Assembly: GCA_037444405.1 (NCBI GenBank) | Contig: JBBIML010000007.1 | Coordinates: 1 to 64,000 of the forward strand | DNA: 64,000 nucleotides | Reading direction: 5' to 3' | Origin: Armatimonadota bacterium | GTDB lineage: Bacteria > Armatimonadota > Fimbriimonadia > Fimbriimonadales > GBS-DC | Part shown: one piece after another, positions 1-64,000 of the stretch | Position numbering within the stretch: the first letter of the stretch is position 1 | Layout of the letters: each line of letters starts with the position of its first letter | Program-made: the position numbers and the translations under genes | Notes under the pieces: model-generated | What the model was told of the DNA's origin: nothing | The model's input: only the letters and a program-made list of their open reading frames with translations | Database searches by the model: none

Positions 1-239
1 ACTCGTATAAGGGTGATCTGGTCTTTGATCCATTCGCTGGGCGCGGCACGGTAGGGCAAGCCGCATTGCTGACCGATCGCTACTTCCTGCTCGTCGAAAA
101 GGAACCTGCCTACTTCGAGTACGCCCGCCAGCTCATCTGCACAGGCAACCTGCTGACCGATTTCCCACCCCGATTTGTTAGTTTTGAGGAGTTTCTCGAC
201 TCGCGAAAGGGGTATCTGCCTGGTTTATGCCTGTTGTAA
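1..239 (+). CDS. 3' end of a DNA methyltransferase (N4-C/N6-A family), partial
   Basis: Manual translation from nt 3: SYKGDLVFDPFAGRGTVGQAALLTDRYFLLVEKEPAYF...LCLL*. The DPFAGxGT SAM-binding motif I is present. Not in the ORF track because the 5' part is outside the window. Confidence 0.8.
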   Translation, partial: SYKGDLVFDPFAGRGTVGQAALLTDRYFLLVEKEPAYFEYARQLICTGNLLTDFPPRFVSFEEFLDSRKGYLPGLCLL

Positions 240-1494
240 GCGAGGCGAGGCTGACGCCAGGGTAATACGCCTGCAAGATGGTGGGGTAGGTTTGTCCTGC
301 GAGGGCGCGTCCCTGCGCGCCCCACTGGCACAGCCCCATCCCGTGCCCATAGCCTCGCCCCGTCAGACGCCAGCCGTTGCCGTCTGGCTCCAGCGTGAAC
401 AGCAAACTCCGCACGCGTGCCACGCCCAGCCGCTGGCGGAAGAGTGAACCCCGAATCTCAATCGTTGCCCGCTCGCCGCGCAGTTGCAGAAGTGCCACAT
501 GCCCGCTGAGCGTCCGCTGTAAGATTTTTAATTCGCGCGGCGTGCCTGCATCGGGAAAGGCGCGCTGCAGCTCGTCGGGCGTGAGGGTCAGGCTCCAGCG
601 AGCGTTGGGCGCGATATCGCAATAGTATCGACCCGTCTGAAAGTCCCAATCCAGCGTGCCGGGCAGAGGCTCCTGGGATGCGCTCCTGATGCCTTCGCTG
701 GGCGCGGTGTGTCCGCCGCAATTGCTGCTGTAGAGCGCTTCGAACACGCGCCCGTTGTGCCACAGCACCTCGCCCGCCGTCGCCTCCACTGCCTGACTGG
801 TCGCGGGATGTTCGCCTGCCACACCGCCGTAGAGCTGGCAATGCTCCGTGTCGCACAGATCGTAGCCGCTATCGCGATGGCGGTTAAGCCGTCGGAAGGT
901 GAAGGAGCGGGCAGCGACTGCCTGCGCCTTCAGCGCTTCAGGATGGAAGCGCGGCGGGATTTCGGCGGGCAGAACCGCCTTCAGATAGTCATCGAGGCGC
1001 ACCCAGTTGATGGTCAGCAGGCGGTCGTTGCTCGCCTGCCACTCCATCGCGCCGCGGAAGGGCTTCAGGTGGGATGGCGCCACGCCGACGGCGAGCAGAG
1101 CATCGCCGACGGGTTCAGCTCGCAGCCGCCGCGCAGAGATGGGTTTGTTTACGGGTGAGGGGGCTACCTGAATGGCAATCAGCTCCTCGCCACGGCGGGC
1201 GACGCGCCAGAGGGTTCCCGCGGGCGATTCGCCAAGCGCACGACCCCTGTCCACATCGATCCAGCGGAACGCGCCACCCTGCGACTGGATGTAAATCTCC
1301 TTGCCCGACGCCTGACGCTCCAGCCCGACCCGTATCAGCCATTCGCGGTCGGGAGTTGACTCGCCCCTCACCCCGGAGGGGGAAGGGCGTTCAAAGCCCC
1401 TCTCCCCCAGCGGGGGAGAGGGTACGGGTGAGGGAGCTAAGGGGACGGGTGCGAAAGTTAGCGATAGCCCTATCAGCAATACCCAGAGTTTCAT
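178..1494 (-). CDS. SpoIID/LytB-domain protein (secreted, peptidoglycan-modifying)
   Basis: Start at MKLWVLLIG (signal peptide), overlapping the upstream stop. Motifs: YLKAVLPAEI, ALKAQAVAARS, DLCDTEHCQLY, GYGHGMGLCQWGA. Confidence 0.85.
   Translation of the reverse strand: MKLWVLLIGLSLTFAPVPLAPSPVPSPPLGERGFERPSPSGVRGESTPDREWLIRVGLERQASGKEIYIQSQGGAFRWIDVDRGRALGESPAGTLWRVARRGEELIAIQVAPSPVNKPISARRLRAEPVGDALLAVGVAPSHLKPFRGAMEWQASNDRLLTINWVRLDDYLKAVLPAEIPPRFHPEALKAQAVAARSFTFRRLNRHRDSGYDLCDTEHCQLYGGVAGEHPATSQAVEATAGEVLWHNGRVFEALYSSNCGGHTAPSEGIRSASQEPLPGTLDWDFQTGRYYCDIAPNARWSLTLTPDELQRAFPDAGTPRELKILQRTLSGHVALLQLRGERATIEIRGSLFRQRLGVARVRSLLFTLEPDGNGWRLTGRGYGHGMGLCQWGAQGRALAGQTYPTILQAYYPGVSLASLTTGINQADTPFASRETPQN
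1398..1434. repeat. REP-like palindromic element (CCCTCTCCC...GGGAGAGGG..GGGTGAGGG) inside the SpoIID CDS
   Basis: 37 nt; its reverse complement matches 39667-39703 with 2 mismatches. Confidence 0.75.
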
Positions 1495-2759
1495 GGAGCG
1501 ACCTCCTCGAAGAGTGCTTGCAGGGCATTGAGCAGGGCGTGCTGGTCGGGGTAGAAATGCGCGCCTGCCGACTGCAGTGCCTGCCACAGGCGGGTCGCCT
1601 CGCCGTCGGTGAAGTCGCGCTCGGTGATGGGGCGCGAGGCGAGCGCGTACACGGGGATACCGTTCTGTTGCGCCTCCACCGCCAGCCTCAGATTCGGCAG
1701 GTTGCCGCGCCCGAACGGCACATCGGTCAGCACAACGGCGCGCGACAGGCGCATCAGCTCCCATGCACGCTGGTACGCGCTTTCGGAAATGGGCGAGAAC
1801 GGCTCCACACTGACCACCTCCAGATTCAGCGCGCGGGCGGTCTCTTCGTCGGTGTCCAGCAGGTTCAACACGCCGACACGCAGGTTCCAGCCCTGCTCCA
1901 GCAGGGGATAGTAGAGGGGCGTGCCCGAACCGCCGCCAGCAATCAGAAAGAGCGCGGGCGCATCGGGATTGCGCGATGGCTGAAGTTCCGTGTCGAGCGC
2001 GAACACCACGGGGCGACCTGTCAGCGGATGGGCGCGTATCAGCGCGGGCACATGGTAGACCCGCTCGATGAGTTCGGGGGTCAGCACTTCGGCGGGCGTG
2101 CCCTGCGCTACGATGCGACCCTCGCTCAACAGCACTATTCGGTCGGCGTACTCCGATGCCAGATTGAGGTCGTGCAGCACCATCAGCATCGCCATCGCGC
2201 GGTTGGCGCACCAGTCGCGCAGGCGGGCAAGCAGGCGCACCTGATGGCGCAGGTCGAGATGGGCGGTTGGCTCGTCCAGCAGCAGGTACTGGGCGTCCTG
2301 TGCCAGCGCTCGCGCGAGGTTCACGCGCTGGCGCTCGCCGCCGCTCAGCTGGCTGATGAGCCGCTCCTGCAGGTGCCCGATCTCCAGCTGTTCCATCGCC
2401 GCGCGGACGGCATCGCGATCGCGCCCGGTGAGTCCCCAGAAGCCCTTCTGGTGCGGATAGCGTCCCATCAGCACCAGCTCGTAGACGCGGAAGCCCATTT
2501 CGGGCAGCTCCGTTTGTGAGGCGTAGGCGACGGCGCGGGCGAACTCGGTCGGGCTGTAGTGTGCGTATGGGCGTCCGTTCAGGCGCAGGTCGCCCTGCAG
2601 AGGGGTCAGCACGCGGGCGAGCGCTCGCAGGGCGGTCGTCTTGCCGCTGCCGTTGGGTCCCACCAGCGCGACCACCTCGCCCGGCGCGAGCTGGAGCGAG
2701 AAGTCGTGCAGCACCGCACGCCCGCTATAGCCGGCGCTCAGCCTCTTTGCTTCCAGCAT
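1491..2759 (-). CDS. ABC transporter ATP-binding protein, iron-siderophore/heme/B12 family, with C-terminal extension
   Basis: Walker A GPNGSGKT, signature LSGGERQR, LLLDEPT, HDLN. Confidence 0.85.
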   Translation of the reverse strand: MLEAKRLSAGYSGRAVLHDFSLQLAPGEVVALVGPNGSGKTTALRALARVLTPLQGDLRLNGRPYAHYSPTEFARAVAYASQTELPEMGFRVYELVLMGRYPHQKGFWGLTGRDRDAVRAAMEQLEIGHLQERLISQLSGGERQRVNLARALAQDAQYLLLDEPTAHLDLRHQVRLLARLRDWCANRAMAMLMVLHDLNLASEYADRIVLLSEGRIVAQGTPAEVLTPELIERVYHVPALIRAHPLTGRPVVFALDTELQPSRNPDAPALFLIAGGGSGTPLYYPLLEQGWNLRVGVLNLLDTDEETARALNLEVVSVEPFSPISESAYQRAWELMRLSRAVVLTDVPFGRGNLPNLRLAVEAQQNGIPVYALASRPITERDFTDGEATRLWQALQSAGAHFYPDQHALLNALQALFEEVAP

Positions 2760-3507
2760 CGTTCGTCATCTGCACCAGTGCCAGCTGGCGGGATGCCGTC
2801 AGGCGCAGCCAGAACAGGTCGCGCACCATCCGCAGCCCGTCGCGCAGGAGTTTCACCTTCGAGCCTTCCTGATGCATCCAGCGGATGGGCACTTCGGCAA
2901 TGCGGTAGCCCAGTCGTCGCGCCCAGTAGAGCGCCTCGAAATCGAAGCTGAAGCCATCCAGTCGGCACAGGCTGAAAATCGCGTGCGCCGCCTCGCCCGT
3001 GAAGAGTTTGAACCCGCACTGCGTGTCGTGGATGCCCGGCACCGCCAGCAACTGCACCAGTTTGTTGAAGGCGCGTCCCGCCCACTCCCGATAGAACGGC
3101 TGACGCACAATCAGTTGCGATTCGCGTAGCGGGCGCGAGCCTATCGCCACCTCGTAGCCCTGCTCGATGCAGGGTAATAGCTTCTCGTACTCCTCGATGG
3201 GGGTTGCCAGATCGGCGTCGCTGAACAGCACCAGCTCGCCCTGGGCGCGCAGGATGCCGTAGCGCACGGCGTGCCCCTTGCCCCGATTGGGCTGATAGGC
3301 GAGCAGCTTGACCTGCGGGTGCTGCGCAGCAAACGCCTGCACGAGGCTCTCGGTGCGGTCGGTGCTGCCGTCGCTGACCACCAGCACCTCGTAGGGTTCG
3401 CCTCGCGCGTCGAAGTAGGCGACCACGCGCTGCAGCGTGTTCTCGATACGCGCCTCTTCGTTATAGGCGGGGATGACCACCGACAGGCGCGGGCGCTCAG
3501 TTGCCAC
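2725..3507 (-). CDS. Dolichyl-phosphate beta-glucosyltransferase-like GT2
   Basis: VVIPAYNE, DGSTD, NRGKG, DAD, DTQCGFK motifs. Confidence 0.85.
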   Translation of the reverse strand: MATERPRLSVVIPAYNEEARIENTLQRVVAYFDARGEPYEVLVVSDGSTDRTESLVQAFAAQHPQVKLLAYQPNRGKGHAVRYGILRAQGELVLFSDADLATPIEEYEKLLPCIEQGYEVAIGSRPLRESQLIVRQPFYREWAGRAFNKLVQLLAVPGIHDTQCGFKLFTGEAAHAIFSLCRLDGFSFDFEALYWARRLGYRIAEVPIRWMHQEGSKVKLLRDGLRMVRDLFWLRLTASRQLALVQMTNDAGSKEAERRL

Positions 3508-4033
3508 CGAACACCTCCTGCAACGCCTGTACGAACGCCTGAACCGCCTCCTGACCGAAGAGGCAGAATCGCGCCGCTTGCAGTCCCGTGCCGCTGTCGA
3601 TGTGCGCTTTGAGCGTTTCCATCATGATGCGGGCACCCTCGCGCAGGGGGAATCCCGCGATGCCCATTCCGACAGCGGGCAGCGCGATGGTGCGCACCTG
3701 ATGCTCGTCGGCGAGGCGAAGCGCGTGCGCCACACTGCTGCGAATGCTTTCGGCGGTCGCCCTACCGCCCAGCTGCATGCTGGCAGCGTGAATCACATAC
3801 CTAACAGGCAGGTTGCCCGCGCCCGTGATAGCGGCTTCACCGACGCGAATGGGTCCGTGCCGATAGCATTCCTCCTGAATGCTCGGACCGCCCTTGCGCG
3901 CGATGGCACCCGCCACGCCCCCGCCCAGAATCAGCTCGCTATTGGCGGCGTTCACAATCGCGTCCACCTGCTGCTCGGTGATGTCCGCCTCCAGCACCTC
4001 AATCTGCACGCCGTTGTAAACCGTGCGGTTCAT
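3497..4033 (-). CDS. Macro domain (ADP-ribose-binding/hydrolase) protein
   Basis: DIT, AIVNAAN, GGGVAGAI, VIHA motifs. Start taken at MNRTVYNG. Confidence 0.85.
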   Translation of the reverse strand: MNRTVYNGVQIEVLEADITEQQVDAIVNAANSELILGGGVAGAIARKGGPSIQEECYRHGPIRVGEAAITGAGNLPVRYVIHAASMQLGGRATAESIRSSVAHALRLADEHQVRTIALPAVGMGIAGFPLREGARIMMETLKAHIDSGTGLQAARFCLFGQEAVQAFVQALQEVFGGN

Positions 4034-4114
4034 GGCGATTCGATTGTACCTGCAGGCTGCTCTGTTGCAAGGATGCTCGTTCCCCCTTTTGGGCACAGCG
4101 GGTTTCGCCGCTTC

Positions 4115-4180
4115 AGGGGCGCGGTCGCCGCGCCCCTACCCATGCCGCAGCCGGTAGGGGATGCGGTTCCCGCACCCTGC
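4115..4180. repeat. Pair of GTAG-type REP-like hairpins
   Basis: AGGGGCGCGGTCGCCGCGCCCCTAC and GTAGGGGATGCGGTTCCCGCACCCTGC lie in opposite orientation in an intergenic region. Confidence 0.5.
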
Positions 4181-4245
4181 TTTGACTGCCTGTCCTCTTT
4201 GCAACGGCGCAGCTGAAGCCGTCAAGACACCTATCCTCTGCGCCC

Positions 4246-4890
4246 TTACAGGCGGAACGGGGTGAAGGCGATGTAGAAGCCCACAAGGTCGGCGTCGCGG
4301 CTGAGGTGGTTGCGCGAGTAGTAGGCGTAGAAGTAGACCGAATCGGTCAGGGCACGCCCGATTCCGATGCTGGTGTAGCTGTCGCCGTCGGGCAGGCGCA
4401 GATATTCCCAGCTGATGTCCAGCGCGTTCAGCACCTGAAACTGGGCGCCGACGCCCCAGCCCCACCGATTCGCCTGATAGAACGACCCCAGATGGAGCTG
4501 CCCGAAGGAGGTTGTGCGCATGCCCACCACATAGTACTGGGGTTGCGCGTTTTCAGCGACATTCCACACGCCCACCGCGATGCCGGGCGACCGCTCGCTT
4601 TCGGGGGTCAGCACCAGGCGCGTGTTGAACAGCCACTGGCGCGCTTCGGGCTGGTCGATCCCGATGCAGTCGAAGCCGAACTCGAATCGGTCGGTCAGCA
4701 TCCACTGGGTGTAGAGGCAGCGCGTGCGCGTCTCGCGGTAGAAGCGCGGGGAGCCGTACTGCTCGGTAGCCAGATAGAGCGAGCGTGCTGAGCCACGATT
4801 TGCGGTGGGCATAAACACCACCGTCTCGGGGATGGACAGCGCGATGCTCACCAACCCCGTCAGTGCCAGAACCCCTGCCATATATCGCAT
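4246..4890 (-). CDS. Hypothetical exported protein, possible outer-membrane beta-barrel
   Basis: Signal-like N-terminus, alternating aromatic/hydrophobic strands, aromatic C-terminal segment. Confidence 0.5.
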   Translation of the reverse strand: MRYMAGVLALTGLVSIALSIPETVVFMPTANRGSARSLYLATEQYGSPRFYRETRTRCLYTQWMLTDRFEFGFDCIGIDQPEARQWLFNTRLVLTPESERSPGIAVGVWNVAENAQPQYYVVGMRTTSFGQLHLGSFYQANRWGWGVGAQFQVLNALDISWEYLRLPDGDSYTSIGIGRALTDSVYFYAYYSRNHLSRDADLVGFYIAFTPFRL

Positions 4891-4970
4891 TGCTACACCT
4901 CAGGGGCAGTTTTTCCACCAACCCTTCGCGCCGATTCAGGTAAAATTTTGAGTGTAGGGAGGCGAGATCG

Positions 4971-5921
4971 ATGCAGAGGCGTAAAATCCGAGCGGCGATG
5001 GTGACCGATGTCGGCGGCATCGGCGATGAGTCGTTTAATGCCTCCGCGTGGCGGGGGCTGCAACGCGCTCAGAAGGAGCTGGGCGCGGAGGTGCGCTATC
5101 TGGAGTCGCGAACCGCTGCCGACTATGTGCGCAACCTCACCTCGCTGGCGCGACAGGGCTATGATGTGGTCTTCGCGGTTGGCTTTCTGATGGAGGATGC
5201 GCTGGCGCGCGTCGCGCCCCGATTCCCCAGGGTCTACTTCGGGATTGTGGATGGGCGCGCGCCGAACCGTCCCAACTGCGTGTCGCTCATCTTCAACGAG
5301 CAGGAAGGCTCGTTCCTGGTGGGCGCGCTCGCGGGCGCGATGACCCGCACCAATATCGTCGGTTTCATCGGCGGCATGAATGTACCGCTCATCAAAAAGT
5401 TCGAGTACGGCTATCGGGCGGGCGTTTTGACCACCAACCCGCGCGCGAAGGTGCTGGTCGGCTACACGGGCAACTGGGACGATGTGACCAAGGGGCGCGA
5501 GCTGGCGCTGACCCAGTTCAATCAGGGCGCGGACATCATCTATCACGCGGCGGGACGCTGCGGCATCGGGGTCATTCGCGCCGCCCAGCAGAAGGGCAAG
5601 GGCTACTTCGCGATTGGCGTCGACAGCGACCAGGACCATCTGGCACCCGGGCGCGTGCTGACCAGCATGATGAAGCGTGTGGATAACGCCGTGTTCGATG
5701 TGTGCCGGCGCGTGGCGGAGGGACGGTTCCAGCCGGGCACGATTGTGTATGGCGTGAAGGAGAAGGGCGTCGGGCTGAGCCCGATGCGCTTCACGCGCAA
5801 TCTGGTTCCATCTGCCGTAATGGCAAAGATTCGCAAGCTGGAGCAGATGATTGCGCAGGGCGCGCTGAAGCCGCCCTACGACGCCGCGACCTTCGCCCAG
5901 TTCCGCCCGCCGAAGGTGTAG
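4971..5921 (+). CDS. BMP/PnrA family nucleoside-binding protein
   Basis: DVGGIGDESFN, GFIGGM, GADIIYHAAG, IGVDSDQ, LTSMMKRVD motifs. Confidence 0.85.
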   Translation: MQRRKIRAAMVTDVGGIGDESFNASAWRGLQRAQKELGAEVRYLESRTAADYVRNLTSLARQGYDVVFAVGFLMEDALARVAPRFPRVYFGIVDGRAPNRPNCVSLIFNEQEGSFLVGALAGAMTRTNIVGFIGGMNVPLIKKFEYGYRAGVLTTNPRAKVLVGYTGNWDDVTKGRELALTQFNQGADIIYHAAGRCGIGVIRAAQQKGKGYFAIGVDSDQDHLAPGRVLTSMMKRVDNAVFDVCRRVAEGRFQPGTIVYGVKEKGVGLSPMRFTRNLVPSAVMAKIRKLEQMIAQGALKPPYDAATFAQFRPPKV

Positions 5922-5925
5922 ACCG

Positions 5926-6393
5926 ATGGAGCGCCCCAGCTGGGACGACTATTTTATGCAGATTGCGCATGTGGTGGCGAGTCGGGCGACCTGCCCCCGC
6001 CGCAGTGTGGGCGCCCTTATTGTGCTGGACAAACGCATTCTGGCGACGGGCTACAACGGCGCACCGCGCGGACTGGCGCACTGCACCGAGGTCGGCTGCC
6101 ACATCGTGGCGGGGCACTGCATCCGTGCCCTGCACGCCGAGCAGAACGCCATCCTGCAAGCCGCCTTAAATGGCGTTTCCACGCGCGGCGCCACGATGTA
6201 TGTTACCTGCCAGCCATGCAACCACTGCGCCAAGATGATGATTAACGCGGGACTCGCGCGCGTGGTGTTTGAGGGCGACTATCCCGACGAGTTCGCGCTG
6301 GAGCTGTTCGCGGAGGCAGGCATCGCGCTCGAACGCTTTGCGGACGGCAGGCTTATCCCGGTTGACCTGACACCCTTCAGACCGAAGCGATGA
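5926..6393 (+). CDS. dCMP deaminase family (ComEB-like)
   Basis: RPSWDDYFM, ATGYNG, HAEQNA and PCxxC zinc motifs. Confidence 0.9.
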   Translation: MERPSWDDYFMQIAHVVASRATCPRRSVGALIVLDKRILATGYNGAPRGLAHCTEVGCHIVAGHCIRALHAEQNAILQAALNGVSTRGATMYVTCQPCNHCAKMMINAGLARVVFEGDYPDEFALELFAEAGIALERFADGRLIPVDLTPFRPKR

Positions 6394-7409
6394 AAACGAT
6401 AACGGCGGTCTTTGTGATTGCGCTGGTGGCGACCTATCTGCTCACGCCGTGGGTGCGGGAGTGGGCGATCCGTGCAGGCGTGATGGACATCCCCGACGCG
6501 CGGCGCGTGCATAAGGAGCCGATCCCGCGCTGGGGCGGCTTCGCCATCTATATCGGCGTGCTACTGGGCATGCTGGCGGGACTGCTGCGGCTCTACCTGC
6601 TGGCGCCCAGCGCGGAGGTGTTCTTCGCCCGCGCCATGCCGATTCTGGGGCTGCTGCTCATTGGCACCGGCGTGCTGCTGTTCGGCATGCTGGACGATAA
6701 GCGCAACTTCCCGGCGTTCACCCAGGCGGCGGTGCTGCTGCTCGCGGGGTTGCTGGTGCAATGGTTTGGCGTGCGCATCGAGGGCTTCATGGCGCCGCTG
6801 GGCGGTCGATTCAGCGACGCCCGCTGGATCCCCTTCGGCTGGTGGGCAATCCCCATCACCGCCATCTGGATGTTCGTGATTGCCAAGACGATGGACACCA
6901 TCGACGGGCTGGATGGTCTGGCGGCGGGTGTGAGCGCGATTGCGGCGCTCGCGCTCGCGTTGATGGCGTTGCAGGCAGCCAATATTCTCAATCAGCCCTA
7001 TCCGAACTGGCTGATAGCGATCAGCGCAGCGGCGATTGCGGGCGCATCGGCAGGCTTTTTGCGCTATAACTTCAACCCGGCCCGCATCTTTATGGGCACG
7101 GGCGGGGCGCAGTTTCTCGGCTTCATGCTGGCGGGGCTGGCGGTTATTGGCGCGTTCAAGGCGGCGACCGTGTTCGCGATTGTCATCCCCCTACTGGTGT
7201 TCGGCTTGCCGCTGATCGACGCCGTGAATGTGGTCATTCGGCGGGCGCTGAGCCGTCAGCCGATTCACAAGCCTGACAAGCGCCATATCCACCATCAGCT
7301 GCTGGAGCGCGGGCTGAGCCATCGCCAGACGGTGCTGCTGCTGTACGGCGTGACGCTGATGCTCGCGCTGTTAGCCGTGTGGCTCTTCGTGCGGGCGCTC
7401 GGCGGATAG
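6390..7409 (+). CDS. WecA/TagO-type undecaprenyl-phosphate GlcNAc-1-P transferase (GT4/MraY family)
   Basis: Multi-pass membrane protein with DD, DGLDGLA, NFNPARIFMG and HIHH motifs. Confidence 0.85.
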   Translation: MKTITAVFVIALVATYLLTPWVREWAIRAGVMDIPDARRVHKEPIPRWGGFAIYIGVLLGMLAGLLRLYLLAPSAEVFFARAMPILGLLLIGTGVLLFGMLDDKRNFPAFTQAAVLLLAGLLVQWFGVRIEGFMAPLGGRFSDARWIPFGWWAIPITAIWMFVIAKTMDTIDGLDGLAAGVSAIAALALALMALQAANILNQPYPNWLIAISAAAIAGASAGFLRYNFNPARIFMGTGGAQFLGFMLAGLAVIGAFKAATVFAIVIPLLVFGLPLIDAVNVVIRRALSRQPIHKPDKRHIHHQLLERGLSHRQTVLLLYGVTLMLALLAVWLFVRALGG

Positions 7410-7850
7410 GCGCTTCTGATGCTGGCGCAGAATGAGCAAGAGCGCCACATAGTCGTCATAGGGTTCGGGCGGCACGCGCAGACCGCGGGGCAGCAGGCGT
7501 CGCCAGCCGCGCGGCGGATGGAACCGAAAGTAGAGCTGGCGCGCCTGCAGGGTGGTGTCGCGCTCCTCCACCAGCTGCCAGTGACGGTCGGGAAACTGCG
7601 CTTTCAGGCGCGACAGCAGGGCGCGACTGCCGGTGCCTGCGCCCAGTAGCAACTGCTGGGGAGCATACTGCTGGAGCCATTCGGGCAGGCGCGCCATCAG
7701 CTCGTCGATGGCAATCACCGCTCGCAGCAGCACCTGCGCGGTGTCGGGCAACTGCTCCTCGGACACGGGCTGATCGGGCAGCTCGGCAATCGCGACGCCT
7801 GCCTTCTGGGTGCCGGGGTCAATCGCCAGGTAGCGCATGGTGGGCTTCAC
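7371..7850 (-). CDS. YqgF/RNase H-like domain protein
   Basis: LAIDPG, G.GTGS, VEERDTT and DD motifs. Confidence 0.7.
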
Positions 7851-8926
7851 TTTCGGGTGCGCGAGCGCGGTTTCAGCCCCAGGGCGCGCACCACCTCGCT
7901 ATAGCGTGGGGGCACGCGCAGCGGCTCGCACGCGCTGGCGAGCAGGGCAATATCGGGGTCTTTCAGCCCGTGCCCTGTGAGTGTGACGGTGATGGTCGCA
8001 GGCTGGGTGAAGTAGCCTGCTCGCGCCAGTTTGAGCAGTCCGGCAATCGGCGCCGCGCTGGCAGGCTCCGCGAAGATACCCTCCAGCCGCGCCAGCAGCC
8101 GATACGCCTCCAGAATCTCCGCGTCGCTCACCTTTTCGAACAGCCCGCCCGACTGCTGCTGCGCCTGCACCGCCTCCTGCCAGCCAGCGGGGTTGCCGAT
8201 GCGGATGGCGGTCGCCAGCGTTTCAGGATGGGGGATCACGCGGTTTTCGACGAGGGGCGCGGCGCCCGCCGCCTGAAAGCCCAGCATCTTCGGCAGGCGC
8301 GTGGTGCGACCCAGTGCGTAATATTCGCAAAACCCCTGCCAGTATGCCGCGATGTTGCGAGCGTTGCCCACAGGAATCGCATGATAGTCAGGCGCGTCGC
8401 CCAGCGCGTCGCAAATCTCAAACGCGGCGGTCTTCTGACCCTCTGCCCGATAGGGGTTGATGGAGTTGACCAGCGTGATGGGATAGCGTTCGCTCAGCAT
8501 GCAGACCAGTCGCAACGCGGCGTCGAAGTTGCCCTCGATCTGGACGACCTGGGCGCCGTGCATCAGCGCCTGTGTCAGCTTGCCCAGCGCGACCTTGCCG
8601 TGCGGCAGCAGCACAAAGCAGGGCAGCCCTGCCCGCGCGGCGTAAGCCGCCGCCGACGCCGATGTGTTGCCCGTTGAAGCGCAAATCAGCGCCTGCGAGC
8701 CTTCCTCCAGCGCCTTGGACACCGCGACGGTCATGCCCCTGTCTTTGAAGGAGCCTGTCGGGTTCGAGCCTTCCAGTTTCAGCCACAGGCGCGCTTCGGG
8801 ATGGATCAGGCGTGCCAGACACGGCGCCTCCACCAGCGGCGTGTCGCCCTCGTTCAGCGTTACAATCGGCGTGCGCTCCGTGATGGGCAGATGCGCCCGA
8901 TACCGCGCAATAATGCCCCCAGCCAT
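7847..8926 (-). CDS. thrC: Threonine synthase
   Basis: [10 protein letters not shown] (PLP lysine), ASTGNT, EPASA, TGHGLKD. Confidence 0.92.
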
Positions 8927-8955
8927 AGACGCGCCGAATCATACCCGCTGAGCGG

Positions 8956-9582
8956 CTACATCAAGCCCCACTCGCGCAGGATGTGCGGCAGAGGCGGTTG
9001 CTGCCACAGCCACTCCACACGCAGCCAGAAGTCGGGCAGAACCTTGCTGTGATAAACGCCCTCCGAGCCGCTGTAGACCACCTGATAGATGCCCTGCGGG
9101 TTCAGCTGGGCGAACTCCGCCTGCCGGCGTTCAGGGTCAATCACCCAGTATTCGGGCACGCCCACCGCTTCATACTCATAGAACTTCTCGCCCCGGTCGA
9201 TCGCTCGCCGTCCCGCACTGACAATCTCCACAATCAGGTCGGGCGCACCCTCCAGATACTGCTCCGTCAGGCGATCCAGATGCTCATTCAGTACCACCGT
9301 CAGGTCAGGTTCACGCAGAATGAGCCGACCATCAGGCGCTGTCAGCCGAATCAGAAACGGTGGCGGCAGAACCTCAGCCACTGGATGATGATCCAGCCAG
9401 GCAGCGACCATCCTGTACAGGAACCCGTTGCACCGTTGATGCAATCTGGATGTTGGCATTTTGGGTACCACCTTTCCGCCGACCCACTCGGCGTGCGTGT
9501 CTTCGTCCGCCCAGGCAAGGAACTCCTCAAAGCTCATCTCGGCTTCCGTCACCACGATTTTGCCTTCCGGCTCCGGATTCAT
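8956..9582 (-). CDS. Uma2 (DUF820) family endonuclease-like protein
   Basis: Start at MNPEPEG. Motifs REPDL, APDLIVEIVS, KFYEYEAVGVPEYWVIDP. Confidence 0.85.
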   Translation of the reverse strand: MNPEPEGKIVVTEAEMSFEEFLAWADEDTHAEWVGGKVVPKMPTSRLHQRCNGFLYRMVAAWLDHHPVAEVLPPPFLIRLTAPDGRLILREPDLTVVLNEHLDRLTEQYLEGAPDLIVEIVSAGRRAIDRGEKFYEYEAVGVPEYWVIDPERRQAEFAQLNPQGIYQVVYSGSEGVYHSKVLPDFWLRVEWLWQQPPLPHILREWGLM

Positions 9583-9642
9583 CGCTCTCACCACCGCTTT
9601 GATGATACCCCATCGGGTATAGTTAGTCTGGAGGTGAATGCG

Positions 9643-10602
9643 ATGGCGCAAGCACAGGCGCAAACGCAGTTCTATCCGGGCATGGGGCTGACGACCACCA
9701 AAGCCCCGTTTATTGAGGTCGCCCGCAGCAAGGGTGAACTCTATATCGAGCAGCCCTACGAGCTGTACTCCGAAGAGAACCACGAGGCGTGGCGGCAGCT
9801 CTACGCGCGCATTCAGGAGCGATGGCAAAAGTACGCGACCGACAAGTTTCTGGAGGGTGTGTCCAAGCTCTGTCTGGACCCGCATCGGGTGCCGCGTCTG
9901 GAGGATGTGAACCGCTTTCTGGCGCCGCTGACAGGCTTCAAGGCGAAAGCCGTCACGGGCTATGTGCCCGCGTACATCTTCTTTGACTGCCTGCGCAATC
10001 GGGAGTTCCCCACCACCATCACCGTGCGCAGCCTCGACTCGCTGGACTACATCCCTGAACCCGACATCTTCCACGATATAGCGGGGCATGTGCCGATGCA
10101 TACCGACCCGCGCTTTGCCGACACGCTGGTTCGGTTCGGAGAGGCTGCCCACACCGCTGCCCGCATGGTGCGCGAGATCAAAAACCCTGAATTGCAGGTG
10201 CAACGCCTGACCAGCATTTTCCGTGCGCTGGCGCGATTCTTCTGGTTCACCATCGAGTTCGGGCTGATGCGCGGCAAAAACGGCGAGCTGAAGGTGTACG
10301 GCAGCGGTCTGCTCAGCTCCTACGGCGAAATCGCGCACGCCATCGAATCGCCCGAGGTACAGCGCTACCCCATCCAGCTGGAATGGGTCATCAACCAGCA
10401 CTTTGAGATCCATCACTATCAGCCGTTGCTGTTTATTGTAGACTCCTTTGACCACCTGTTCGATCTGGTGGACGAGCTGGAGCGGTGGATGCTAACGGGC
10501 AAGCTGAACAATGTGGCGCCGGGCGAGCCGAAGATGAGCGAGGAAGACATCAAAAGCTTCCTGGAGGCATCTCTCGACGGAGGCGTGACGGGGCATTTTT
10601 AA
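9643..10602 (+). CDS. phhA: Phenylalanine 4-monooxygenase (pterin-dependent aromatic amino acid hydroxylase)
   Basis: PEPDIFHDIAGHVP, WFTIEFGL, YGSGLLSSYGE. SD GGAGGT precedes ATG 9643. Confidence 0.88.
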   Translation: MAQAQAQTQFYPGMGLTTTKAPFIEVARSKGELYIEQPYELYSEENHEAWRQLYARIQERWQKYATDKFLEGVSKLCLDPHRVPRLEDVNRFLAPLTGFKAKAVTGYVPAYIFFDCLRNREFPTTITVRSLDSLDYIPEPDIFHDIAGHVPMHTDPRFADTLVRFGEAAHTAARMVREIKNPELQVQRLTSIFRALARFFWFTIEFGLMRGKNGELKVYGSGLLSSYGEIAHAIESPEVQRYPIQLEWVINQHFEIHHYQPLLFIVDSFDHLFDLVDELERWMLTGKLNNVAPGEPKMSEEDIKSFLEASLDGGVTGHF

Positions 10603-10611
10603 CCCTCCTGA

Positions 10612-10650
10612 TGGGCAGATTCTGCCCATTCAATGGGTAGAATCTGCCCA
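10612..10650. repeat. Nested inverted repeat (possible REP or terminator) after phhA
   Basis: TGGGCAGATTCTGCCCATT-C-AATGGGTAGAATCTGCCCA; each arm is itself quasi-palindromic. Confidence 0.55.
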
Positions 10651-10752
10651 CGATGAAGCCACACTGGGTGCTACACCTGTCCCCTGCCTGTAGAACCGCT
10701 GTTGAATCGGTCCTGACCAGTGTGAGGTACAATCATTAGGCGGAGGCGTGCC

Positions 10753-11862
10753 ATGTCAAAGGCGCCCATGATTATCAGCGCCAGCCGGCGCACCGATATA
10801 CCGGCGTTCTACGCGAAGTGGTTCATCAACCGCATTCGCGAAGGCTACTGCCTCGTGCCGAATCCCTTCAATCCCCAGCAACAGAGCCGAATCTCGCTCC
10901 AGCCAGACGATGTGCTGGTGATTGTGTTCTGGACGCGCTATCCCCGCCCGCTGATGCCCTATCTTGAGGAGCTGGACGAGCGCGGCTACCGATACTACTT
11001 CCAGTTCACCCTGATGGACAACCCGCCCGAACTGGATCCGTACATGCCGCCCCTTGAAAAACGCCTGCAAACCTTCTGCGAACTCGCGGAACGCATCGGC
11101 GCGGAGCGGGTCGTCTGGCGATATGACCCGATTGTGATCAGTCCCATCACGCCGCCAGAGTTCCATCTGGACAAACACGCATGGCTGGCGGAGCGGTTGC
11201 GGGGCTGCACGAAACGCAATGTGATCAGCATCGTGGACACCGACTATCGCAAGCTTCAGCCGCGCCTGCGCCTGCTACGCAAAGAGGGTGTTCACTTCAA
11301 CGAGTGGGAAGAGCGGTTCGGGCAGTTCATCCGCCAGATTGCCGAAACCGCCCGATGCAACGGGATGGCAATCCAGAGCTGCGCCGAGGTGATCGATCTG
11401 GAGCCGTACGGTGTGCCGAAAGGTAAGTGCGTGGATGACGACCTCATTCGTGAGGTGTTCGGCATTCAGGTCAGCAGTAGGAAGGACCCGGGTCAGCGTG
11501 AGGCGTGCGGCTGCGTGGTGAGTCGGGACATCGGGATGTACGACACCTGCCTCTTCGGCTGTGTTTACTGCTATGCTACCTCCAGCTTTGACAAAGCCCG
11601 CGAGCGCCACCGCCAGCACGACCCAAACTCACCGATGTTGATCAGTCTAACATCTCTGCCAGACAGCCTCGTAGAGCGGGGTGAGAGGCTGTGGCTGGAT
11701 GGGGGCTGGCGGCTCGGCGGTCAGAGGGCTGAGGTCGGCTTGCCAGCCACCCAGCTGGCGGCGCACGCGCTCGTGATAGAGCGCGAGCGACGCCTGATGC
11801 AACGGGTCGCCCGTCATGCGCGCCCGCACCGCCGCCGAATCGAGCAGATACAGCGCGATTAG
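10753..11862 (+). CDS. DUF1848 family protein (radical-SAM-like Cys motif)
   Basis: IISASRRTDIPAFY, WRYDPI, QREACGC, DIGMYDTCLFGCVYCYA. The last ~70 aa overlap the antisense acyl-CoA dehydrogenase. Confidence 0.8.
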   Translation: MSKAPMIISASRRTDIPAFYAKWFINRIREGYCLVPNPFNPQQQSRISLQPDDVLVIVFWTRYPRPLMPYLEELDERGYRYYFQFTLMDNPPELDPYMPPLEKRLQTFCELAERIGAERVVWRYDPIVISPITPPEFHLDKHAWLAERLRGCTKRNVISIVDTDYRKLQPRLRLLRKEGVHFNEWEERFGQFIRQIAETARCNGMAIQSCAEVIDLEPYGVPKGKCVDDDLIREVFGIQVSSRKDPGQREACGCVVSRDIGMYDTCLFGCVYCYATSSFDKARERHRQHDPNSPMLISLTSLPDSLVERGERLWLDGGWRLGGQRAEVGLPATQLAAHALVIERERRLMQRVARHARPHRRRIEQIQRD

Positions 11863-13269
11863 CGCGTCGGCAAGCGGCTCCACAAAAGCCTGCGGCGGTT
11901 CCTCAACCGATTCCAGCGCAATCAGCGCCCGCCCTGTAAGCCTGCGCAGAGCGGTCAGCGTCGCATCCACATCGCTGCCGCCGTCCGATGCCTGCTCCAC
12001 AGGCGACCACGCCCCGCGCCGACGCAGATAGAGCAACCGCTCCACCAGGTTCAGGCGATTGATTTCGTTCGTGCCCTCGTAGACGCGGTTCACCCGCGCG
12101 TCGCGGTAGAGGCGGGCTATCGGATACTCCTCCGAGAAGCCATAACCGCCGTGAATCTGCAGGGCGTCGTCGATAATCTGATGCAGAATCTCGGTGATGG
12201 CGACCTTGATAAGCGCGCACTCGGCAGCGAACTGCGCGGCGGCGTAGCGCCAGCGGCTTTGAGGGTCTTCGGCAGGCGTGCTGAACGCCATCTCCAGATC
12301 GCCCGCCAGCCGATAAAGCGCGCTTTCGGCGACATAGAGCATCGCCCGCCCGAGTGCCAGCTTGCGCCACACCAGATCGAACTCGATAATGGGGCGTCCA
12401 AACTGCTTGCGAACCTGCGCGTATTCGTAGCCGATGCGCCATGCCTCCTTGCCCAGCCCGACGCCCGCCGCACCGATTTTGAACCGCCCGATGTTCAGCG
12501 TGTAGAGCGCGACATAGGCGCCCTGACCCTCCTCGCCGAGCCGATTCCCGACGGGCACGGGCACCTCGTCCAGCACGATTCGGCAGGTGCTGGAGCCGTG
12601 CAAGCCGAGCTTGTGTTCCTCGCGCTCCACAATAAAGTTAGGCGCGGTGCGCTCCACCAGGAAGGCGGTGAACCGTTTGCCGTCCACCTGCGCGAAGGTC
12701 ACGAACAGGTCGGCGAAGCCCGCGTTGGTGATCCAGATTTTGTTGCCGCGCAGGTAGTAGGTGTCGCCCTCGCGGCGGGCGCGCGTGCGGGCGCTGAGCG
12801 CGTCGGAACCCGATTCGGGTTCGGTGAGCGCGTAGGCGCCAATCAGCTCGCCCGTTACGAGGCGTGGGAGGTAGCGTTCCGCCTGCTCGCGCGTGCCGAA
12901 CAGCAACAGGGGCAGGCTGCCCACGCTGGTATGCACCGCGTGGGAGACAGCAAACGAGGGCTGGATGGCGGTCTTCTCGGTGATGAGGGCGGAGGTCGGC
13001 TTGGATAGCCCCAGTCCGCCATATTCGGGAGGCACATCGATGCCGAGCAAGCCGAGCTGTGCCGCTTGCTCCAGCAGCGTGCGCATCAGCCGTCTCTCGC
13101 CCGATTCGAGGCGCGGCACCAGCGGCATCACCTGCTCGCGAATGAACCGCTCGATCGCCTCCGCCATCAGGCGGTCTTCTGCCGTGAGCTGCTCGGGCGT
13201 GAAAATCGTGGCGGGTGTAGCCTCTAAAAACGCGCCGCTACGCGCACCCTGCGCCGTCGCCTGACTCAT
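11647..13269 (-). CDS. Acyl-CoA dehydrogenase
   Basis: ALTEPESGSD, KIWITNA, KLGLHGSST, QIHGGYG, YEGTNEI. Confidence 0.9.
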   Translation of the reverse strand: MSQATAQGARSGAFLEATPATIFTPEQLTAEDRLMAEAIERFIREQVMPLVPRLESGERRLMRTLLEQAAQLGLLGIDVPPEYGGLGLSKPTSALITEKTAIQPSFAVSHAVHTSVGSLPLLLFGTREQAERYLPRLVTGELIGAYALTEPESGSDALSARTRARREGDTYYLRGNKIWITNAGFADLFVTFAQVDGKRFTAFLVERTAPNFIVEREEHKLGLHGSSTCRIVLDEVPVPVGNRLGEEGQGAYVALYTLNIGRFKIGAAGVGLGKEAWRIGYEYAQVRKQFGRPIIEFDLVWRKLALGRAMLYVAESALYRLAGDLEMAFSTPAEDPQSRWRYAAAQFAAECALIKVAITEILHQIIDDALQIHGGYGFSEEYPIARLYRDARVNRVYEGTNEINRLNLVERLLYLRRRGAWSPVEQASDGGSDVDATLTALRRLTGRALIALESVEEPPQAFVEPLADALIALYLLDSAAVRARMTGDPLHQASLALYHERVRRQLGGWQADLSPLTAEPPAPIQPQPLTPLYEAVWQRC

Positions 13270-13286
13270 CGTGTCTATTATATCCC

Positions 13287-13323
13287 AAAACAGAAATGGG
13301 GGCGTCCTTTTCAGGACGCCCTC
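13287..13323 (-). terminator. Rho-independent terminator
   Basis: Minus strand GAGGGCGTCCTGAAAAGGACGCCCCC followed by ATTTCTGTTTT. Confidence 0.7.
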
Positions 13324-13353
13324 AGTGAAGAACGGAGAATAAGGGTGTAAGCC

Positions 13354-13599
13354 TTAGCTCATCCGACGCAGGGCTTCAACCACGGCGTGATACTCCTCGG
13401 GACGCCACCGACGACGCGCGTTGATCAGTTCCTGTTCCAGTCGCTTCAATCGTTCGAGATACCGCTCCTGACGATGCCGATAGTACCGTTGAGTGGCGGT
13501 CTTGCTCGCCTTGCAGTGGGATCGATGTCCCAGGTAATGTCCGTGTGCAAAAGCAACCTTGTCGCGTGCGCGACGCTTCCTCTTACGCTCAGTTCGGAT
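13354..13599 (-). CDS. Unannotated 81-aa basic protein with putative ATC start codon
   Basis: (I/M)RTERKRKRRARDKVAFAHGHYLGHRSHCKASKTATQRYYRHRQERYLERLKRLEQELINARRRWRPEEYHAVVEALRRMS*. SD GGAGGT lies 8 nt upstream; there is no in-frame ATG/GTG/TTG in the intergenic region. Confidence 0.6.
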   Translation of the reverse strand: MRTERKRKRRARDKVAFAHGHYLGHRSHCKASKTATQRYYRHRQERYLERLKRLEQELINARRRWRPEEYHAVVEALRRMS

Positions 13600-13655
13600 G
13601 ACCGAACACCTCCTCTGACAGGATGGAACGGGCTTCCAGTGGAAGCACTGGCTTA

Positions 13656-13684
13656 TTAAACTGCTGACGGGCGCAAAAAGTTCC
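13656..13684 (-). promoter_or_regulatory. ECF (sigmaE-like) promoter
   Basis: GGAACTT-N16-GTTTAA on the minus strand, close to the RpoE-type consensus GGAACTT-N16-GTCTAA. Confidence 0.55.
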
Positions 13685-13685
13685 C

Positions 13686-15224
13686 TCAGCGGTAGCGGGC
13701 GACCAGCAGGTAGAAGGTTCGTCCCAGCGCGTTGCGTTGTTCCAGCGGGATGAGGCGCGGGTGTTCTGCCAGCGCGCGCTCGGTGGTCAGGCAGTACGCG
13801 CCCTGCTGCTCCATCTGTTGAAGGAGCGCGTTCAAATCGTCGGTGCTGTCGGTGCGCCCCTTGCGATAGAACTGCAAGCTGGGATAGCCAGGGCGTACCC
13901 TGTAGAGGATAAGCGTGCGGTAGGGTGGCACGGCGCGCGCCAGCTCGCGCACGGGCGCCAGCAGCAGACGGTCATAGCCCCGCAACGCGCCGTTCAGCCC
14001 CAGCGTCAGCGTTAGCACGCCGAGCAACAGGGTCGCCGTCCAGCGTCGCTCGCTGATCAGCCAGCCCATCAGCAGGCACCAGCCGACGCCCAGCAGACCC
14101 GCCAGCCAGACCCCGCTGAGCTGCGCCAGCCACAGCCCCAGCACCGTCCAGATAGCTAGCCCCAGCGCGGCGATGCCCATCCCATACAGCGACAGAGCCG
14201 CATGCCGCTCAATATGCAACCGATAGCCCACCATCAGCGCGAGCGCAGGGAACATCGGGAAGATGTAGGCGGGCAGTTTGGTGAAGCTGAGCGTGAACAG
14301 CCCGAACACAAGCCACGCCCAGCCGCGCAGGTAGCGCATCACCGCTGGCTCGTCGGGCGCACGCTGCCAGAGAACACTCGCATAGAACGCCATCGGCAGC
14401 CCGCCCAGCCACACGATTACCACATAGAAAAGCAGATAGAGCGCAACGCCCGCCGCGACTGACCCCGCCGCACCGCTCTGAATCAGCGGCAGCACCGAGT
14501 GCGCCGTGTCGCCTCCCGCAAAGCGCAGCAGGTTCTGACGCAAAACAAACTCCTCAAAGAAGTCGCGCCCGTGCTGGCGATAGACGCCCATATACCACGG
14601 TGATGCCGTTGCGAACGCCATCAGCAGGGCGACCAGCACCCAGCGCAGGCGCAAGCCGCTGGCGTGCAGGGCACGCGCCTGCAGGAGATAGTTCAATCCC
14701 ATCAGCCCCAGCCCGACGGGTCCTTTTGTCAGAACCGCCAGCCCCAGCGCGATACCGCCCAGCACGCTCCAGAGCAACGGACGCTCCCGCGCTTCCCAGA
14801 GCGCGATCAACGCCAGCGTCAGCCAGCAGCAGAGCGCCATGTCGGTGATAGCGAGGCGCGTCAGAAGCAGGCTCAATGGCGCAAGGGCGAACAGCAGACC
14901 CGCCAGCACGCCCACGCCCGAACCCAGCCGCCGCTCACCCCACGCAACAATCAAAATCAGCGTTAAACCAGACAGCAGCACCGAGGGCAACCGCACAGCG
15001 AACTCGTTCTCCCCGAACAGACGCATGCCGATGATCATCAGCCAGTAGAGCAGAGGGGGCTTCTCAAACCACGGCGCCTCGCGAAACAGCGGCGTCAGCC
15101 AGTCGCCCCGCGCCTTCATCTCCCACGCCACCGAGGCATAGAACCCCTCATCCAGATCGGTCAGCCCGAACGCCACGATGTCGATCAGGGCGAGCAGAAC
15201 CAGCAGACCCAGCAGCGCACGCAC
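13686..15224 (-). CDS. ArnT/PMT family (GT39/GT83) membrane glycosyltransferase
   Basis: DEGFYA, WFEKPPLLYW, AVRLPS, LTKGP, KLPAYIFP motifs; many TM segments. Confidence 0.85.
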   Translation of the reverse strand: MRALLGLLVLLALIDIVAFGLTDLDEGFYASVAWEMKARGDWLTPLFREAPWFEKPPLLYWLMIIGMRLFGENEFAVRLPSVLLSGLTLILIVAWGERRLGSGVGVLAGLLFALAPLSLLLTRLAITDMALCCWLTLALIALWEARERPLLWSVLGGIALGLAVLTKGPVGLGLMGLNYLLQARALHASGLRLRWVLVALLMAFATASPWYMGVYRQHGRDFFEEFVLRQNLLRFAGGDTAHSVLPLIQSGAAGSVAAGVALYLLFYVVIVWLGGLPMAFYASVLWQRAPDEPAVMRYLRGWAWLVFGLFTLSFTKLPAYIFPMFPALALMVGYRLHIERHAALSLYGMGIAALGLAIWTVLGLWLAQLSGVWLAGLLGVGWCLLMGWLISERRWTATLLLGVLTLTLGLNGALRGYDRLLLAPVRELARAVPPYRTLILYRVRPGYPSLQFYRKGRTDSTDDLNALLQQMEQQGAYCLTTERALAEHPRLIPLEQRNALGRTFYLLVARYR

Positions 15225-15489
15225 AATCAGGAGTTTACCCCTTCATCCGTGTCTGCAGGGCGTTGACTCAGGTATTCTGGTTGGCGAGCGACTACACCTG
15301 AGGTATAATCCTACTGCGATGAGCGCGATTGCAGACCGGGTACGGGAAGAGGATGTCGCGGCTATCCTGAATGCTATTGAGTCGGGTTGTGAGCAGGTGA
15401 ACCCCGATGAATGGTAGGTATCTGGGGGACACCAGTGTTCTTAATAAAGGGTGCAGTGTGGCATAATCGCGAAGGAGCAGGTGGAAACT

Positions 15490-16881
15490 ATGCGATACGA
15501 GAGCCTTCTGGATGCGATTGGGCGAACGCCGCTGGTGCGCCTCCAGCGCATCACGCGCCATCTCAAACCTGCCGTCTACGCCAAACTGGAGTTCATGAAC
15601 CCGGGCGGCAGCGTCAAAGACCGCATCGCGCTGCGCATGATCGAACGCGCTGAGCGCGAGGGCAAACTGAAGCCGGGCGGAACCATCATCGAATGCACTT
15701 CGGGCAACACCGGCATGGGGCTGGCGATGGTGGCGGCGCTGCGCGGCTACCGCACCATCTTCACCACCACCGACAAGCAGTCGCGCGAGAAGATTAATAT
15801 GCTCAAGGCGATGGGCGCGGAGGTGATTGTGTGCCCCACCGCTGTCGCGCCCGACGACCCGCGCAGCTACTACTCCGTCGCCCGCAAACTGGCGCAGGAG
15901 ATACCCAACTCCTTCTTCGTGAACCAGTACGATAACCCCGCCAACCCCGAAGCCCACTATCTGACCACCGGTCCCGAAATCTGGGAGGACACGGAGGGGC
16001 GCATCACTTATCTGGTGGCGGGCATGGGCACGGGCGGCACCATCTCCGGCGCAGGACGCTACCTCAAGGAACGCAACCCCAACATCAAGGTAATTGGTGT
16101 TGACCCCGTCGGCTCCGTCTACTATGACTATTTCCACCACAAGAAGGTGGTGGAAGCCCATCCCTATCTGGTGGAGGGCATCGGCGAGGACATCTTCCCC
16201 TCCACGATGGACTTCTCAGTGGTGGACGATGTGATTCAGGTGACCGATTGCGACAGCTTTTTGTGGGCGCGGCGGCTGGCGCGGGAGGAGGGCATCTTCG
16301 CGGGCGGTTCGGCAGGCTCCGCGCTCTATGGAGCCATCGAGGTCGCTAAACGCGCCACCGAGAAGGACCTCATCGTGTTCATCGTGCCCGATGGCGGACT
16401 GCGCGTGCTGAACAAGGTCTATAATGACGAATGGCTGCGGGAGCATCGCTGTTACGAGCCGCGTGTGCGACTGACCGCGCGCGATCTCATCGATGCGAAG
16501 CGTCAGCGCGGTCCCGTGCGCACCCTGCTCACCGTCAGCCCGCAGGACACCCTCCTGCACGCCTTTGAGCTGATGGAGCGCCACGATGTGTCGCAGCTGC
16601 CCGTGTTCGAATCGGGCGTGCCAGTCGGCTCCATCTCCGAGGACACCATCATGCGCCTGGTGCTGCAGGGGCACGACCTGCAAGCCTCAGTGGTGCGCGA
16701 AGTCATGACCGCGCCATTCCCCACCGTCTCACCTGATACCTTTCTGGACGAGTTGACCGACCTCATCAGCCGCGAGACCGCGGTGCTGGTGCCCGTCGAG
16801 GATGGGCAGTACGATGTGCTGACCAAGTACGACCTGGTGCATACCCTCGCTCATCTGCTGGGTCTGCCTGACCACACCTGA
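15490..16881 (+). CDS. cbs: Cystathionine beta-synthase with C-terminal CBS domains
   Basis: NPGGSVKDR, TSGNTG, GMGTGGT, VEGIGED plus a C-terminal CBS pair. Confidence 0.88.
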   Translation: MRYESLLDAIGRTPLVRLQRITRHLKPAVYAKLEFMNPGGSVKDRIALRMIERAEREGKLKPGGTIIECTSGNTGMGLAMVAALRGYRTIFTTTDKQSREKINMLKAMGAEVIVCPTAVAPDDPRSYYSVARKLAQEIPNSFFVNQYDNPANPEAHYLTTGPEIWEDTEGRITYLVAGMGTGGTISGAGRYLKERNPNIKVIGVDPVGSVYYDYFHHKKVVEAHPYLVEGIGEDIFPSTMDFSVVDDVIQVTDCDSFLWARRLAREEGIFAGGSAGSALYGAIEVAKRATEKDLIVFIVPDGGLRVLNKVYNDEWLREHRCYEPRVRLTARDLIDAKRQRGPVRTLLTVSPQDTLLHAFELMERHDVSQLPVFESGVPVGSISEDTIMRLVLQGHDLQASVVREVMTAPFPTVSPDTFLDELTDLISRETAVLVPVEDGQYDVLTKYDLVHTLAHLLGLPDHT

Positions 16882-16901
16882 ACCCGAGGAGGTTTATTCC
16901 T

Positions 16902-18053
16902 ATGCGTTTTGCGACCAAAGCGATTCACGCCGGCATCGAGCCTGACCCCGCGACAGGTGCGATTATGACCCCCGTCTACCTCACATCCACCTACGCGCAA
17001 TCGGCGCCGGGTCAGCACAAGGGCTATGAATATTCGCGTTCGGATCATCCGACCCGCGCCGTGCTGGAGCGCAACATCGCCGCGCTGGAGGGCGTGGAGT
17101 ACGGGCTGGCGTTCGCCAGCGGGCTGGCTGCCGAAAACACCGTGCTAAACCTGCTTCAATCGGGCGACCATGTGGTGGCGACGCGCGACCTGTACGGCGG
17201 CACCTATCGCCTGTTCGAGCGCGTGTGGGCGAAATATGGCATCGAGTTCTCCTATGCCGATGGGGACGATATCGACGCGCTGCGACGGGCGTTCCGCCCC
17301 AATACGCGCCTGCTGTGGATCGAAACGCCCAGCAACCCGATGCTCACGATTGTGGACCTGCAGGCGGCGTGCCAGCTGGCGCACGAACATGGTGCGCTCG
17401 CTGTGGTGGACAACACCTTCGCCACGCCCTACCTGCAACGCCCGTTCGAGTTCGGCGCGGACATTGTTATCCACTCCACCACCAAATATCTGGGCGGGCA
17501 TTCGGATGTGGTGGGCGGCGCGCTCTGCGTGCGGGATCGGTCGCTCTATGAACAACTGAAGTTTTATCAAAATGCGGTGGGCGCGGTGCCCGGTCCACTG
17601 AGCTGCTTCCTGGTGTTGCGGGGCATCAAGACGCTGGCGCTGCGCATGCGCCAGCACTGCGAGAACGCGCGCCGAATCGCCGAGTATCTGGCGAGCCACC
17701 CCGAAGTGAAGCAGGTGCGCTATCCAGGGCTGCCCGACCACCCGGGGCATGAGCTGGCGCGACGCCAGATGAGCGACTTCGGCGGCATCGTCACGATGGA
17801 GCTGAAAGGCGGTGTGGAGCGGGCGATGCGCTTTCTCTCCAGCACGCGCCTGTTCACCTTAGCCGAATCGCTGGGCGGAGTTGAATCGCTGCTGTGCCAT
17901 CCCGCCACAATGACACACGCCTCCACCCCGCCCGAAGAGCGCGCCCGAATCGGCATCACCGACTCGCTCATCCGCCTCTCCGTCGGAATCGAGGATGTGG
18001 AGGACCTGATTGAAGACCTTGATCAGGCGATTGCTCGTAGCCGCCAGAAGTGA
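16902..18053 (+). CDS. Cystathionine gamma-lyase/gamma-synthase (Cys/Met metabolism PLP family)
   Basis: YEYSR, FASG, ETPSNP, VDNTFAT, HSTTKYLGGHSD, AESLGGVESL. Confidence 0.88.
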   Translation: MRFATKAIHAGIEPDPATGAIMTPVYLTSTYAQSAPGQHKGYEYSRSDHPTRAVLERNIAALEGVEYGLAFASGLAAENTVLNLLQSGDHVVATRDLYGGTYRLFERVWAKYGIEFSYADGDDIDALRRAFRPNTRLLWIETPSNPMLTIVDLQAACQLAHEHGALAVVDNTFATPYLQRPFEFGADIVIHSTTKYLGGHSDVVGGALCVRDRSLYEQLKFYQNAVGAVPGPLSCFLVLRGIKTLALRMRQHCENARRIAEYLASHPEVKQVRYPGLPDHPGHELARRQMSDFGGIVTMELKGGVERAMRFLSSTRLFTLAESLGGVESLLCHPATMTHASTPPEERARIGITDSLIRLSVGIEDVEDLIEDLDQAIARSRQK

Positions 18054-18061
18054 ATCCAATC

Positions 18062-18385
18062 CTACCAGCCCGTTTCAGGCTCCCAGTGGCGGCTGGCATA
18101 ATCGGCAAAGGCGAAGGCGAACATAATAATCAGCCAGAAGAAGCCCGCGCCCGCAAACAGCCACGCCAGCTTGCTGCTGAACTTCACATGCATGAAGTTC
18201 AGAATCACTATCGTCGCCTTGCTGACGGCAATCGTCAGCGCGACCGCAATGCCAAACCAGTCAGGCATCTTCTGAAAGCCTGCCCACACCGTCACCACCA
18301 GCAGCGCCATCAGCACCCAGAGCGTCTTCGCGTAGAACGAGACGGGTTGCGCATGCGTGTGTTCCTCACGATGATGCTGTGCCAT
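18062..18385 (-). CDS. Cytochrome c oxidase subunit IV
   Basis: Small 3-TM protein with KA.....FMH motif; last gene of the operon. Confidence 0.8.
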   Translation of the reverse strand: MAQHHREEHTHAQPVSFYAKTLWVLMALLVVTVWAGFQKMPDWFGIAVALTIAVSKATIVILNFMHVKFSSKLAWLFAGAGFFWLIIMFAFAFADYASRHWEPETGW

Positions 18386-18386
18386 C

Positions 18387-19148
18387 CTATTGACCTCCCA
18401 TCAGATAGAGTAGCGGGAACAGGAAAATCCACACGATGTCCACGAAGTGCCAGTAGAGTCCTGTCATCTCCACAGGCATATAGTCGGCGTGTGGCACCTT
18501 GCGTTTCCAGTCCATATAGGCGCGCGCCGCCAGAATCGACAGAACAATAATGCCCACCAGCACATGCAGCCCGTGCAGACCCGTCATGATGAAGTAGAAG
18601 CTGAAGAAGAGCTTGGTGCGCCCTTCGAACTCCTCCAGCGGCACCTTGCGCGCACCCAGATCCACCATGCCGTTCTCCACCTTCAGATGGTTGTGGTGGA
18701 TGACCTCCTCCGCACTGTAGCTCTGATTCGGAATCAGGTTGTGATGGTACTTGGCGGAGTATTCGAAGTATTTATTCACCATAAAGATGCTGGCGAAGAA
18801 GATTGTCCACAGCAGGTATTTGAGCTGTTTGTGGTGTTTCTGTTGCATGGCGGCGCGCACGGCGCGTGCCATCGTGTAGCTGCTGACCAGCAGCACGAAG
18901 GTGTTGAGCGCTCCGAACGGCACGCTCAGCGTGTGGTGCGCTGCGACGAACTCGTAGAGGTACTTGAAGCGATAGATGGCATAGCTGGCGAACAGTCCGC
19001 CGAAGAACAGCACTTCCTGCACGATGAACGCCCACATGCCAATCGTGTAGGCGTCGTTCTGCTGTTCTATCGTTTCGTACTGTTCGCCCAGGTGCGGCAC
19101 TTCGTGCCGCGCTTCGCCCAGATGCAGTTCAGCCTCTTTGACGCTCAC
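18387..19148 (-). CDS. coxC: Cytochrome c oxidase subunit III
   Basis: [40 protein letters not shown]. Confidence 0.9.
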
Positions 19149-19208
19149 GGTGAACCCTCCTTGATTGGCGTGGGCGCGGTGAGCGGCATAACCGCGCCCG
19201 TTCGAAAT

Positions 19209-20885
<1,677 letters not shown>

Positions 20886-20886
20886 C

Positions 20887-21867
20887 TTACATCCCTCCCG
20901 CTGGCTTCTCTTTCGCCAGCGATTTGATATACGCGATGAGCTGAACAATCTGTTCTTCGCTTAAAACGCCCTGATAGGGCGGCATGACGGGCTGATAGCC
21001 TGCCACAACCTTCGCGGCAGGGTTCAGAATCGATTCGCGGATATAGGCTTCGTCGGCGGTGACGGTGCGCCCATCCGCTAATTTTACCTTACTGCCGAAC
21101 AGCCCGCGCAGGTCGGGCGCCTTGACAGCGGAGTTAGGGTTCATATGGCAGGTGTTGCATGCGCCAACGCCCTCAAACACCTGCTTGCCCTGCTCCTCCA
21201 GCGAGAGCGCGGTGGTTGTGGGGGCTGCAGCAGGCACACCACCCTGCGACAGCCACCGCTCAAACTCTTCTGGCTTCATCACATAGACCCAGCCAATCAT
21301 CTCCGAATGCTTCGTGCCACAATATTCGGTGCAGAACAGGTGATACTTGCCCGGCTGGGTCGGCGTGAAGAACATCGAGTTGTAGCGACCGGGCACCACA
21401 TCGCGCTTGACGCGAAAGGCGGGGATAGAGAAGGCGTGGATCACATCCTGCGAGATGGCAGTGACCTTCACCAGGCGTCCTGCAGGCAGGTGCAGCTCGT
21501 TATTCTCGCGAACCCCATTCGGATGCTGGGCATGCCACATCCACTGCTTGCCAATCACGAAAACTTCGTAGGCGCCTTCCCGCGGGGCATAGATGGCGCC
21601 GTAAAGCTTGGCGGACCAGGCAAAGATGGTCAGTGCCAGAAAGAGAGGAATAAGCGTCCAGCCCAGCTCCAGGCGCAGGTCAGTCTCCACAGCGTCGTCA
21701 CGGCGCACATCATCATTGCTGGCGCGATACTTCACCGCCAGATAGATAGCACCGAACAACACAATCGCACCGAAAACAATCGCCAGAGCGCTGATCGTCC
21801 AGAAGAGGAGGGAGATGGCTTCGCCCTCCTTTGCAGCGGTCGGCGGGATAAAAGGCGTGCTCCACAT
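20887..21867 (-). CDS. coxB: Cytochrome c oxidase subunit II with fused cytochrome c (caa3 type)
   Basis: CuA motif [16 protein letters not shown], and C-terminal CNTCH heme site. Confidence 0.92.
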
Positions 21868-22772
21868 CAGCGATCACCTCCCGATCCGGGCTGCGCAGAT
21901 GCTTCGACATCTTCCAGTGGCTCTTCTACCAGGCGCGGATGGCGACGCTCCCACCAGAGGAAGCCACCAATCAACAGTCCCAGCCCCAGCACCGTGATGA
22001 GGCCGCCCACCTGTACCAGCCGGATAATCACCAGCCCATACTTGCCCGTGGTTGGGTCATATTGATAACAATAGAGCACCAGCCGCTCGGTAGGGTTGCC
22101 AATCTTGCCTTCCGACGCCTCCATAATCGCGAACTTCAGATCGCGTGCCGAGTAGTCGATGCCCAGCAGGTAGCGCGAGAGGCGTCCGTCGGGCGTCAAA
22201 ATCATAATCGCAGCGCTGTGCGCGTACTGCTTCGTGCGCGGGTCATACATATACTTGAAGCCCACCGCATCGGCGAGCAGGCGAATATTGGTCTCCTTGC
22301 CTGTCAGAAAGTGCCAGCCCTTTTCGGCGGTGCCGTGCCGATAGGCTTTCGCGTAATTGGCTTTCTTTTTCGCCGCCAGTTCGGGCGTCTCCGTTGGCGA
22401 GATGCTCACCGTGACGATCTCGAACTGCTCCCCAATCTTATAGTCCAGCGCGTTCAGCGCGCGGGTGAGTTCATTCAGCATCACATTGCACAGCATGGGG
22501 CACTCGTAGTAGTTCAGGGTCAGGATCACCGGGCGCCTGCCGAAGTAGTCGCGCAGTTGCACCGTTTTGCCCGTCTCGTCGCGGAAGGTGAGTTCGAGCG
22601 GGATGCGCGTGTTGAGCTTCTGCTGGATGCCCACATTTTCGCGCACCTGTCGGGTGGGGTCGGCGTCGATGTCGGGCGGACGCCGATACATCTGCGCCCC
22701 TGCCGGGCTGACCACCAGCCAGGTGATCAGCAACGCAACGACTCCACTACCGGGCTGGATTCGCTTGCGCAT
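21867..22772 (-). CDS. SCO family copper chaperone
   Basis: CPMLC motif and YAH. Start at MRKRIQ. Confidence 0.85.
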   Translation of the reverse strand: MRKRIQPGSGVVALLITWLVVSPAGAQMYRRPPDIDADPTRQVRENVGIQQKLNTRIPLELTFRDETGKTVQLRDYFGRRPVILTLNYYECPMLCNVMLNELTRALNALDYKIGEQFEIVTVSISPTETPELAAKKKANYAKAYRHGTAEKGWHFLTGKETNIRLLADAVGFKYMYDPRTKQYAHSAAIMILTPDGRLSRYLLGIDYSARDLKFAIMEASEGKIGNPTERLVLYCYQYDPTTGKYGLVIIRLVQVGGLITVLGLGLLIGGFLWWERRHPRLVEEPLEDVEASAQPGSGGDR

Positions 22773-23184
22773 TGTTGGTTCCACCTCCTGACGCGCCTGG
22801 CAAGCCGCGTTGCAGGATAAGTTCCTTTGCCCGCTCGACGGGGATGCGTGCTGTGCCCGTTTTCGGGTCAACAGCGTAGGTGGTGATTTTTTCGATCTGC
22901 TGGGCGTGGAACTGCTCCCAGTCTCTCATGGGGAAGCCCTGCACGCGCGGCTCGGGCGGCAGTCGTCGCTCCAGAGCCTCTTTACGCACCGATGGCAGGT
23001 TCGGTTCCTCTTTAGGCAATATCCAGAGATAGATGAAGTAGCAGATGATTAACGAGCCAATAATTGTGAAGAAGATGAGCGCGAGGAACTGCACCATCCC
23101 GCGCACGGAGAGGTCGCGTGCCTCGTAGGGCGTCTGCTCAATCTGTTCCAGCTCTTCCAGCGTTACAGGTTTCAGTGTCTCCAT
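22747..23184 (-). CDS. ActG-like single-TM accessory subunit
   Basis: Position after actF, one TM helix, PPEPRVQ and RIPVERA segments. Confidence 0.55.
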   Translation of the reverse strand: METLKPVTLEELEQIEQTPYEARDLSVRGMVQFLALIFFTIIGSLIICYFIYLWILPKEEPNLPSVRKEALERRLPPEPRVQGFPMRDWEQFHAQQIEKITTYAVDPKTGTARIPVERAKELILQRGLPGASGGGTNNAQANPAR

Positions 23185-23196
23185 ACGCCACCTCCG

Positions 23197-24396
23197 TCAG
23201 TGTTCATGCGCCACCTCCAGCAGGCGTGGCTCGTTCTGGGGCAGAATCGGGCGCTTCAGCCAGTAGCCGAAGGTCGACCAGAACCAGAGACCGCCCAGAC
23301 CCACAAAAGCCGCCACATCGGACAGGCTGATGCTGAAGGTCGGCGAGAAGGCGGGCTTGATCTCCCAGAATATCTCGATTACCCGAATGGCTAATAGAAT
23401 TGCCGCGCCCAGAATCAGCTGCTGCGGAATGCGCTTCGTGCGCGGCGCCAGCAGCAGGAAGAAGGGCACAAAGAAGTGGAAAATCACAATCAGCCATGAG
23501 ACGGGATGCCAGCCGCCCTCGTTGCGCCGCAGGTAAAAGCTGGTCTCCTCCGGCAGGTTGCCTGAATAGATAATCAGCAGTTGCGAGAAGGAGACATACG
23601 ACCAGAAGACGGTCATCGTGAAGAGCAGGTTGCCCCAGTCGCGGCGGAACTCGAAGCTGATCAGCCCCTTGAAAGGCGGGATGTCGCGCCAGAGAACGAT
23701 CAGCAGAGTCGCCAGCGCTAATGCTGTCAGCGCGAAGCCCACCAGGAAGATGACCCCGTACATCGTGGAGAACCAGTGCGGCTGCAGCGACATCGCCATA
23801 TCGACGGTGAAGAAGGTCACCGTTAGCACATAGAAGGGGATGCTGATGGCGGCGGGCGTCATGCGCTGGCGCGAGATCAGCTCCGCCTCCAGCGGGTCTT
23901 TCGCGGCGTCCTGCTGGTTGCTGCTGCGCACCATGACATACGCCATGTAGCCCCACAGGGCGAAGTAGAGCGCCATCCGCACCAGGAAGAAGGGCAGGTT
24001 GAGATAGTATTCCGCTTTGAAGGCGATGATGGGGTCGTTTTGAACGGCTTCGGCGTGCGTCCATTCAAAAATCTCGTGTCTGCCGAGCAGGATGGGTAAG
24101 AAGAGAATCACCATCAGCGGGATGAGAGTCTGGGCGCCGGCTTCGAAGAGGCGTATGAGTGGCTGACCCCATTTGCCGCGCACGACATGGATGAGCAGGG
24201 TCATGCCGAGGCCGCCGATGCTCAAGCCTGCCCAGAAGATGTAGGCGAAGTGGTAGCCCTGGAAGGCGAGGGTGCGGTTGGTGGGTAGGGTTAGCACCCA
24301 GCCTGCCAGACCGAGAATGCCGAGCGTGAGGGCGACGCTCCGCCAGCGTGCTATCACTTCGCGTACTGCTTCCGCCGAGAGGTTCGTGATGCTCAT
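23197..24396 (-). CDS. actF: Alternative complex III subunit F
   Basis: Polytopic protein with MSLQPHWFSTMYG and YSGNLPEE. Start at MSITNL. Confidence 0.85.
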   Translation of the reverse strand: MSITNLSAEAVREVIARWRSVALTLGILGLAGWVLTLPTNRTLAFQGYHFAYIFWAGLSIGGLGMTLLIHVVRGKWGQPLIRLFEAGAQTLIPLMVILFLPILLGRHEIFEWTHAEAVQNDPIIAFKAEYYLNLPFFLVRMALYFALWGYMAYVMVRSSNQQDAAKDPLEAELISRQRMTPAAISIPFYVLTVTFFTVDMAMSLQPHWFSTMYGVIFLVGFALTALALATLLIVLWRDIPPFKGLISFEFRRDWGNLLFTMTVFWSYVSFSQLLIIYSGNLPEETSFYLRRNEGGWHPVSWLIVIFHFFVPFFLLLAPRTKRIPQQLILGAAILLAIRVIEIFWEIKPAFSPTFSISLSDVAAFVGLGGLWFWSTFGYWLKRPILPQNEPRLLEVAHEH

Positions 24397-25070
24397 CAGT
24401 GCCCTCCCTCCATGCCTGATTGTTGCTGTTGCATCTGTTTTTGCAGGGCTTCCAGTGCTTTTTGCTGGTCTTCGGGTGGCAGGTCGGTGAACTTTGTGTT
24501 CTGGCTGATTTGCAGGGCGCGGATGTAGGCGGCGATTGCCCAGCGGTCTTCGGGTGGCATGCGCTTGCCGTAGCCGTACATGATGCCGAAGCCGTTGGTG
24601 GCGACGGCGTAGAAGTAGCCGAGCGGCATGCCCCGCATGCGGGCGTCGACCAGCGAGGCGGGCATGCGGGGCCACTGCCCGCGCAGGGCGATCATGCCCT
24701 TGCCGTCGCCTGCCATGCCGTGGCAGGGGCTGCAGAAGACATTATACTGCTCCTGCCCCCGATCCAGGAACTCGCGCGTGAGTTTGAGCGGCGGCGGCAG
24801 AGTATTGAGCTGATTGCCCTTCGCATCCTTGCCTGTGAGCAGGGGGTCGTTCGGGTCAATCAGTTTGCCCCGCGCGATCGTGTTGGGCGGCATGGGGCGT
24901 GAGCCGGAGCCATAGATGTTGCCATCTGGACCGACCAGCTGCTCGGTGAGGGCGTAGAACTCGCTGTTGCCCTGTGCTTCCACGCGCTGCTGCACCCACA
25001 TATCGGTGCGGCAACCGCTCAGAAAGAGCGCCAACACGGCAAAGGCAGCCGAAATCAGTCGCTTTTTCAT
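24396..25070 (-). CDS. actE: Alternative complex III monoheme cytochrome c lipoprotein
   Basis: Lipobox LSGC, single CSPCH, DRWAIAAYIRALQ. Confidence 0.85.
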   Translation of the reverse strand: MKKRLISAAFAVLALFLSGCRTDMWVQQRVEAQGNSEFYALTEQLVGPDGNIYGSGSRPMPPNTIARGKLIDPNDPLLTGKDAKGNQLNTLPPPLKLTREFLDRGQEQYNVFCSPCHGMAGDGKGMIALRGQWPRMPASLVDARMRGMPLGYFYAVATNGFGIMYGYGKRMPPEDRWAIAAYIRALQISQNTKFTDLPPEDQQKALEALQKQMQQQQSGMEGGH

Positions 25071-25615
25071 TCTTCCACCTCGCTGATGCTGATGGGGTTG
25101 AGCGATTGCAGGAAGGCGCGCGTGCGCTGCGGGTCAAACTTCGGATCGCGCGCTTCAATGCAGAGGAAGAATCGGTCCACGCTGGCGCGGGCGAACTGGG
25201 GCACATTGAAGACGGGGTGATAGGGCGCAGGCAGCCCGTTATACGCCAGCATGCCGATGAACGCGCCGAACGCCGCGAACAGCACCATGCACTCGAAGGT
25301 AATGGGGATGAAGTAGGGCCAGCTGATGAGGTCGCGTCCGCCGACATTCAGCGGGTAGTCGACGGCGCTGGTGTAAGCCTGCAGCCCGAAGCCGAACAGT
25401 GCGCCGATCAGCCCGCAGATGAAGACCGTCCAGGGCACCTTCGCCTCGCGGATGCTCATCGCGTCGGTCAAGCCGTGGATAGGAAAGGGGGTGTAGCAGT
25501 CGAAGCGGCGGTAGCCCTCCAGTCGGGTGCGCCGCGCGGCTTCCATCAGCGCCTCTGGCGAGTCGAACTCCGCCATTATGCCGTATATTCGCGGTGCCGT
25601 TGCCACATGTGCCAT
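25067..25615 (-). CDS. actD: Alternative complex III subunit D (DUF3341)
   Basis: YTPFPIHG, DYPLNVGG, FIPITFE. Confidence 0.85.
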   Translation of the reverse strand: MAHVATAPRIYGIMAEFDSPEALMEAARRTRLEGYRRFDCYTPFPIHGLTDAMSIREAKVPWTVFICGLIGALFGFGLQAYTSAVDYPLNVGGRDLISWPYFIPITFECMVLFAAFGAFIGMLAYNGLPAPYHPVFNVPQFARASVDRFFLCIEARDPKFDPQRTRAFLQSLNPISISEVEE

Positions 25616-25618
25616 CGT

Positions 25619-27061
25619 TTATGCGCCTCCTCCCGATGTGGGTGTGGGCGTATGCACGGGTTCGCCTGCGGGGGCGTGCCCGTCGTGCCCACCGCGATGC
25701 CCGTACAGCCGATACCACAAATCTTTCAACTCCGCCATCGCCAGCATCGGCACAAAGCGGGCGAAGAGGAACATCATCATGGTGAAGAAGCCGAGCGTGC
25801 CGATGTAGGTTGCCCAGTCCCAGAAGGTGGGACCGTACATGCCCCATGCGGAGGGTGTGAAGTCGCGATGCATGCTGGTCACCACAATCACGAACCGCTC
25901 CAGCCACATGCCCGTGTTCACTATCAGCGAGATGATAAAGACCCAGAAAAGGTTATGGCGCACCTTCGGGAACCAGAGGCTTTGCGGAACCAGCCCGTTG
26001 CAGAAGATCAATGCCCAGTAAACATGCCAGTACGGACCGAACATGCGGTTCGTGATCATTCCCTTCTCGAACAGGTTCGCGCTGTAGAAGCCGAAGAAGG
26101 CTTCCATCATATAGCCGTAGAACACGATCAGCCCCGTCGCGAGCATCACCTTCGCCATCATGTCGATGTGGTGCATGGTGATGTATTCGCGCAGTTTGGG
26201 GTAGAAGATTCGGAACGGGATGACGAGCGTCAGCACCATCGCGAAGCCCGAATAGATGGCGCCTGCCACGAAGTAGGGCGGGAAGAGGGTGACATGCCAG
26301 CCGGGCACGATGGAGATGGCGAAGTCGAGGCTCACCACCGAGTGGACGGACAGCACGAGTGGGGTGGACAGCCCTGCAAGCAACAGGTAGGCGCTATCGA
26401 AGCGCATCCAGTGGATTGCGGAGTTGCGCCAGCCCCATGAGAGGATGCCGCTGATCACTTTCGCCAGCTGGCTCTTCGCACGATCACGCACCGCCGCCAG
26501 ATCGGGGATCAGCCCCATGTACCAGAACAGCACGGAGACGGTGAAGTAGGTGGAGACGGCGAACACATCCCACTCCAGCGGGCTGCGGAACTGGGGCCAT
26601 AATGCCAGCCAATTGGGCAGCGGGAAGAGCCAGTAAGCCGCCCATGGCCGTCCTGTGTGGAAGAGGGGGAACAGCCCTGCGCACATCACGGCGAAGATGG
26701 TCATCGCTTCGGCGAAGCGGTTGATGGACATGCGCCACGCCTGACGCATGAGCAATAGAATCGCGGAGATGAGGGTGCCAGCGTGTCCGATACCAATCCA
26801 CCAGACGAAGTTAATAATCGCGAAGCCCCAGGCGACAGGCTGATTGATGCCCCAGATGCCCGTGCCGATGAGTACCAGCCACACCAGCGCGAAGATCAGG
26901 AGCGTGGTGCCGATGAAGCCCAGCCCGAAGGTGATGGTCCAGGCGGTCGGGTGTCGATCGAACGGGATGTCGCCTATTTGCGCGGTGATACGCTCATAGG
27001 TTTGCTCGCGCTCAAACAGCGGCGGCTCCTGAATCGCTCGTGCTTTAATGGCTTCCTGCAT
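25619..27061 (-). CDS. actC: Alternative complex III subunit C (NrfD family)
   Basis: NFVWWIGIGHAGTLISA, RFAEAMT, HTGRPW, WDVFAVSTY, GMWLERF. Confidence 0.9.
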   Translation of the reverse strand: MQEAIKARAIQEPPLFEREQTYERITAQIGDIPFDRHPTAWTITFGLGFIGTTLLIFALVWLVLIGTGIWGINQPVAWGFAIINFVWWIGIGHAGTLISAILLLMRQAWRMSINRFAEAMTIFAVMCAGLFPLFHTGRPWAAYWLFPLPNWLALWPQFRSPLEWDVFAVSTYFTVSVLFWYMGLIPDLAAVRDRAKSQLAKVISGILSWGWRNSAIHWMRFDSAYLLLAGLSTPLVLSVHSVVSLDFAISIVPGWHVTLFPPYFVAGAIYSGFAMVLTLVIPFRIFYPKLREYITMHHIDMMAKVMLATGLIVFYGYMMEAFFGFYSANLFEKGMITNRMFGPYWHVYWALIFCNGLVPQSLWFPKVRHNLFWVFIISLIVNTGMWLERFVIVVTSMHRDFTPSAWGMYGPTFWDWATYIGTLGFFTMMMFLFARFVPMLAMAELKDLWYRLYGHRGGHDGHAPAGEPVHTPTPTSGGGA

Positions 27062-30000
27062 CGTGCGCCTCCATGTTCAGTTCGGGGTTGGGATTCTCAA
27101 TTTTTGCCAAATAGGTAGTTCGCGGGCGGGTGTTGAGTTCTTCGAGCATGGTGAAGAGGTGTGGCTCGCGGCGCAGGCGGCTGACGGTGCTGTCGGGGTC
27201 GTTGATGTCGCCGAATGTGATGGCGCCCGTCGGGCACGCCTGCTGACATGCGGGCACTATTTCGCCGTCGCGGATGCGGCGGTTTTCTTTTTTCGCCTGA
27301 ATACGCGCCCGATTGATGCGCTGGACGCAGTAGGTGCATTTCTCCATCACACCGCGTCCGCGCACGGTTACATCGGGGTTCTGGAGCAGGTGCAGCACAG
27401 GCTGGCGGTAGTAGGTGTAGCGGTAGTAGTTGAATCGACGTACTTTGTAGGGGCAGTTGTTGGAGCAGTAGCGTGTGCCGACACAGCGGTTGTAGACCAT
27501 CTGGTTCAAGCCCTCTTCGCTATGCACCGTCGCGGCAACAGGGCAGACCAGCTCGCACGGCGCGTTCTCACACTGCATGCAGGGCACTGGCAGCTGATAA
27601 GTGCGCGGGTTGTCGGGCGAACCCTTGAAGTAGCGATCGATACGCAACCAGAACATCTCACGCTGGCGAATGACCTCCGTTTTGCCCACCACCGGGATGT
27701 TATTTTCCGCCTGGCACGCCGTCACGCACGCGCTACAGCCGGTGCAGACGGTCGGGTCTATCACCATTGCCCACGCATAGCGGTAGTTGTTCGGGTTCTT
27801 GTAGCGGTCGTACTTATATCCTCTGTACATCGAGGGCAGCTCGCCGCTCTCGCCGTGTCGTTTCTTTGTCAGATGCGGGTCGTCGTTGAACTCTTTGAGC
27901 GTGCCAATGAGCATGATAGGGCGGTGGTGGAGGCTGTCGAGCTGTTCGTGTTCGATGAGGTGGTGCTCTTCGGTTCGGGCGACGGGGTAGCGTTGTCCTG
28001 TGGTGGTGGCTTCTGCGCCGCTGGTGAACCACATGGCGTCGCTGGTGCGGAGAGTGTAGGCGTTGAAGCCTGTGCCGGAGCCGCTGGAGCCGGCGCGGGT
28101 GCGCCCGTAGCCCAGATGGAGGGTGATGGCGTTGTCCACATGTCCGGGTATCGGGTACGCCGCGGCGATGAGGGTGCGCCCGTTGACCCGAATCTGGATG
28201 AGGGGTGCGCTGTCATGCACGAAGGCGACCTTCTCGTTGCCCACCACACCCAGTTCGCGTGCCGTCTTGAGGCTCATAAACGCGAGGTTGTCCCAGCAGA
28301 TGCGGCTGACGGGTTTTGGCAGCTCCTGCAACCAGGTGTTGTTGGCGTATCGCCCGTCGTACATGGTGGGGTCAGGGGCGAAGCGCAGTTCCAGCGATGT
28401 GGGTGTGGGTTGCGGAAGCTGCGCTTCCGCAGTCCATGTGGGCAGGTTGACGCTCAGGTTGGTTCGCAGCGCCACTGTTTTCACGGGCAGTGCGGTACGC
28501 GCCATCACACCATCATGCACGCTCTTGCGCCAGAAAGCGTCGAACTGCGCATCGGGCACAATCTTTGCGCTTTTCCAGTGGCTCTGCACCAGCTCAAACG
28601 GTTGCTTCCCACCCTGCCCATTAAGGGTCGCCATCAACTCTAATGCGGAGCGGGTGTTGGGATAGAGCGGGAAAATGAGGGGCTGCTGGATGGTTACGGT
28701 GCCGTCGAAGGCGCGGGCGTCGCCCCAGGTTTCGAAGGGGTGGCTTTCGGGTATGTGCCAGACGCAGAGGGCGGAGGTTTCGTCGGTGTAGCGGCTCAGG
28801 TGGACGCTGAAGGGCACTTTCGGGATGAGTTCGGCGAAGTTGAGGTCGGCGGGCGCGTCATAGGCGGGGTTCGTGCCCAGCATAATCAGCACCTCAACCT
28901 GACCTGCTTCCATTTCCTTTGCCAGTGTGCGGATGTCTTCGGTGCAGAGGGTCGGCTTCGCTTCGGGCGGTGCGGTGAAGACGATGGTTTTGCCGAGGTT
29001 GCCCAGTGCGGCGTTGATGGCGAAGGCGATGGCATGCACTTCGGGCGGTTGCGCCTCGCCCACAATCACGACGCTCTCACCTCTGTGCGCCATGAGGTCG
29101 CGGGCGACGACTTCTGCCCATTTTTGCTCGTCGGGAGTGAGTTGACCTGTCGCGTTAATCTGGATGGGTGCGTTGATGGCGCGTGCGATGGCTGCGGCGA
29201 GCAGCCCGATGCGGCTGGAGTGAATAGGCAAGCGGTGGTCGGCGGTGAAGCCTGTAACGGTGGGCATCGGTTCGGCAACATAGAGGCGGTTCATTTCGCG
29301 CTGGTTTTCTCGCACGCGTCGTCCGTCGGCGAACTCGCGGGCGTAGCGCACGGCTGCGGGTCCCATGTAGAGGAAGTCGCTGTCAAGGGCGAGGATGACC
29401 TTTGCCTGGCGCAGGCGGTAGATGGGGTTCAGGAACTCGCCGAATGCCAGGCGTGTGCCCGCATAGAGGTTATCGTTGTTGACCGCTTCCCATTGATACC
29501 ATTTTGCCTTCGGGTACGCCTTGAGGAACGCCTGAATCTGTGCGGCGAGCGAGGGCGAGGTGATGACTCCTGTGAGCAGGTGGATGCCTGCGCCCTGCTT
29601 TGCCTGCTGGAGGGCGAGCTGTTGCGTCAGTTCGCTGGTGAAGACCTGCCAGGGCTGAATCTGTCCGAATTTGAGCAGGCTCTGGGAGCGGTCGGGATCG
29701 TAGAGGTTGAGGATTTCCGCCTGTGTGATGGCGTCGGTTGCTCCCAGACTGGCGGGGTGCAGTTCGTTGCCTTCCAGTTTGATGGGTCGCCCTTCATACA
29801 CGCGCGCCAGCACGCCCTTTGCGTAGCCGCTGAGCGTGACGGCGGTGGCGTAGTAGAGCGATTCGCCTGGCAGAGCTTCTTCGGGGATTTTGGCGCGGGC
29901 GATGATGGGTCCCTGGGGTTTGTAGCCGCAGGCGGATAGCCCCGCCATCGCCAGCGATGCGCCCATGAGCTTGAGAAACTGGCGGCGGCTGACGAAATCG

Positions 30001-30116
30001 CTGTGGGGCGCCGCCTCTGGCGCGAACTCGCGCTGCGTTTGTGCCTTCAGTTCGGGCGTGTCCACCCACTCGTTCCAGCTTCGCCAGAGCCTGTCCTCGT
30101 TGCGCTTCGCTTCCAT
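27045..30116 (-). CDS. actB: Alternative complex III subunit B (molybdopterin-oxidoreductase-like plus Fe-S domains)
   Basis: Tat motif SRRQFLK with LSAC lipobox; GRPIKLEGN; Fe-S motifs CTGCSAC, CMQC, CVGTRYC, KCTYC. Confidence 0.9.
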   Translation of the reverse strand: MEAKRNEDRLWRSWNEWVDTPELKAQTQREFAPEAAPHSDFVSRRQFLKLMGASLAMAGLSACGYKPQGPIIARAKIPEEALPGESLYYATAVTLSGYAKGVLARVYEGRPIKLEGNELHPASLGATDAITQAEILNLYDPDRSQSLLKFGQIQPWQVFTSELTQQLALQQAKQGAGIHLLTGVITSPSLAAQIQAFLKAYPKAKWYQWEAVNNDNLYAGTRLAFGEFLNPIYRLRQAKVILALDSDFLYMGPAAVRYAREFADGRRVRENQREMNRLYVAEPMPTVTGFTADHRLPIHSSRIGLLAAAIARAINAPIQINATGQLTPDEQKWAEVVARDLMAHRGESVVIVGEAQPPEVHAIAFAINAALGNLGKTIVFTAPPEAKPTLCTEDIRTLAKEMEAGQVEVLIMLGTNPAYDAPADLNFAELIPKVPFSVHLSRYTDETSALCVWHIPESHPFETWGDARAFDGTVTIQQPLIFPLYPNTRSALELMATLNGQGGKQPFELVQSHWKSAKIVPDAQFDAFWRKSVHDGVMARTALPVKTVALRTNLSVNLPTWTAEAQLPQPTPTSLELRFAPDPTMYDGRYANNTWLQELPKPVSRICWDNLAFMSLKTARELGVVGNEKVAFVHDSAPLIQIRVNGRTLIAAAYPIPGHVDNAITLHLGYGRTRAGSSGSGTGFNAYTLRTSDAMWFTSGAEATTTGQRYPVARTEEHHLIEHEQLDSLHHRPIMLIGTLKEFNDDPHLTKKRHGESGELPSMYRGYKYDRYKNPNNYRYAWAMVIDPTVCTGCSACVTACQAENNIPVVGKTEVIRQREMFWLRIDRYFKGSPDNPRTYQLPVPCMQCENAPCELVCPVAATVHSEEGLNQMVYNRCVGTRYCSNNCPYKVRRFNYYRYTYYRQPVLHLLQNPDVTVRGRGVMEKCTYCVQRINRARIQAKKENRRIRDGEIVPACQQACPTGAITFGDINDPDSTVSRLRREPHLFTMLEELNTRPRTTYLAKIENPNPELNMEAHDAGSH

Positions 30117-30126
30117 TGCCGTCTCT

Positions 30127-30849
30127 CTATCGGTGGCACACTGAGCAGTCGCTCAGTTGCTCCTTGTGGATGTTGTACTGGTTGACCAGCAGTGCGCCCA
30201 GCTCTTCCTGATTGCGGGGTAATTTGCCGTTCCACTGAATGCCATGCTTCTCTAACAGCGCGCGCATTTCTTCGGCTGTGCGTGGCACTTTGTAGGACAT
30301 ATTGAACACTTCGCCTTTGGGGCGGATATATTTTTCGGGGTTGCGGTGGCAGTTCAGGCACCACCACATTGAGAAGGGCTGGGACTTGGCGGTGAGCTGC
30401 ATCTTTTCGATGCCCGCGTGGCACTCGTTGCAGCCGATGCCTTTGTTCACATGGATGCTGTGGTCGAAGTAGACGAATTCGGGCAGGTCGTTGACCTTGT
30501 TCCAGACGATGGGCTGGTCTTTCTCGTAGCTGTCGCGTATGGGCTGGAGCAGGGGGCTGTTCGTCCATATCTGGGAGTGGCAGGTCATGCAGACTTCGGC
30601 GGGGGGCACGCCTGCATGTGCCGATTTGGTGACCGACCAGTGGCAGTAGCGGCAGTCGATGCCCAGCTCCTCGGCGTGGTGCTTGTGGCTGAAGGGCACG
30701 GGCTGGTCCGGCGGTTCGCCCGCGCGCGTCCACCATGGCGAGCGGGTGATGCTGGAGCCGCCCAGCACCAGGGCAATCAGCGCCAGCAGTCCACCACCGA
30801 TTGTTGCCCGCGCGACCGTGTTATGGTATCGCTTAAAGACCTGTGCCAT
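30127..30849 (-). CDS. actA: Alternative complex III pentaheme cytochrome c
   Basis: Five CxxCH motifs (CRYCH, CMTCH, CNECH, CLNCH, CSVCH). Start at MAQVF. Confidence 0.88.
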   Translation of the reverse strand: MAQVFKRYHNTVARATIGGGLLALIALVLGGSSITRSPWWTRAGEPPDQPVPFSHKHHAEELGIDCRYCHWSVTKSAHAGVPPAEVCMTCHSQIWTNSPLLQPIRDSYEKDQPIVWNKVNDLPEFVYFDHSIHVNKGIGCNECHAGIEKMQLTAKSQPFSMWWCLNCHRNPEKYIRPKGEVFNMSYKVPRTAEEMRALLEKHGIQWNGKLPRNQEELGALLVNQYNIHKEQLSDCSVCHR

Positions 30850-31048
30850 TGCCGTGGACCTCGCCACCTTATAGAATCGTGCCGTCGACACGCCCTGCGC
30901 ACCGACGACCGATTCGTGATTTTCATCACAAAGTTAGCCACGCTAAGCATTTTCCCTCTAACTAAAAGGGCGCGTCTCGCGCCGTCGCATAGACTATACC
31001 CCATCGATGAGGGCTTTGTCAAGTGGTCGGGGCACTTTGTGCCTTTTT

Positions 31049-32743
<1,695 letters not shown>

Positions 32744-32819
32744 CTACAGAGGCATCCTGCCCAGTCGATTGTACCCGCTCGATGCGGGGTACAATATCTT
32801 TACAGGGGGCGGTTTGGCG

Positions 32820-33236
32820 ATGGTCTATTCGGCGAGGTTCTCGGTGCAGACGCAGGGCAACGACGACATGCTCGACATCACGGGTCAGGTCGAGCAGGCG
32901 CTTTTGCAGAGCGGGCTGCTGAACGGCATCGCGACGGTGTTCGTGGTCGGCTCCACCGTAGCCGTCACCACCATCGAGTACGAGCCAGGCTTGCAGCAGG
33001 ATATGGCGCGGGTGATGGAACGGATTGCGCCGCGCGACGAGTTCTATGCGCACGAAGCCCGCTGGAGAGATGATAACGGGCACTCGCATATCCGCGCCTC
33101 GATCCTGGGTCCCTCGCTCACGGTGCCCTTTGTGAACGGGCAGCTGGTGATTGGCACCTGGCAGCAGATTGTGCTGGTCGATTTCGACACGCGCCCGCGC
33201 ACCCGCACGGTGCATGTGCAGATTATCGGGGAGTGA
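32820..33236 (+). CDS. YjbQ/UPF0047 family protein
   Basis: DNGHSHIRAS, GTWQQI, DFD motifs. Confidence 0.85.
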   Translation: MVYSARFSVQTQGNDDMLDITGQVEQALLQSGLLNGIATVFVVGSTVAVTTIEYEPGLQQDMARVMERIAPRDEFYAHEARWRDDNGHSHIRASILGPSLTVPFVNGQLVIGTWQQIVLVDFDTRPRTRTVHVQIIGE

Positions 33237-33238
33237 GC

Positions 33239-33739
33239 ATGGAACGCGCCATTCAGGTCATCCATCAGTTATGTGAGGAAGGGCTGATTCGGCAGTACGC
33301 GCTGGGTGGCGCCGCTGCGCTCATGTTCTATACCGAGCCCGCCCTCACCTACGATGTGGATGTGTTCATTCTTATCGATGCGGGTGAAGCGCACCTTGTT
33401 TCGCTGACACCTCTCTATGAGTATCTGACGGCGCGAGGCTACGCGCCGCAGGGTGAGCAGGTGATAATCGAAGGCGTGCCCGTGCAGTTTATCGTCGCCT
33501 ACAATCCGCTGGTTATCGAAGCGGTGGAGCAGGCGCAATCGCATCGGCTGGGTCAAACTCATGTGCGCGTGATGACGCCAGAGCATCTGATCGCGATTGC
33601 GCTGCAAACAGGTCGCGCTAAGGATCGGGAGCGGGTGCGGTTGCTGATGGAGGGCGCTTCCATCGATGAAGCGCGCCTGCAGGATATTCTTCAGCGATAT
33701 AATCTTCGGGAACGCTGGCGATTTTTTCGTGGTGGATGA
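33239..33739 (+). CDS. Small pol-beta-superfamily nucleotidyltransferase-like protein
   Basis: YALGGAAA...TYDVDV and GRAKD motifs. Confidence 0.6.
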   Translation: MERAIQVIHQLCEEGLIRQYALGGAAALMFYTEPALTYDVDVFILIDAGEAHLVSLTPLYEYLTARGYAPQGEQVIIEGVPVQFIVAYNPLVIEAVEQAQSHRLGQTHVRVMTPEHLIAIALQTGRAKDRERVRLLMEGASIDEARLQDILQRYNLRERWRFFRGG

Positions 33740-33968
33740 GGTGAGCCAGTCGCCTGTCCTGCCTGGGCGGGACGCCCAGGCTACTTGCGATACTCTGCCG
33801 CCGCAGCTGCAACACGCTATCGAGAGCGACCGCCGCTGGCGTGAGCATCTGCGCGCGTTGCCCGTCGAAGCGAAGATTCAGATTATCATTGAGATGCAGC
33901 GCTGGGCGCAGGCGATTCGGTCGGCGGCAGGAAAACCGTCCAGACCTGTGTGGGAGGAGCGAAAATGA
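33732..33968 (+). CDS. Small hypothetical protein coupled to the nucleotidyltransferase
   Basis: GTG start overlapping the upstream gene end; helical segment LRALPVEAKIQIIIEMQRW; its stop overlaps the pdxH start. Confidence 0.5.
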   Translation: MDEVSQSPVLPGRDAQATCDTLPPQLQHAIESDRRWREHLRALPVEAKIQIIIEMQRWAQAIRSAAGKPSRPVWEERK

Positions 33969-34600
33969 ACCTGTTCTCACGCGTGGAGTATAATCGCGAG
34001 CCGCTGCTGGAGACGGAAGTGGACCCTGACCCGATTCGCCAGCTGGAGCGCTGGCTGAAAGAGGCGATGGAGGCGCAGGTGGTCGAGCCGAACGCGATAT
34101 GTGTGGCGACGGTGGACGAATCGGGGTATCCCGACGCGCGGTTTGTGCTGTTGCGCGGGCTGGACGAGCGCGGGCTGGTGTTCTACACGCACGCCCATAG
34201 CGCCAAAGGGCGCCAGCTGAGCCACAACCCGCGCGCATGCGCCGTATTCTGGTGGGGCGCGCTGCAGCGGCAGGTGCGCGTTCAGGGCACAGTCGAGCCA
34301 GTAAGCGACGCGGAAGCCGACGACTATTTCGCCTCGCGCCCGCGCGGGCATCAGCTGGCGGCGTGGGTCTCGCCCCAGAGCCAGCCGATTCCCAATCGGC
34401 AGGTGCTGGAGGAGCGCATGGCGCAGATGGAGCGCCGGTATGAGGGTCAGCCTGTGCCGCGCCCGCCGTACTGGGTGGGCTATCGCATCGTGCCGCAGCG
34501 CATCGAGTTCTGGCAGGGTCGCCCCAACCGTCTGCATGACCGCCTGCTTTACACGCGCCAGCCCGACGGCATATGGCGCATCGAACGCCTCGCCCCTTAG
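33965..34600 (+). CDS. pdxH: Pyridoxamine 5'-phosphate oxidase
   Basis: RFVLLRG, RQVRVQG, YFASRP, EFWQGRPNRLHDR, RLAP. Confidence 0.92.
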   Translation: MNLFSRVEYNREPLLETEVDPDPIRQLERWLKEAMEAQVVEPNAICVATVDESGYPDARFVLLRGLDERGLVFYTHAHSAKGRQLSHNPRACAVFWWGALQRQVRVQGTVEPVSDAEADDYFASRPRGHQLAAWVSPQSQPIPNRQVLEERMAQMERRYEGQPVPRPPYWVGYRIVPQRIEFWQGRPNRLHDRLLYTRQPDGIWRIERLAP

Positions 34601-34616
34601 GTATAATCTCTTCAGC

Positions 34617-35690
34617 ATGGCAACGATAACGCGCGAGCAGGTACTGGACACGCTCCGAACTATTGTTGACCCCGACCTCCATCGCGACATCGTTTCGCTG
34701 GGGTTCGTGAAGGATGTGGTCATTTGCGACGGCGCGGTCAAAGTGGTGATCGAGCTGACCACGCCCGCGTGCCCCGTGCGCGACCAGATGAAGGCGCAGG
34801 CGGAAACGCTATTGCGTGCCCTGCCCGGTGTCACCGCTGTGAATGTGGAGATGACCGCGCAGGTGCGCCAGCGCATGATGACGCCCGAAGATATCCTGCC
34901 GAATGTCAAGCACATCGTGGCGATTGCCAGCGGCAAGGGTGGTGTGGGCAAATCGACGGTGGCGGTCAATCTGGCGGTCGCGCTGGCGCAAACGGGCGCC
35001 AGGGTGGGGCTGCTGGACGCCGATGTGTACGGTCCCAGCATCCCCAAGATGCTCGGCTGCCAGCACGAGAAGCCGCTGGTCGAATCGCAGCAGATTATCC
35101 CGATTCGGCGGTACGGGCTATCGGTGATGTCGCTGGGCTTCCTGCTGGAGGAGGATCAGGCGGCGATGTGGCGCGGTCCGATTGTGGCGGGCACGGTGCG
35201 CCAGCTGTTTGTGGATGTGCGCTGGGGCGAGCTGGACTACCTGATTGTTGACCTGCCACCGGGCACGGGCGACGCGCCGATGACCACCGCGCAGCTGGTG
35301 CCGCTCACGGGCGTGGTGATTGTGATGACCCCGCAGGAGGTGGCAGCCAGCATCGCGGGCAAGTCGGTCGCCCTGTTCCGCCGGCTGAACGCGCCGATTT
35401 TGGGCGTGATCGAGAACATGGGCGAGTTCGTCTGCCCGCACTGTGGCGAGCGCACGCTCATCTTTCCCGGTCCGGGCGCACGACGGTTCGCCGAACGGCT
35501 CGGTGTACCATTTCTGGGCACCGTTCCGCTCGATCCTGTGGTGAGCCTCTCCAGCGATGCCGGTCAGCCCGCAATCTTAGCTGCGCCCGACTCGGCACAG
35601 GCGCAGGCGTTCCGCGAAATCGCAGGCAAGCTCGCCGCCGAAATCAGTATCACCAGCTTCGGCAGTGGGGATTCAGCTGCGGAGGCATAG
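34617..35690 (+). CDS. mrp: Mrp/ApbC/NBP35 Fe-S cluster carrier ATPase
   Basis: N-terminal DUF59 domain (LTTPACP), SGKGGVGKS, DADVYGPS, DLPPGTGD, ENM..CPHC. Confidence 0.9.
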   Translation: MATITREQVLDTLRTIVDPDLHRDIVSLGFVKDVVICDGAVKVVIELTTPACPVRDQMKAQAETLLRALPGVTAVNVEMTAQVRQRMMTPEDILPNVKHIVAIASGKGGVGKSTVAVNLAVALAQTGARVGLLDADVYGPSIPKMLGCQHEKPLVESQQIIPIRRYGLSVMSLGFLLEEDQAAMWRGPIVAGTVRQLFVDVRWGELDYLIVDLPPGTGDAPMTTAQLVPLTGVVIVMTPQEVAASIAGKSVALFRRLNAPILGVIENMGEFVCPHCGERTLIFPGPGARRFAERLGVPFLGTVPLDPVVSLSSDAGQPAILAAPDSAQAQAFREIAGKLAAEISITSFGSGDSAAEA

Positions 35691-35698
35691 TGGAGCCT

Positions 35699-35730
35699 GT
35701 GCAGGGGTGTTCTTCGGAACACCCCTGCAC
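35699..35730. terminator. Hairpin between convergent genes (likely bidirectional terminator)
   Basis: GTGCAGGGGTGTTC-TTCG-GAACACCCCTGCAC is a perfect stem. Confidence 0.65.
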
Positions 35731-35736
35731 CTCGAT

Positions 35737-38274
35737 TTACGGGCACGCGATGCGTCGGATCACGATGTGATCCACACCCGCCTCGCAAATGGAGTCGTTC
35801 GGGTTGTCGCTGGTGCCGAAGCGGATGCGCACCTGTGCGCTGGGCGTTACATAATCGCCGATACGGAAGCTGCGCCGAATCCACTGGTTCTCACTGCCTG
35901 TGAAGCTCACGGTCTCCACGCGCACCCATGAGGCGCCGTTGTTGTTGGACACCTCCACGAAGAAGGTGTCGTTGATGACCGTTCCGTTGTAGAACCAGCG
36001 GTAGTACTCCACGATGGCGTCGCTGCCCTGCAGGTTGATGATAGGCGAGATGAGGTAGGTGGGTCCACCGTCCACATCGGCTTCACCTACCGAGCCGCCG
36101 ACGCTACCCTGCCCCGTGAAGAAGCAGCGCGAACCCGTATCAGGCGAATCGGCGCCAGGGTTGGCAGGCAGACCGTTCTGGGTTGTGCCACGCGGGATGT
36201 CGCGCACCCACGCGCCAGTTGTCAGGTTCTGATTCTGCACTGTCCAGCCCAGGTCGGTCTCGGCAGTGTCTTCGAGGATGGTTACCAGCCCTGACGCGAC
36301 CAGCACCGACAGCGCGTCGTTCTGACCGCCACGCGGGTAGTAGGTGACGCGCCCCTGTGTGTCGTAGGCTTCGATGTAGTACCGCACCGTGCTGCCGCAG
36401 GCGGGCACGGGGATCGCCGCGATGTAGCGGTCGCCTGCCATCCAGCGCATTGCCACCTGCTGATAGGCGCCTCGATTGATCGAGTAGCGCAGGAAGACCC
36501 GATTGCGGTCGGGCTGACCGCTCAGCGGGCTGACGCGCACCACGAAGCGCATCAGCGGCAGCCAGCTGCCCTGCGCGGGTGCAACCACCGAATCGGGCAA
36601 CTGCAGCGGGTCGATGCGCACCCAGTCGATCTGCGGCGCGGGCAGATTGTGGCGCGAGAAGCCCTCGTTAATCTGGAAGTAGTGCGGCGTGCCGTTGTAG
36701 ATGTTGTTATCGTCGTCGTCCAGCGTCAGCACATCGATGGTGATCTGGGGTGAAATGCCGCTCGGACGCAGCAAGATGCTGTTGAGGTACCACTCGCGCA
36801 CCTTCTGCAGCGCAAAGCTCGGATTGTTGCTGTAGCGCTGGCGCATCGACAGATAGGTCTGCCAGAACGCCCCGCTGATCACCTGCCCGCAGTAATGCAC
36901 CTCGCCCGAGCAGGGATAGCGCACATCGTTGACCGAGTTGCGCAGACAGCCAGTGCCGATGCCGCGAAACTCGATGGCTAAACAGGGGTCATCCGCCAGA
37001 AGGGCTGCCGTCACATCCGCCATGCCCTCATGGTAGTCGCCGGTAGCGTTCGGATGACCCATCTCGATGATGAAGTGCCCGTATTCGTGATAAATCACGG
37101 TGGAATACGCCGTGTTCACACAGCCGCCGCCAGAGCGATAGAAGTTAATCGTGCGGCTCGAGTAGTAGGCGTTGCAGGTGCTGTTGATGTTCACATTGCA
37201 GGGGATTTGATAGTCTATTCCGGGATAAGCGGGGTTGATGGCGTCGGCGAAGTTGTGGACAATCTGCGTTTGCAGGAAGCCGTTCACCTGCGCCGTGTTG
37301 AGTTCCACCCGCTCGGTGTTGAAGATGAAGTCGGCGGGTCCCGGTGGAGTCACGGTCTGTTGCAGGGAGAGCGTCGTGCCTGCCTGGTTCACCACGCGCA
37401 CCCAGGGACCGATCAGGTCTGCTCGCACGGTTACGCTGCCTGTGCCGTCGAACGGCAGAGTGAAGAAACCGTTCGCGTCCGTGTAGGTGCTGGAGCCGCC
37501 CACGATGGACACACGCAGTTGCGGCATCGGCATCAGCACGGGCGGGTTCTGGCTGTGGTCGGGGCGCAAACCGGGCGTCGCATAGCCCTGCACGCTACCC
37601 GTGATGTCCACGAAATAGACCTCCGAGCGCCACTCCAGAATCGCGCCGCTGTGTGCATCGATGAACGCGCGATAGCGTTCCGGCTGCTCCAGCCGATGCG
37701 AATCGACGGTCAGCACCCATGCCAGGTGGGTGCGTTCCTCTCCGGGATAGATAATCAGCTCGGGTTGGGTCTCCTGATGGAGATCGGGGCGAAGCTTGCG
37801 AATCAGTTCGCTGGCTTCGTCCGCAGTGAGGCTCGGCTTGAGCGAAACGGGTTCCACGAAGCGCACCGCATTGCTTGCCAACACCAGTGGGTGGTCAGGC
37901 GTGTTGCGCACCAGCAGGGTCAGCTCGCCCCGATCGACGGGGATGCCCTGCACCTGCTGCTGGAAATAGACCGCCGTGAAGCGAGGCGGCATCACCGGTT
38001 GCGTGCCCGTCAGCACCAGCTCGCTGGCGCCCGGTGTGAACAGCCCGCTATAGCGCGCCACGAACGCCAGCGCCGCCTCCTCGGGCGAGGAGCCATAGCC
38101 GAACGGCACGCCCCAGATGCGCCGCAGTGCCGTGCCCTCTTCATAAAGCAACACGCCCGGCGCTTCTTTCTGCAACTGCTCCGCGAGTTGTCGGCGCACC
38201 TGCAGCGATTCAGGCGTTTGCGCCCATGCGCCGACCAGTAAGCCGATTAGCGCGATAGACAGCCATCGTCTCAT
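35737..38274 (-). CDS. Secreted zinc metallopeptidase (M4/M36-like) with propeptide and C-terminal beta domains
   Basis: Signal peptide, FTP/PepSY-like propeptide, NAYY, HEYGH, HEGMAD, EVH. Confidence 0.7.
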   Translation of the reverse strand: MRRWLSIALIGLLVGAWAQTPESLQVRRQLAEQLQKEAPGVLLYEEGTALRRIWGVPFGYGSSPEEAALAFVARYSGLFTPGASELVLTGTQPVMPPRFTAVYFQQQVQGIPVDRGELTLLVRNTPDHPLVLASNAVRFVEPVSLKPSLTADEASELIRKLRPDLHQETQPELIIYPGEERTHLAWVLTVDSHRLEQPERYRAFIDAHSGAILEWRSEVYFVDITGSVQGYATPGLRPDHSQNPPVLMPMPQLRVSIVGGSSTYTDANGFFTLPFDGTGSVTVRADLIGPWVRVVNQAGTTLSLQQTVTPPGPADFIFNTERVELNTAQVNGFLQTQIVHNFADAINPAYPGIDYQIPCNVNINSTCNAYYSSRTINFYRSGGGCVNTAYSTVIYHEYGHFIIEMGHPNATGDYHEGMADVTAALLADDPCLAIEFRGIGTGCLRNSVNDVRYPCSGEVHYCGQVISGAFWQTYLSMRQRYSNNPSFALQKVREWYLNSILLRPSGISPQITIDVLTLDDDDNNIYNGTPHYFQINEGFSRHNLPAPQIDWVRIDPLQLPDSVVAPAQGSWLPLMRFVVRVSPLSGQPDRNRVFLRYSINRGAYQQVAMRWMAGDRYIAAIPVPACGSTVRYYIEAYDTQGRVTYYPRGGQNDALSVLVASGLVTILEDTAETDLGWTVQNQNLTTGAWVRDIPRGTTQNGLPANPGADSPDTGSRCFFTGQGSVGGSVGEADVDGGPTYLISPIINLQGSDAIVEYYRWFYNGTVINDTFFVEVSNNNGASWVRVETVSFTGSENQWIRRSFRIGDYVTPSAQVRIRFGTSDNPNDSICEAGVDHIVIRRIACP

Positions 38275-38338
38275 ATTAATGCCCTCCATAATGGGGATTA
38301 TACATCACTTTGATGATGGACGGCTGAAAACCTCTCGC

Positions 38339-38782
38339 TTAAGGGCGTGCCAGCAGTGTTGCAATGCTGCCCAGCGCGAGCCACGCCAGCGAGATGTATA
38401 AGCAGGAGAAGAAAATCGCACCGATTTTGAGGGCGAGGATCAGATAGCCGACCCGGATGCCCTGCGCTGGTCGCCGCCCATCGGCGATCTCCTGCGCCAT
38501 CAGCACCGCATCGACAATCCCGTACACCCACGGTATCACCAGCCAGCCTGTAAGAAAGATAATGATTGCCTTGATGTAATCGCCGTTGTACAGTTGTCCC
38601 AGCCCGGGCACCAGCAACGCAAAGATGAAGGCGGTGAGCGTGCTGTGCTGTTCGTGGTTGGCAGCGCACGCTTCGCAGTAGGGGCGCGTGTTCACACGCA
38701 CCGTGCAGACCTCACAGAGGGGCTGATGGCAGTCGGTGCATTCGGCGATGGCGGGCGTGTGCGGGTGCAGGAAGCAGTTCAT
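38339..38782 (-). CDS. B-box-type zinc finger / TM2-like membrane protein
   Basis: CxxH, three CxxC pairs, and PGLGQLYNG followed by TM segments. Confidence 0.6.
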   Translation of the reverse strand: MNCFLHPHTPAIAECTDCHQPLCEVCTVRVNTRPYCEACAANHEQHSTLTAFIFALLVPGLGQLYNGDYIKAIIIFLTGWLVIPWVYGIVDAVLMAQEIADGRRPAQGIRVGYLILALKIGAIFFSCLYISLAWLALGSIATLLARP

Positions 38783-39519
38783 CGCTGTCCTCGCCTTGCA
38801 CGGTCGGTGAGCGGCTTAACCCATGCGCCACACAGGGGGCAATATTTCCAGTCGGGCTGCAGCGCGTAGTGGCACCTGGGGCACTGCAGCGGCTGGTCAG
38901 GCGGCACGGTGCGGTTGGGCGTGGTGCGTGGCTGCGCCCGCGAACCGCGAATCGAGCCGCGAATCGAGCCGCCGGGCGAAGGAATCGGCACAGTGCCCGC
39001 CTTCAGGCGCGGTGGCTCGGCAGGCATAATCCGATAGCCACGCTCCGTGCGCTCCCAGCGCAGACCTGTATTCCTGCACAGCGCGTCCAGCACCTGCTCC
39101 AGCGGCATCGTGGGCAGGTTCAGGTTATAACGCAACTCTGGCGTGCCGGGCGCGATTTCTATCCTGATTCCTGTCCCCGCTTCGAGGGCGCGCGCCACAT
39201 CCGTCAGCTTCATCCCCGTGCCAGAAAGCTTAATGCTGGGGCTGGTGTGAACCGCCTTCGGTCGCTGCTGGGGCTGGCGCGGCAGGATCAGGTAGACCCC
39301 ATCGCGCACGCTGAAGCGCGTATCGGTCGCCTCGCACAGCAGCTGCAACGCCTTCAGGAAGGGCACTTCACGCAGGGTGAGGTAGAGAGGGCGCTCCAGC
39401 GCGACATGCAGCACGAAGGGCGTGCCCGCCTGACGGAACAGCTCAACGAACACCTCGCGTGCATCAGTGCCCTTTGCCTCCAGTGTGATGCGCGGTTCAG
39501 ATGGTGTTGTCTGTCTCAT
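38779..39519 (-). CDS. STN (secretin/TonB N-terminal)-like repeats plus zinc ribbon protein
   Basis: Two 'l.l..vp...aL..lc..t.l' repeats; C-terminal CPRC...WKYCPLCG. Confidence 0.55.
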   Translation of the reverse strand: MRQTTPSEPRITLEAKGTDAREVFVELFRQAGTPFVLHVALERPLYLTLREVPFLKALQLLCEATDTRFSVRDGVYLILPRQPQQRPKAVHTSPSIKLSGTGMKLTDVARALEAGTGIRIEIAPGTPELRYNLNLPTMPLEQVLDALCRNTGLRWERTERGYRIMPAEPPRLKAGTVPIPSPGGSIRGSIRGSRAQPRTTPNRTVPPDQPLQCPRCHYALQPDWKYCPLCGAWVKPLTDRARRGQR

Positions 39520-40091
39520 CGCGTCCCCCGCACATGGTCGCGTCGGATCAGTTGACCCGATTCGTCATAGACTTCAACGGTTCCTTCTGGCGGCGTAGCG
39601 GGTTTGGTCGCGTTCTGGATGGTTCGCTTCTTGCGTGCAGCGGGTTTTGTGGTTGTGCGTTTGACCCCCTTACCCGTACCCTCTCCCCCGCTGGGGAAGA
39701 GGGTTTTAGAAAGCTGGGGAGAGAGTCGCGGTGAGGCATCAGCTCCCCTCTCCTGCAGCGTCGGGAGAGGGGCAGGGGGTGAGGGTCTAACGGAATCTGA
39801 CGCCACGCGAGCCAGCCACAGCCCGCTGCCAAGCCCCAGCACTGTTAGCGTTAACAGCAGGGCAACCTGCCAGCGGCGCGGGCGAGCGGGCAGCATATCT
39901 GGCTCCAGTGGCAACCCTTTTTGGAGCGATTCGAGGGCGCAGGCGGCTCTGGCGTACTCGGCGCGACAGCCGATGCATCGCGTTAGATGCGCCTCTATCG
40001 ACGCCCGCCGACGGTCGGATAGCGTGCCGTCCAGATATTGCCAGCGATGCCGGCGCACCCGCCTGCAGTCCAGCCGTGCCAGCCAGCCCAT
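39516..40091 (-). CDS. zf-HC2 (anti-sigma-like) membrane protein
   Basis: C....YLDG.L....HLTRCIGC followed by a TM helix. Start at MGWLAR. Confidence 0.65.
   Translation of the reverse strand: MGWLARLDCRRVRRHRWQYLDGTLSDRRRASIEAHLTRCIGCRAEYARAACALESLQKGLPLEPDMLPARPRRWQVALLLTLTVLGLGSGLWLARVASDSVRPSPPAPLPTLQERGADASPRLSPQLSKTLFPSGGEGTGKGVKRTTTKPAARKKRTIQNATKPATPPEGTVEVYDESGQLIRRDHVRGTR
39667..39785. repeat. Two inverted REP-like copies (39667-39703 and 39745-39785) inside the zf-HC2 CDS
   Basis: Same family as 1398-1434 and 43445-43482. Confidence 0.7.
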
Positions 40092-40134
40092 AATGCACCC
40101 CTTAGTGTACCCGTCGGGTATTCTATACCCCACT

Positions 40135-41568
40135 ATGGGCGTTCCGCAGATCAAGTTCGGCACGGAAGGCTGGCGCGGCGTGATTGCCGACGATTTCACG
40201 GTGGCGAATGTGCGCCTGGTGGTGCATGCGATTGCCCGCCACCTGCAGGAGGCGAAGCCACCGGGCGAGGGCGTGCTGGTCGCCTACGACTGTCGGGCGC
40301 AGTCGGAGGTGTTCGCGCAGGCAGCGGCAGCGGTGCTGAGTTCGTACGGCTTCCCCGTGTGGCTGACGCCCCGCCCCGTATCGTCGCCCGCTGCCGCCTA
40401 TGCGGTCATCAGTAATCAGCTGCAAGGAGCTGTCATCTTCACCGCCAGCCATAACCCGCCCATCTTTCACGGCATCAAGTTCAAGCCCCACTACGGCGGC
40501 GCCGCGCTGACCGACATCACCGATAGCATCGAGCGCCAGCTCCAGGCGCTGCTGCCCGATTATGAGCGCTACACCGAGCCTGTGGAACCTAGCGACTCCA
40601 TTCGCACGCTGGACCCCGTGCCCGACTATCTGGAAGCCCTCCACCAGTTCATTCAGCTGGATGAGCTGTACGAATCAGGCTATCGCGTGGTGACGGACGC
40701 GATGCACGGCTCCGGCGCAGGCTACCTGAAGGCGGTGCTGACCCGACTGGGGCTGGAGGTTCATGCCCTGCGCGAGGAACGCAACCCCTGGTTCGGCGGC
40801 GTCAATCCCGAACCGATCGCCGAGAATCTGCAGCCGCTTATTCACGCCGTGCGCCACACTAAAGCCGATATCGGCATCGCCATCGATGGCGACGGCGACC
40901 GCATCGGCGCGGTGGACGAACACGGCAACTTCGTGGACAGCCACCGCATCTTTGCCATCACGCTGCGCCATCTGGTGGAGAAGCGTGGCTGGCGCGGCGA
41001 GGTGGTCAAAACCTTCTCCGTGAGCCAGATTATCGACCACCTCTGTGCGCATTATAACCTGCCGCTGACCGTTGTGCCCATCGGCTTCAAGCACATCTGC
41101 GAGCGGATGCTCAACGGCGATGTGCTGATGGGCGGCGAGGAGAGCGGCGGCATCGGCATCACCCGCTATATGCTGGAGCGCGACGGCGTGATGATAGGAC
41201 TGATGCTGCTGGAGGCGATGGCAAGCAGTGGACGCACGCTCTCCCAGCTGGTGGACGATGTGTTCAGCATCACGGGCGCGTTCTACTACCACCGCATCGA
41301 TGCCCATTTTGAGCGGGAGCAGATGCCCGACCTGCGCCAGCAGCTCAAACGGCTTTCGCTCCAGCAGGCGCTGGATGTGCCTGTTATCCAGCGCGACGAT
41401 ATGGATGGGGTCAAGCACATCCTGGAGGACGGCTCGTGGCTGCTGTTGCGGGCGTCGGGCACGGAGCCTGTGGTGCGCATCTACGCGGAGGCGCAGACGC
41501 CCGAACGCGCCCGCCACCTCGCCGAAGAGGGACACCACATCCTCAAGCGGCTGGTCGGCATCGCCTGA
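40135..41568 (+). CDS. Phosphoglucomutase/phosphomannomutase
   Basis: FGTEGWRG, TASHNP, DGDGDR, GEESGG, RASGTEP. Confidence 0.9.
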   Translation: MGVPQIKFGTEGWRGVIADDFTVANVRLVVHAIARHLQEAKPPGEGVLVAYDCRAQSEVFAQAAAAVLSSYGFPVWLTPRPVSSPAAAYAVISNQLQGAVIFTASHNPPIFHGIKFKPHYGGAALTDITDSIERQLQALLPDYERYTEPVEPSDSIRTLDPVPDYLEALHQFIQLDELYESGYRVVTDAMHGSGAGYLKAVLTRLGLEVHALREERNPWFGGVNPEPIAENLQPLIHAVRHTKADIGIAIDGDGDRIGAVDEHGNFVDSHRIFAITLRHLVEKRGWRGEVVKTFSVSQIIDHLCAHYNLPLTVVPIGFKHICERMLNGDVLMGGEESGGIGITRYMLERDGVMIGLMLLEAMASSGRTLSQLVDDVFSITGAFYYHRIDAHFEREQMPDLRQQLKRLSLQQALDVPVIQRDDMDGVKHILEDGSWLLLRASGTEPVVRIYAEAQTPERARHLAEEGHHILKRLVGIA

Positions 41569-41671
41569 GGCGCCCTCACCTTTACAAAAAAATGGTGGTC
41601 GTAAGTAGCGCGGGGTACAATATCATTCTATCAACAGGCGACTGACCAGTCGGTAAGGAGTGTGAGCGATT

Positions 41672-43420
41672 ATGGCGGCGAACTATCTCAGGGGCGAGCC
41701 GATCCAGCTGCGCTGGCGCAGCGCATGGTGCGAGCATGAGGCACGAACCGTCCCCGCCCTGTTTGTGAGTCAGGCGGACACGCTGGGCGATTACCCGCTC
41801 TACTGGGTCAAACGCGAGGGCGCCTATCGCCCCATCCGCTGGCGCGAGGTGCGCGAGCAGGTGGAGGCGTTAGCCGCGGGGCTGATCGCGCGCGGCGTCC
41901 AGCCGGGCGACCGCGTGGCGATTCTGTCCGAGAACCGCTACGAATGGGTGCTTTCAGATCTGGCGATCCTGGCATGCGGCGCCATCTCCGTCACGCTGCA
42001 TGCGCCGCTGACGCCCGCGCAGGTGCTGGAGCAGTTGCGCGATTCGGAAGCCTGTGCGCTGTTTGTCAGCACGCCCGAGCAGGCGCAGAAGGTGAACCCG
42101 CACCGCGCCCAGCTGCCCCACCTGAAACGGTTCATTGCCTATACGCCCATCAGCGGCTGGACGCACCTGAACGCGCTGATGGACGAAGGGCGCGCTCTGC
42201 TTCGGGATAAGCCCCGCGTGGTGGACGACTATCGCGACACGCTGAACTGGGACAGCCTCGCCACCCTCATCTACACCTCGGGCACCACCGGCGAAAGCAA
42301 GGGCGTGATGCTCTCGCACGGCAATCTGCTTTCGAATATGTATGCCGCGATGCAGGTGTTCACGCCGCCCGAGCGCGACTACCTGATGCTGAACTTCCTG
42401 CCGTTGAGCCACATCTACGCGCGTCTGAGCGATTACCTGACCACGCTGGGGCTGGGCACAATGCTGGCGTTCGCCGAAAGCTATGACACCATCCGCCAGA
42501 ACCTGAGCGAGGTGCGCCCGCACGCGATTAACGGCGTACCGCGCTTCTACGAGAAAGTGCGCGAGCGACTGCTGGAGGTGTTCGAGAGCAAGCCGCTGCT
42601 GCGCATGCTGGGCAAGTGGGGGCGACGCAAGGCGCTGCAGAAGGTGTTCGGCGGGCGAATCGTCTGGATGACCAGCGGCGGCGCCGCGCTCGACCCGCAG
42701 GTCGCCGAGTTCTACTGGGAACACGGCTTCCAGCTCTATCAGGGCTATGGACTGACCGAAGCCTCGCCCGTCATCGCCTGTAATCGCCCGAACAATAACC
42801 GAATCGGCACCGTCGGCGTGCCTTTTCCGGGTGTGGAGGTGCGAATCGCAGACGACGGCGAGCTGCTGGCACGCGGTCCGAATATTATGAAAGGCTACTG
42901 GCGCCAGCCCGACGCGACCGCCGAAGCCATCGACGCCGACGGCTGGCTGCACACGGGCGACTGCGCCGAAATCGTGGAAGACCGATACATCCGGATCACC
43001 GACCGCAAAAAGGACATCTTTGTGCTGGCGGGCGGCAAGAACATCGCGCCCGTCGCGCTGGAGACCGCCCTCGTGCGCAACCCCTACATTGAGCAGGCGA
43101 TGGTGTACGGCGATAAGAAGAAGTTCGTCTCCGCGCTGATTGTGCCCGACTTCCCGCGTCTGGAGCAGTGGGCGCGCGAGCAGCGGCTCCCGTTCCAGAG
43201 CCGTGAGGACCTGGTCAGCCGTCGCGAGGTGTATCGGTGGATGGAGCTGCAGGTGGCAGACGCCCTGCGCGACTTCGCGCCCTACGAGCAGGTGAAGCGG
43301 TTCGTGCTGCTCACGGAGCCGTTCACCTTTGAGGCGGGCGATTTGACCATCACGCTCAAGATGCGTCGGGCGCGGATTATTGAGCGCTACCGCGAACAGC
43401 TGGACGCGCTGTATGAGTGA
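41672..43420 (+). CDS. Long-chain fatty acid-CoA ligase (AMP-dependent)
   Basis: YTSGTTGESKG, GYGLTEA, GWLHTGD, DRKKD. Confidence 0.9.
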   Translation: MAANYLRGEPIQLRWRSAWCEHEARTVPALFVSQADTLGDYPLYWVKREGAYRPIRWREVREQVEALAAGLIARGVQPGDRVAILSENRYEWVLSDLAILACGAISVTLHAPLTPAQVLEQLRDSEACALFVSTPEQAQKVNPHRAQLPHLKRFIAYTPISGWTHLNALMDEGRALLRDKPRVVDDYRDTLNWDSLATLIYTSGTTGESKGVMLSHGNLLSNMYAAMQVFTPPERDYLMLNFLPLSHIYARLSDYLTTLGLGTMLAFAESYDTIRQNLSEVRPHAINGVPRFYEKVRERLLEVFESKPLLRMLGKWGRRKALQKVFGGRIVWMTSGGAALDPQVAEFYWEHGFQLYQGYGLTEASPVIACNRPNNNRIGTVGVPFPGVEVRIADDGELLARGPNIMKGYWRQPDATAEAIDADGWLHTGDCAEIVEDRYIRITDRKKDIFVLAGGKNIAPVALETALVRNPYIEQAMVYGDKKKFVSALIVPDFPRLEQWAREQRLPFQSREDLVSRREVYRWMELQVADALRDFAPYEQVKRFVLLTEPFTFEAGDLTITLKMRRARIIERYREQLDALYE

Positions 43421-43444
43421 CTCCTGCAGCGACGCATTTAGAAA

Positions 43445-43482
43445 CCCCTCACCCCCACCCTCTCCCCAGAGGGGTGAGGGGG
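43445..43482. repeat. REP-like element between convergent genes
   Basis: CCCCTCACCCCCACCCTCTCCCCAGAGGGGTGAGGGG. Confidence 0.7.
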
Positions 43483-43504
43483 CTTGTTCCCTTCCGCTCA
43501 ACGC

Positions 43505-45441
<1,937 letters not shown>

Positions 45442-45445
<4 letters not shown>

Positions 45446-46583
45446 TTCTCCAGCCACAGGGTAATGGTCATCGTCTGGTTGTGCAGCTCGCAGCGGGCGG
45501 TGGGGTTGAAGGGGCTGATTTCGCCGTTGGAGTAGAAGCCCATCAGTTGAGTTGAATCGTCCAGTTGACGGCGCACGGCTTCGACCTCCTCGGCGATGAA
45601 GTCGCCCATCAGGAAGTAGCGCCCGATACAGCTGATGAGCAGGGCAACGGGTGGCTGCTGTTCGTGGAGCCTCTGAAGGGCGTACTGTGCCGATTGCTCT
45701 GCGCCGTCCACCAGCTCATCGAATCGGGCGTGCATCAGGCGCACCCAACCGCCTTCCGGCACATCGCCCGCGAAGATGAGCGCGCCCCGCTCCCTGTCGA
45801 TACCCAGCAGGGTGCGGATCAGACCCACAGACTGCTGTTGATGGTCATAGAGCGCTATCGGGAACAGCAGTCCAGTGGCGGGCAGCCCCTCCGCGTCCTT
45901 GCCCAGATACCGCTCATAGAGCGCCAGCGCGGGCTGACCGTCGAACTCATACACGATATTGCTTTTCGTGCGCGTGGCGCACATGAGGGGTCCAAATGGT
46001 TTCCAGCCGCCGATGGCGGCGTGCCCCACACGGAACCGCCTGCCGTAGAAGCCGACCGCAACAGCCGCCTTCGGCAGAACCTGCTCGCCCGCTACAATCA
46101 GCGTCTGCTGGAAGCGATTGCCGTCGTTTGCCAGCCCGCCCGTGATGGGCACATGGGCGCCAACCGCTTCCTGCACACCGCGTGCGAGCGCGGAGCCATT
46201 CACCCCGATGCCGTCCGCAAGCAGCAGCACATAAGCCAGCTCCGAATCCGCCAGCGCGCGTCCCAGCTGCTGACCGACGGCATATGAATCGGTGGTTTCT
46301 GGCACAGGCGCCGAAGCAAGCCGCAGGCGCGTCTGCTCGAACCGCAGGAGCGTGAACACGGGATAGGTATCGATGCCCTGATTCGTGATAGTCACATCGC
46401 TGCTGGCGCCCGTCACGATTGTGCCACCTGCGACCATGCCTTCAACGCCTGCTGAACGGCAGGCTCGCTCATTTGCTGCGCGCTGCCAAACATTAGCAGC
46501 AGGAGACCCGCACATTCGTCTCCTGCGCTGCCGTCCACAGGGGGCAGTGATTCTATGCCACGAAACTGCCGAACCGTTATCAT
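45442..46583 (-). pseudogene. FIST (NosP-like) sensor protein, frameshifted
   Basis: The SD-preceded start at 46583 (MITVRQF) stops at 46413. The FIST body (ITGGLA, GWKPFG, SCIGR, GFYSNGEI, HNQT) continues in another frame. Confidence 0.75.
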
Positions 46584-46714
46584 CTGTGTATTCCCTCCAG
46601 ATGGGTTTTTTTCCACAGGGGTGCGCCTTTTTTACAATCCTCTGGGATCCCACAGTACCCCTGCAGGACACCCATTTCGCGCCTGCGACGGGTATACTTC
46701 GGCAGGAGAGCGTG

Positions 46715-47857
46715 ATGGCGCCCTTTTTCTACGCCAGCCAGCTGGAGCAGTATCAGTTTTCGGAGTCGCACCCGTTGAAGCCGATGCGCCTGCGCCTGAT
46801 GATGGAGCTGATGACGGCGTACGGCATGTTCGAGCAGCTGCGCCTGCTGGAGCCGCCCCTTTCCGACGACGATGCGACGGCGGAGATATTGCGCGTGCAT
46901 ACCGAGCCGTATGTGCAGGTGGTGCAGGCGATCAGCGCGGGCGAGCCAGTGATGGCGATGCACACCTGGGGCTTCTCGCCGTTTGGGGATAACCCGCCCT
47001 TTATGGGCATGTGGGAGGCGTCGCTGGCGTATGTGAAGACAACGATTGCCGCCGCGCGTGCCGTGCGCGACGGCGAGCCGCTGGCGTTCAGCATGGGCGG
47101 GGGACTGCACCACGCGCTGCCTGACCGCGCCAGCGGATTCTGCGTCTTCAACGACCCCGCCATCGCCATCGCCATCCTGCGCGAGCGATTCCAGCGGGTC
47201 GCCTATCTCGATATCGATCTCCATCATGGCGACGGCGTGCAGTGGATTTTCTATCGCGACCCGACGGTGCTGACCGTCTCGATTCACGAAAGCGGGCAGT
47301 GGCTCTTTCCAGGCACGGGCTTCGCGAACGAGCTGGGCGAGGGCGAGGCGTGGGGCACTTCGATCAACATCCCGCTGGCACCCGAAACGGATGACGACCT
47401 CTGGTGGTGGGCGTTCGAGCAGGTTGTGCCGCCCGTTTTTGAGCGGTTCCGACCCAACGCGCTGGTGCTGCAGATGGGCGCCGACCCGCACTATTTAGAC
47501 CCGCTGGGTCATCTGAACCTCACGGCGCAGGGCTGGCTGCGTGCAGTTCAGTGGGCGCGCACGCTGGGGCTGCCGACCGTCGCACTGGGTGGCGGCGGCT
47601 ACAATCTCACCACCGTGCCCCGCATGTGGACGCTGGCGGTCGCCACCTTAGCCGATATCGAACTGCCCGACGAAACGCCCGCTCATTTCAGCTGGCACGA
47701 CCGCATCCCCACCCTCACCGACCACGAGAAGCCGTCCATCGCGCCCGGCGACCGCGACTACGCCCGCCGCTACACCGAACAGCAGGTCGCTTTCCTGCAA
47801 AAAGCCCTCAACAGCGAGCCAATTGGCAGGAATCGGCATGCGGAGCCGCGAACTTAA
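46715..47857 (+). CDS. AcuC/histone-deacetylase family protein
   Basis: HPLKP.R, GGLHHA, SGFCVFND, DIDLHHGDG, GADP..DPLG, GGGGY. Confidence 0.9.
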   Translation: MAPFFYASQLEQYQFSESHPLKPMRLRLMMELMTAYGMFEQLRLLEPPLSDDDATAEILRVHTEPYVQVVQAISAGEPVMAMHTWGFSPFGDNPPFMGMWEASLAYVKTTIAAARAVRDGEPLAFSMGGGLHHALPDRASGFCVFNDPAIAIAILRERFQRVAYLDIDLHHGDGVQWIFYRDPTVLTVSIHESGQWLFPGTGFANELGEGEAWGTSINIPLAPETDDDLWWWAFEQVVPPVFERFRPNALVLQMGADPHYLDPLGHLNLTAQGWLRAVQWARTLGLPTVALGGGGYNLTTVPRMWTLAVATLADIELPDETPAHFSWHDRIPTLTDHEKPSIAPGDRDYARRYTEQQVAFLQKALNSEPIGRNRHAEPRT

Positions 47858-47876
47858 ACCGAACGGAGGGATAGAA

Positions 47877-48116
47877 ATGGCACGCGTAACTTTGCTGATT
47901 GGGCTATCGAACGGGCTGGAAGTGGACTGCCCGATTAATTCGCGCGAGGAAGCCGAGCAGGTGCTGAACCAGCTGCGCAACTCCAATGAGCTGGTTCGGC
48001 TGCCCGGTGTGTGCTATGTGCGCCACTCAGGCTCCACCGAGCTGGGCGCACGCGGAATCGTCGATGTGCATCCAGAGCATGTAACCTACACCCAAATACT
48101 GGGGGTGGAAGATTAG
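47877..48116 (+). CDS. Small hypothetical protein
   Basis: SD GGAGG precedes the ATG; fills the gap in a co-directional run of genes. Confidence 0.55.
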
Positions 48117-48120
48117 AACG

Positions 48121-49329
48121 ATGGACTTCACACTGAGCGAAGAGCATCTGATGGTGCGCGACACCGTGCGCCGCTTCGTGGAAAACGAGGTCAAGCCCTT
48201 CATTCGCGAGTGGGATCGGCACGGTGCCGACCCCAAAGTGTATGCGCGAATGGCGGAGCTGGGGCTGCTGGGAATCTGCATCCCGCGTCGATGGGGCGGC
48301 GCCGGGCTGGACTATATCAGTCTCGGCATCGCCTGCGAGGAGCTGGAGTATGGCGATACCTTCCTGCGCGTGATTATGTCGGTGCATGTGGGGCTGACCG
48401 CGCTCACGATCCTCTCGTGGGGCACCGAGGAGCAGAAGGAGCGGTTCCTGCGCCCGCAGGCGACGGGGCAGCGGCTGGGCGCCTTCTGCCTCACCGAGCC
48501 GAACGCGGGCAGCGATGTCGCCGGCATGCAATCCATCGCCCGACGCGAGGGCGATCACTACATTCTCAACGGCGAGAAAATCTGGATTTCGCTGGCGGAG
48601 GTCGCCGACCAGTACCTGGTGGTCGCCTGGACCGATCTGGAGAAGAAGGCGCGGCGGGATCATTCGGGCATGAGCGCGTTCATCGTAGAGCGCGAGCGCG
48701 ATGGCGTGAAGCCCTACACCCTGCACGGCAAGCTGGGCGTGCGCGCGGGCAACACGGGCGGCGTCGTGTTCGAAAATGTCGCCGTGCCCGTCGAGAACCG
48801 CCTCGGCGAGGAGGGCGAGGGCTTCAAAATCGCCATGTTCGCGCTCGATCAGGGGCGCTACACCGTCGCGGCAGGCTCCGCCGGGCTGATCCGCGCCTGC
48901 CTCGACGAATCGGTGCGCTACGCCCGCGAGCGCAAAACCTTCGGCAAGCCCCTCGCCGAGCATCAGCTCATCAAACAGAAAATCGCGCAGATGGCTGCCG
49001 ACTACGAGATCAGCGTGCTGCTGTATCAGAAGGTCGGCTGGATGAAAAATCGGGGTCTGCGCAACACGCGGGAGACCTCGCTGGCGAAATGGTACGCGAC
49101 GGAGGCGGCGCAGCGGGCGGCGAACGCCGCCGTGCAGATTTTCGGTTCCTACGGCTTCTCCGACGAGTACCCGGTGGAGCGCTTCTACCGCAACAGCAAG
49201 GGTGCCACCATCTACGAGGGCACCTCCGAGATTCATACCCTGCTCCAGGCAGACTACGCGCTGGGCTACCGCGTCGATAAGCCGTTGCGGGTCAATCTCC
49301 CGCCCTATCCGTTTGCTGAGGATCAGTGA
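48121..49329 (+). CDS. Acyl-CoA dehydrogenase (glutaryl-CoA-DH-like clade)
   Basis: [36 protein letters not shown]. Confidence 0.9.
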
Positions 49330-49342
49330 AAGCGTGCACGCG

Positions 49343-49423
49343 CCGAAAAATAAGAAACCGCCCTGAAGGGTGAGCCTTCAGGGCGGTTGGGTTATCATTC
49401 GGGCACCGACCTATCTTCCCGCT
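49343..49423. repeat. 81-bp direct repeat, copy 1 (rrn terminator plus last 26 nt of 5S rRNA)
   Basis: Identical to 57084-57164. Confidence 0.92.
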
Positions 49424-49671
49424 TTATGGGAGTGTCGAGGCGTCGTGGGAGGCAGTGATTACAGGTTCGAAGCAGCTGGGAGGCAAGGAGTTGAAAATCT
49501 AATGCAAAGACACTTAGCGCGACGAACCAGTTTGCGGAAATTGGGGCGCCTTTGTGGAGACTCCGATTCTGGAAAGGCGGCTATGCTGGAAAGCTGAGTT
49601 AAGTGCCTCTATGACCGAGCAAGTCGAGGTATAATTGTGTCAACAAGCCCAATTCTGGTGGGGATGCACCA

Positions 49672-50712
49672 ATGATTTGTAAGTGGTGTGGACTGGAGAC
49701 AACAAACTCGCAGGTCTGCGATTGGTGTAAGCGGCATCCGCTGGGTGAGAACCCTGCACTTACTCTGCAGCGTGAAGCCGCTCTCGCACGCAGGCAGCGC
49801 GAAGCACTTGTCCAAGAATTGCTCCCCAGAATTGAGCAACTGCTCGACGCTTATGCTTCCGATGGCTTGCTTACTTTTGAGGAGGAAGATCAGATTATAG
49901 CGATTGTTCAACAGTACAACCTGACTGCCCAAGAGCTTAGCCCGATTCTCCCTAAATGGAACAAACTGCGGTTGCTTCGAAGCATCTTCTTTGGCAACTT
50001 GCCGCAGCAAACCGAAAATGTACCTGTTTTCCTCAAAACTGGAGAGATATGCCACTGGATTACCCCCACGACGCTCTATGAAGAGCGTACACGGCGTGCC
50101 TACTATGGCGGTGGACCCGGCATAAGTATCCGGTTGGGTAAGGGGGTAAGGTTATGCCTTAGCGGGGGCTACCGCACTTCCATCCCGATCTATGAGGTGG
50201 CTGAGCTTGATAGCGGAACATTGGTAATCACCTCTGAGCGACTGGCTTTTCTGGGTTCGCGGCGTACTTTGGAGAAGCCGTTGAAAAAGATTGTTTCTGT
50301 ACTGCCCTACTCGGACGGGGTTCAGGTTCATTTCTCGAACCGCCAGAAGGCAGCATGTTTCAAGGTGGACGATGCTGACTTAGTGGCAGCAATCCTCTAT
50401 CAAGCCTGCCAGTTCCTTGATATGCCGCGCGCGTTCAGGCTCACTGTGCTCTTTACAGGCGGCATGTCTCAGGATGTTGTCGTGCCCAGCCAAGGACTCA
50501 CTATTGGGAGAGAGCGTGAAAATGACCTTGTGATTAACGAACCCGCTGTCAGTAGACACCATGCTCGGATTGCAATAGAGAAAAATCAACTGGTGTTATA
50601 CGACCTCAACAGCACTAACGGCTCGTTTGTAAACGGCAAGCGTATAACGAAAGCGGTGTTGCAACCTGGTGATGTGGTGCAGATAGGGAGCGCGCTCATC
50701 AAAGTGAAGTAG
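49672..50712 (+). CDS. Zinc-ribbon / unknown central domain / FHA domain protein
   Basis: N-terminal CxxC..CxxC; C-terminal FHA (IGR, VSRHHA, DLNSTNGSFVNG, GD). Confidence 0.75.
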   Translation: MICKWCGLETTNSQVCDWCKRHPLGENPALTLQREAALARRQREALVQELLPRIEQLLDAYASDGLLTFEEEDQIIAIVQQYNLTAQELSPILPKWNKLRLLRSIFFGNLPQQTENVPVFLKTGEICHWITPTTLYEERTRRAYYGGGPGISIRLGKGVRLCLSGGYRTSIPIYEVAELDSGTLVITSERLAFLGSRRTLEKPLKKIVSVLPYSDGVQVHFSNRQKAACFKVDDADLVAAILYQACQFLDMPRAFRLTVLFTGGMSQDVVVPSQGLTIGRERENDLVINEPAVSRHHARIAIEKNQLVLYDLNSTNGSFVNGKRITKAVLQPGDVVQIGSALIKVK

Positions 50713-50759
50713 CCTCTGATGCCATAGCGGTTGAGTGCAACCAGCGCCCACCAGATTTA

Positions 50760-53700
50760 CTATTTTATCGCACTTAGCTTATCCAGCAACTTCTGGATGT
50801 AGTCCGCTTTCTCCATGAAGAGGATATGGTGTGCTTCAAACTCCTCTTTGGAATGCTTCCCTGTGCCAAAAGTGCGCTGAATCTCCTTGAAGGGGCTGGT
50901 GGAGAGGATGAACGAGGTCAGGAATACACGCTTGCCATCCGTTGGGGGCAGATTCGTGCCCATCCCCTCCAGCTCCTGATGGAGGCGAATCTTGGGGTCG
51001 TTGAAGCCGCCCCGCGCCATGCGCAACCCATGGGGGTCGATGAAGGCAATCCGTTGAGAGCGGTCGTCAACAACCCACAGGATGAAGTCGGGATAGAACG
51101 CTTCGCCGTGTCGCGAGTCGAAAAAGCCGATGCCCTTGCCTCGCGTCAGATTCCGCAACAGAAAAATTTGTTTTCCGTTGAAGCAGCGCGCGTTTTTCTG
51201 CAGATAGTCGCGCAGGTCGCGCACAAACTGCGCCTCGTTTGCGTCCAGTCCTGGGGGCGTCATGGAGTCGATTCGCTCGTCTGCCAGCAAGAGTGGGAGA
51301 TAGAGATGCCTGTCAAAGTGGATATGCGGAAAGTCCTGCGCCTCTTGCTGGTAGAGCCGATCCGCCTGATTCAGAAGCTCCTGAATGCGCTCCAGAAACT
51401 CCTGACGGGTTTTCGCAATCCTGAGCGTATATTGCGGTGGGGCGCTCCAGCAAAGGTTGGGGTCGTCATCAGTAAGCGGGGCGAGCTCCAGGTTCTGGCG
51501 CTCCCACTCGCGGCGTTTGCGGTCGTAAAAAGCGGCGAGATACTTTTTCAGCACGCTGAGAGCGATTTCCTCCACACGGCGCAGGTCGGCGAACTGTTTC
51601 GGATTCAGCATCCCCCCAGGGCAGAGAAGCGTATAGTTGCCCGTTTCCAGAATCTCACACAGGGTCGCCTGAGTGAAACTGAGATTGGGCATGCCTTTCA
51701 GCCGACGGAATTCTAACATTTCCAGATAGATGCGCTCCCAATTGAGCAGGGGCGCCAGTTTTTTGAGCGTGTCCGCCTGATTCGCGCCGCCCGCGCGTTC
51801 TATGCGCTCGCTCTCCTGCCCCGACTGCAGGCTCTCGATGCGCGGGCGCAGGTCAAGGCTCACCGTGAGGGATTCGTCGCACGCCAGCACCACGATGCAA
51901 TCGTCCTCGAAGCGTTTTCCCCTGGGCAGGCGCGGCGCATGGAGATTGTGTTTGAGAAAGTCGGTCTGTACCTGAACGGGAATGCGAACCTCCTCAAAAT
52001 CGGTTTCAATCCCCTCCTGTTTGAGGTATTCACGGAACTGCGCCATATAGTTGGCGCGGACGCCGAACACATTCAGCGTCTCCAGCAGGTGAATGTTGCG
52101 CGGGGCGTCGGCGGCGTTCAGCGCCTGACTGCGTTTGAGCGAGCGGTCTTTGCCCCACAGGCGAACCCCGCGCCCAAAGAGCTGGATAATCTGCGAACCC
52201 TCGCCCTTGCCGATGTTCATCAGCCCCATGCTGGACACACGAAAGCTATCCCATCCCTCCATGAACTTGCGCGAGCCAATCAGAATGTTCACAGGCGAAT
52301 CGGGGTCGTTGATGCGTTCGAACAACGAGCGAGCGATGTTCTCTTCTGTGCAGGCAATCCCCTGAGCAGCGATTCGCTTCTTTAGCCCCGCCACATCGCC
52401 GATGTTAATCACGCCGAAGTAGATCTCTCCTGCCCGCAAGCCAATCTCGCCGGGGGCGTTTTTCAGCTCCACCGCTTGCAGGGCGTTGCCCGCCTGGGCA
52501 TGGAACACGCTCTGCAGGATGGCGTCGTAAATCGCATGTCCGTCGGCGCGATACTTCCTGCGCAGGGCGGGAAACCGATTTTGGAACAGGTCGTTGCCGC
52601 TGTTGTCTTTGAGTCCCGACTGCCCGCTGAGGAGATGCACGATTTTCTGGCTCCACTTCTCCCTGTCGCTCAAGAAACGGTGCAAGAATCCCACTATCTC
52701 CTGCACATCGGTCAGGCTCTGTTTATCGTCGCCTGTGTTGCCCCCGTAACGCTGTGCCCGACAAACACCCACAGGGGCTTCTCCACATTAGACGGTCGCA
52801 ACGCCTCGTGGTTCTCGCTGTAGACCATCAACTGCTCGTAAAACGAAAGTAGGTTGCCCAACAGCATCCAATCGTTGAAGGCGTTGTCGGTCGTGCTGGA
52901 CAGGTTGAGAATATAGTAATCTTTGCCATAGCCGTCGTGGTAGAAGTGGGGGTACGAGTAGTCGAACAGGACGGCTTTCGCGTATTCGTTGAGCAGGTCG
53001 CGGCGTTTATTCGGAGCGGCGCCGTTGACAATCTGTCCGAAGGTGGCGCTGTATTCGAAGGTGAAGCCGTTTCGGGCGAGCTTCTCGCGCAGGGAGCGCC
53101 ACACCTCGCCGCTGGCGCCCCGATGCCCCTCGTCCACCAGCAGGAGGTTGTTCGAGCCGAACGATTCCACTGCCACGCTCAGCCCGCCGCCGCGCTTGCT
53201 CTCGGTTAGCTTGGTAATCTCTATCACCCGCACGATGGGCGCGTCGTTTGAGACTCCGAAAAGCCCGCCCTCGGACTCGCTATGATGGCGCGCCGCAATC
53301 CCGCTCTTGCGAAACTCCTCCAGATGCTGGCGCGAAAGCCCCTCGTTCGGCGTAATCAACAGGATGTTATCGTGCGCGACTCTGCCCGCGCTGTAGTGCA
53401 GGTACTGCCACAGGTTGAGATGCATCACCAGCGTCTTACCGCTGCCCGTCGCCATCCAGAAGGCGAGCTTGGTGAGGTCGTTTTCGATGAAGGGGTCTAT
53501 CTCGCGCCAGCCGTTTTCATCCAGAAACCTGTTCAGTGCGTCGAGCAGGGCGTCCCGCTCGTTGAAAAACCTGTCCAGATAGATTTCGGTGAACAGCGCG
53601 GCGAGGTACTGGAAATATTTGAGTTGCACAGGGGGCGTGCGCGTGCGGTTCATTCGCTCCAGGTGCGCTTTGATGTTCAGGTCGTACTGCGCCAGTTTGT

Positions 53701-53929
53701 CTTCGGGGATTGGGGCGTCCTGAATGCCGCGCAGGGCGTAAAAGAAGTGGCTGTGCCCCTCTTCGGTCCAGCCTTCCTGCAGGTCGTGCAATTTCTCGCG
53801 CAGGGTTTTGAAGTCGTCAGCCCCCAGCAGGCGACACAGATAGCGGTTCAGAGCCAGCCTGTGCTGGAGCAGAGGCGTGGAACCTGACTGCCCCACTTTG
53901 CGAGATACCTGCGTCGTCCGCCCAGCCAT
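50760..53929 (-). pseudogene. res: Type III restriction subunit (Res), split by a frameshift at ~52741-52745
   Basis: 5' part has MATGSGKT, VDEGH and YSATF. 3' part has KFMEGWD, QLFGRGVR and FYPDF..IDPHG nuclease motif. Adding one G to a G5 run joins the two frames. Confidence 0.82.
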
Positions 53930-53981
53930 CGCGCTCGTGGTCTGATTATACCTGTCGGGGCGCGGAAAAACGCTCCCGCGC

Positions 53982-56900
53982 TTATTGCGCAGTGCCCCCA
54001 AACATCAACCGTTTGAACTCTGGCTCTATCGGCTGGGCGGTCTCTACGGCGCAGACGCCGTTCACATAGAGCTGGTCGGGGCGCACGCCCTCGCCCAGAA
54101 GCGCGGGCAGGATGGTTTTCTCAATATAGTCTTTATCCGCCTTCAGAGCGGCTTCGTTCTCCCTCAGTTCCTTCAGCGGGCGCCACACGACCACAATCCG
54201 CCTGCCCCCCTTCTCGCCCAGCACGGCGCGATAGGGACGACCGCCGTTTTCAAACGCCCGCATGCGCCTGACCTCCAGCCCCAGCAGGTAGTTGAAGGTC
54301 TCCACCAGGTCCACGGGGTGTTCCACCAGCGCGTCGCCCTGATAAACTTTCAGTTTGTATTCAAACGGCTCCTCGAACTGCTCTATATCGAGCAGGCTGG
54401 GGCTGCCCTGCGTTTCGAACTCCAGCATATAGCGCAGGAGATACTCATCGCCGAAGGTTTCGAAGGCTTGCTGTCCCTCCTGCTGACGGCGCAGCTCGAG
54501 GTTGTTGAGCGCGTCTTCGTAGGATTCGAGGCGCAGGACTTTGAGGATTCGGGGCGTGCGCTCGATTTCTTCCTGCGTAGGCAGGCGTTTGGGCTTGCCG
54601 TCTTTCCATTCGGGCGCAAACACCACCTTTTTGAGGCGGGCAACCAGCACCGAATCGAAGTAGTCGCCCATCTCCACCAGAATGAACTTGCGCCGCCCGC
54701 CGTCCGCGCGATTGAGATTAATCACCGCGTGCCCCGTCGTGCCAGAGCCTGCGAAGAAGTCGAGGACTGTGGAAAGTGGAGTATTCCATGTTATCAACTC
54801 AACGAGGTGCGAGATAAGTTCAACGGGTTTTGGCGTTCCATAGCTCTTCTCTCCGAACAGCGCCTTGAATGCTTTTGTGCCATCTGCAGAAGTACCCACA
54901 TCACTGAGTAAATTGCCAGGTATCGAGGTCAGTCTCTGCCCCATGCGTATTTTTCGATATACAGTGATTTCACCAGTTTCAGGATCACGAACAAAGTCAA
55001 GATCGCCTTCTTCAAGCATCTTTTTGACCTCTTCTCGCCCGTACCGCCACCTGCCTTCGGAGCCGTCAGGGAGCTTTGGATAAGCATCTCCAAAGGGTGT
55101 CGGAATAGGAAAGTATAAGCTAGGGCGATCTTCGCGGCGTGCCCCTTGTTCTCCCCACTGTCGCAATAACTCTCGCCTGTAAGGGCCTTTCTCATCTTGA
55201 TACGGGCAATTTTCTACGATGCGCTCGGTAGGTTTCAAACCCAGCAAGCTCTCATTTTTGGCTACAAGTTCCACATGCTCGTGGCTAACCTGTATCTTGG
55301 TTCCTGTGCCCCCCTTGCCAGCCCGACTTATCCATACCATCGGTGCAACATAGTTTTGTGCGCCGAAAACATATTCGAGCAGCAGGCGGAGCCGTGGTTG
55401 TTCATTCTCATCTATGTTGATAAAGATTGATCCATCTTCTTCCAAACATTCTCGCGCCAGCGCCAGCCTGTCTGCCATCATGCTGAGCCAGCTGGAGTGC
55501 TGGTAGGCGTCTTTGTATATGAAGTCGTCGCTCCCCGTGTTGTACGGCGGGTCTATATAGATGCACTTGATGCGCTCGCGGTACTTTTCCAGCAGCAGGT
55601 TCAGCGCCTGAAAGTTTTCGCTGTGAATCAGCACGCCGTCAATCGCGTCATCCAGGTCGTCAAACGCTTCCAGCAAGCGCCATTTGAAGTCTTCCGAGAA
55701 GTGGCGGGTGTCCACCACGAGCGTCGGGTGCTGGCGGAGGAAGTCGTGGCTGATTCCCCCGTTGAAGGGGCCCTCATTGCGCAGGAGGTCGTCCAGCGCG
55801 TACAGCTCGCGCCACTCGTTGATTTGCGCCTCGTTTTGCAGAATCTCATCCCAGAAGCATCCAGGAATCTGCCCAATCGTGATGCAGTAGTCTGTGCGCA
55901 GGATGAATTTCTTCTTCTCGAACAGCTTTTTCTGAAACTCTTCAATCTGGGCGAGGAAGTCGATGATATGGTTGCCGATTTCTCGCATCACGCGCCCGCG
56001 CTGGAGGTGTTGCTGGGCGAGCTGGGCGTCGGGGGCGTTCAGCAGTTCGTCTAACCGCAGGCACTCGCTTTTGATGTAGAACTCCAGCTCACGCTGGAGG
56101 AAGCCGCGCAGGTCTTTGTGAATGAAAAAGTCGCTGGTGTTGCGTCGGGTGAAGCGGGTGAGGTGTTTGAGCAATCGTGCTGGTTCGCCGTCGCGTTCCG
56201 CCTGTTGCAGGAGCGCGCGTAGCGTTGGGTCGGGAACCTGCTCTATAATCGTGCGCGCTATCTCCTCGTTGAGTTTCTCCTGCGGCTTTTGTTGTTCGGT
56301 GCTGCCATAGATTTTTTGCTCGTCTTCCGTGAGCGGGCGGTACTCGAAAAAGCAGGTGAGGGTGTTGGTACTGGCATTCCAGACGACGGGCTGTTTGCTT
56401 GCAAGGATGAAGTAGCGTTTCTCGCCGCGGTTGTTGTTCTGCTCGGTGGAGGCGTTGCGCAGTTCGAAGGCAACCGAGTAGCCGTTGCAGAGGAAGCGGT
56501 AGTTTTTGAGGCGTTCGCCCGTTTTGATGTAATACTGGTCTTTCGTTGCCCAGTGGAGCATCACCTCTTCGCCGTTGTAGGGGACGGCGTAGGTTTCGTG
56601 GCGTCCGTAGCGGCGTTTGGAAATAAAGTCGCCGTCTTCGTAGTAGCGTGCGAAGAAGTTGTAGAGGTCGTTGTAGACGCGGATTTTGAGGTCTTCGCTG
56701 ACCTGGTACTGGGCGCGTTGTTCCAGCAGGAGTGTGTATTGCTGACCCAGTTTCGTATTGTGGTAGTTGCGCAGGTTGCCCTGCTCGTCGAGGGCGTGTT
56801 CGCCGAAAACCTTGCGGATTTCCTCTCTGGCGTTCTGGAGTTCCTGTTCCAGTCTATTGCGTTCTGTTTCGGCGTAGGAGGCGAACGCCTCGTCGACAAT

Positions 56901-57044
56901 CTGGGGCAGGCGCTGGGTGATGAACTGTTCGATCTGCTCGCGTTTGTAGTTGAGGATGCGGTAGATGCCGAAGTCCAGCTCGGCGCCATCGAACTGGAAC
57001 AGTCGGCGCAGCAGTTCCTGAAATCTGCTCAGGGCGTTTTCCAT
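53982..57044 (-). CDS. mod: Type III restriction-modification methyltransferase (Mod)
   Basis: YIDPPYNTG, central target-recognition domain, LDFFAGSGTT (beta class). SD precedes MENALS. Confidence 0.9.
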   Translation of the reverse strand: MENALSRFQELLRRLFQFDGAELDFGIYRILNYKREQIEQFITQRLPQIVDEAFASYAETERNRLEQELQNAREEIRKVFGEHALDEQGNLRNYHNTKLGQQYTLLLEQRAQYQVSEDLKIRVYNDLYNFFARYYEDGDFISKRRYGRHETYAVPYNGEEVMLHWATKDQYYIKTGERLKNYRFLCNGYSVAFELRNASTEQNNNRGEKRYFILASKQPVVWNASTNTLTCFFEYRPLTEDEQKIYGSTEQQKPQEKLNEEIARTIIEQVPDPTLRALLQQAERDGEPARLLKHLTRFTRRNTSDFFIHKDLRGFLQRELEFYIKSECLRLDELLNAPDAQLAQQHLQRGRVMREIGNHIIDFLAQIEEFQKKLFEKKKFILRTDYCITIGQIPGCFWDEILQNEAQINEWRELYALDDLLRNEGPFNGGISHDFLRQHPTLVVDTRHFSEDFKWRLLEAFDDLDDAIDGVLIHSENFQALNLLLEKYRERIKCIYIDPPYNTGSDDFIYKDAYQHSSWLSMMADRLALARECLEEDGSIFINIDENEQPRLRLLLEYVFGAQNYVAPMVWISRAGKGGTGTKIQVSHEHVELVAKNESLLGLKPTERIVENCPYQDEKGPYRRELLRQWGEQGARREDRPSLYFPIPTPFGDAYPKLPDGSEGRWRYGREEVKKMLEEGDLDFVRDPETGEITVYRKIRMGQRLTSIPGNLLSDVGTSADGTKAFKALFGEKSYGTPKPVELISHLVELITWNTPLSTVLDFFAGSGTTGHAVINLNRADGGRRKFILVEMGDYFDSVLVARLKKVVFAPEWKDGKPKRLPTQEEIERTPRILKVLRLESYEDALNNLELRRQQEGQQAFETFGDEYLLRYMLEFETQGSPSLLDIEQFEEPFEYKLKVYQGDALVEHPVDLVETFNYLLGLEVRRMRAFENGGRPYRAVLGEKGGRRIVVVWRPLKELRENEAALKADKDYIEKTILPALLGEGVRPDQLYVNGVCAVETAQPIEPEFKRLMFGGTAQ

Positions 57045-57083
57045 CGTTGCCTCCTCTCTTTTGATTTTACCTGCGGCGTGCCA

Positions 57084-57164
57084 CCGAAAAATAAGAAACC
57101 GCCCTGAAGGGTGAGCCTTCAGGGCGGTTGGGTTATCATTCGGGCACCGACCTATCTTCCCGCT
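57084..57164. repeat. 81-bp direct repeat, copy 2
   Basis: Identical to 49343-49423; overlaps the intact 5S gene. Confidence 0.92.
57087..57129 (-). terminator. rrn operon terminator
   Basis: AACCGCCCTGAAGG-CTCAC-CCTTCAGGGCGGTT followed by TCTTATTTTT on the minus strand. Confidence 0.85.
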
Positions 57165-57256
57165 CCGTTGCCAGAGCAGTATTTTCGGCGCTGGAGGGCT
57201 TAACGGCCGTGTTCGGGATGGGAACGGGTGTTGCCCCTCCGCTATGGGCACCCGAA
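57139..57256 (-). rRNA. rrf: 5S rRNA
   Basis: CACCCGTTCCCATCCCGAACAC core; terminal helix; ~118 nt. Confidence 0.92.
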
Positions 57257-57440
57257 TGAAAGCGTCGGTGGACAATCGGGCGTTGTGTTCGTCGAGAAGT
57301 GCGTCCAGTGGGCAAGCCCTCGGCCGGTTAGTACGGCTCGGCTCAACGCATTGCTGCGCTTACACGTGCCGCCTATCGACCCGGTCATCTACCGGGGGCC
57401 TTACTCCGTTGACCGGATGGGAGACCTTATCTTGGGGTGG

Positions 57441-57471
<31 letters not shown>

Positions 57472-57604
57472 CCGTCCCGACATGGCTACCCAGCGACTGC
57501 CCCTGGCGGGACAACTGGTACACCAGAGGTCGGTCCAGCCCGGTCCTCTCGTACTAGGGCCAGCTCCCCTCAAGTCTCCTCCGCCTGCGGTGGATAGGGA
57601 CCGA

Positions 57605-58355
57605 CAATCTGTTACTTTCAGCGTCTTTTGGACGCCTACTGACCTTGCCTCTGGCAAGGCGGGTAAGCCTTTCGGCTTACCTCTGCATGTCGCCATGCAG
57701 TTCGGACTGTCTCTTCACCCTGTGGGCTTCAGGGTGTCCGGCGTACAGTCTCTGAGGGTTCCAGATGAGAGTAGATGGTTTTGATATCGATCTTCCGATA
57801 AGCTCCGTTGTCGTTCATGCTCACAGCGATCTGCAGGATTGCTTTGAAGCCTGCAGGCGTGAGATGCTCTCTGTTATGGAGCTTTCGGACAATCGTGGCG
57901 AACTTCTCAAAATCGTGGCGTTTGGTGGTGCGGAGCGGATAGCGCTCAAAGAAGGGGATGACCTTCTCCAAGAGGTCTTTGCGTGATCGCACCACAAACA
58001 CCCAGGTTTTGTCGTTCGGTTTGCGACGGTCGTTCGGCTTCAGGTAGCCGCAACCCAGCGTGTCTCGGATGAGTTCCAGCACGCTCTTGTTTCGTTCGTG
58101 CTGGGAGACATGGAGTTCTGGAATGACCTGCCAGCCCAGTTTCGTACTGGGATTACGCTGGATGGCTACATGAAAGCTGCCTTCGCCGTCCACAAACCCA
58201 GCGATATAGTAGCCCAGACTCTCATCTGGCCTTCCCTGCTGATTGCCTGCACCTGACGCATTGTTACTCATGTGCTGAAGTATAGCACATGAGTAGCGCA
58301 GGATACTAACCAGGCTTCCCAGCATATAGCCGGATTTATAGACAGCACGGTGAGT
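57605..58355 (-). mobile_element. Group I intron after U2604 (E. coli numbering)
   Basis: Exon GAGACAGU|UCGGUCCC; P1 GACAGU/GCUGUC with U.G pair; terminal G; AAUCAGCAGG and AGAGACUG/ACAGUCC core elements. Confidence 0.88.
57729..58271 (-). CDS. LAGLIDADG homing endonuclease (single motif)
   Basis: [23 protein letters not shown]. Start at MSNNASG. Confidence 0.88.
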
Positions 58356-58402
<47 letters not shown>

Positions 58403-58412
58403 TGAACCCCCC

Positions 58413-58471
<59 letters not shown>

Positions 58472-58685
58472 CCGCCGTCGCTGTGGACGCTCGGGCAGGA
58501 TCAGCCTGTTATCCCTAGGGTAGCTTTTATCCGATGAACCCTGGCGTGCCCACGCACTGCCAGAGGGTCACTAGGCCCGGCTTTCGCCTCTGCTCGACCC
58601 GTAGGTCTCACAGTCAAGCCCGCTTATGCCCTTGCACTCGACGCGCGATTTCCGACCGCGCTGAGCGGACCTTTGGACACCTCCG

Positions 58686-59321
58686 TTACCGTTTAGGCAA
58701 TTGCGTTCGTGCAGTCGCTGGCAATTTGTAACGCATTTCGGGTATCAGGTACGGTTCAACCAGTTCCAGGAACCCTGGGAGGTTCCGTCCTGGAATGACA
58801 ATCTGATACCCTTCGGCTTGCCGTCGCAGGTACGCTTCCAGTCCAAACCGTTCGGAAAGCAGCTGTGCCAGTCGCTCGACCTCCTCGCGCTGGAACCCCT
58901 GGGTGTTGAACAGCACGGCTTTCGCTTTGGGGTCTTTGAGGGAGCCGTCGTCCATGAACCAGTATGCCAGGCTACGGGGTTTCAGCCAGCGATGAAGCAG
59001 AGGTGGCACGCGCTTGCGCCCCTCGCGATAGAACTGGTGGGCGTAGAATCGGAAGGCGCCGTGGCTGACGGTCTGGAACCACCAGTTGCCGTTCGATTTC
59101 TGCTGGGGTGGTGTGAGAACCCATTCCTGGAAGAGCTGATAGAGGTGCTGCACATAGGCAGCGTGCGTGGCGCCCTGTTCGATTTTGAGGCGATAGGTGC
59201 GTCCGCGATTGTGCGTTTCCAGGTGGGCATCGCCCAGCAGGATTCCCACCAGCACCTCACGCTGGATGGGCGTGAGCTTGAGTTGCTGTTTATCGGTTTC
59301 GATGGCGCGTGTGTGTGCCAT
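58686..59321 (-). CDS. LAGLIDADG_2 family homing endonuclease (double motif)
   Basis: VGILLGDA and LAYWFMDDG; strong SD AAGGAGGT; stop codon lies in the 3' exon. Confidence 0.88.
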   Translation of the reverse strand: MAHTRAIETDKQQLKLTPIQREVLVGILLGDAHLETHNRGRTYRLKIEQGATHAAYVQHLYQLFQEWVLTPPQQKSNGNWWFQTVSHGAFRFYAHQFYREGRKRVPPLLHRWLKPRSLAYWFMDDGSLKDPKAKAVLFNTQGFQREEVERLAQLLSERFGLEAYLRRQAEGYQIVIPGRNLPGFLELVEPYLIPEMRYKLPATARTQLPKR

Positions 59322-59625
59322 AGCGACCTCCTTCGTCTGCGACGGACTGCACGCCTCCTGTGGGGAGGCTTCCGGTCGCCCGGAAGTTCAGACTGTCTCA
59401 CCATCCACGCAAGGTGGATGCTCGGCGTACAGTCGTTGAGGGGTCACGAGGACTTCCCTGCTGATTGTCCGCACCAGTCGCATTTTCAGTGGCGCAGGCG
59501 CCACTAGCGCTGGATGCTGCACCCCTTCCTCAAAGCACGGAGGTGCGGCTTTGAGTGAGGGGACGGACTTCCCAGCATATAGCCGAGTTTGCCTCCGATG
59601 TTGCCATCGGAGCGCCCCACTGTTG
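58698..59625 (-). mobile_element. Group I intron after U2262 (E. coli numbering)
   Basis: Exon GGGGCGGUCGCCU|CCUAAAC; P1 CGCCU/GGGCG; terminal G; core elements present. Confidence 0.88.
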
Positions 59626-59928
59626 AGGCGACCGCCCCAGTCAAACTACCCACCTAAGACTGTCTCCGAACCGGCTCACGGTTCGGGTTAGCACTTCAGC
59701 AGACCAAGGGTGGTGTTCCATTGACGCCGAAGCTCCCACCTACGCTCTACATGATCTGCCAAAATGCAATCTCAGGCTGTAGTAAAGCTCCATAGGGTCT
59801 TTCCGTCCCACCGCAGGTAACCCGCATCTTCACGGGTAGTACAGTTTCACCGAGAGTCCCGCTGAGACAGTGGCCCAGTCGTTACGCTTTTCGTGCGGGT
59901 CGGAATTTACCCGACAAGGAATTTCGCT

Positions 59929-60685
59929 TATCGCCTTACTCGAGTTTACTCGAGCGAGCCATTACCCCCCTTGTCACAGGGAACGGCTCCTGCATGTCGC
60001 CATGCAGATGGGACCATATCATCACCTCGTCATTGAGGTGTCCGGCGTATGGTCTCTGAGGATTCTAATCACTGCGGAGCGGTCTTTGCGCCGATTCATG
60101 GAAGCGGCTATCTGGGCTATTGTTTCGAGACCTTCTGGTGTCAGATGGTCTCCGCGTGCGACATGCTCCAGACAGCGCGCGAACTTCTCAAAGTCGTCTC
60201 GTTTTGCGGTTTGGAGGGGGTATGTTTGGAAGAACGGGACGATGACTTCGAGAAGGTCCTTGCGACGGCGCACCACATAGCGATACAGGTGTTCCTTGTG
60301 GTTGTCATGGCGTCGGTTTCGGATAATATTTCCGACGCCAAAGAAGTGGCGTAGGCGCTCCAAGGCGTGCAGGCTACGCTCGCCTTGGGTGACAGAGAAC
60401 TCATGAAACACCTGTATGCCGACTTTGTAGCCTTTGCGGAGTCCTCTATGCGGCTGCTGAATGAAGCCGATAGAGAAACAACCTTCGCCGTCTACAAAGC
60501 CGACGACCCATCCGACAGTGATTAGTCTTTCCTGCTGGTTGTCCGCACCAGACGGATTGTTACTCATAGGAAACGGTTTCGTTGAAGACAGGGAGTTTCC
60601 TACGAGTACCGCTGGATACCCCGGAGTTTCCAGCATATAGCCGGATGCGCACCACATGGTTACCCATGTGGGGGGCAGCGAAGCT
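59929..60685 (-). mobile_element. Group I intron after U1931 (E. coli numbering), apparently ending in A
   Basis: Exon GGUCCUAUGGU|AGCGAAAUUCC; P1 GGUAGC-uuc-GCUGCC; P7 GACCAUA/UAUGGUC; last intron nucleotides ...GGCGAUA. Confidence 0.85.
60022..60567 (-). CDS. LAGLIDADG homing endonuclease (single motif)
   Basis: WVVGFVDGEGCF, VPFFQTYPLQT. Start at MSNNPSG. Confidence 0.88.
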   Translation of the reverse strand: MSNNPSGADNQQERLITVGWVVGFVDGEGCFSIGFIQQPHRGLRKGYKVGIQVFHEFSVTQGERSLHALERLRHFFGVGNIIRNRRHDNHKEHLYRYVVRRRKDLLEVIVPFFQTYPLQTAKRDDFEKFARCLEHVARGDHLTPEGLETIAQIAASMNRRKDRSAVIRILRDHTPDTSMTR

Positions 60686-61510
60686 ACCATAGGACCGTTA
60701 GAGTTACGGCCGGCATTCACCCGGGCTTCAGTTTGGGGCTTTGCCTTGCGGCTGACCCCTCCCCTTAACCTACGGGCATTGGCCAAGCGTCGCCCCCTAT
60801 ACATCGGGTTTTCCCCTTAGCAGAGAGCTGTGTTTTTGGTAAACAGTCGCCAGGCCCTCTTTGCTGCGACCTCCCTCCGCTTGGGCGTTGCAGCCTACAC
60901 GGTGGGAGGCACCCCTTCTCCCGAGGTTACGGGGTCAATTTGCCGAGTTCCTTAGCGGGACTTCTCTCGCGCGCCTGAGGCTCCTCGCCTCGCCTACCTG
61001 TGTCGGTTTGCGGTACGGTCAGGTGGGTTCATCGCGGAACGGCTTTTCTCGGCTGCAGTCGGGGTCGCTTCGGTTGCCCGAGGGCTTCCTTCGTCGCCGG
61101 TGCGTTGCCTCACCGGCGAGCGCGGCCTTCCAGCTCCGCGCCCGACCCGTTCTACAGCGTCCCCGTTCGCGCTCCGCCACCTGGGGTGGGAATGTTGACC
61201 CACTGCCCTTCACCTACGGCGTTTCGCCCTCGGCTTAGGACCGCCTAACCTTCAGCGGACGAACCTGCCTGAAGAACCCTTAGGCTTTCGGCGGACGGGA
61301 TTCTCACCCGTCTTCTCGCTACTCGTGCCGGCATTCTCACTTCTGCACGCTCCAGTGGTGCTTCCGCTCCACCTTCACGGCGTGCAGAACGCTCCCCTAC
61401 CGCTCACCAGCGCAGGGCTGGTGAACCCGCCGCTTCGGCGACCAGCTTAAGCCCCCTTACATTGTCGGCGCAGGGTCACATTCGGCCAGTCAGCTGTTAC
61501 GCACTGTTTA

Positions 61511-61547
<37 letters not shown>

Positions 61548-62475
61548 ACGCGACCCTACATCCTTTCACACTGAGCTGGTGCTTAGGGGCCTTAGCGGGC
61601 GGTCTGGGCTGTTTCCCTTTTGACAACGGCGCTCATCCGTCGCTGTCTCACTCCCACGCTTCCTGCTATGCCATTCGGAGTTTGGTTGGGTTCGGTAACC
61701 TGGTAGGGCCCCTAGCCCATCCAGTGGCTCTACCTGCATAGCATAGCGCGTGGGGCTGCACCTCAATGCATTTCGGGGAGAACCAGCTATCTCCGCGCTC
61801 GATTGGCATTTCACCACACTACCCCCAGTTCCTCCGAGCCCTTTTCAACGGACACCGGTTCGGCCCTCCACCGTGTGTTACCACGGCTTCAGCCTGACCA
61901 GGGGTAGATCGCGCGGTTTCGGGTCTACGCCTTGTGACTGAGTCGCCCTGTGAGGACTCGCTTTCGCTACGGCTCCGTGCCGGAGGCACTTAACCTTGCC
62001 GCTGAGCGTAACTCGCCGGCTCATTCTGCAAAAGGCACGCCGTCAGGCTGTTCCCCTTGCGGGGCATAGCCCTCCGACTGCTTGTAGGCGCACGGTTTCA
62101 GGTTCTCTTTCACTCCCCTCGCCGGGGTGCTTTTCACCTTTCCCTCACGGTACTGGTTGCGCTATCGGTGGCAAGGAGTATTTAGCCTTACCCGGTGGTC
62201 CGGGCCGATTCGCGCAGGGTTCCTCGTGTCCCGCGCTACTCGGGAGCCTGACGGGAGACGATTCCTTTTCGCATACGGGGCTCTCACCCTCTATGGCGTG
62301 CCGTTCCAGGCAGCTTCTGCTAAGGAACCGTTTTGTCACTCCCTGAGCGGTCTGCCGCCCGCTCGGTCAGGTCCCACGACCCTGGCATCGCAACGCCGGC
62401 AGGCTTGGCACGATGCCAGTTTAGGCTGTTCCCCGTTCGCTCGCCACTACTGAGGGAATCCCATTCGGTTTCTTT

Positions 62476-62510
<35 letters not shown>

Positions 62511-62798
62511 ACCCTCCGCACCGCCTATGGGTTCAGCGGAGGGTGACCACCCTTGCGGTGGCCGGGTTTCCCCATTCGGGCATCCACGGATCAACGCCTG
62601 TTTGCGGCTCCCCGTGGCTTATCGCAGCTGACCACGCCCTTCATCGGCTCCTTGCCCCGAGGCATCCACCGTGCGCCCTTAGTAGCTTGCCCACTCAGAC
62701 GCACTTCTCGGTGAACACTTCGCCCGATTGTCAAGGTGCACATTTGGTTGAGAGGGGTCCGTTGCCCCTGGGTAAACCCTCGCAGGTAGGCTACAGGT

Positions 62799-62873
62799 TG
62801 GTGGAGGCGACCGGATTTGAACCGGTGACCCCCTGCGTGCAAAGCAGGTGCTCTCCCGCTGAGCTACGCCCCC
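62799..62873 (-). tRNA. tRNA-Ala (TGC)
   Basis: GGGGGCGTAGCTCAG...TGC anticodon...CTCCACCA, in the 16S-23S spacer. Confidence 0.95.
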
Positions 62874-62877
62874 ACGC

Positions 62878-62954
<77 letters not shown>

Positions 62955-63020
62955 TGCTTTGCTGATTCACCCTCAAAGCCGGGCAGGCTTGCGCTCTGGA
63001 GCCGCCGAGTTGGCTCCGTT

Positions 63021-64000
<980 letters not shown>

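Follow-up and report, generated by a model that had tools for sequence, protein, structure and literature searches.

A hidden small-protein gene with a conserved ATC start codon and an ECF-type stress promoter in a family of Fimbriimonadales

Does the interval between a glycosyltransferase gene and an acyl-CoA dehydrogenase gene in this Armatimonadota genome hold a protein gene that begins with ATC, and, if so, what might its product do? An initial annotation of the window, i.e., the whole stretch of 64,000 nucleotides analyzed here, described a minus-strand unit with an ECF promoter, a Shine-Dalgarno (SD) sequence, an ATC-initiated ORF of 81 codons, and a terminator, and each of these elements was recovered at the place given for it. 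Our results support the presence of a conserved but overlooked protein gene that starts with ATC and stands behind an ECF-type stress promoter, with a terminator of its own in this genus.

The locus and selection on its reading frame

The promoter (13656..13684, minus strand) is of the ECF (SigE-like) type. Its −35 element GGAACTT (13684-13678) and −10 element GTTTAA (13661-13656) are separated by 16 nt, and it starts 1 base past the stop codon of the upstream PMT_2/ArnT-like glycosyltransferase gene (13686..15224, minus strand). Since no terminator lies between that gene and the 81-codon ORF, read-through is possible. An extended SD sequence, AGGAGGTG (13607..13614, minus strand), includes AGGAGGT (13614-13608) 8 nt before the ATC at 13599. 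The coding sequence that follows (13354..13599, minus strand; TAA stop at 13356-13354) specifies a protein of 81 amino acids (~10.2 kDa) with a pI of 11.4 and 25 Lys and Arg residues, consistent with the very basic product first described. The ATC-started frame is missing from the ATG/GTG/TTG-start ORF list of the window, confirming that the ORF track had overlooked it.

Beyond the stop codon, an intrinsic-terminator-like hairpin (13287..13321, minus strand) consists of a 9-bp stem with a GAAA loop (13321-13300) and a U tail out to 13287. It folds at a z score of −2.9, in agreement with the strong terminator claimed, although the U tail is imperfect. A strong hairpin of differing sequence follows the stop codon in all seven sequences of the same-genus type, some without a good U tail; neither of the two genus g5 sequences has one, and a DNA methyltransferase gene follows there. 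In genus g5 (L011:4001-5824 and L012:3575-5254), a different C-terminal tail of the ORF overlaps a GGTATAAT box before the methyltransferase gene, and a piece 91% identical to the genus g5 methyltransferase is present elsewhere in this genome (C12:59495-59979). The upstream neighbor is also another gene in genus g5. The downstream neighbor, here an acyl-CoA dehydrogenase gene (11647..13269, minus strand), is unlike in most relatives, which suggests a variable site; in the closest relative (L008:4244-6670), ~2.4 kb are inserted between the terminator and the dehydrogenase gene. Elsewhere in the window, a Group I intron match lies inside the 23S rRNA gene (59369-59635, minus strand), and the 4.4-kb length of that gene (58294-62692) implies sizeable insertions within it.

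Homologues were found in 7 of 41 genomes in a first search, in 7 of 29 genomes of the family in a profile search (an eighth profile row among them, with an E value of 0.079, was dropped), and at 16 metagenome loci. They collapse to 11 distinct intact proteins and one pseudogene, which are close kin and not independent samples. The ORF proved to be conserved in these relatives with dN/dS below 1, as expected of a protein gene: dN/dS was 0.03 to 0.23 in 25 of 45 pairs (codons 2-58, 10 sequences), dS being saturated in the other 20. Over the same codons and sequences, mean pN was 0.14 and mean pS 0.69, and 23, 21, and 54 of 57 columns were variable at codon positions 1, 2, and 3, respectively. 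Other reading frames gave pN/pS values of 1.5 to 2.0; the exception was the mirror frame (0.35), but it contains 3 to 6 stops. An antisense ORF of 90 amino acids (13387-13659, plus strand) was rejected, with pN/pS values of 1.5 and 1.8 in the two antisense frames open in this genome. Judged from these alignments, the ORF is under purifying selection, and it is almost certainly a real gene.

It is very improbable that the transcript works as an RNA, or that the start was misread, with initiation taking place instead at the SD-internal GTG or at an NTG further downstream. Both the third-position bias and the low dN/dS argue for selection on a protein. No RNA family matched the locus at the Rfam gathering score, the only hit being a chance match on the terminator (E = 0.28), and a conserved low-z window inside the coding sequence was not seen in nine sequences. 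The absence of a conserved internal stem, together with the position of the hairpin after the stop codon, separates the gene from non-stop control in the style of ArfA and BrfA. Two further hairpins had been proposed to control translation, one in the leader (13636..13651, minus strand) and one that encloses the ATC (13607-13592, minus strand). Both are present as drawn, but they are not conserved and are altered already in the closest relative. The z score of the leader is −0.99, with −0.69 to +0.88 in five homologues, which is not beyond chance, and the ATC is left unpaired with a probability of anywhere between 0.15 and 0.97 in nine sequences. Control by these hairpins is therefore not supported, since they lack both conservation and a stability greater than chance would give.

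The ATC start codon and its counterparts in infC and hflX

We consider it very probable that ATC is the start codon. It stands in register in all 11 distinct intact homologues, and also in the pseudogene, and ATG is found in none. A single base change would turn ATC into ATG, and 0 of the 11 intact homologues show it. A sequencing error, which ATG in the homologues would have indicated, is ruled out by this recurrence. The sequence GGAGGTG precedes the ATC by 7 nt in nine homologues and by 6 nt in two; this spacing is modal for the genome, in which ATG starts behind GGAGGTG peak at offsets 5 to 7 (25, 33, and 36 sites). Genome-wide, ATC shows no excess at offsets 7 to 8 after GGAGGTG. The 22 nt before the ATC pair with the 3' end of the 16S rRNA, taken from the same window, at −18.3 kcal/mol, and no in-frame ATG, GTG, or TTG occurs upstream in four genomes of the same genus. 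The gene thus shares the hallmarks of infC- and sigR-type genes, namely a conserved start other than ATG, GTG, or TTG, normal SD spacing, and no better canonical start.

A misread start would explain why public gene calls begin these proteins at assorted GTG or ATG codons, as extensions or truncations, and it gains something from the facts that the GTG of the SD shares the reading frame in 2 of 11 homologues and that, among Ile codons, ATC is the most frequent (59%). In the other nine, however, this GTG is out of frame, and it has no SD of its own. As the bases between the SD and the ATC vary freely and their number shifts by one, the SD-internal GTG cannot be a shared start, and downstream NTG codons are not common to the homologues. 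A frameshift from this GTG was also dropped, as the homologues share no slippery site. A canonical start may be used in a distant cluster of the family (P0011-P0013; 75 to 76 amino acids, NCBI assemblies), whose members end in an Arg run and are annotated with an N-terminal Met 3 positions further upstream and no Ile at the start. One of its members, P0011 (E = 8.6e-17; 60% identity over 53 residues), was among only three proteins found in a search of 1.84 billion representative proteins.

Elsewhere in the genome, ATC starts are rare. Besides infC, five of the ATC/ATT/ATA start candidates (67 listed, plus one in lnt) were followed. The lnt candidate and a gene for a 122-amino-acid protein were dropped because they are not conserved, and a window gene at 21816 because of an ATG upstream; an “ATT” of HAD-IIA is conserved (6 of 6), yet in a different frame it reads as the C terminus of the gene before it. 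The GC3 of the 81-codon ORF is 0.60, against 0.81 to 0.83 in neighbor genes, and the codon-use filter missed this ORF itself, so other atypical ATC genes may have been missed.

Only two genes of known function make up the remainder of the ATC-start group. The first, infC (G000:C30:23539, plus strand), starts with ATC in three and with ATT in two of five genomes, 8 nt behind GAGGGTG (loci L049-L053). The second, hflX (G000:C11:82276, minus strand; loci L081 and L090-L119; TIGR03156 above cutoff), shows an ATC preceded by a strong SD in 24 of the 25 genomes of the family, and the one other family genome and all five outgroup loci carry ATG or TTG at roughly the same position. For 20 of the 24 ATC genomes, no ATG, GTG, or TTG occurs between the upstream in-frame stop and the ATC, and in two the stop is the codon directly before the ATC. 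An ATG immediately follows the SD in one genome; in several, an NTG lies four codons downstream, at too great a distance from the SD. No ECF motif was found upstream of infC or hflX. A literature search returned no ATC start of hflX; supplementary start-site tables of preprints, which could bear on the point, lay outside its coverage.

IF3 represses translation from noncanonical starts, including the ATC of Streptomyces infC and the GTC of sigR, according to the accessible portion of PMC5472188. Output from AUC is given as 1 to 2% of that from AUG in E. coli (10.1101/063800, in part), and output from AUU and AUA starts with extended SDs as ~10% in Staphylococcus aureus (10.1101/2025.06.19.660503, in part). 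IF3 keeps ribosomal subunits apart, and HflX splits stalled ribosomes in heat stress (PMC9067457, as far as its text was available). By analogy with infC and sigR, IF3 gating of the ATC start appears fairly probable, and the shared start geometry at infC and hflX raises the likelihood both of such control and of a product that binds nucleic acid or the ribosome.

Promoter, regulon, and distribution

The promoter is likely an ECF stress promoter, as first claimed. The motif GGAACTT-N16-GT[ACT]T lies upstream in all 11 distinct intact homologues, though the upstream gene differs between genera. In its strict form, GGAACTT-N16-GTnTA, it occurs three times in the 2.68-Mb genome (0.12 expected), always at spacer 16; among other spacers from 10 to 24 there was one match at 24 and none at the remaining 13, and five of five shuffled genomes gave none. 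These three sites precede a SigE-like sigma gene, an hsp20-like gene, and the 81-codon ORF. The combination of promoter, SD, and ATH is found once in the genome; across 228 genomes, it matched three known loci and two noncoding sites by chance, with a gap range that leaves out G000 to G002, this genome (G000) included. In five relatives, the promoter pattern gave 27 matches against four for the reversed control, and the genes behind it are those for sigma (two), clpB (three), dnaK (two), hsp20 (two), rpoD (one), tmRNA (two, Rfam-confirmed at one locus), this small protein (four), a conserved small RNA (three), and others; the labels dnaK, clpB, hsp20, rpoD, Skp, and ArsR were recognized from translations, not by family search. 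Eighteen sites, none of them upstream of this gene, served to train a matrix that ranked the promoter of the 81-codon ORF third in the genome; the training sites had been chosen by the same core pattern.

The genes for the SigE-like sigma (G000:C7:217913-218476), a ZAS-like anti-sigma factor, and HtrA form one run (G000:C7:217767-220609; L045), and the sigma gene is preceded by two GGAAC-type promoters in tandem. For this sigma the best NCBIfam match is SigE, below its cutoff. As the genome has nine sigma-like matches, the assignment is based on the autoregulatory motif, from which the SigE-like sigma would appear to read the promoter. A conserved motif common to the sigma gene and to chaperone genes is also what characterizes regulons of the SigE/SigH type; the corynebacterial SigE/SigH promoters at dnaK and clpB read GGAAC-N16/17-CGTT in the available text of PMC10012870. 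The small RNA candidate behind the same ECF promoter (~75 nt; G000:C17:26581, minus strand; L054, L077, L080) has a short 5' arm, a 14-bp stem, a loop with a pyrimidine-rich, anti-SD-like CTCTCC, and a U tail. Two copies are present in G011, and Rfam gave no match for L054 or L077.

The family probably inhabits hot springs. Within it, the gene is present in all four genomes of genus g1 and in three of four of genus g5, one of these three being a pseudogene; it was not found in 17 g3, 2 g4, 1 g2, and 1 g6 genomes, several of them incomplete (one weak g3 row was dropped). As far as sequence searches go, the protein thus seems confined to two of the six genera in a single Fimbriimonadales family and to one further cluster without a placement. 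No credible match was obtained beyond the family in 401 genomes of the phylum (three draws) and 228 of the class, weak rows with E values of 1e-3 to 0.08 having been dropped for stops or short cover. A longer or fused form was not seen among 8,000 scored candidates, which is weak evidence. In the hflX tree (30 rows), g1 falls outside (g5,(g3,g4)) with support of 94/90, which would be compatible with an ancestral gene followed by losses, and no promoter or ORF remnant was found 3' of the ArnT-like gene in any of five genomes checked. The genus g5 pseudogene (G013:C195:3546-3773; L007, L015) has lost its promoter and SD and acquired two stops, has retained the ATC, and differs from the intact homologue in G011 by 18 nonsynonymous and 8 synonymous codon changes. 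The gene is accessory, not core; its distribution is patchy and it is dispensable.

Repeated loss, with a pseudogene that also lacks promoter and SD, is what one would expect of a growth-arrest or toxin-like protein for stress dormancy, which the ATC and a stress-only promoter would keep harmless; a weak start fixed in every intact copy and, in genus g5, a location in front of a DNA methyltransferase gene fit as well. We nevertheless regard such a role as improbable: the neighbors change, there is no conserved antitoxin partner or antisense element, the protein has no hydrophobic membrane helix, and the gene was not found in the viral contigs, phages, and plasmids searched.

The protein, its possible role, and comparison with known systems

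Fifteen proteins were aligned. Residues H21, H25, H28, and C29, spaced i, i+4, i+7, and i+8, are invariant in all of them and lie within GHYLGHR[ST]HC (codons 20-29; 13513..13542, minus strand). The invariant core comprises R10, D13-K14-V15, A18, G20-H21-Y22-L23-G24-H25-R26, and H28-C29, followed by R38-Y39, R41, R43, Y47, L51, L54, L58, and P67. The cluster HxHxxxHxxHC, noted in this one protein at first, is kept only in part: the first His (H19) is Phe or Tyr in most homologues, so the motif is HxxxHxxHC. The C-terminal coiled coil fared likewise. A heptad repeat does extend over the long helix of residues 40 to 65 (13405..13482, minus strand; structure model and alignment), with Y47, L51, L54, and L58 following the invariant basic and aromatic patch R38, Y39, R41, and R43, but conservation between genera does not extend to the last ~20 residues. 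AlphaFold2 (nine sequences) predicted helices at 2-28, 31-64, and 67-80 with a mean pLDDT of 72.5 and a pTM of 0.38, the middle helix alone being confident (pLDDT of 70 to 94 over residues 31-60).

No family match was found in Pfam, NCBIfam, or PHROGs, and none among PDB sequences (best E = 0.44) or in the Atlas (best 0.85 in one search, none in another). Foldseek gave 0 matches, and a VIA-align fold search with the predicted model (pTM of 0.38) gave generic coiled coils only (Z of at most 5.5). The RMF profile (PF04957) exceeded its cutoff in none of five genomes, and none of its 18 weak rows fell at this gene; the ArfA profile (PF03889) had no match at the locus, at E values up to 10, in G000, G001, and G011. 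A search of the literature, mostly without subscription papers, retrieved no account of this protein. We regard it as a new protein family, and its control as a new combination built around a known regulatory device.

In the predicted model, H21, H25, H28, and C29 would all point to the same face of a helix, making a bound metal possible. Since the gene belongs to the regulon that such a protein would control, these four invariant residues could also form the His3-Cys site of a metal- or redox-sensing partner that feeds back on the stress regulon via the ECF sigma, a chaperone, or a protease. ZAS anti-sigma factors carry the motif HxxxCxxC, which differs from the one here; moreover, a ZAS-like anti-sigma factor is already encoded next to the sigma, the sigma is retained in genomes without this gene, and a pI of 11 is better suited to nucleic acid. 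We therefore consider a sensor quite unlikely.

The basic region followed by a leucine heptad, which would dimerize, invites comparison with bZIP proteins, in which the basic region has an Asn-x7-Arg register. A low-abundance DNA-binding regulator or nucleoid protein of this kind, whose level the ATC merely holds low, as for CcpN, CvfC1, or SigR, would account for the invariant R38-Y39-x-R41-x-R43 directly before Y47/L51/L54/L58 and for the long predicted helix 31-64, confident over residues 31-60. CvfC1 of S. aureus, a 61-amino-acid putative zinc finger protein with an AUU start, offers a parallel (10.1101/2025.06.19.660503, in part). Against this, no bZIP or HTH family matched any of 10 members in Pfam or NCBIfam, the Asn-x7-Arg register is off by one, and the fold matches are the generic coiled coils mentioned above. 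On balance, a DNA binder is possible but rather unlikely.

Our best reading, offered tentatively, is a stress-switched, IF3-gated gene whose basic helical product binds the ribosome. RNA polymerase with the SigE-like ECF sigma would transcribe the gene from GGAACTT-N16-GTTTAA upon heat, misfolding, or envelope stress, together with a regulon for protein quality control (hsp20, dnaK, clpB, the sigma operon with its anti-sigma factor and HtrA, and tmRNA). The extended SD would then load the 30S subunit on an ATC that IF3 normally rejects; output might be ~1 to 10% of that of an ATG start and would rise when IF3 proofreading slackens. The product may bind rRNA via its Arg/Lys-rich N terminus and the RYxRxR patch, possibly with a metal held by H21/H25/H28/C29, and may act as an accessory ribosome factor in times of stress, protecting or parking subunits. 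It would belong to the same feedback circuit as the lineage's ATC-start IF3 and HflX, both of which act on subunit association.

The ribosome is a plausible partner, if not quite a probable one, on account of the charge, the tmRNA that shares the promoter, infC and hflX that share the start codon, and the precedent of unrelated small basic factors. The RMF and ArfA profiles and the family, structure, and Atlas searches gave no direct sign of ribosome binding, and proven noncanonical starts are also found on the nonribosomal regulators sigR (PMC5472188, in part) and ccpN and cvfC1 (10.1101/2025.06.19.660503, in part). Bolder, and in our view unlikely, is the proposal that the gene is a third member of an ATC-start circuit with infC and hflX that senses IF3 and the state of free subunits, its product representing a new class of metal-binding factor that serves to protect ribosomes, put them into hibernation, or split them. 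Such a factor would be produced only if heat stress, signaled by the ECF sigma, and a disturbance of translation, in the form of IF3 slack, occurred together.

Noncanonical starts have been demonstrated in few bacterial genes. The ATC here is fixed across saturated synonymous divergence, and public gene calls overlook the gene or misplace its start; coupled to an ECF stress promoter, this start codon would constitute a natural two-input gate. The ATC start of hflX across the family opens the proposition that IF3 gates ribosome-recycling genes to direct testing. The significance is bounded by the narrow, patchy distribution and by a protein function that is so far inferred. If the product does bind ribosomes, the small factors like ArfA, BrfA, and RMF, which are known to escape homology searches, gain a further class unrelated to them.

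The known systems nearest to this one include infC, in which an ATT, ATC, or ATA start serves IF3 autoregulation, and E. coli pcnB, both of which likewise have a conserved non-NTG start and a strong SD; infC of this very lineage has the same layout as the small-protein gene. The differences are that the product here is not IF3, that a stress sigma promoter is added, and that IF3 dependence is proposed by inference. Streptomyces sigR (GTC, IF3-repressed; PMC5472188, in part) likewise joins an ECF stress regulon to an IF3-sensitive start codon, but there the weak start is on the sigma itself and here on a downstream target gene. S. aureus cvfC1 (AUU) also encodes a small protein, and cvfC1 and ccpN (AUA) have the same combination of an extended SD and a conserved weak start, with ~10% output according to the available text of 10.1101/2025.06.19.660503; those genes lead operons, whereas this one is a stand-alone ECF target, and no sequence relation is apparent. 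The SigE/SigH regulons of Corynebacterium and Mycobacterium (PMC10012870, in part) share the −35 element, a similar −10 element and spacing, and chaperone targets, although the −10 element here is GT[ACT]TA and the sigma operon has htrA and an autoregulatory site.

For bZIP-like binders, which combine a basic region in fixed register with a leucine zipper and form homodimers, the comparison gave a heptad in the protein and no family match. The ZAS anti-sigma factors are set apart by the motif (here HxxxHxxHC) and by a ZAS-like gene that lies elsewhere, beside the sigma. ArfA, BrfA, ArfT, RMF, and bS22 are, like this protein, short, basic, lineage restricted, and easily missed by annotation. 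Such small basic ribosome factors are mutually unrelated in sequence (PMC8012679 and PMC10618245, both in part), and a stem-loop or terminator within the coding region of ArfA and BrfA gives rise to a non-stop mRNA (PMC8012679, in part). In contrast to these five, the gene described here has no internal terminator or RNase III stem and no profile match, and its patchily distributed product carries a His/Cys motif and a heptad that they lack. A bS22-type protein is present and nearly invariant throughout its lineage, unlike a gene found in 7 of 29 family genomes, once as a pseudogene, and Lys and Arg make up 31% of the protein here compared with 61% in Borrelia bS22.

What the first reader, a model, noticed from the sequence alone, without database searches (positions are those of the whole stretch)
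49343..57164. Defence island inserted at the 5S rRNA 3' end, flanked by an exact 81-bp direct repeat, with no integrase
Seen: 49343-49423 is identical to 57084-57164. The repeat holds the last 26 nt of the 5S gene, the spacer and the rrn terminator. Between the copies lie only an FHA protein and a type III res/mod pair. Known: an intact RNA gene on one side and a displaced 3' fragment on the other is the attL/attR layout of tRNA/tmRNA-targeting elements. 5S rRNA is not a usual target. Inference: this is either a satellite or decayed element mobilised in trans by a 5S-specific recombinase, or a variable cargo slot downstream of rrn exchanged by recombination using rRNA homology.
Basis: partly seen in the sequence, partly recalled or inferred. 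Interest (0 to 1): 0.82.

Follow-up and report, generated by a model that had tools for sequence, protein, structure and literature searches.

The report
Recombination scar beside the 5S gene
The exact 81-base repeat next to the 5S rRNA gene is real, but it looks like a one-off recombination scar around a patchwork of borrowed genes, not the footprint of a mobile element that targets 5S rRNA.

Summary
The 81-bp exact direct repeat (49343-49423 = 57084-57164) is confirmed. It occurs only twice in the 2.68-Mb assembly. It holds the last 26 nt of the single 5S gene, a 9-nt spacer, the rrn terminator hairpin and its T-run.

The attL/attR reading does not hold. The inner border of the left copy (49423|49424) abuts the last 94 bp of an IS630-family (DDE_3) element. 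That element is cut off inside its transposase gene exactly at this border, so the border is an illegitimate join, not an element arm.

The 7.66 kb between the copies is a mosaic:
- the IS relic;
- a rare FHA-domain gene;
- a type III res/mod cassette, 94% identical to one in another genus, with the similarity ending at the gene borders; res is split by a 1-nt deletion.

None of 16 other 5S loci in the family carries such a duplication. The genome's tyrosine integrases that look island-borne sit beside tRNA genes. No empty site or circle was seen.

Best reading (about 75% overall): a scar made without any dedicated recombinase. Most likely accessory DNA was imported by rrn-anchored homologous recombination plus an illegitimate join, which pushed the old 3' end downstream. 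A 5S-specific integrase is unlikely (about 8%). Interest is low to moderate.

The parts
48121..49329 (+). Acyl-CoA dehydrogenase gene, left flank. Its stop codon lies 13 nt before the left repeat copy.
   Evidence: Pfam Acyl-CoA_dh_N/M/1. Similarity to the closest relative G002 (95%) ends at the stop codon.
49343..49423 (.). Left copy of the 81-bp repeat: an orphaned rrn 3' end. It holds the T-run tail (49343-49355), the hairpin (49356-49388), the spacer (49389-49397) and the last 26 nt of 5S (49398-49423).
   Evidence: 100% identical to 57084-57164. Terminator-like on the - strand.
49424..49517 (+). 3' relic of an IS630-family element: the last 26 codons of a DDE_3 transposase, its stop codon and a 15-nt terminal repeat. 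It is truncated exactly at the repeat border.
   Evidence: 88% identical over 94-95 nt to two copies at contig ends in G009. The G009 end ORF matches PF13358 DDE_3, profile positions 105-146 of 146, at 34.1 bits. 18 of 26 residues are identical.
49672..50712 (+). Gene for a 346-aa protein with a C-terminal FHA domain. Function unknown, no defence-system match, low G+C.
   Evidence: Pfam FHA 5.3e-22. No PADLOC match. Found in 3 of 81 genomes of the order at E<=1e-30 and in 2 of 401 of the phylum sample at E<=1e-40, own genome included. G+C 0.50-0.54.
50760..54001 (-). Type III restriction subunit gene (res), split by a 1-nt deletion near 52734 into 52712-54001 (429 aa) and 50760-52772 (670 aa).
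   Evidence: The two frames match PADLOC REase_III profile positions 18-322 and 455-1123 of 1154. Alignment with the intact G013 and G009 genes shows the deletion. The run X1 contig shows the same sequence at depth 20.
53982..57044 (-). Type III methyltransferase gene (mod), 1020 aa, intact. It starts 39 nt after the rrn terminator and runs in the same direction as rrn.
   Evidence: Pfam N6_N4_Mtase. PADLOC MTase_III 3.3e-184. 94% identical to G013 on both sides of a central stretch.
54768..55538 (-). Central stretch of mod with no DNA similarity to the G013 or G009 alleles. It is probably a swapped target-recognition region.
   Evidence: Gap between the two aligned blocks. Calling it the target-recognition region is my recollection of type III Mod proteins.
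57084..57164 (.). Right copy of the repeat: the working rrn terminator plus the 3' end of the intact 5S gene.
57139..57255 (-). The only 5S rRNA gene in the assembly.
   Evidence: Rfam RF00001, 93.9 bits, full length.

Best explanation
The repeat is a recombination scar, not a pair of attachment sites. I propose that accessory DNA from a sister strain entered a genome whose rrn operon ended next to the acyl-CoA dehydrogenase gene. In the donor, the rrn terminator was followed by mod, res, the FHA gene and an IS630-type element. One end of the incoming DNA recombined by homology within the rrn operon. The other end, broken inside the IS, was joined illegitimately (1 nt of shared sequence) to the recipient's 5S gene 26 nt before its 3' end. 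The outcome is an intact 5S gene plus terminator, then the imported genes, then the recipient's old 26 nt of 5S plus terminator pushed 7.7 kb downstream.

This is the pattern of homology-facilitated illegitimate recombination. It also matches the orphaned 3' ends found at Rhs, CDI and T6SS effector loci.

Shown: the repeat itself, the truncated IS at its inner border, the mosaic and lateral origin of the content, the broken res, and the absence of any recombinase or recurrence.

Inferred: the donor arrangement, the order of events, and the uptake route. ComEC and DprA genes are present, but they are widespread.

Today the left copy probably serves as the terminator of the acyl-CoA dehydrogenase gene. 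Mod probably acts as a lone methyltransferase. The two 81-bp copies could let RecA delete the segment.
For: The inner border of the left copy coincides, to within 1 nt, with the truncation point of an IS630-family transposase gene. No full copy of that IS is in G000.

The content is a mosaic. The res/mod cassette is 94% identical to G013 of another genus, whereas the acyl-CoA dehydrogenase gene of that genus's members is 81-85% identical. The cassette similarity ends at 57044 and 50774. The FHA gene is rare. G+C is 0.50-0.62 inside against 0.60-0.66 in the left flank.

None of 16 other 5S loci has the duplication.

A related strain in run X2 carries the same repeat-IS relic-FHA block with 5 differences in 1402 nt. 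Its contig then runs on for 843 nt unlike the window after 50744. So strains differ at this very locus.

Gene order around the acyl-CoA dehydrogenase gene differs in 12 of 12 relatives on the downstream side. Rearrangement joints at gene borders are therefore common in this family.

ComEC and DprA homologues are present.

The mechanism is described in the abstract start of PMC3240628 (seen in the search listing) and in passages of PMC5361080.
Against: No donor strain with the proposed arrangement (terminator followed by mod, with an intact IS beyond the FHA gene) was found. No empty site was found either.

The donor's 81 bp must have been identical to the recipient's, so the donor was very close kin or the two copies were later homogenised.

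Only 1 nt of microhomology lies at the join. As I recall the literature, reported joins usually show 3-8 nt.

The outer border of the repeat falls 3 nt past the terminator T-run. The model explains this only by assuming both strains kept the same operon end.

The right-hand join was not checked with reads.
Confidence: 0.42

Rival explanations
1. Remnant of a second rrn operon. An ancestor had two rrn copies in direct orientation, one ending at the acyl-CoA dehydrogenase gene and one ending at mod. A single illegitimate deletion ran from inside the IS630 element to 26 nt before the end of the second 5S gene. It removed that operon and left its last 81 bp.
For: One event explains the direct orientation, the truncated IS at the border and the identity running to the end of the terminator, since rrn copies within a genome are usually kept identical. 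G015 has two 5S matches.
Against: 17 of the 18 family genomes with a 5S match have just one, including the complete genome G012. In G000 and G001 the rrn operon lies inside a contig. In run X1 the depth over the 23S intron region (23-28) equals that of the flanks. The second 5S of G015 is very different and may be contamination.
Confidence: 0.2
2. Campbell-type insertion of a circle by RecA. A 7.74-kb circle (81 bp + mod-res-FHA-IS relic) formed by an illegitimate loop-out in a sister strain. It then integrated by a single homologous crossover within the 81 bp.
For: It gives exactly the observed structure, including flanking repeats as long as the shared segment, and needs no integrase.
Against: It needs two rare steps and transfer of a non-replicating circle. 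81 bp is a short substrate. No circle joint was seen (contigs only).
Confidence: 0.12
3. One reading: a decayed or satellite integrative element whose attachment site is the 5S 3' end plus terminator, moved by a recombinase encoded elsewhere.
For: An intact RNA gene on one side and a displaced 3' fragment on the other, in direct orientation, with an 81-bp identity block. The same genome has a classical island with a 79-bp tRNA-Ala repeat, so such elements are active in this lineage.
Against: There is no recombinase in the interval. The two integrase loci that look island-borne sit beside tRNA-Ala and tRNA-Thr, and the other two PF00589 matches on C26 and C6 have Xer-like lengths. The repeat does not resemble those tRNAs (local alignment scores 7-10). 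The arm next to the displaced fragment is a transposase gene cut mid-frame. None of 16 other 5S loci is occupied. The repeat hairpin has no exact match in viral or JGI metagenome contigs. The shared mobile unit is the RM cassette alone.
Confidence: 0.08
4. Assembly artefact. This is a metagenome-derived draft, and the repeat could mark a wrong path through the assembly graph: a chromosome with acyl-CoA DH-repeat-5S plus a separate molecule that shares the 81 bp, or a chimeric join at the conserved rrn.
For: Relatives are titled as metagenome-assembled genomes, and the runs that hold the stretch are metagenomes. The listed contig pieces do not show the mod-repeat-5S join. A k=31 graph cannot tell the integrated form from the separate form.
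Against: Depth in run X1 is even across flank, island and 23S introns (about 16-28). The left copy stops inside 5S and continues into the IS relic within single contigs in two runs, and no collapse would create that. At 81 bp the repeat is probably shorter than a read, though the read length of these runs is not on record here.
Confidence: 0.07

Closest known systems
tRNA/tmRNA-targeting genomic islands with a tyrosine integrase
   Same: An intact RNA gene at one end, a displaced 3' fragment at the other, direct repeats of tens of bp, low-G+C accessory cargo.
   Different: No integrase. The distal arm is a transposase gene truncated at the border. There is no recurrence at other 5S loci. The laterally shared unit is smaller than the repeat-bounded segment. 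A true example lies in the same genome at G000:C6:13703-19213.
Homology-facilitated illegitimate recombination (abstract start of PMC3240628 in the search listing; the primary papers were not held)
   Same: Foreign DNA is fixed by a homologous anchor at one end and an illegitimate join at the other. No dedicated recombinase is needed.
   Different: Here the process is inferred from the product only. The donor is unknown, and the microhomology is 1 nt.
Orphaned 3' ends at Rhs, CDI and T6SS effector-immunity loci (passages of PMC5361080)
   Same: A conserved 5' part acts as the anchor. A new module is inserted and the ancestral 3' end is shifted downstream as an orphan.
   Different: The anchor here is an rRNA operon rather than a toxin gene. 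Only one displaced end is present, not an array.
Type III restriction-modification systems
   Same: An overlapping mod-res pair with strong PADLOC MTase_III and REase_III matches. Distant relatives lie on 25 plasmid records and one Thermus phage.
   Different: res is frameshifted. The central region of mod has been exchanged relative to the 94%-identical allele.

Membership tests
Integrase-type genomic island at an RNA gene | Direct repeats made of the 3' end of the target RNA gene | tested here: met
   81-bp exact repeat containing the last 26 nt of 5S.
Integrase-type genomic island at an RNA gene | A site-specific recombinase gene inside the island | tested here: not met
   Pfam on the island ORFs gives FHA, ResIII and a methylase only. 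The four PF00589 matches lie on C4, C37, C26 and C6, and there is no PF00239 match.
Integrase-type genomic island at an RNA gene | Element-specific arms next to both repeat copies | tested here: not met
   The arm at 49424 is the last 94 bp of an IS630-family element, cut inside its transposase gene.
Integrase-type genomic island at an RNA gene | The same site is occupied, or seen empty, in relatives | tested here: not met
   None of 16 other 5S loci in 15 genomes has a second 5S 3' end downstream. No relative has acyl-CoA DH next to 5S in this layout. G002 has no assembled rrn.
Integrase-type genomic island at an RNA gene | Excised circle and empty site detectable | tested here: inconclusive
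   No such joint in the contigs of 4 runs. Contigs drop rare forms, and raw reads were not available.
Type III restriction-modification system | Mod methyltransferase | tested here: met
   PF01555 at 1.2e-30. PADLOC MTase_III at 3.3e-184.
Type III restriction-modification system | Intact Res subunit | tested here: not met
   A 1-nt deletion splits res into 429-aa and 670-aa frames. The gene is intact at 1088 aa in G013 and 1072 aa in G009. The same sequence appears in the run X1 contig.
IS630-family insertion sequence | DDE_3 transposase gene and two terminal repeats | tested here: not met
   Only the last 26 codons and one terminal repeat remain. This is a relic, not an element.
Homology-facilitated illegitimate recombination product | Homologous anchor on one side, illegitimate join with little or no homology on the other | tested here: inconclusive
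   The join shares 1 nt. The anchor side is by nature indistinguishable from native rrn. No donor is known.

The most novel reading that the evidence does not exclude
The 81 bp is the attachment site of a so-far-unseen family of integrative elements or satellites that target the 5S rRNA 3' end and its terminator, moved in trans by a recombinase absent from this draft. The IS relic at the border would then be a later accident. A milder novel variant: double-strand breaks made by the LAGLIDADG homing endonucleases of the 23S introns, the nearer intron lying 440 bp from the repeat, drive one-sided repair that drags foreign cargo in behind the rrn operon.
Probability: 0.08. Interest if true: 0.8.

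Novelty: new member of a known kind. Interest (0 to 1): 0.28.

Why it matters
The main value is cautionary. An intact RNA gene plus a displaced 3' fragment is widely used as a signature of integrase-borne islands. Here the same picture arises without any integrase, and the truncated IS at the border gives it away. Island-prediction tools that rely on repeats at RNA genes would mis-call this locus.

The locus also documents several points about hot-spring Armatimonadota (relatives of Candidatus Fervidibacter):
- a type III RM cassette moving between genera;
- exchange of the central region of mod;
- loss of restriction while the methyltransferase is kept;
- gene order that differs on the downstream side in 12 of 12 relatives examined.

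If the rrn-anchored import model is right, the single rrn operon of these genomes can act as a landing pad for foreign DNA.

Tried and rejected
Empty site in relatives. 41 genomes were searched with 9.4 kb of the locus, and 12 acyl-CoA DH loci were compared. None has the acyl-CoA DH-5S layout. In G011 the two lie on one contig about 17 kb apart, but the rrn is inverted relative to the window. G002, the closest relative, has no assembled rrn.

CRISPR idea. The 29-nt motif at 49489-49517 recurs in G009, G012 and G000:C13, and I first took it for a CRISPR repeat. It occurs singly at each locus and is the IS terminal repeat. Rejected.

Public reads. Only k=31 contigs were available. No empty-site or circle joint appeared in 4 runs. 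One 'skip' from 48894 to 56784 has a 21-nt side and is treated as spurious. In run X1 the contig starting at 49343 runs through 49423 with no break towards 5S. I put this down to graph cleaning amid very abundant 5S from other organisms. That is my inference, so the right-hand join is unverified.

Wider collections. The repeat hairpin has 0 exact matches in JGI metagenome contigs and in viral contigs. The FHA protein has no relative in either collection. None of the 78 loci around Mod relatives holds an rRNA gene; there was one tRNA-sized match only.

The 80%-identical FHA homologue (P0004) could not be placed in a genome.

Earlier notes of this scan: none for this place.

A templated-patch model was considered: the 81 bp copied into a rearrangement join during break repair. 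The flanks show no convincing microhomology, so I left it at about 5-10%.
Full report
OBSERVATION. 49343-49423 and 57084-57164 are identical over 81 nt, and they are the only two copies in the 2.68-Mb, 40-contig assembly. Rfam finds one 5S gene, at 57139-57255 on the - strand. It sits at the end of a 16S-tRNA-tRNA-23S-5S operon and is the only 5S gene in the assembly. In the rrn sense the repeat reads: last 26 nt of 5S, 9-nt spacer, 33-nt hairpin, T-run. The terminator scan picks up both copies. The window is the first 64 kb of a 244,673-bp contig, so the operon is internal to the contig. Titles of related records place the organism among hot-spring Armatimonadota near Candidatus Fervidibacter.

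WHAT LIES BETWEEN THE COPIES. Reading from the left:
- 49424-49517 is a relic of an insertion sequence.
- 49672-50712 (+) encodes a 346-aa protein with a C-terminal FHA domain. It has no match to any defence-system model.
- 50760-54001 (-) is a type III res gene.
- 53982-57044 (-) is a type III mod gene of 1020 aa, preceded by a GGAGG ribosome-binding site.

res is broken. It reads as 429-aa and 670-aa frames, which match profile positions 18-322 and 455-1123 of one PADLOC REase_III model. Alignment with the intact genes of G013 (1088 aa) and G009 (1072 aa) shows a single missing base near 52734. The contig of run X1 has the same sequence at depth 20. G+C is 0.50-0.62 across the interval against 0.60-0.66 in the left flank.

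THE KEY FINDING: THE LEFT BORDER IS A TRUNCATED IS. The 94 nt that follow the left repeat copy match two places in G009 at 88% identity. Both places lie 128 nt from a contig end. The two G009 copies are identical to each other up to the motif ending in CACTTAG and then diverge. They carry an open frame whose 68 residues match Pfam DDE_3 (PF13358), the IS630-type transposase family, at profile positions 105-146 of 146, above the curated cut-off. Window 49422-49499 encodes the last 26 residues of that protein, 18 of 26 identical, followed by the stop codon and a 15-nt terminal repeat. That terminal motif recurs singly at several places in G009, G012 and G000. G000 has no full copy of the element.

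The IS homology therefore begins within 1 nt of the repeat border at 49423|49424. The last 26 nt of a 5S gene are fused to the inside of a transposase gene. That is an illegitimate join. A site-specific integrase would leave the element's own arm there, not another mobile element cut mid-gene at exactly that base.

THE CARGO IS A MOSAIC, NOT ONE ELEMENT. The res/mod cassette is 94% identical to one in G013, a member of another genus, and 83-92% identical to one in G009. The acyl-CoA dehydrogenase gene is only 81-85% identical to that of G013's genus.

The cassette similarity runs from 50774, near the res stop, to 57044, the mod start codon. It stops there, 39 nt short of the right repeat copy. 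It does not include the FHA gene or the IS relic. In G013 and G009 the cassette has other neighbours and no 5S gene nearby. Runs X2, X5 and X6 hold the G013-type context upstream of mod.

A 771-nt central stretch of mod (54768-55538) has no similarity to either allele. From what I recall of type III Mod proteins, this would be an exchanged target-recognition region.

The FHA gene is rare. It is found in 3 of 81 genomes of the order at E<=1e-30; the two others show 42% identity with stop codons inside the match. It is found in 2 of 401 genomes of the phylum sample at E<=1e-40. The protein database holds only a handful of full-length relatives at 73-80% identity.

Distant res/mod relatives lie on 25 plasmid records and on one Thermus phage. 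None of 78 loci around Mod relatives holds rRNA genes.

TESTS OF THE INTEGRATIVE-ELEMENT READING.
(a) Recombinases. G000 has four PF00589 matches and no PF00239 match. None is on this part of contig C7. The 377-aa integrase on C37, duplicated on C4, lies beside tRNA-Thr. The one at C6:18200-18685 lies beside tRNA-Ala, inside a 5.4-kb segment flanked by two identical tRNA-Ala copies (79-bp identity). That segment is a textbook island in the same genome and a useful contrast. The 81-bp repeat shows no similarity to these tRNAs.
(b) Recurrence. I took 16 other 5S loci from 15 family genomes, each with 2.8-14.9 kb downstream. None has a second copy of its 5S 3' end or terminator. G000 gave the expected 81-nt hit.
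(c) Empty site. No relative has the acyl-CoA dehydrogenase gene next to 5S in this layout. G002, at 95% identity, loses similarity at the stop codon and has no assembled rrn. In G001 and G003 the 5S terminator is followed by an AcrB-type gene and a peptidase gene.
(d) Circle or empty-site forms. None was seen in the contigs of 4 runs, but contigs cannot show rare forms.
(e) The repeat hairpin has no exact match in viral or JGI metagenome contigs.

WHAT THE PUBLIC RUNS ADD. Run X1 holds 96% of the sampled words. It covers flank, island and the 23S introns at similar depth, roughly 16-28. This argues for one integrated copy per genome and a single rrn operon. Its contigs break at 49343 and 49372, as expected at the outer edge of a repeat.

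Run X2 holds a contig with repeat-IS relic-FHA and only 5 differences in 1402 nt. That contig then runs on for 843 nt unlike the window after 50744, just beyond the FHA stop codon. So the Δ5S|ΔIS join is shared by a second strain, and what follows the FHA gene differs between strains. I could not retrieve that contig's sequence.

The mod-repeat-5S join is not covered by the pieces listed. It rests on the assembly.

MECHANISM. Every model must include one illegitimate join between 5S and the IS interior. I favour rrn-anchored import (0.42). DNA from a sister strain with the order 5S-terminator-mod-res-FHA-IS recombined by homology in the rrn operon. Its other end, broken in the IS, was joined illegitimately 26 nt before the end of the recipient's 5S gene. 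This pushed the recipient's old 3' end and terminator downstream.

This is the logic of homology-facilitated illegitimate recombination (abstract start of PMC3240628, seen in the search listing). It is also the logic behind the orphaned 3' ends at Rhs, CDI and T6SS loci (passages of PMC5361080). ComEC and DprA genes are present, though they are widespread.

Rival models:
- Deletion of a second rrn copy (0.20). Against it, 17 of the 18 family genomes with a 5S match have one 5S, including the complete genome G012.
- RecA-mediated insertion of a circle through the 81 bp (0.12).
- A 5S-specific integrase acting in trans (0.08).
- Assembly error (0.07).

Together, the recombinase-free scar models hold about three quarters of the probability.

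One speculative addition. The two LAGLIDADG homing endonucleases of the 23S introns, the nearer intron lying 440 bp from the repeat, could supply the double-strand break that starts such one-sided repair. Nothing here tests that.

FUNCTION TODAY (inferred). The right copy terminates rrn. mod starts 39 nt later on the same strand and may be read from a weak promoter or by read-through. With res broken, Mod is probably a lone methyltransferase. The left copy gives the convergent acyl-CoA dehydrogenase gene a hairpin terminator. The two 81-bp copies could allow rare RecA-dependent loss of the 7.7-kb segment.

VERDICT. The locus is a new example of a known kind of event. Its main value is as a warning for island prediction and as a record of RM cassette traffic in a poorly known phylum.

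LIMITS.
- No raw reads were available.
- Only three other species of the genus were available.
- The donor arrangement is hypothetical.
- The primary HFIR papers were not held. What I say about typical microhomology lengths is recalled.

Noticed in passing
window 57605-58355 and 58698-59624: The 23S rRNA gene carries two insertions that are absent from G001. Each holds a LAGLIDADG homing-endonuclease ORF: 57729-58325 (LAGLIDADG_1) and 58686-59321 (LAGLIDADG_2). The second has an Rfam group I intron match at 59369-59635. G011 has matching sequence at both places.
   Followed up: partly
window 57290-57604: The Rfam LSU match ends at 58294, yet comparison with G001 shows about 310 nt more of the 23S 3' exon at 57290-57604, beyond the first intron. 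The automatic 23S call therefore mis-places the 3' end.
   Followed up: partly
G000:C6:13703-19213: Two identical tRNA-Ala(CGC) genes (79-bp identity) flank about 5.4 kb that holds a tyrosine integrase at 18200-18685, next to the second tRNA. This is a classical integrase island in the same genome.
   Followed up: partly
G000:C37:4005-5237 and C4:1042-1554: A 377-aa tyrosine integrase lies beside tRNA-Thr on C37 and is duplicated on the 1.7-kb contig C4. It is probably a repeated or recently active element.
   Followed up: no
L010:5110-5285; about 45 places across G000 contigs: A dispersed repeat of about 165 bp, with dozens of copies at 74-88% identity in G000 and many more in G002. One copy lies just beside the RM cassette in G013. 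It looks like a MITE or REP-type family.
   Followed up: no
L006:2959-3120 (G002, downstream of acyl-CoA DH): A short frame that, from memory, looks like the N-terminus of an IS4/IS5-type transposase. Pfam gave no match, so this is unverified. It would be a second IS relic at the same gene border in the sister species.
   Followed up: no
acyl-CoA DH loci of 12 relatives (L006, L009, L012, L013, L124-L131): Gene order is extremely scrambled. The downstream neighbour of this gene differs from G000 in 12 of 12 genomes, and only G002 shares the upstream neighbour.
   Followed up: partly
window 49343-50744 in run X2: A second strain or organism, at depth 22, shares the repeat-IS relic-FHA block at 99.6% identity, with a G>C change at 49389. 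Its contig diverges on the right after 50744 and ends on the left at 49343. The G000-like acyl-CoA DH sequence in that run has a depth of only about 5. It is unresolved whether the 1.4-kb block is itself shared laterally.
   Followed up: no
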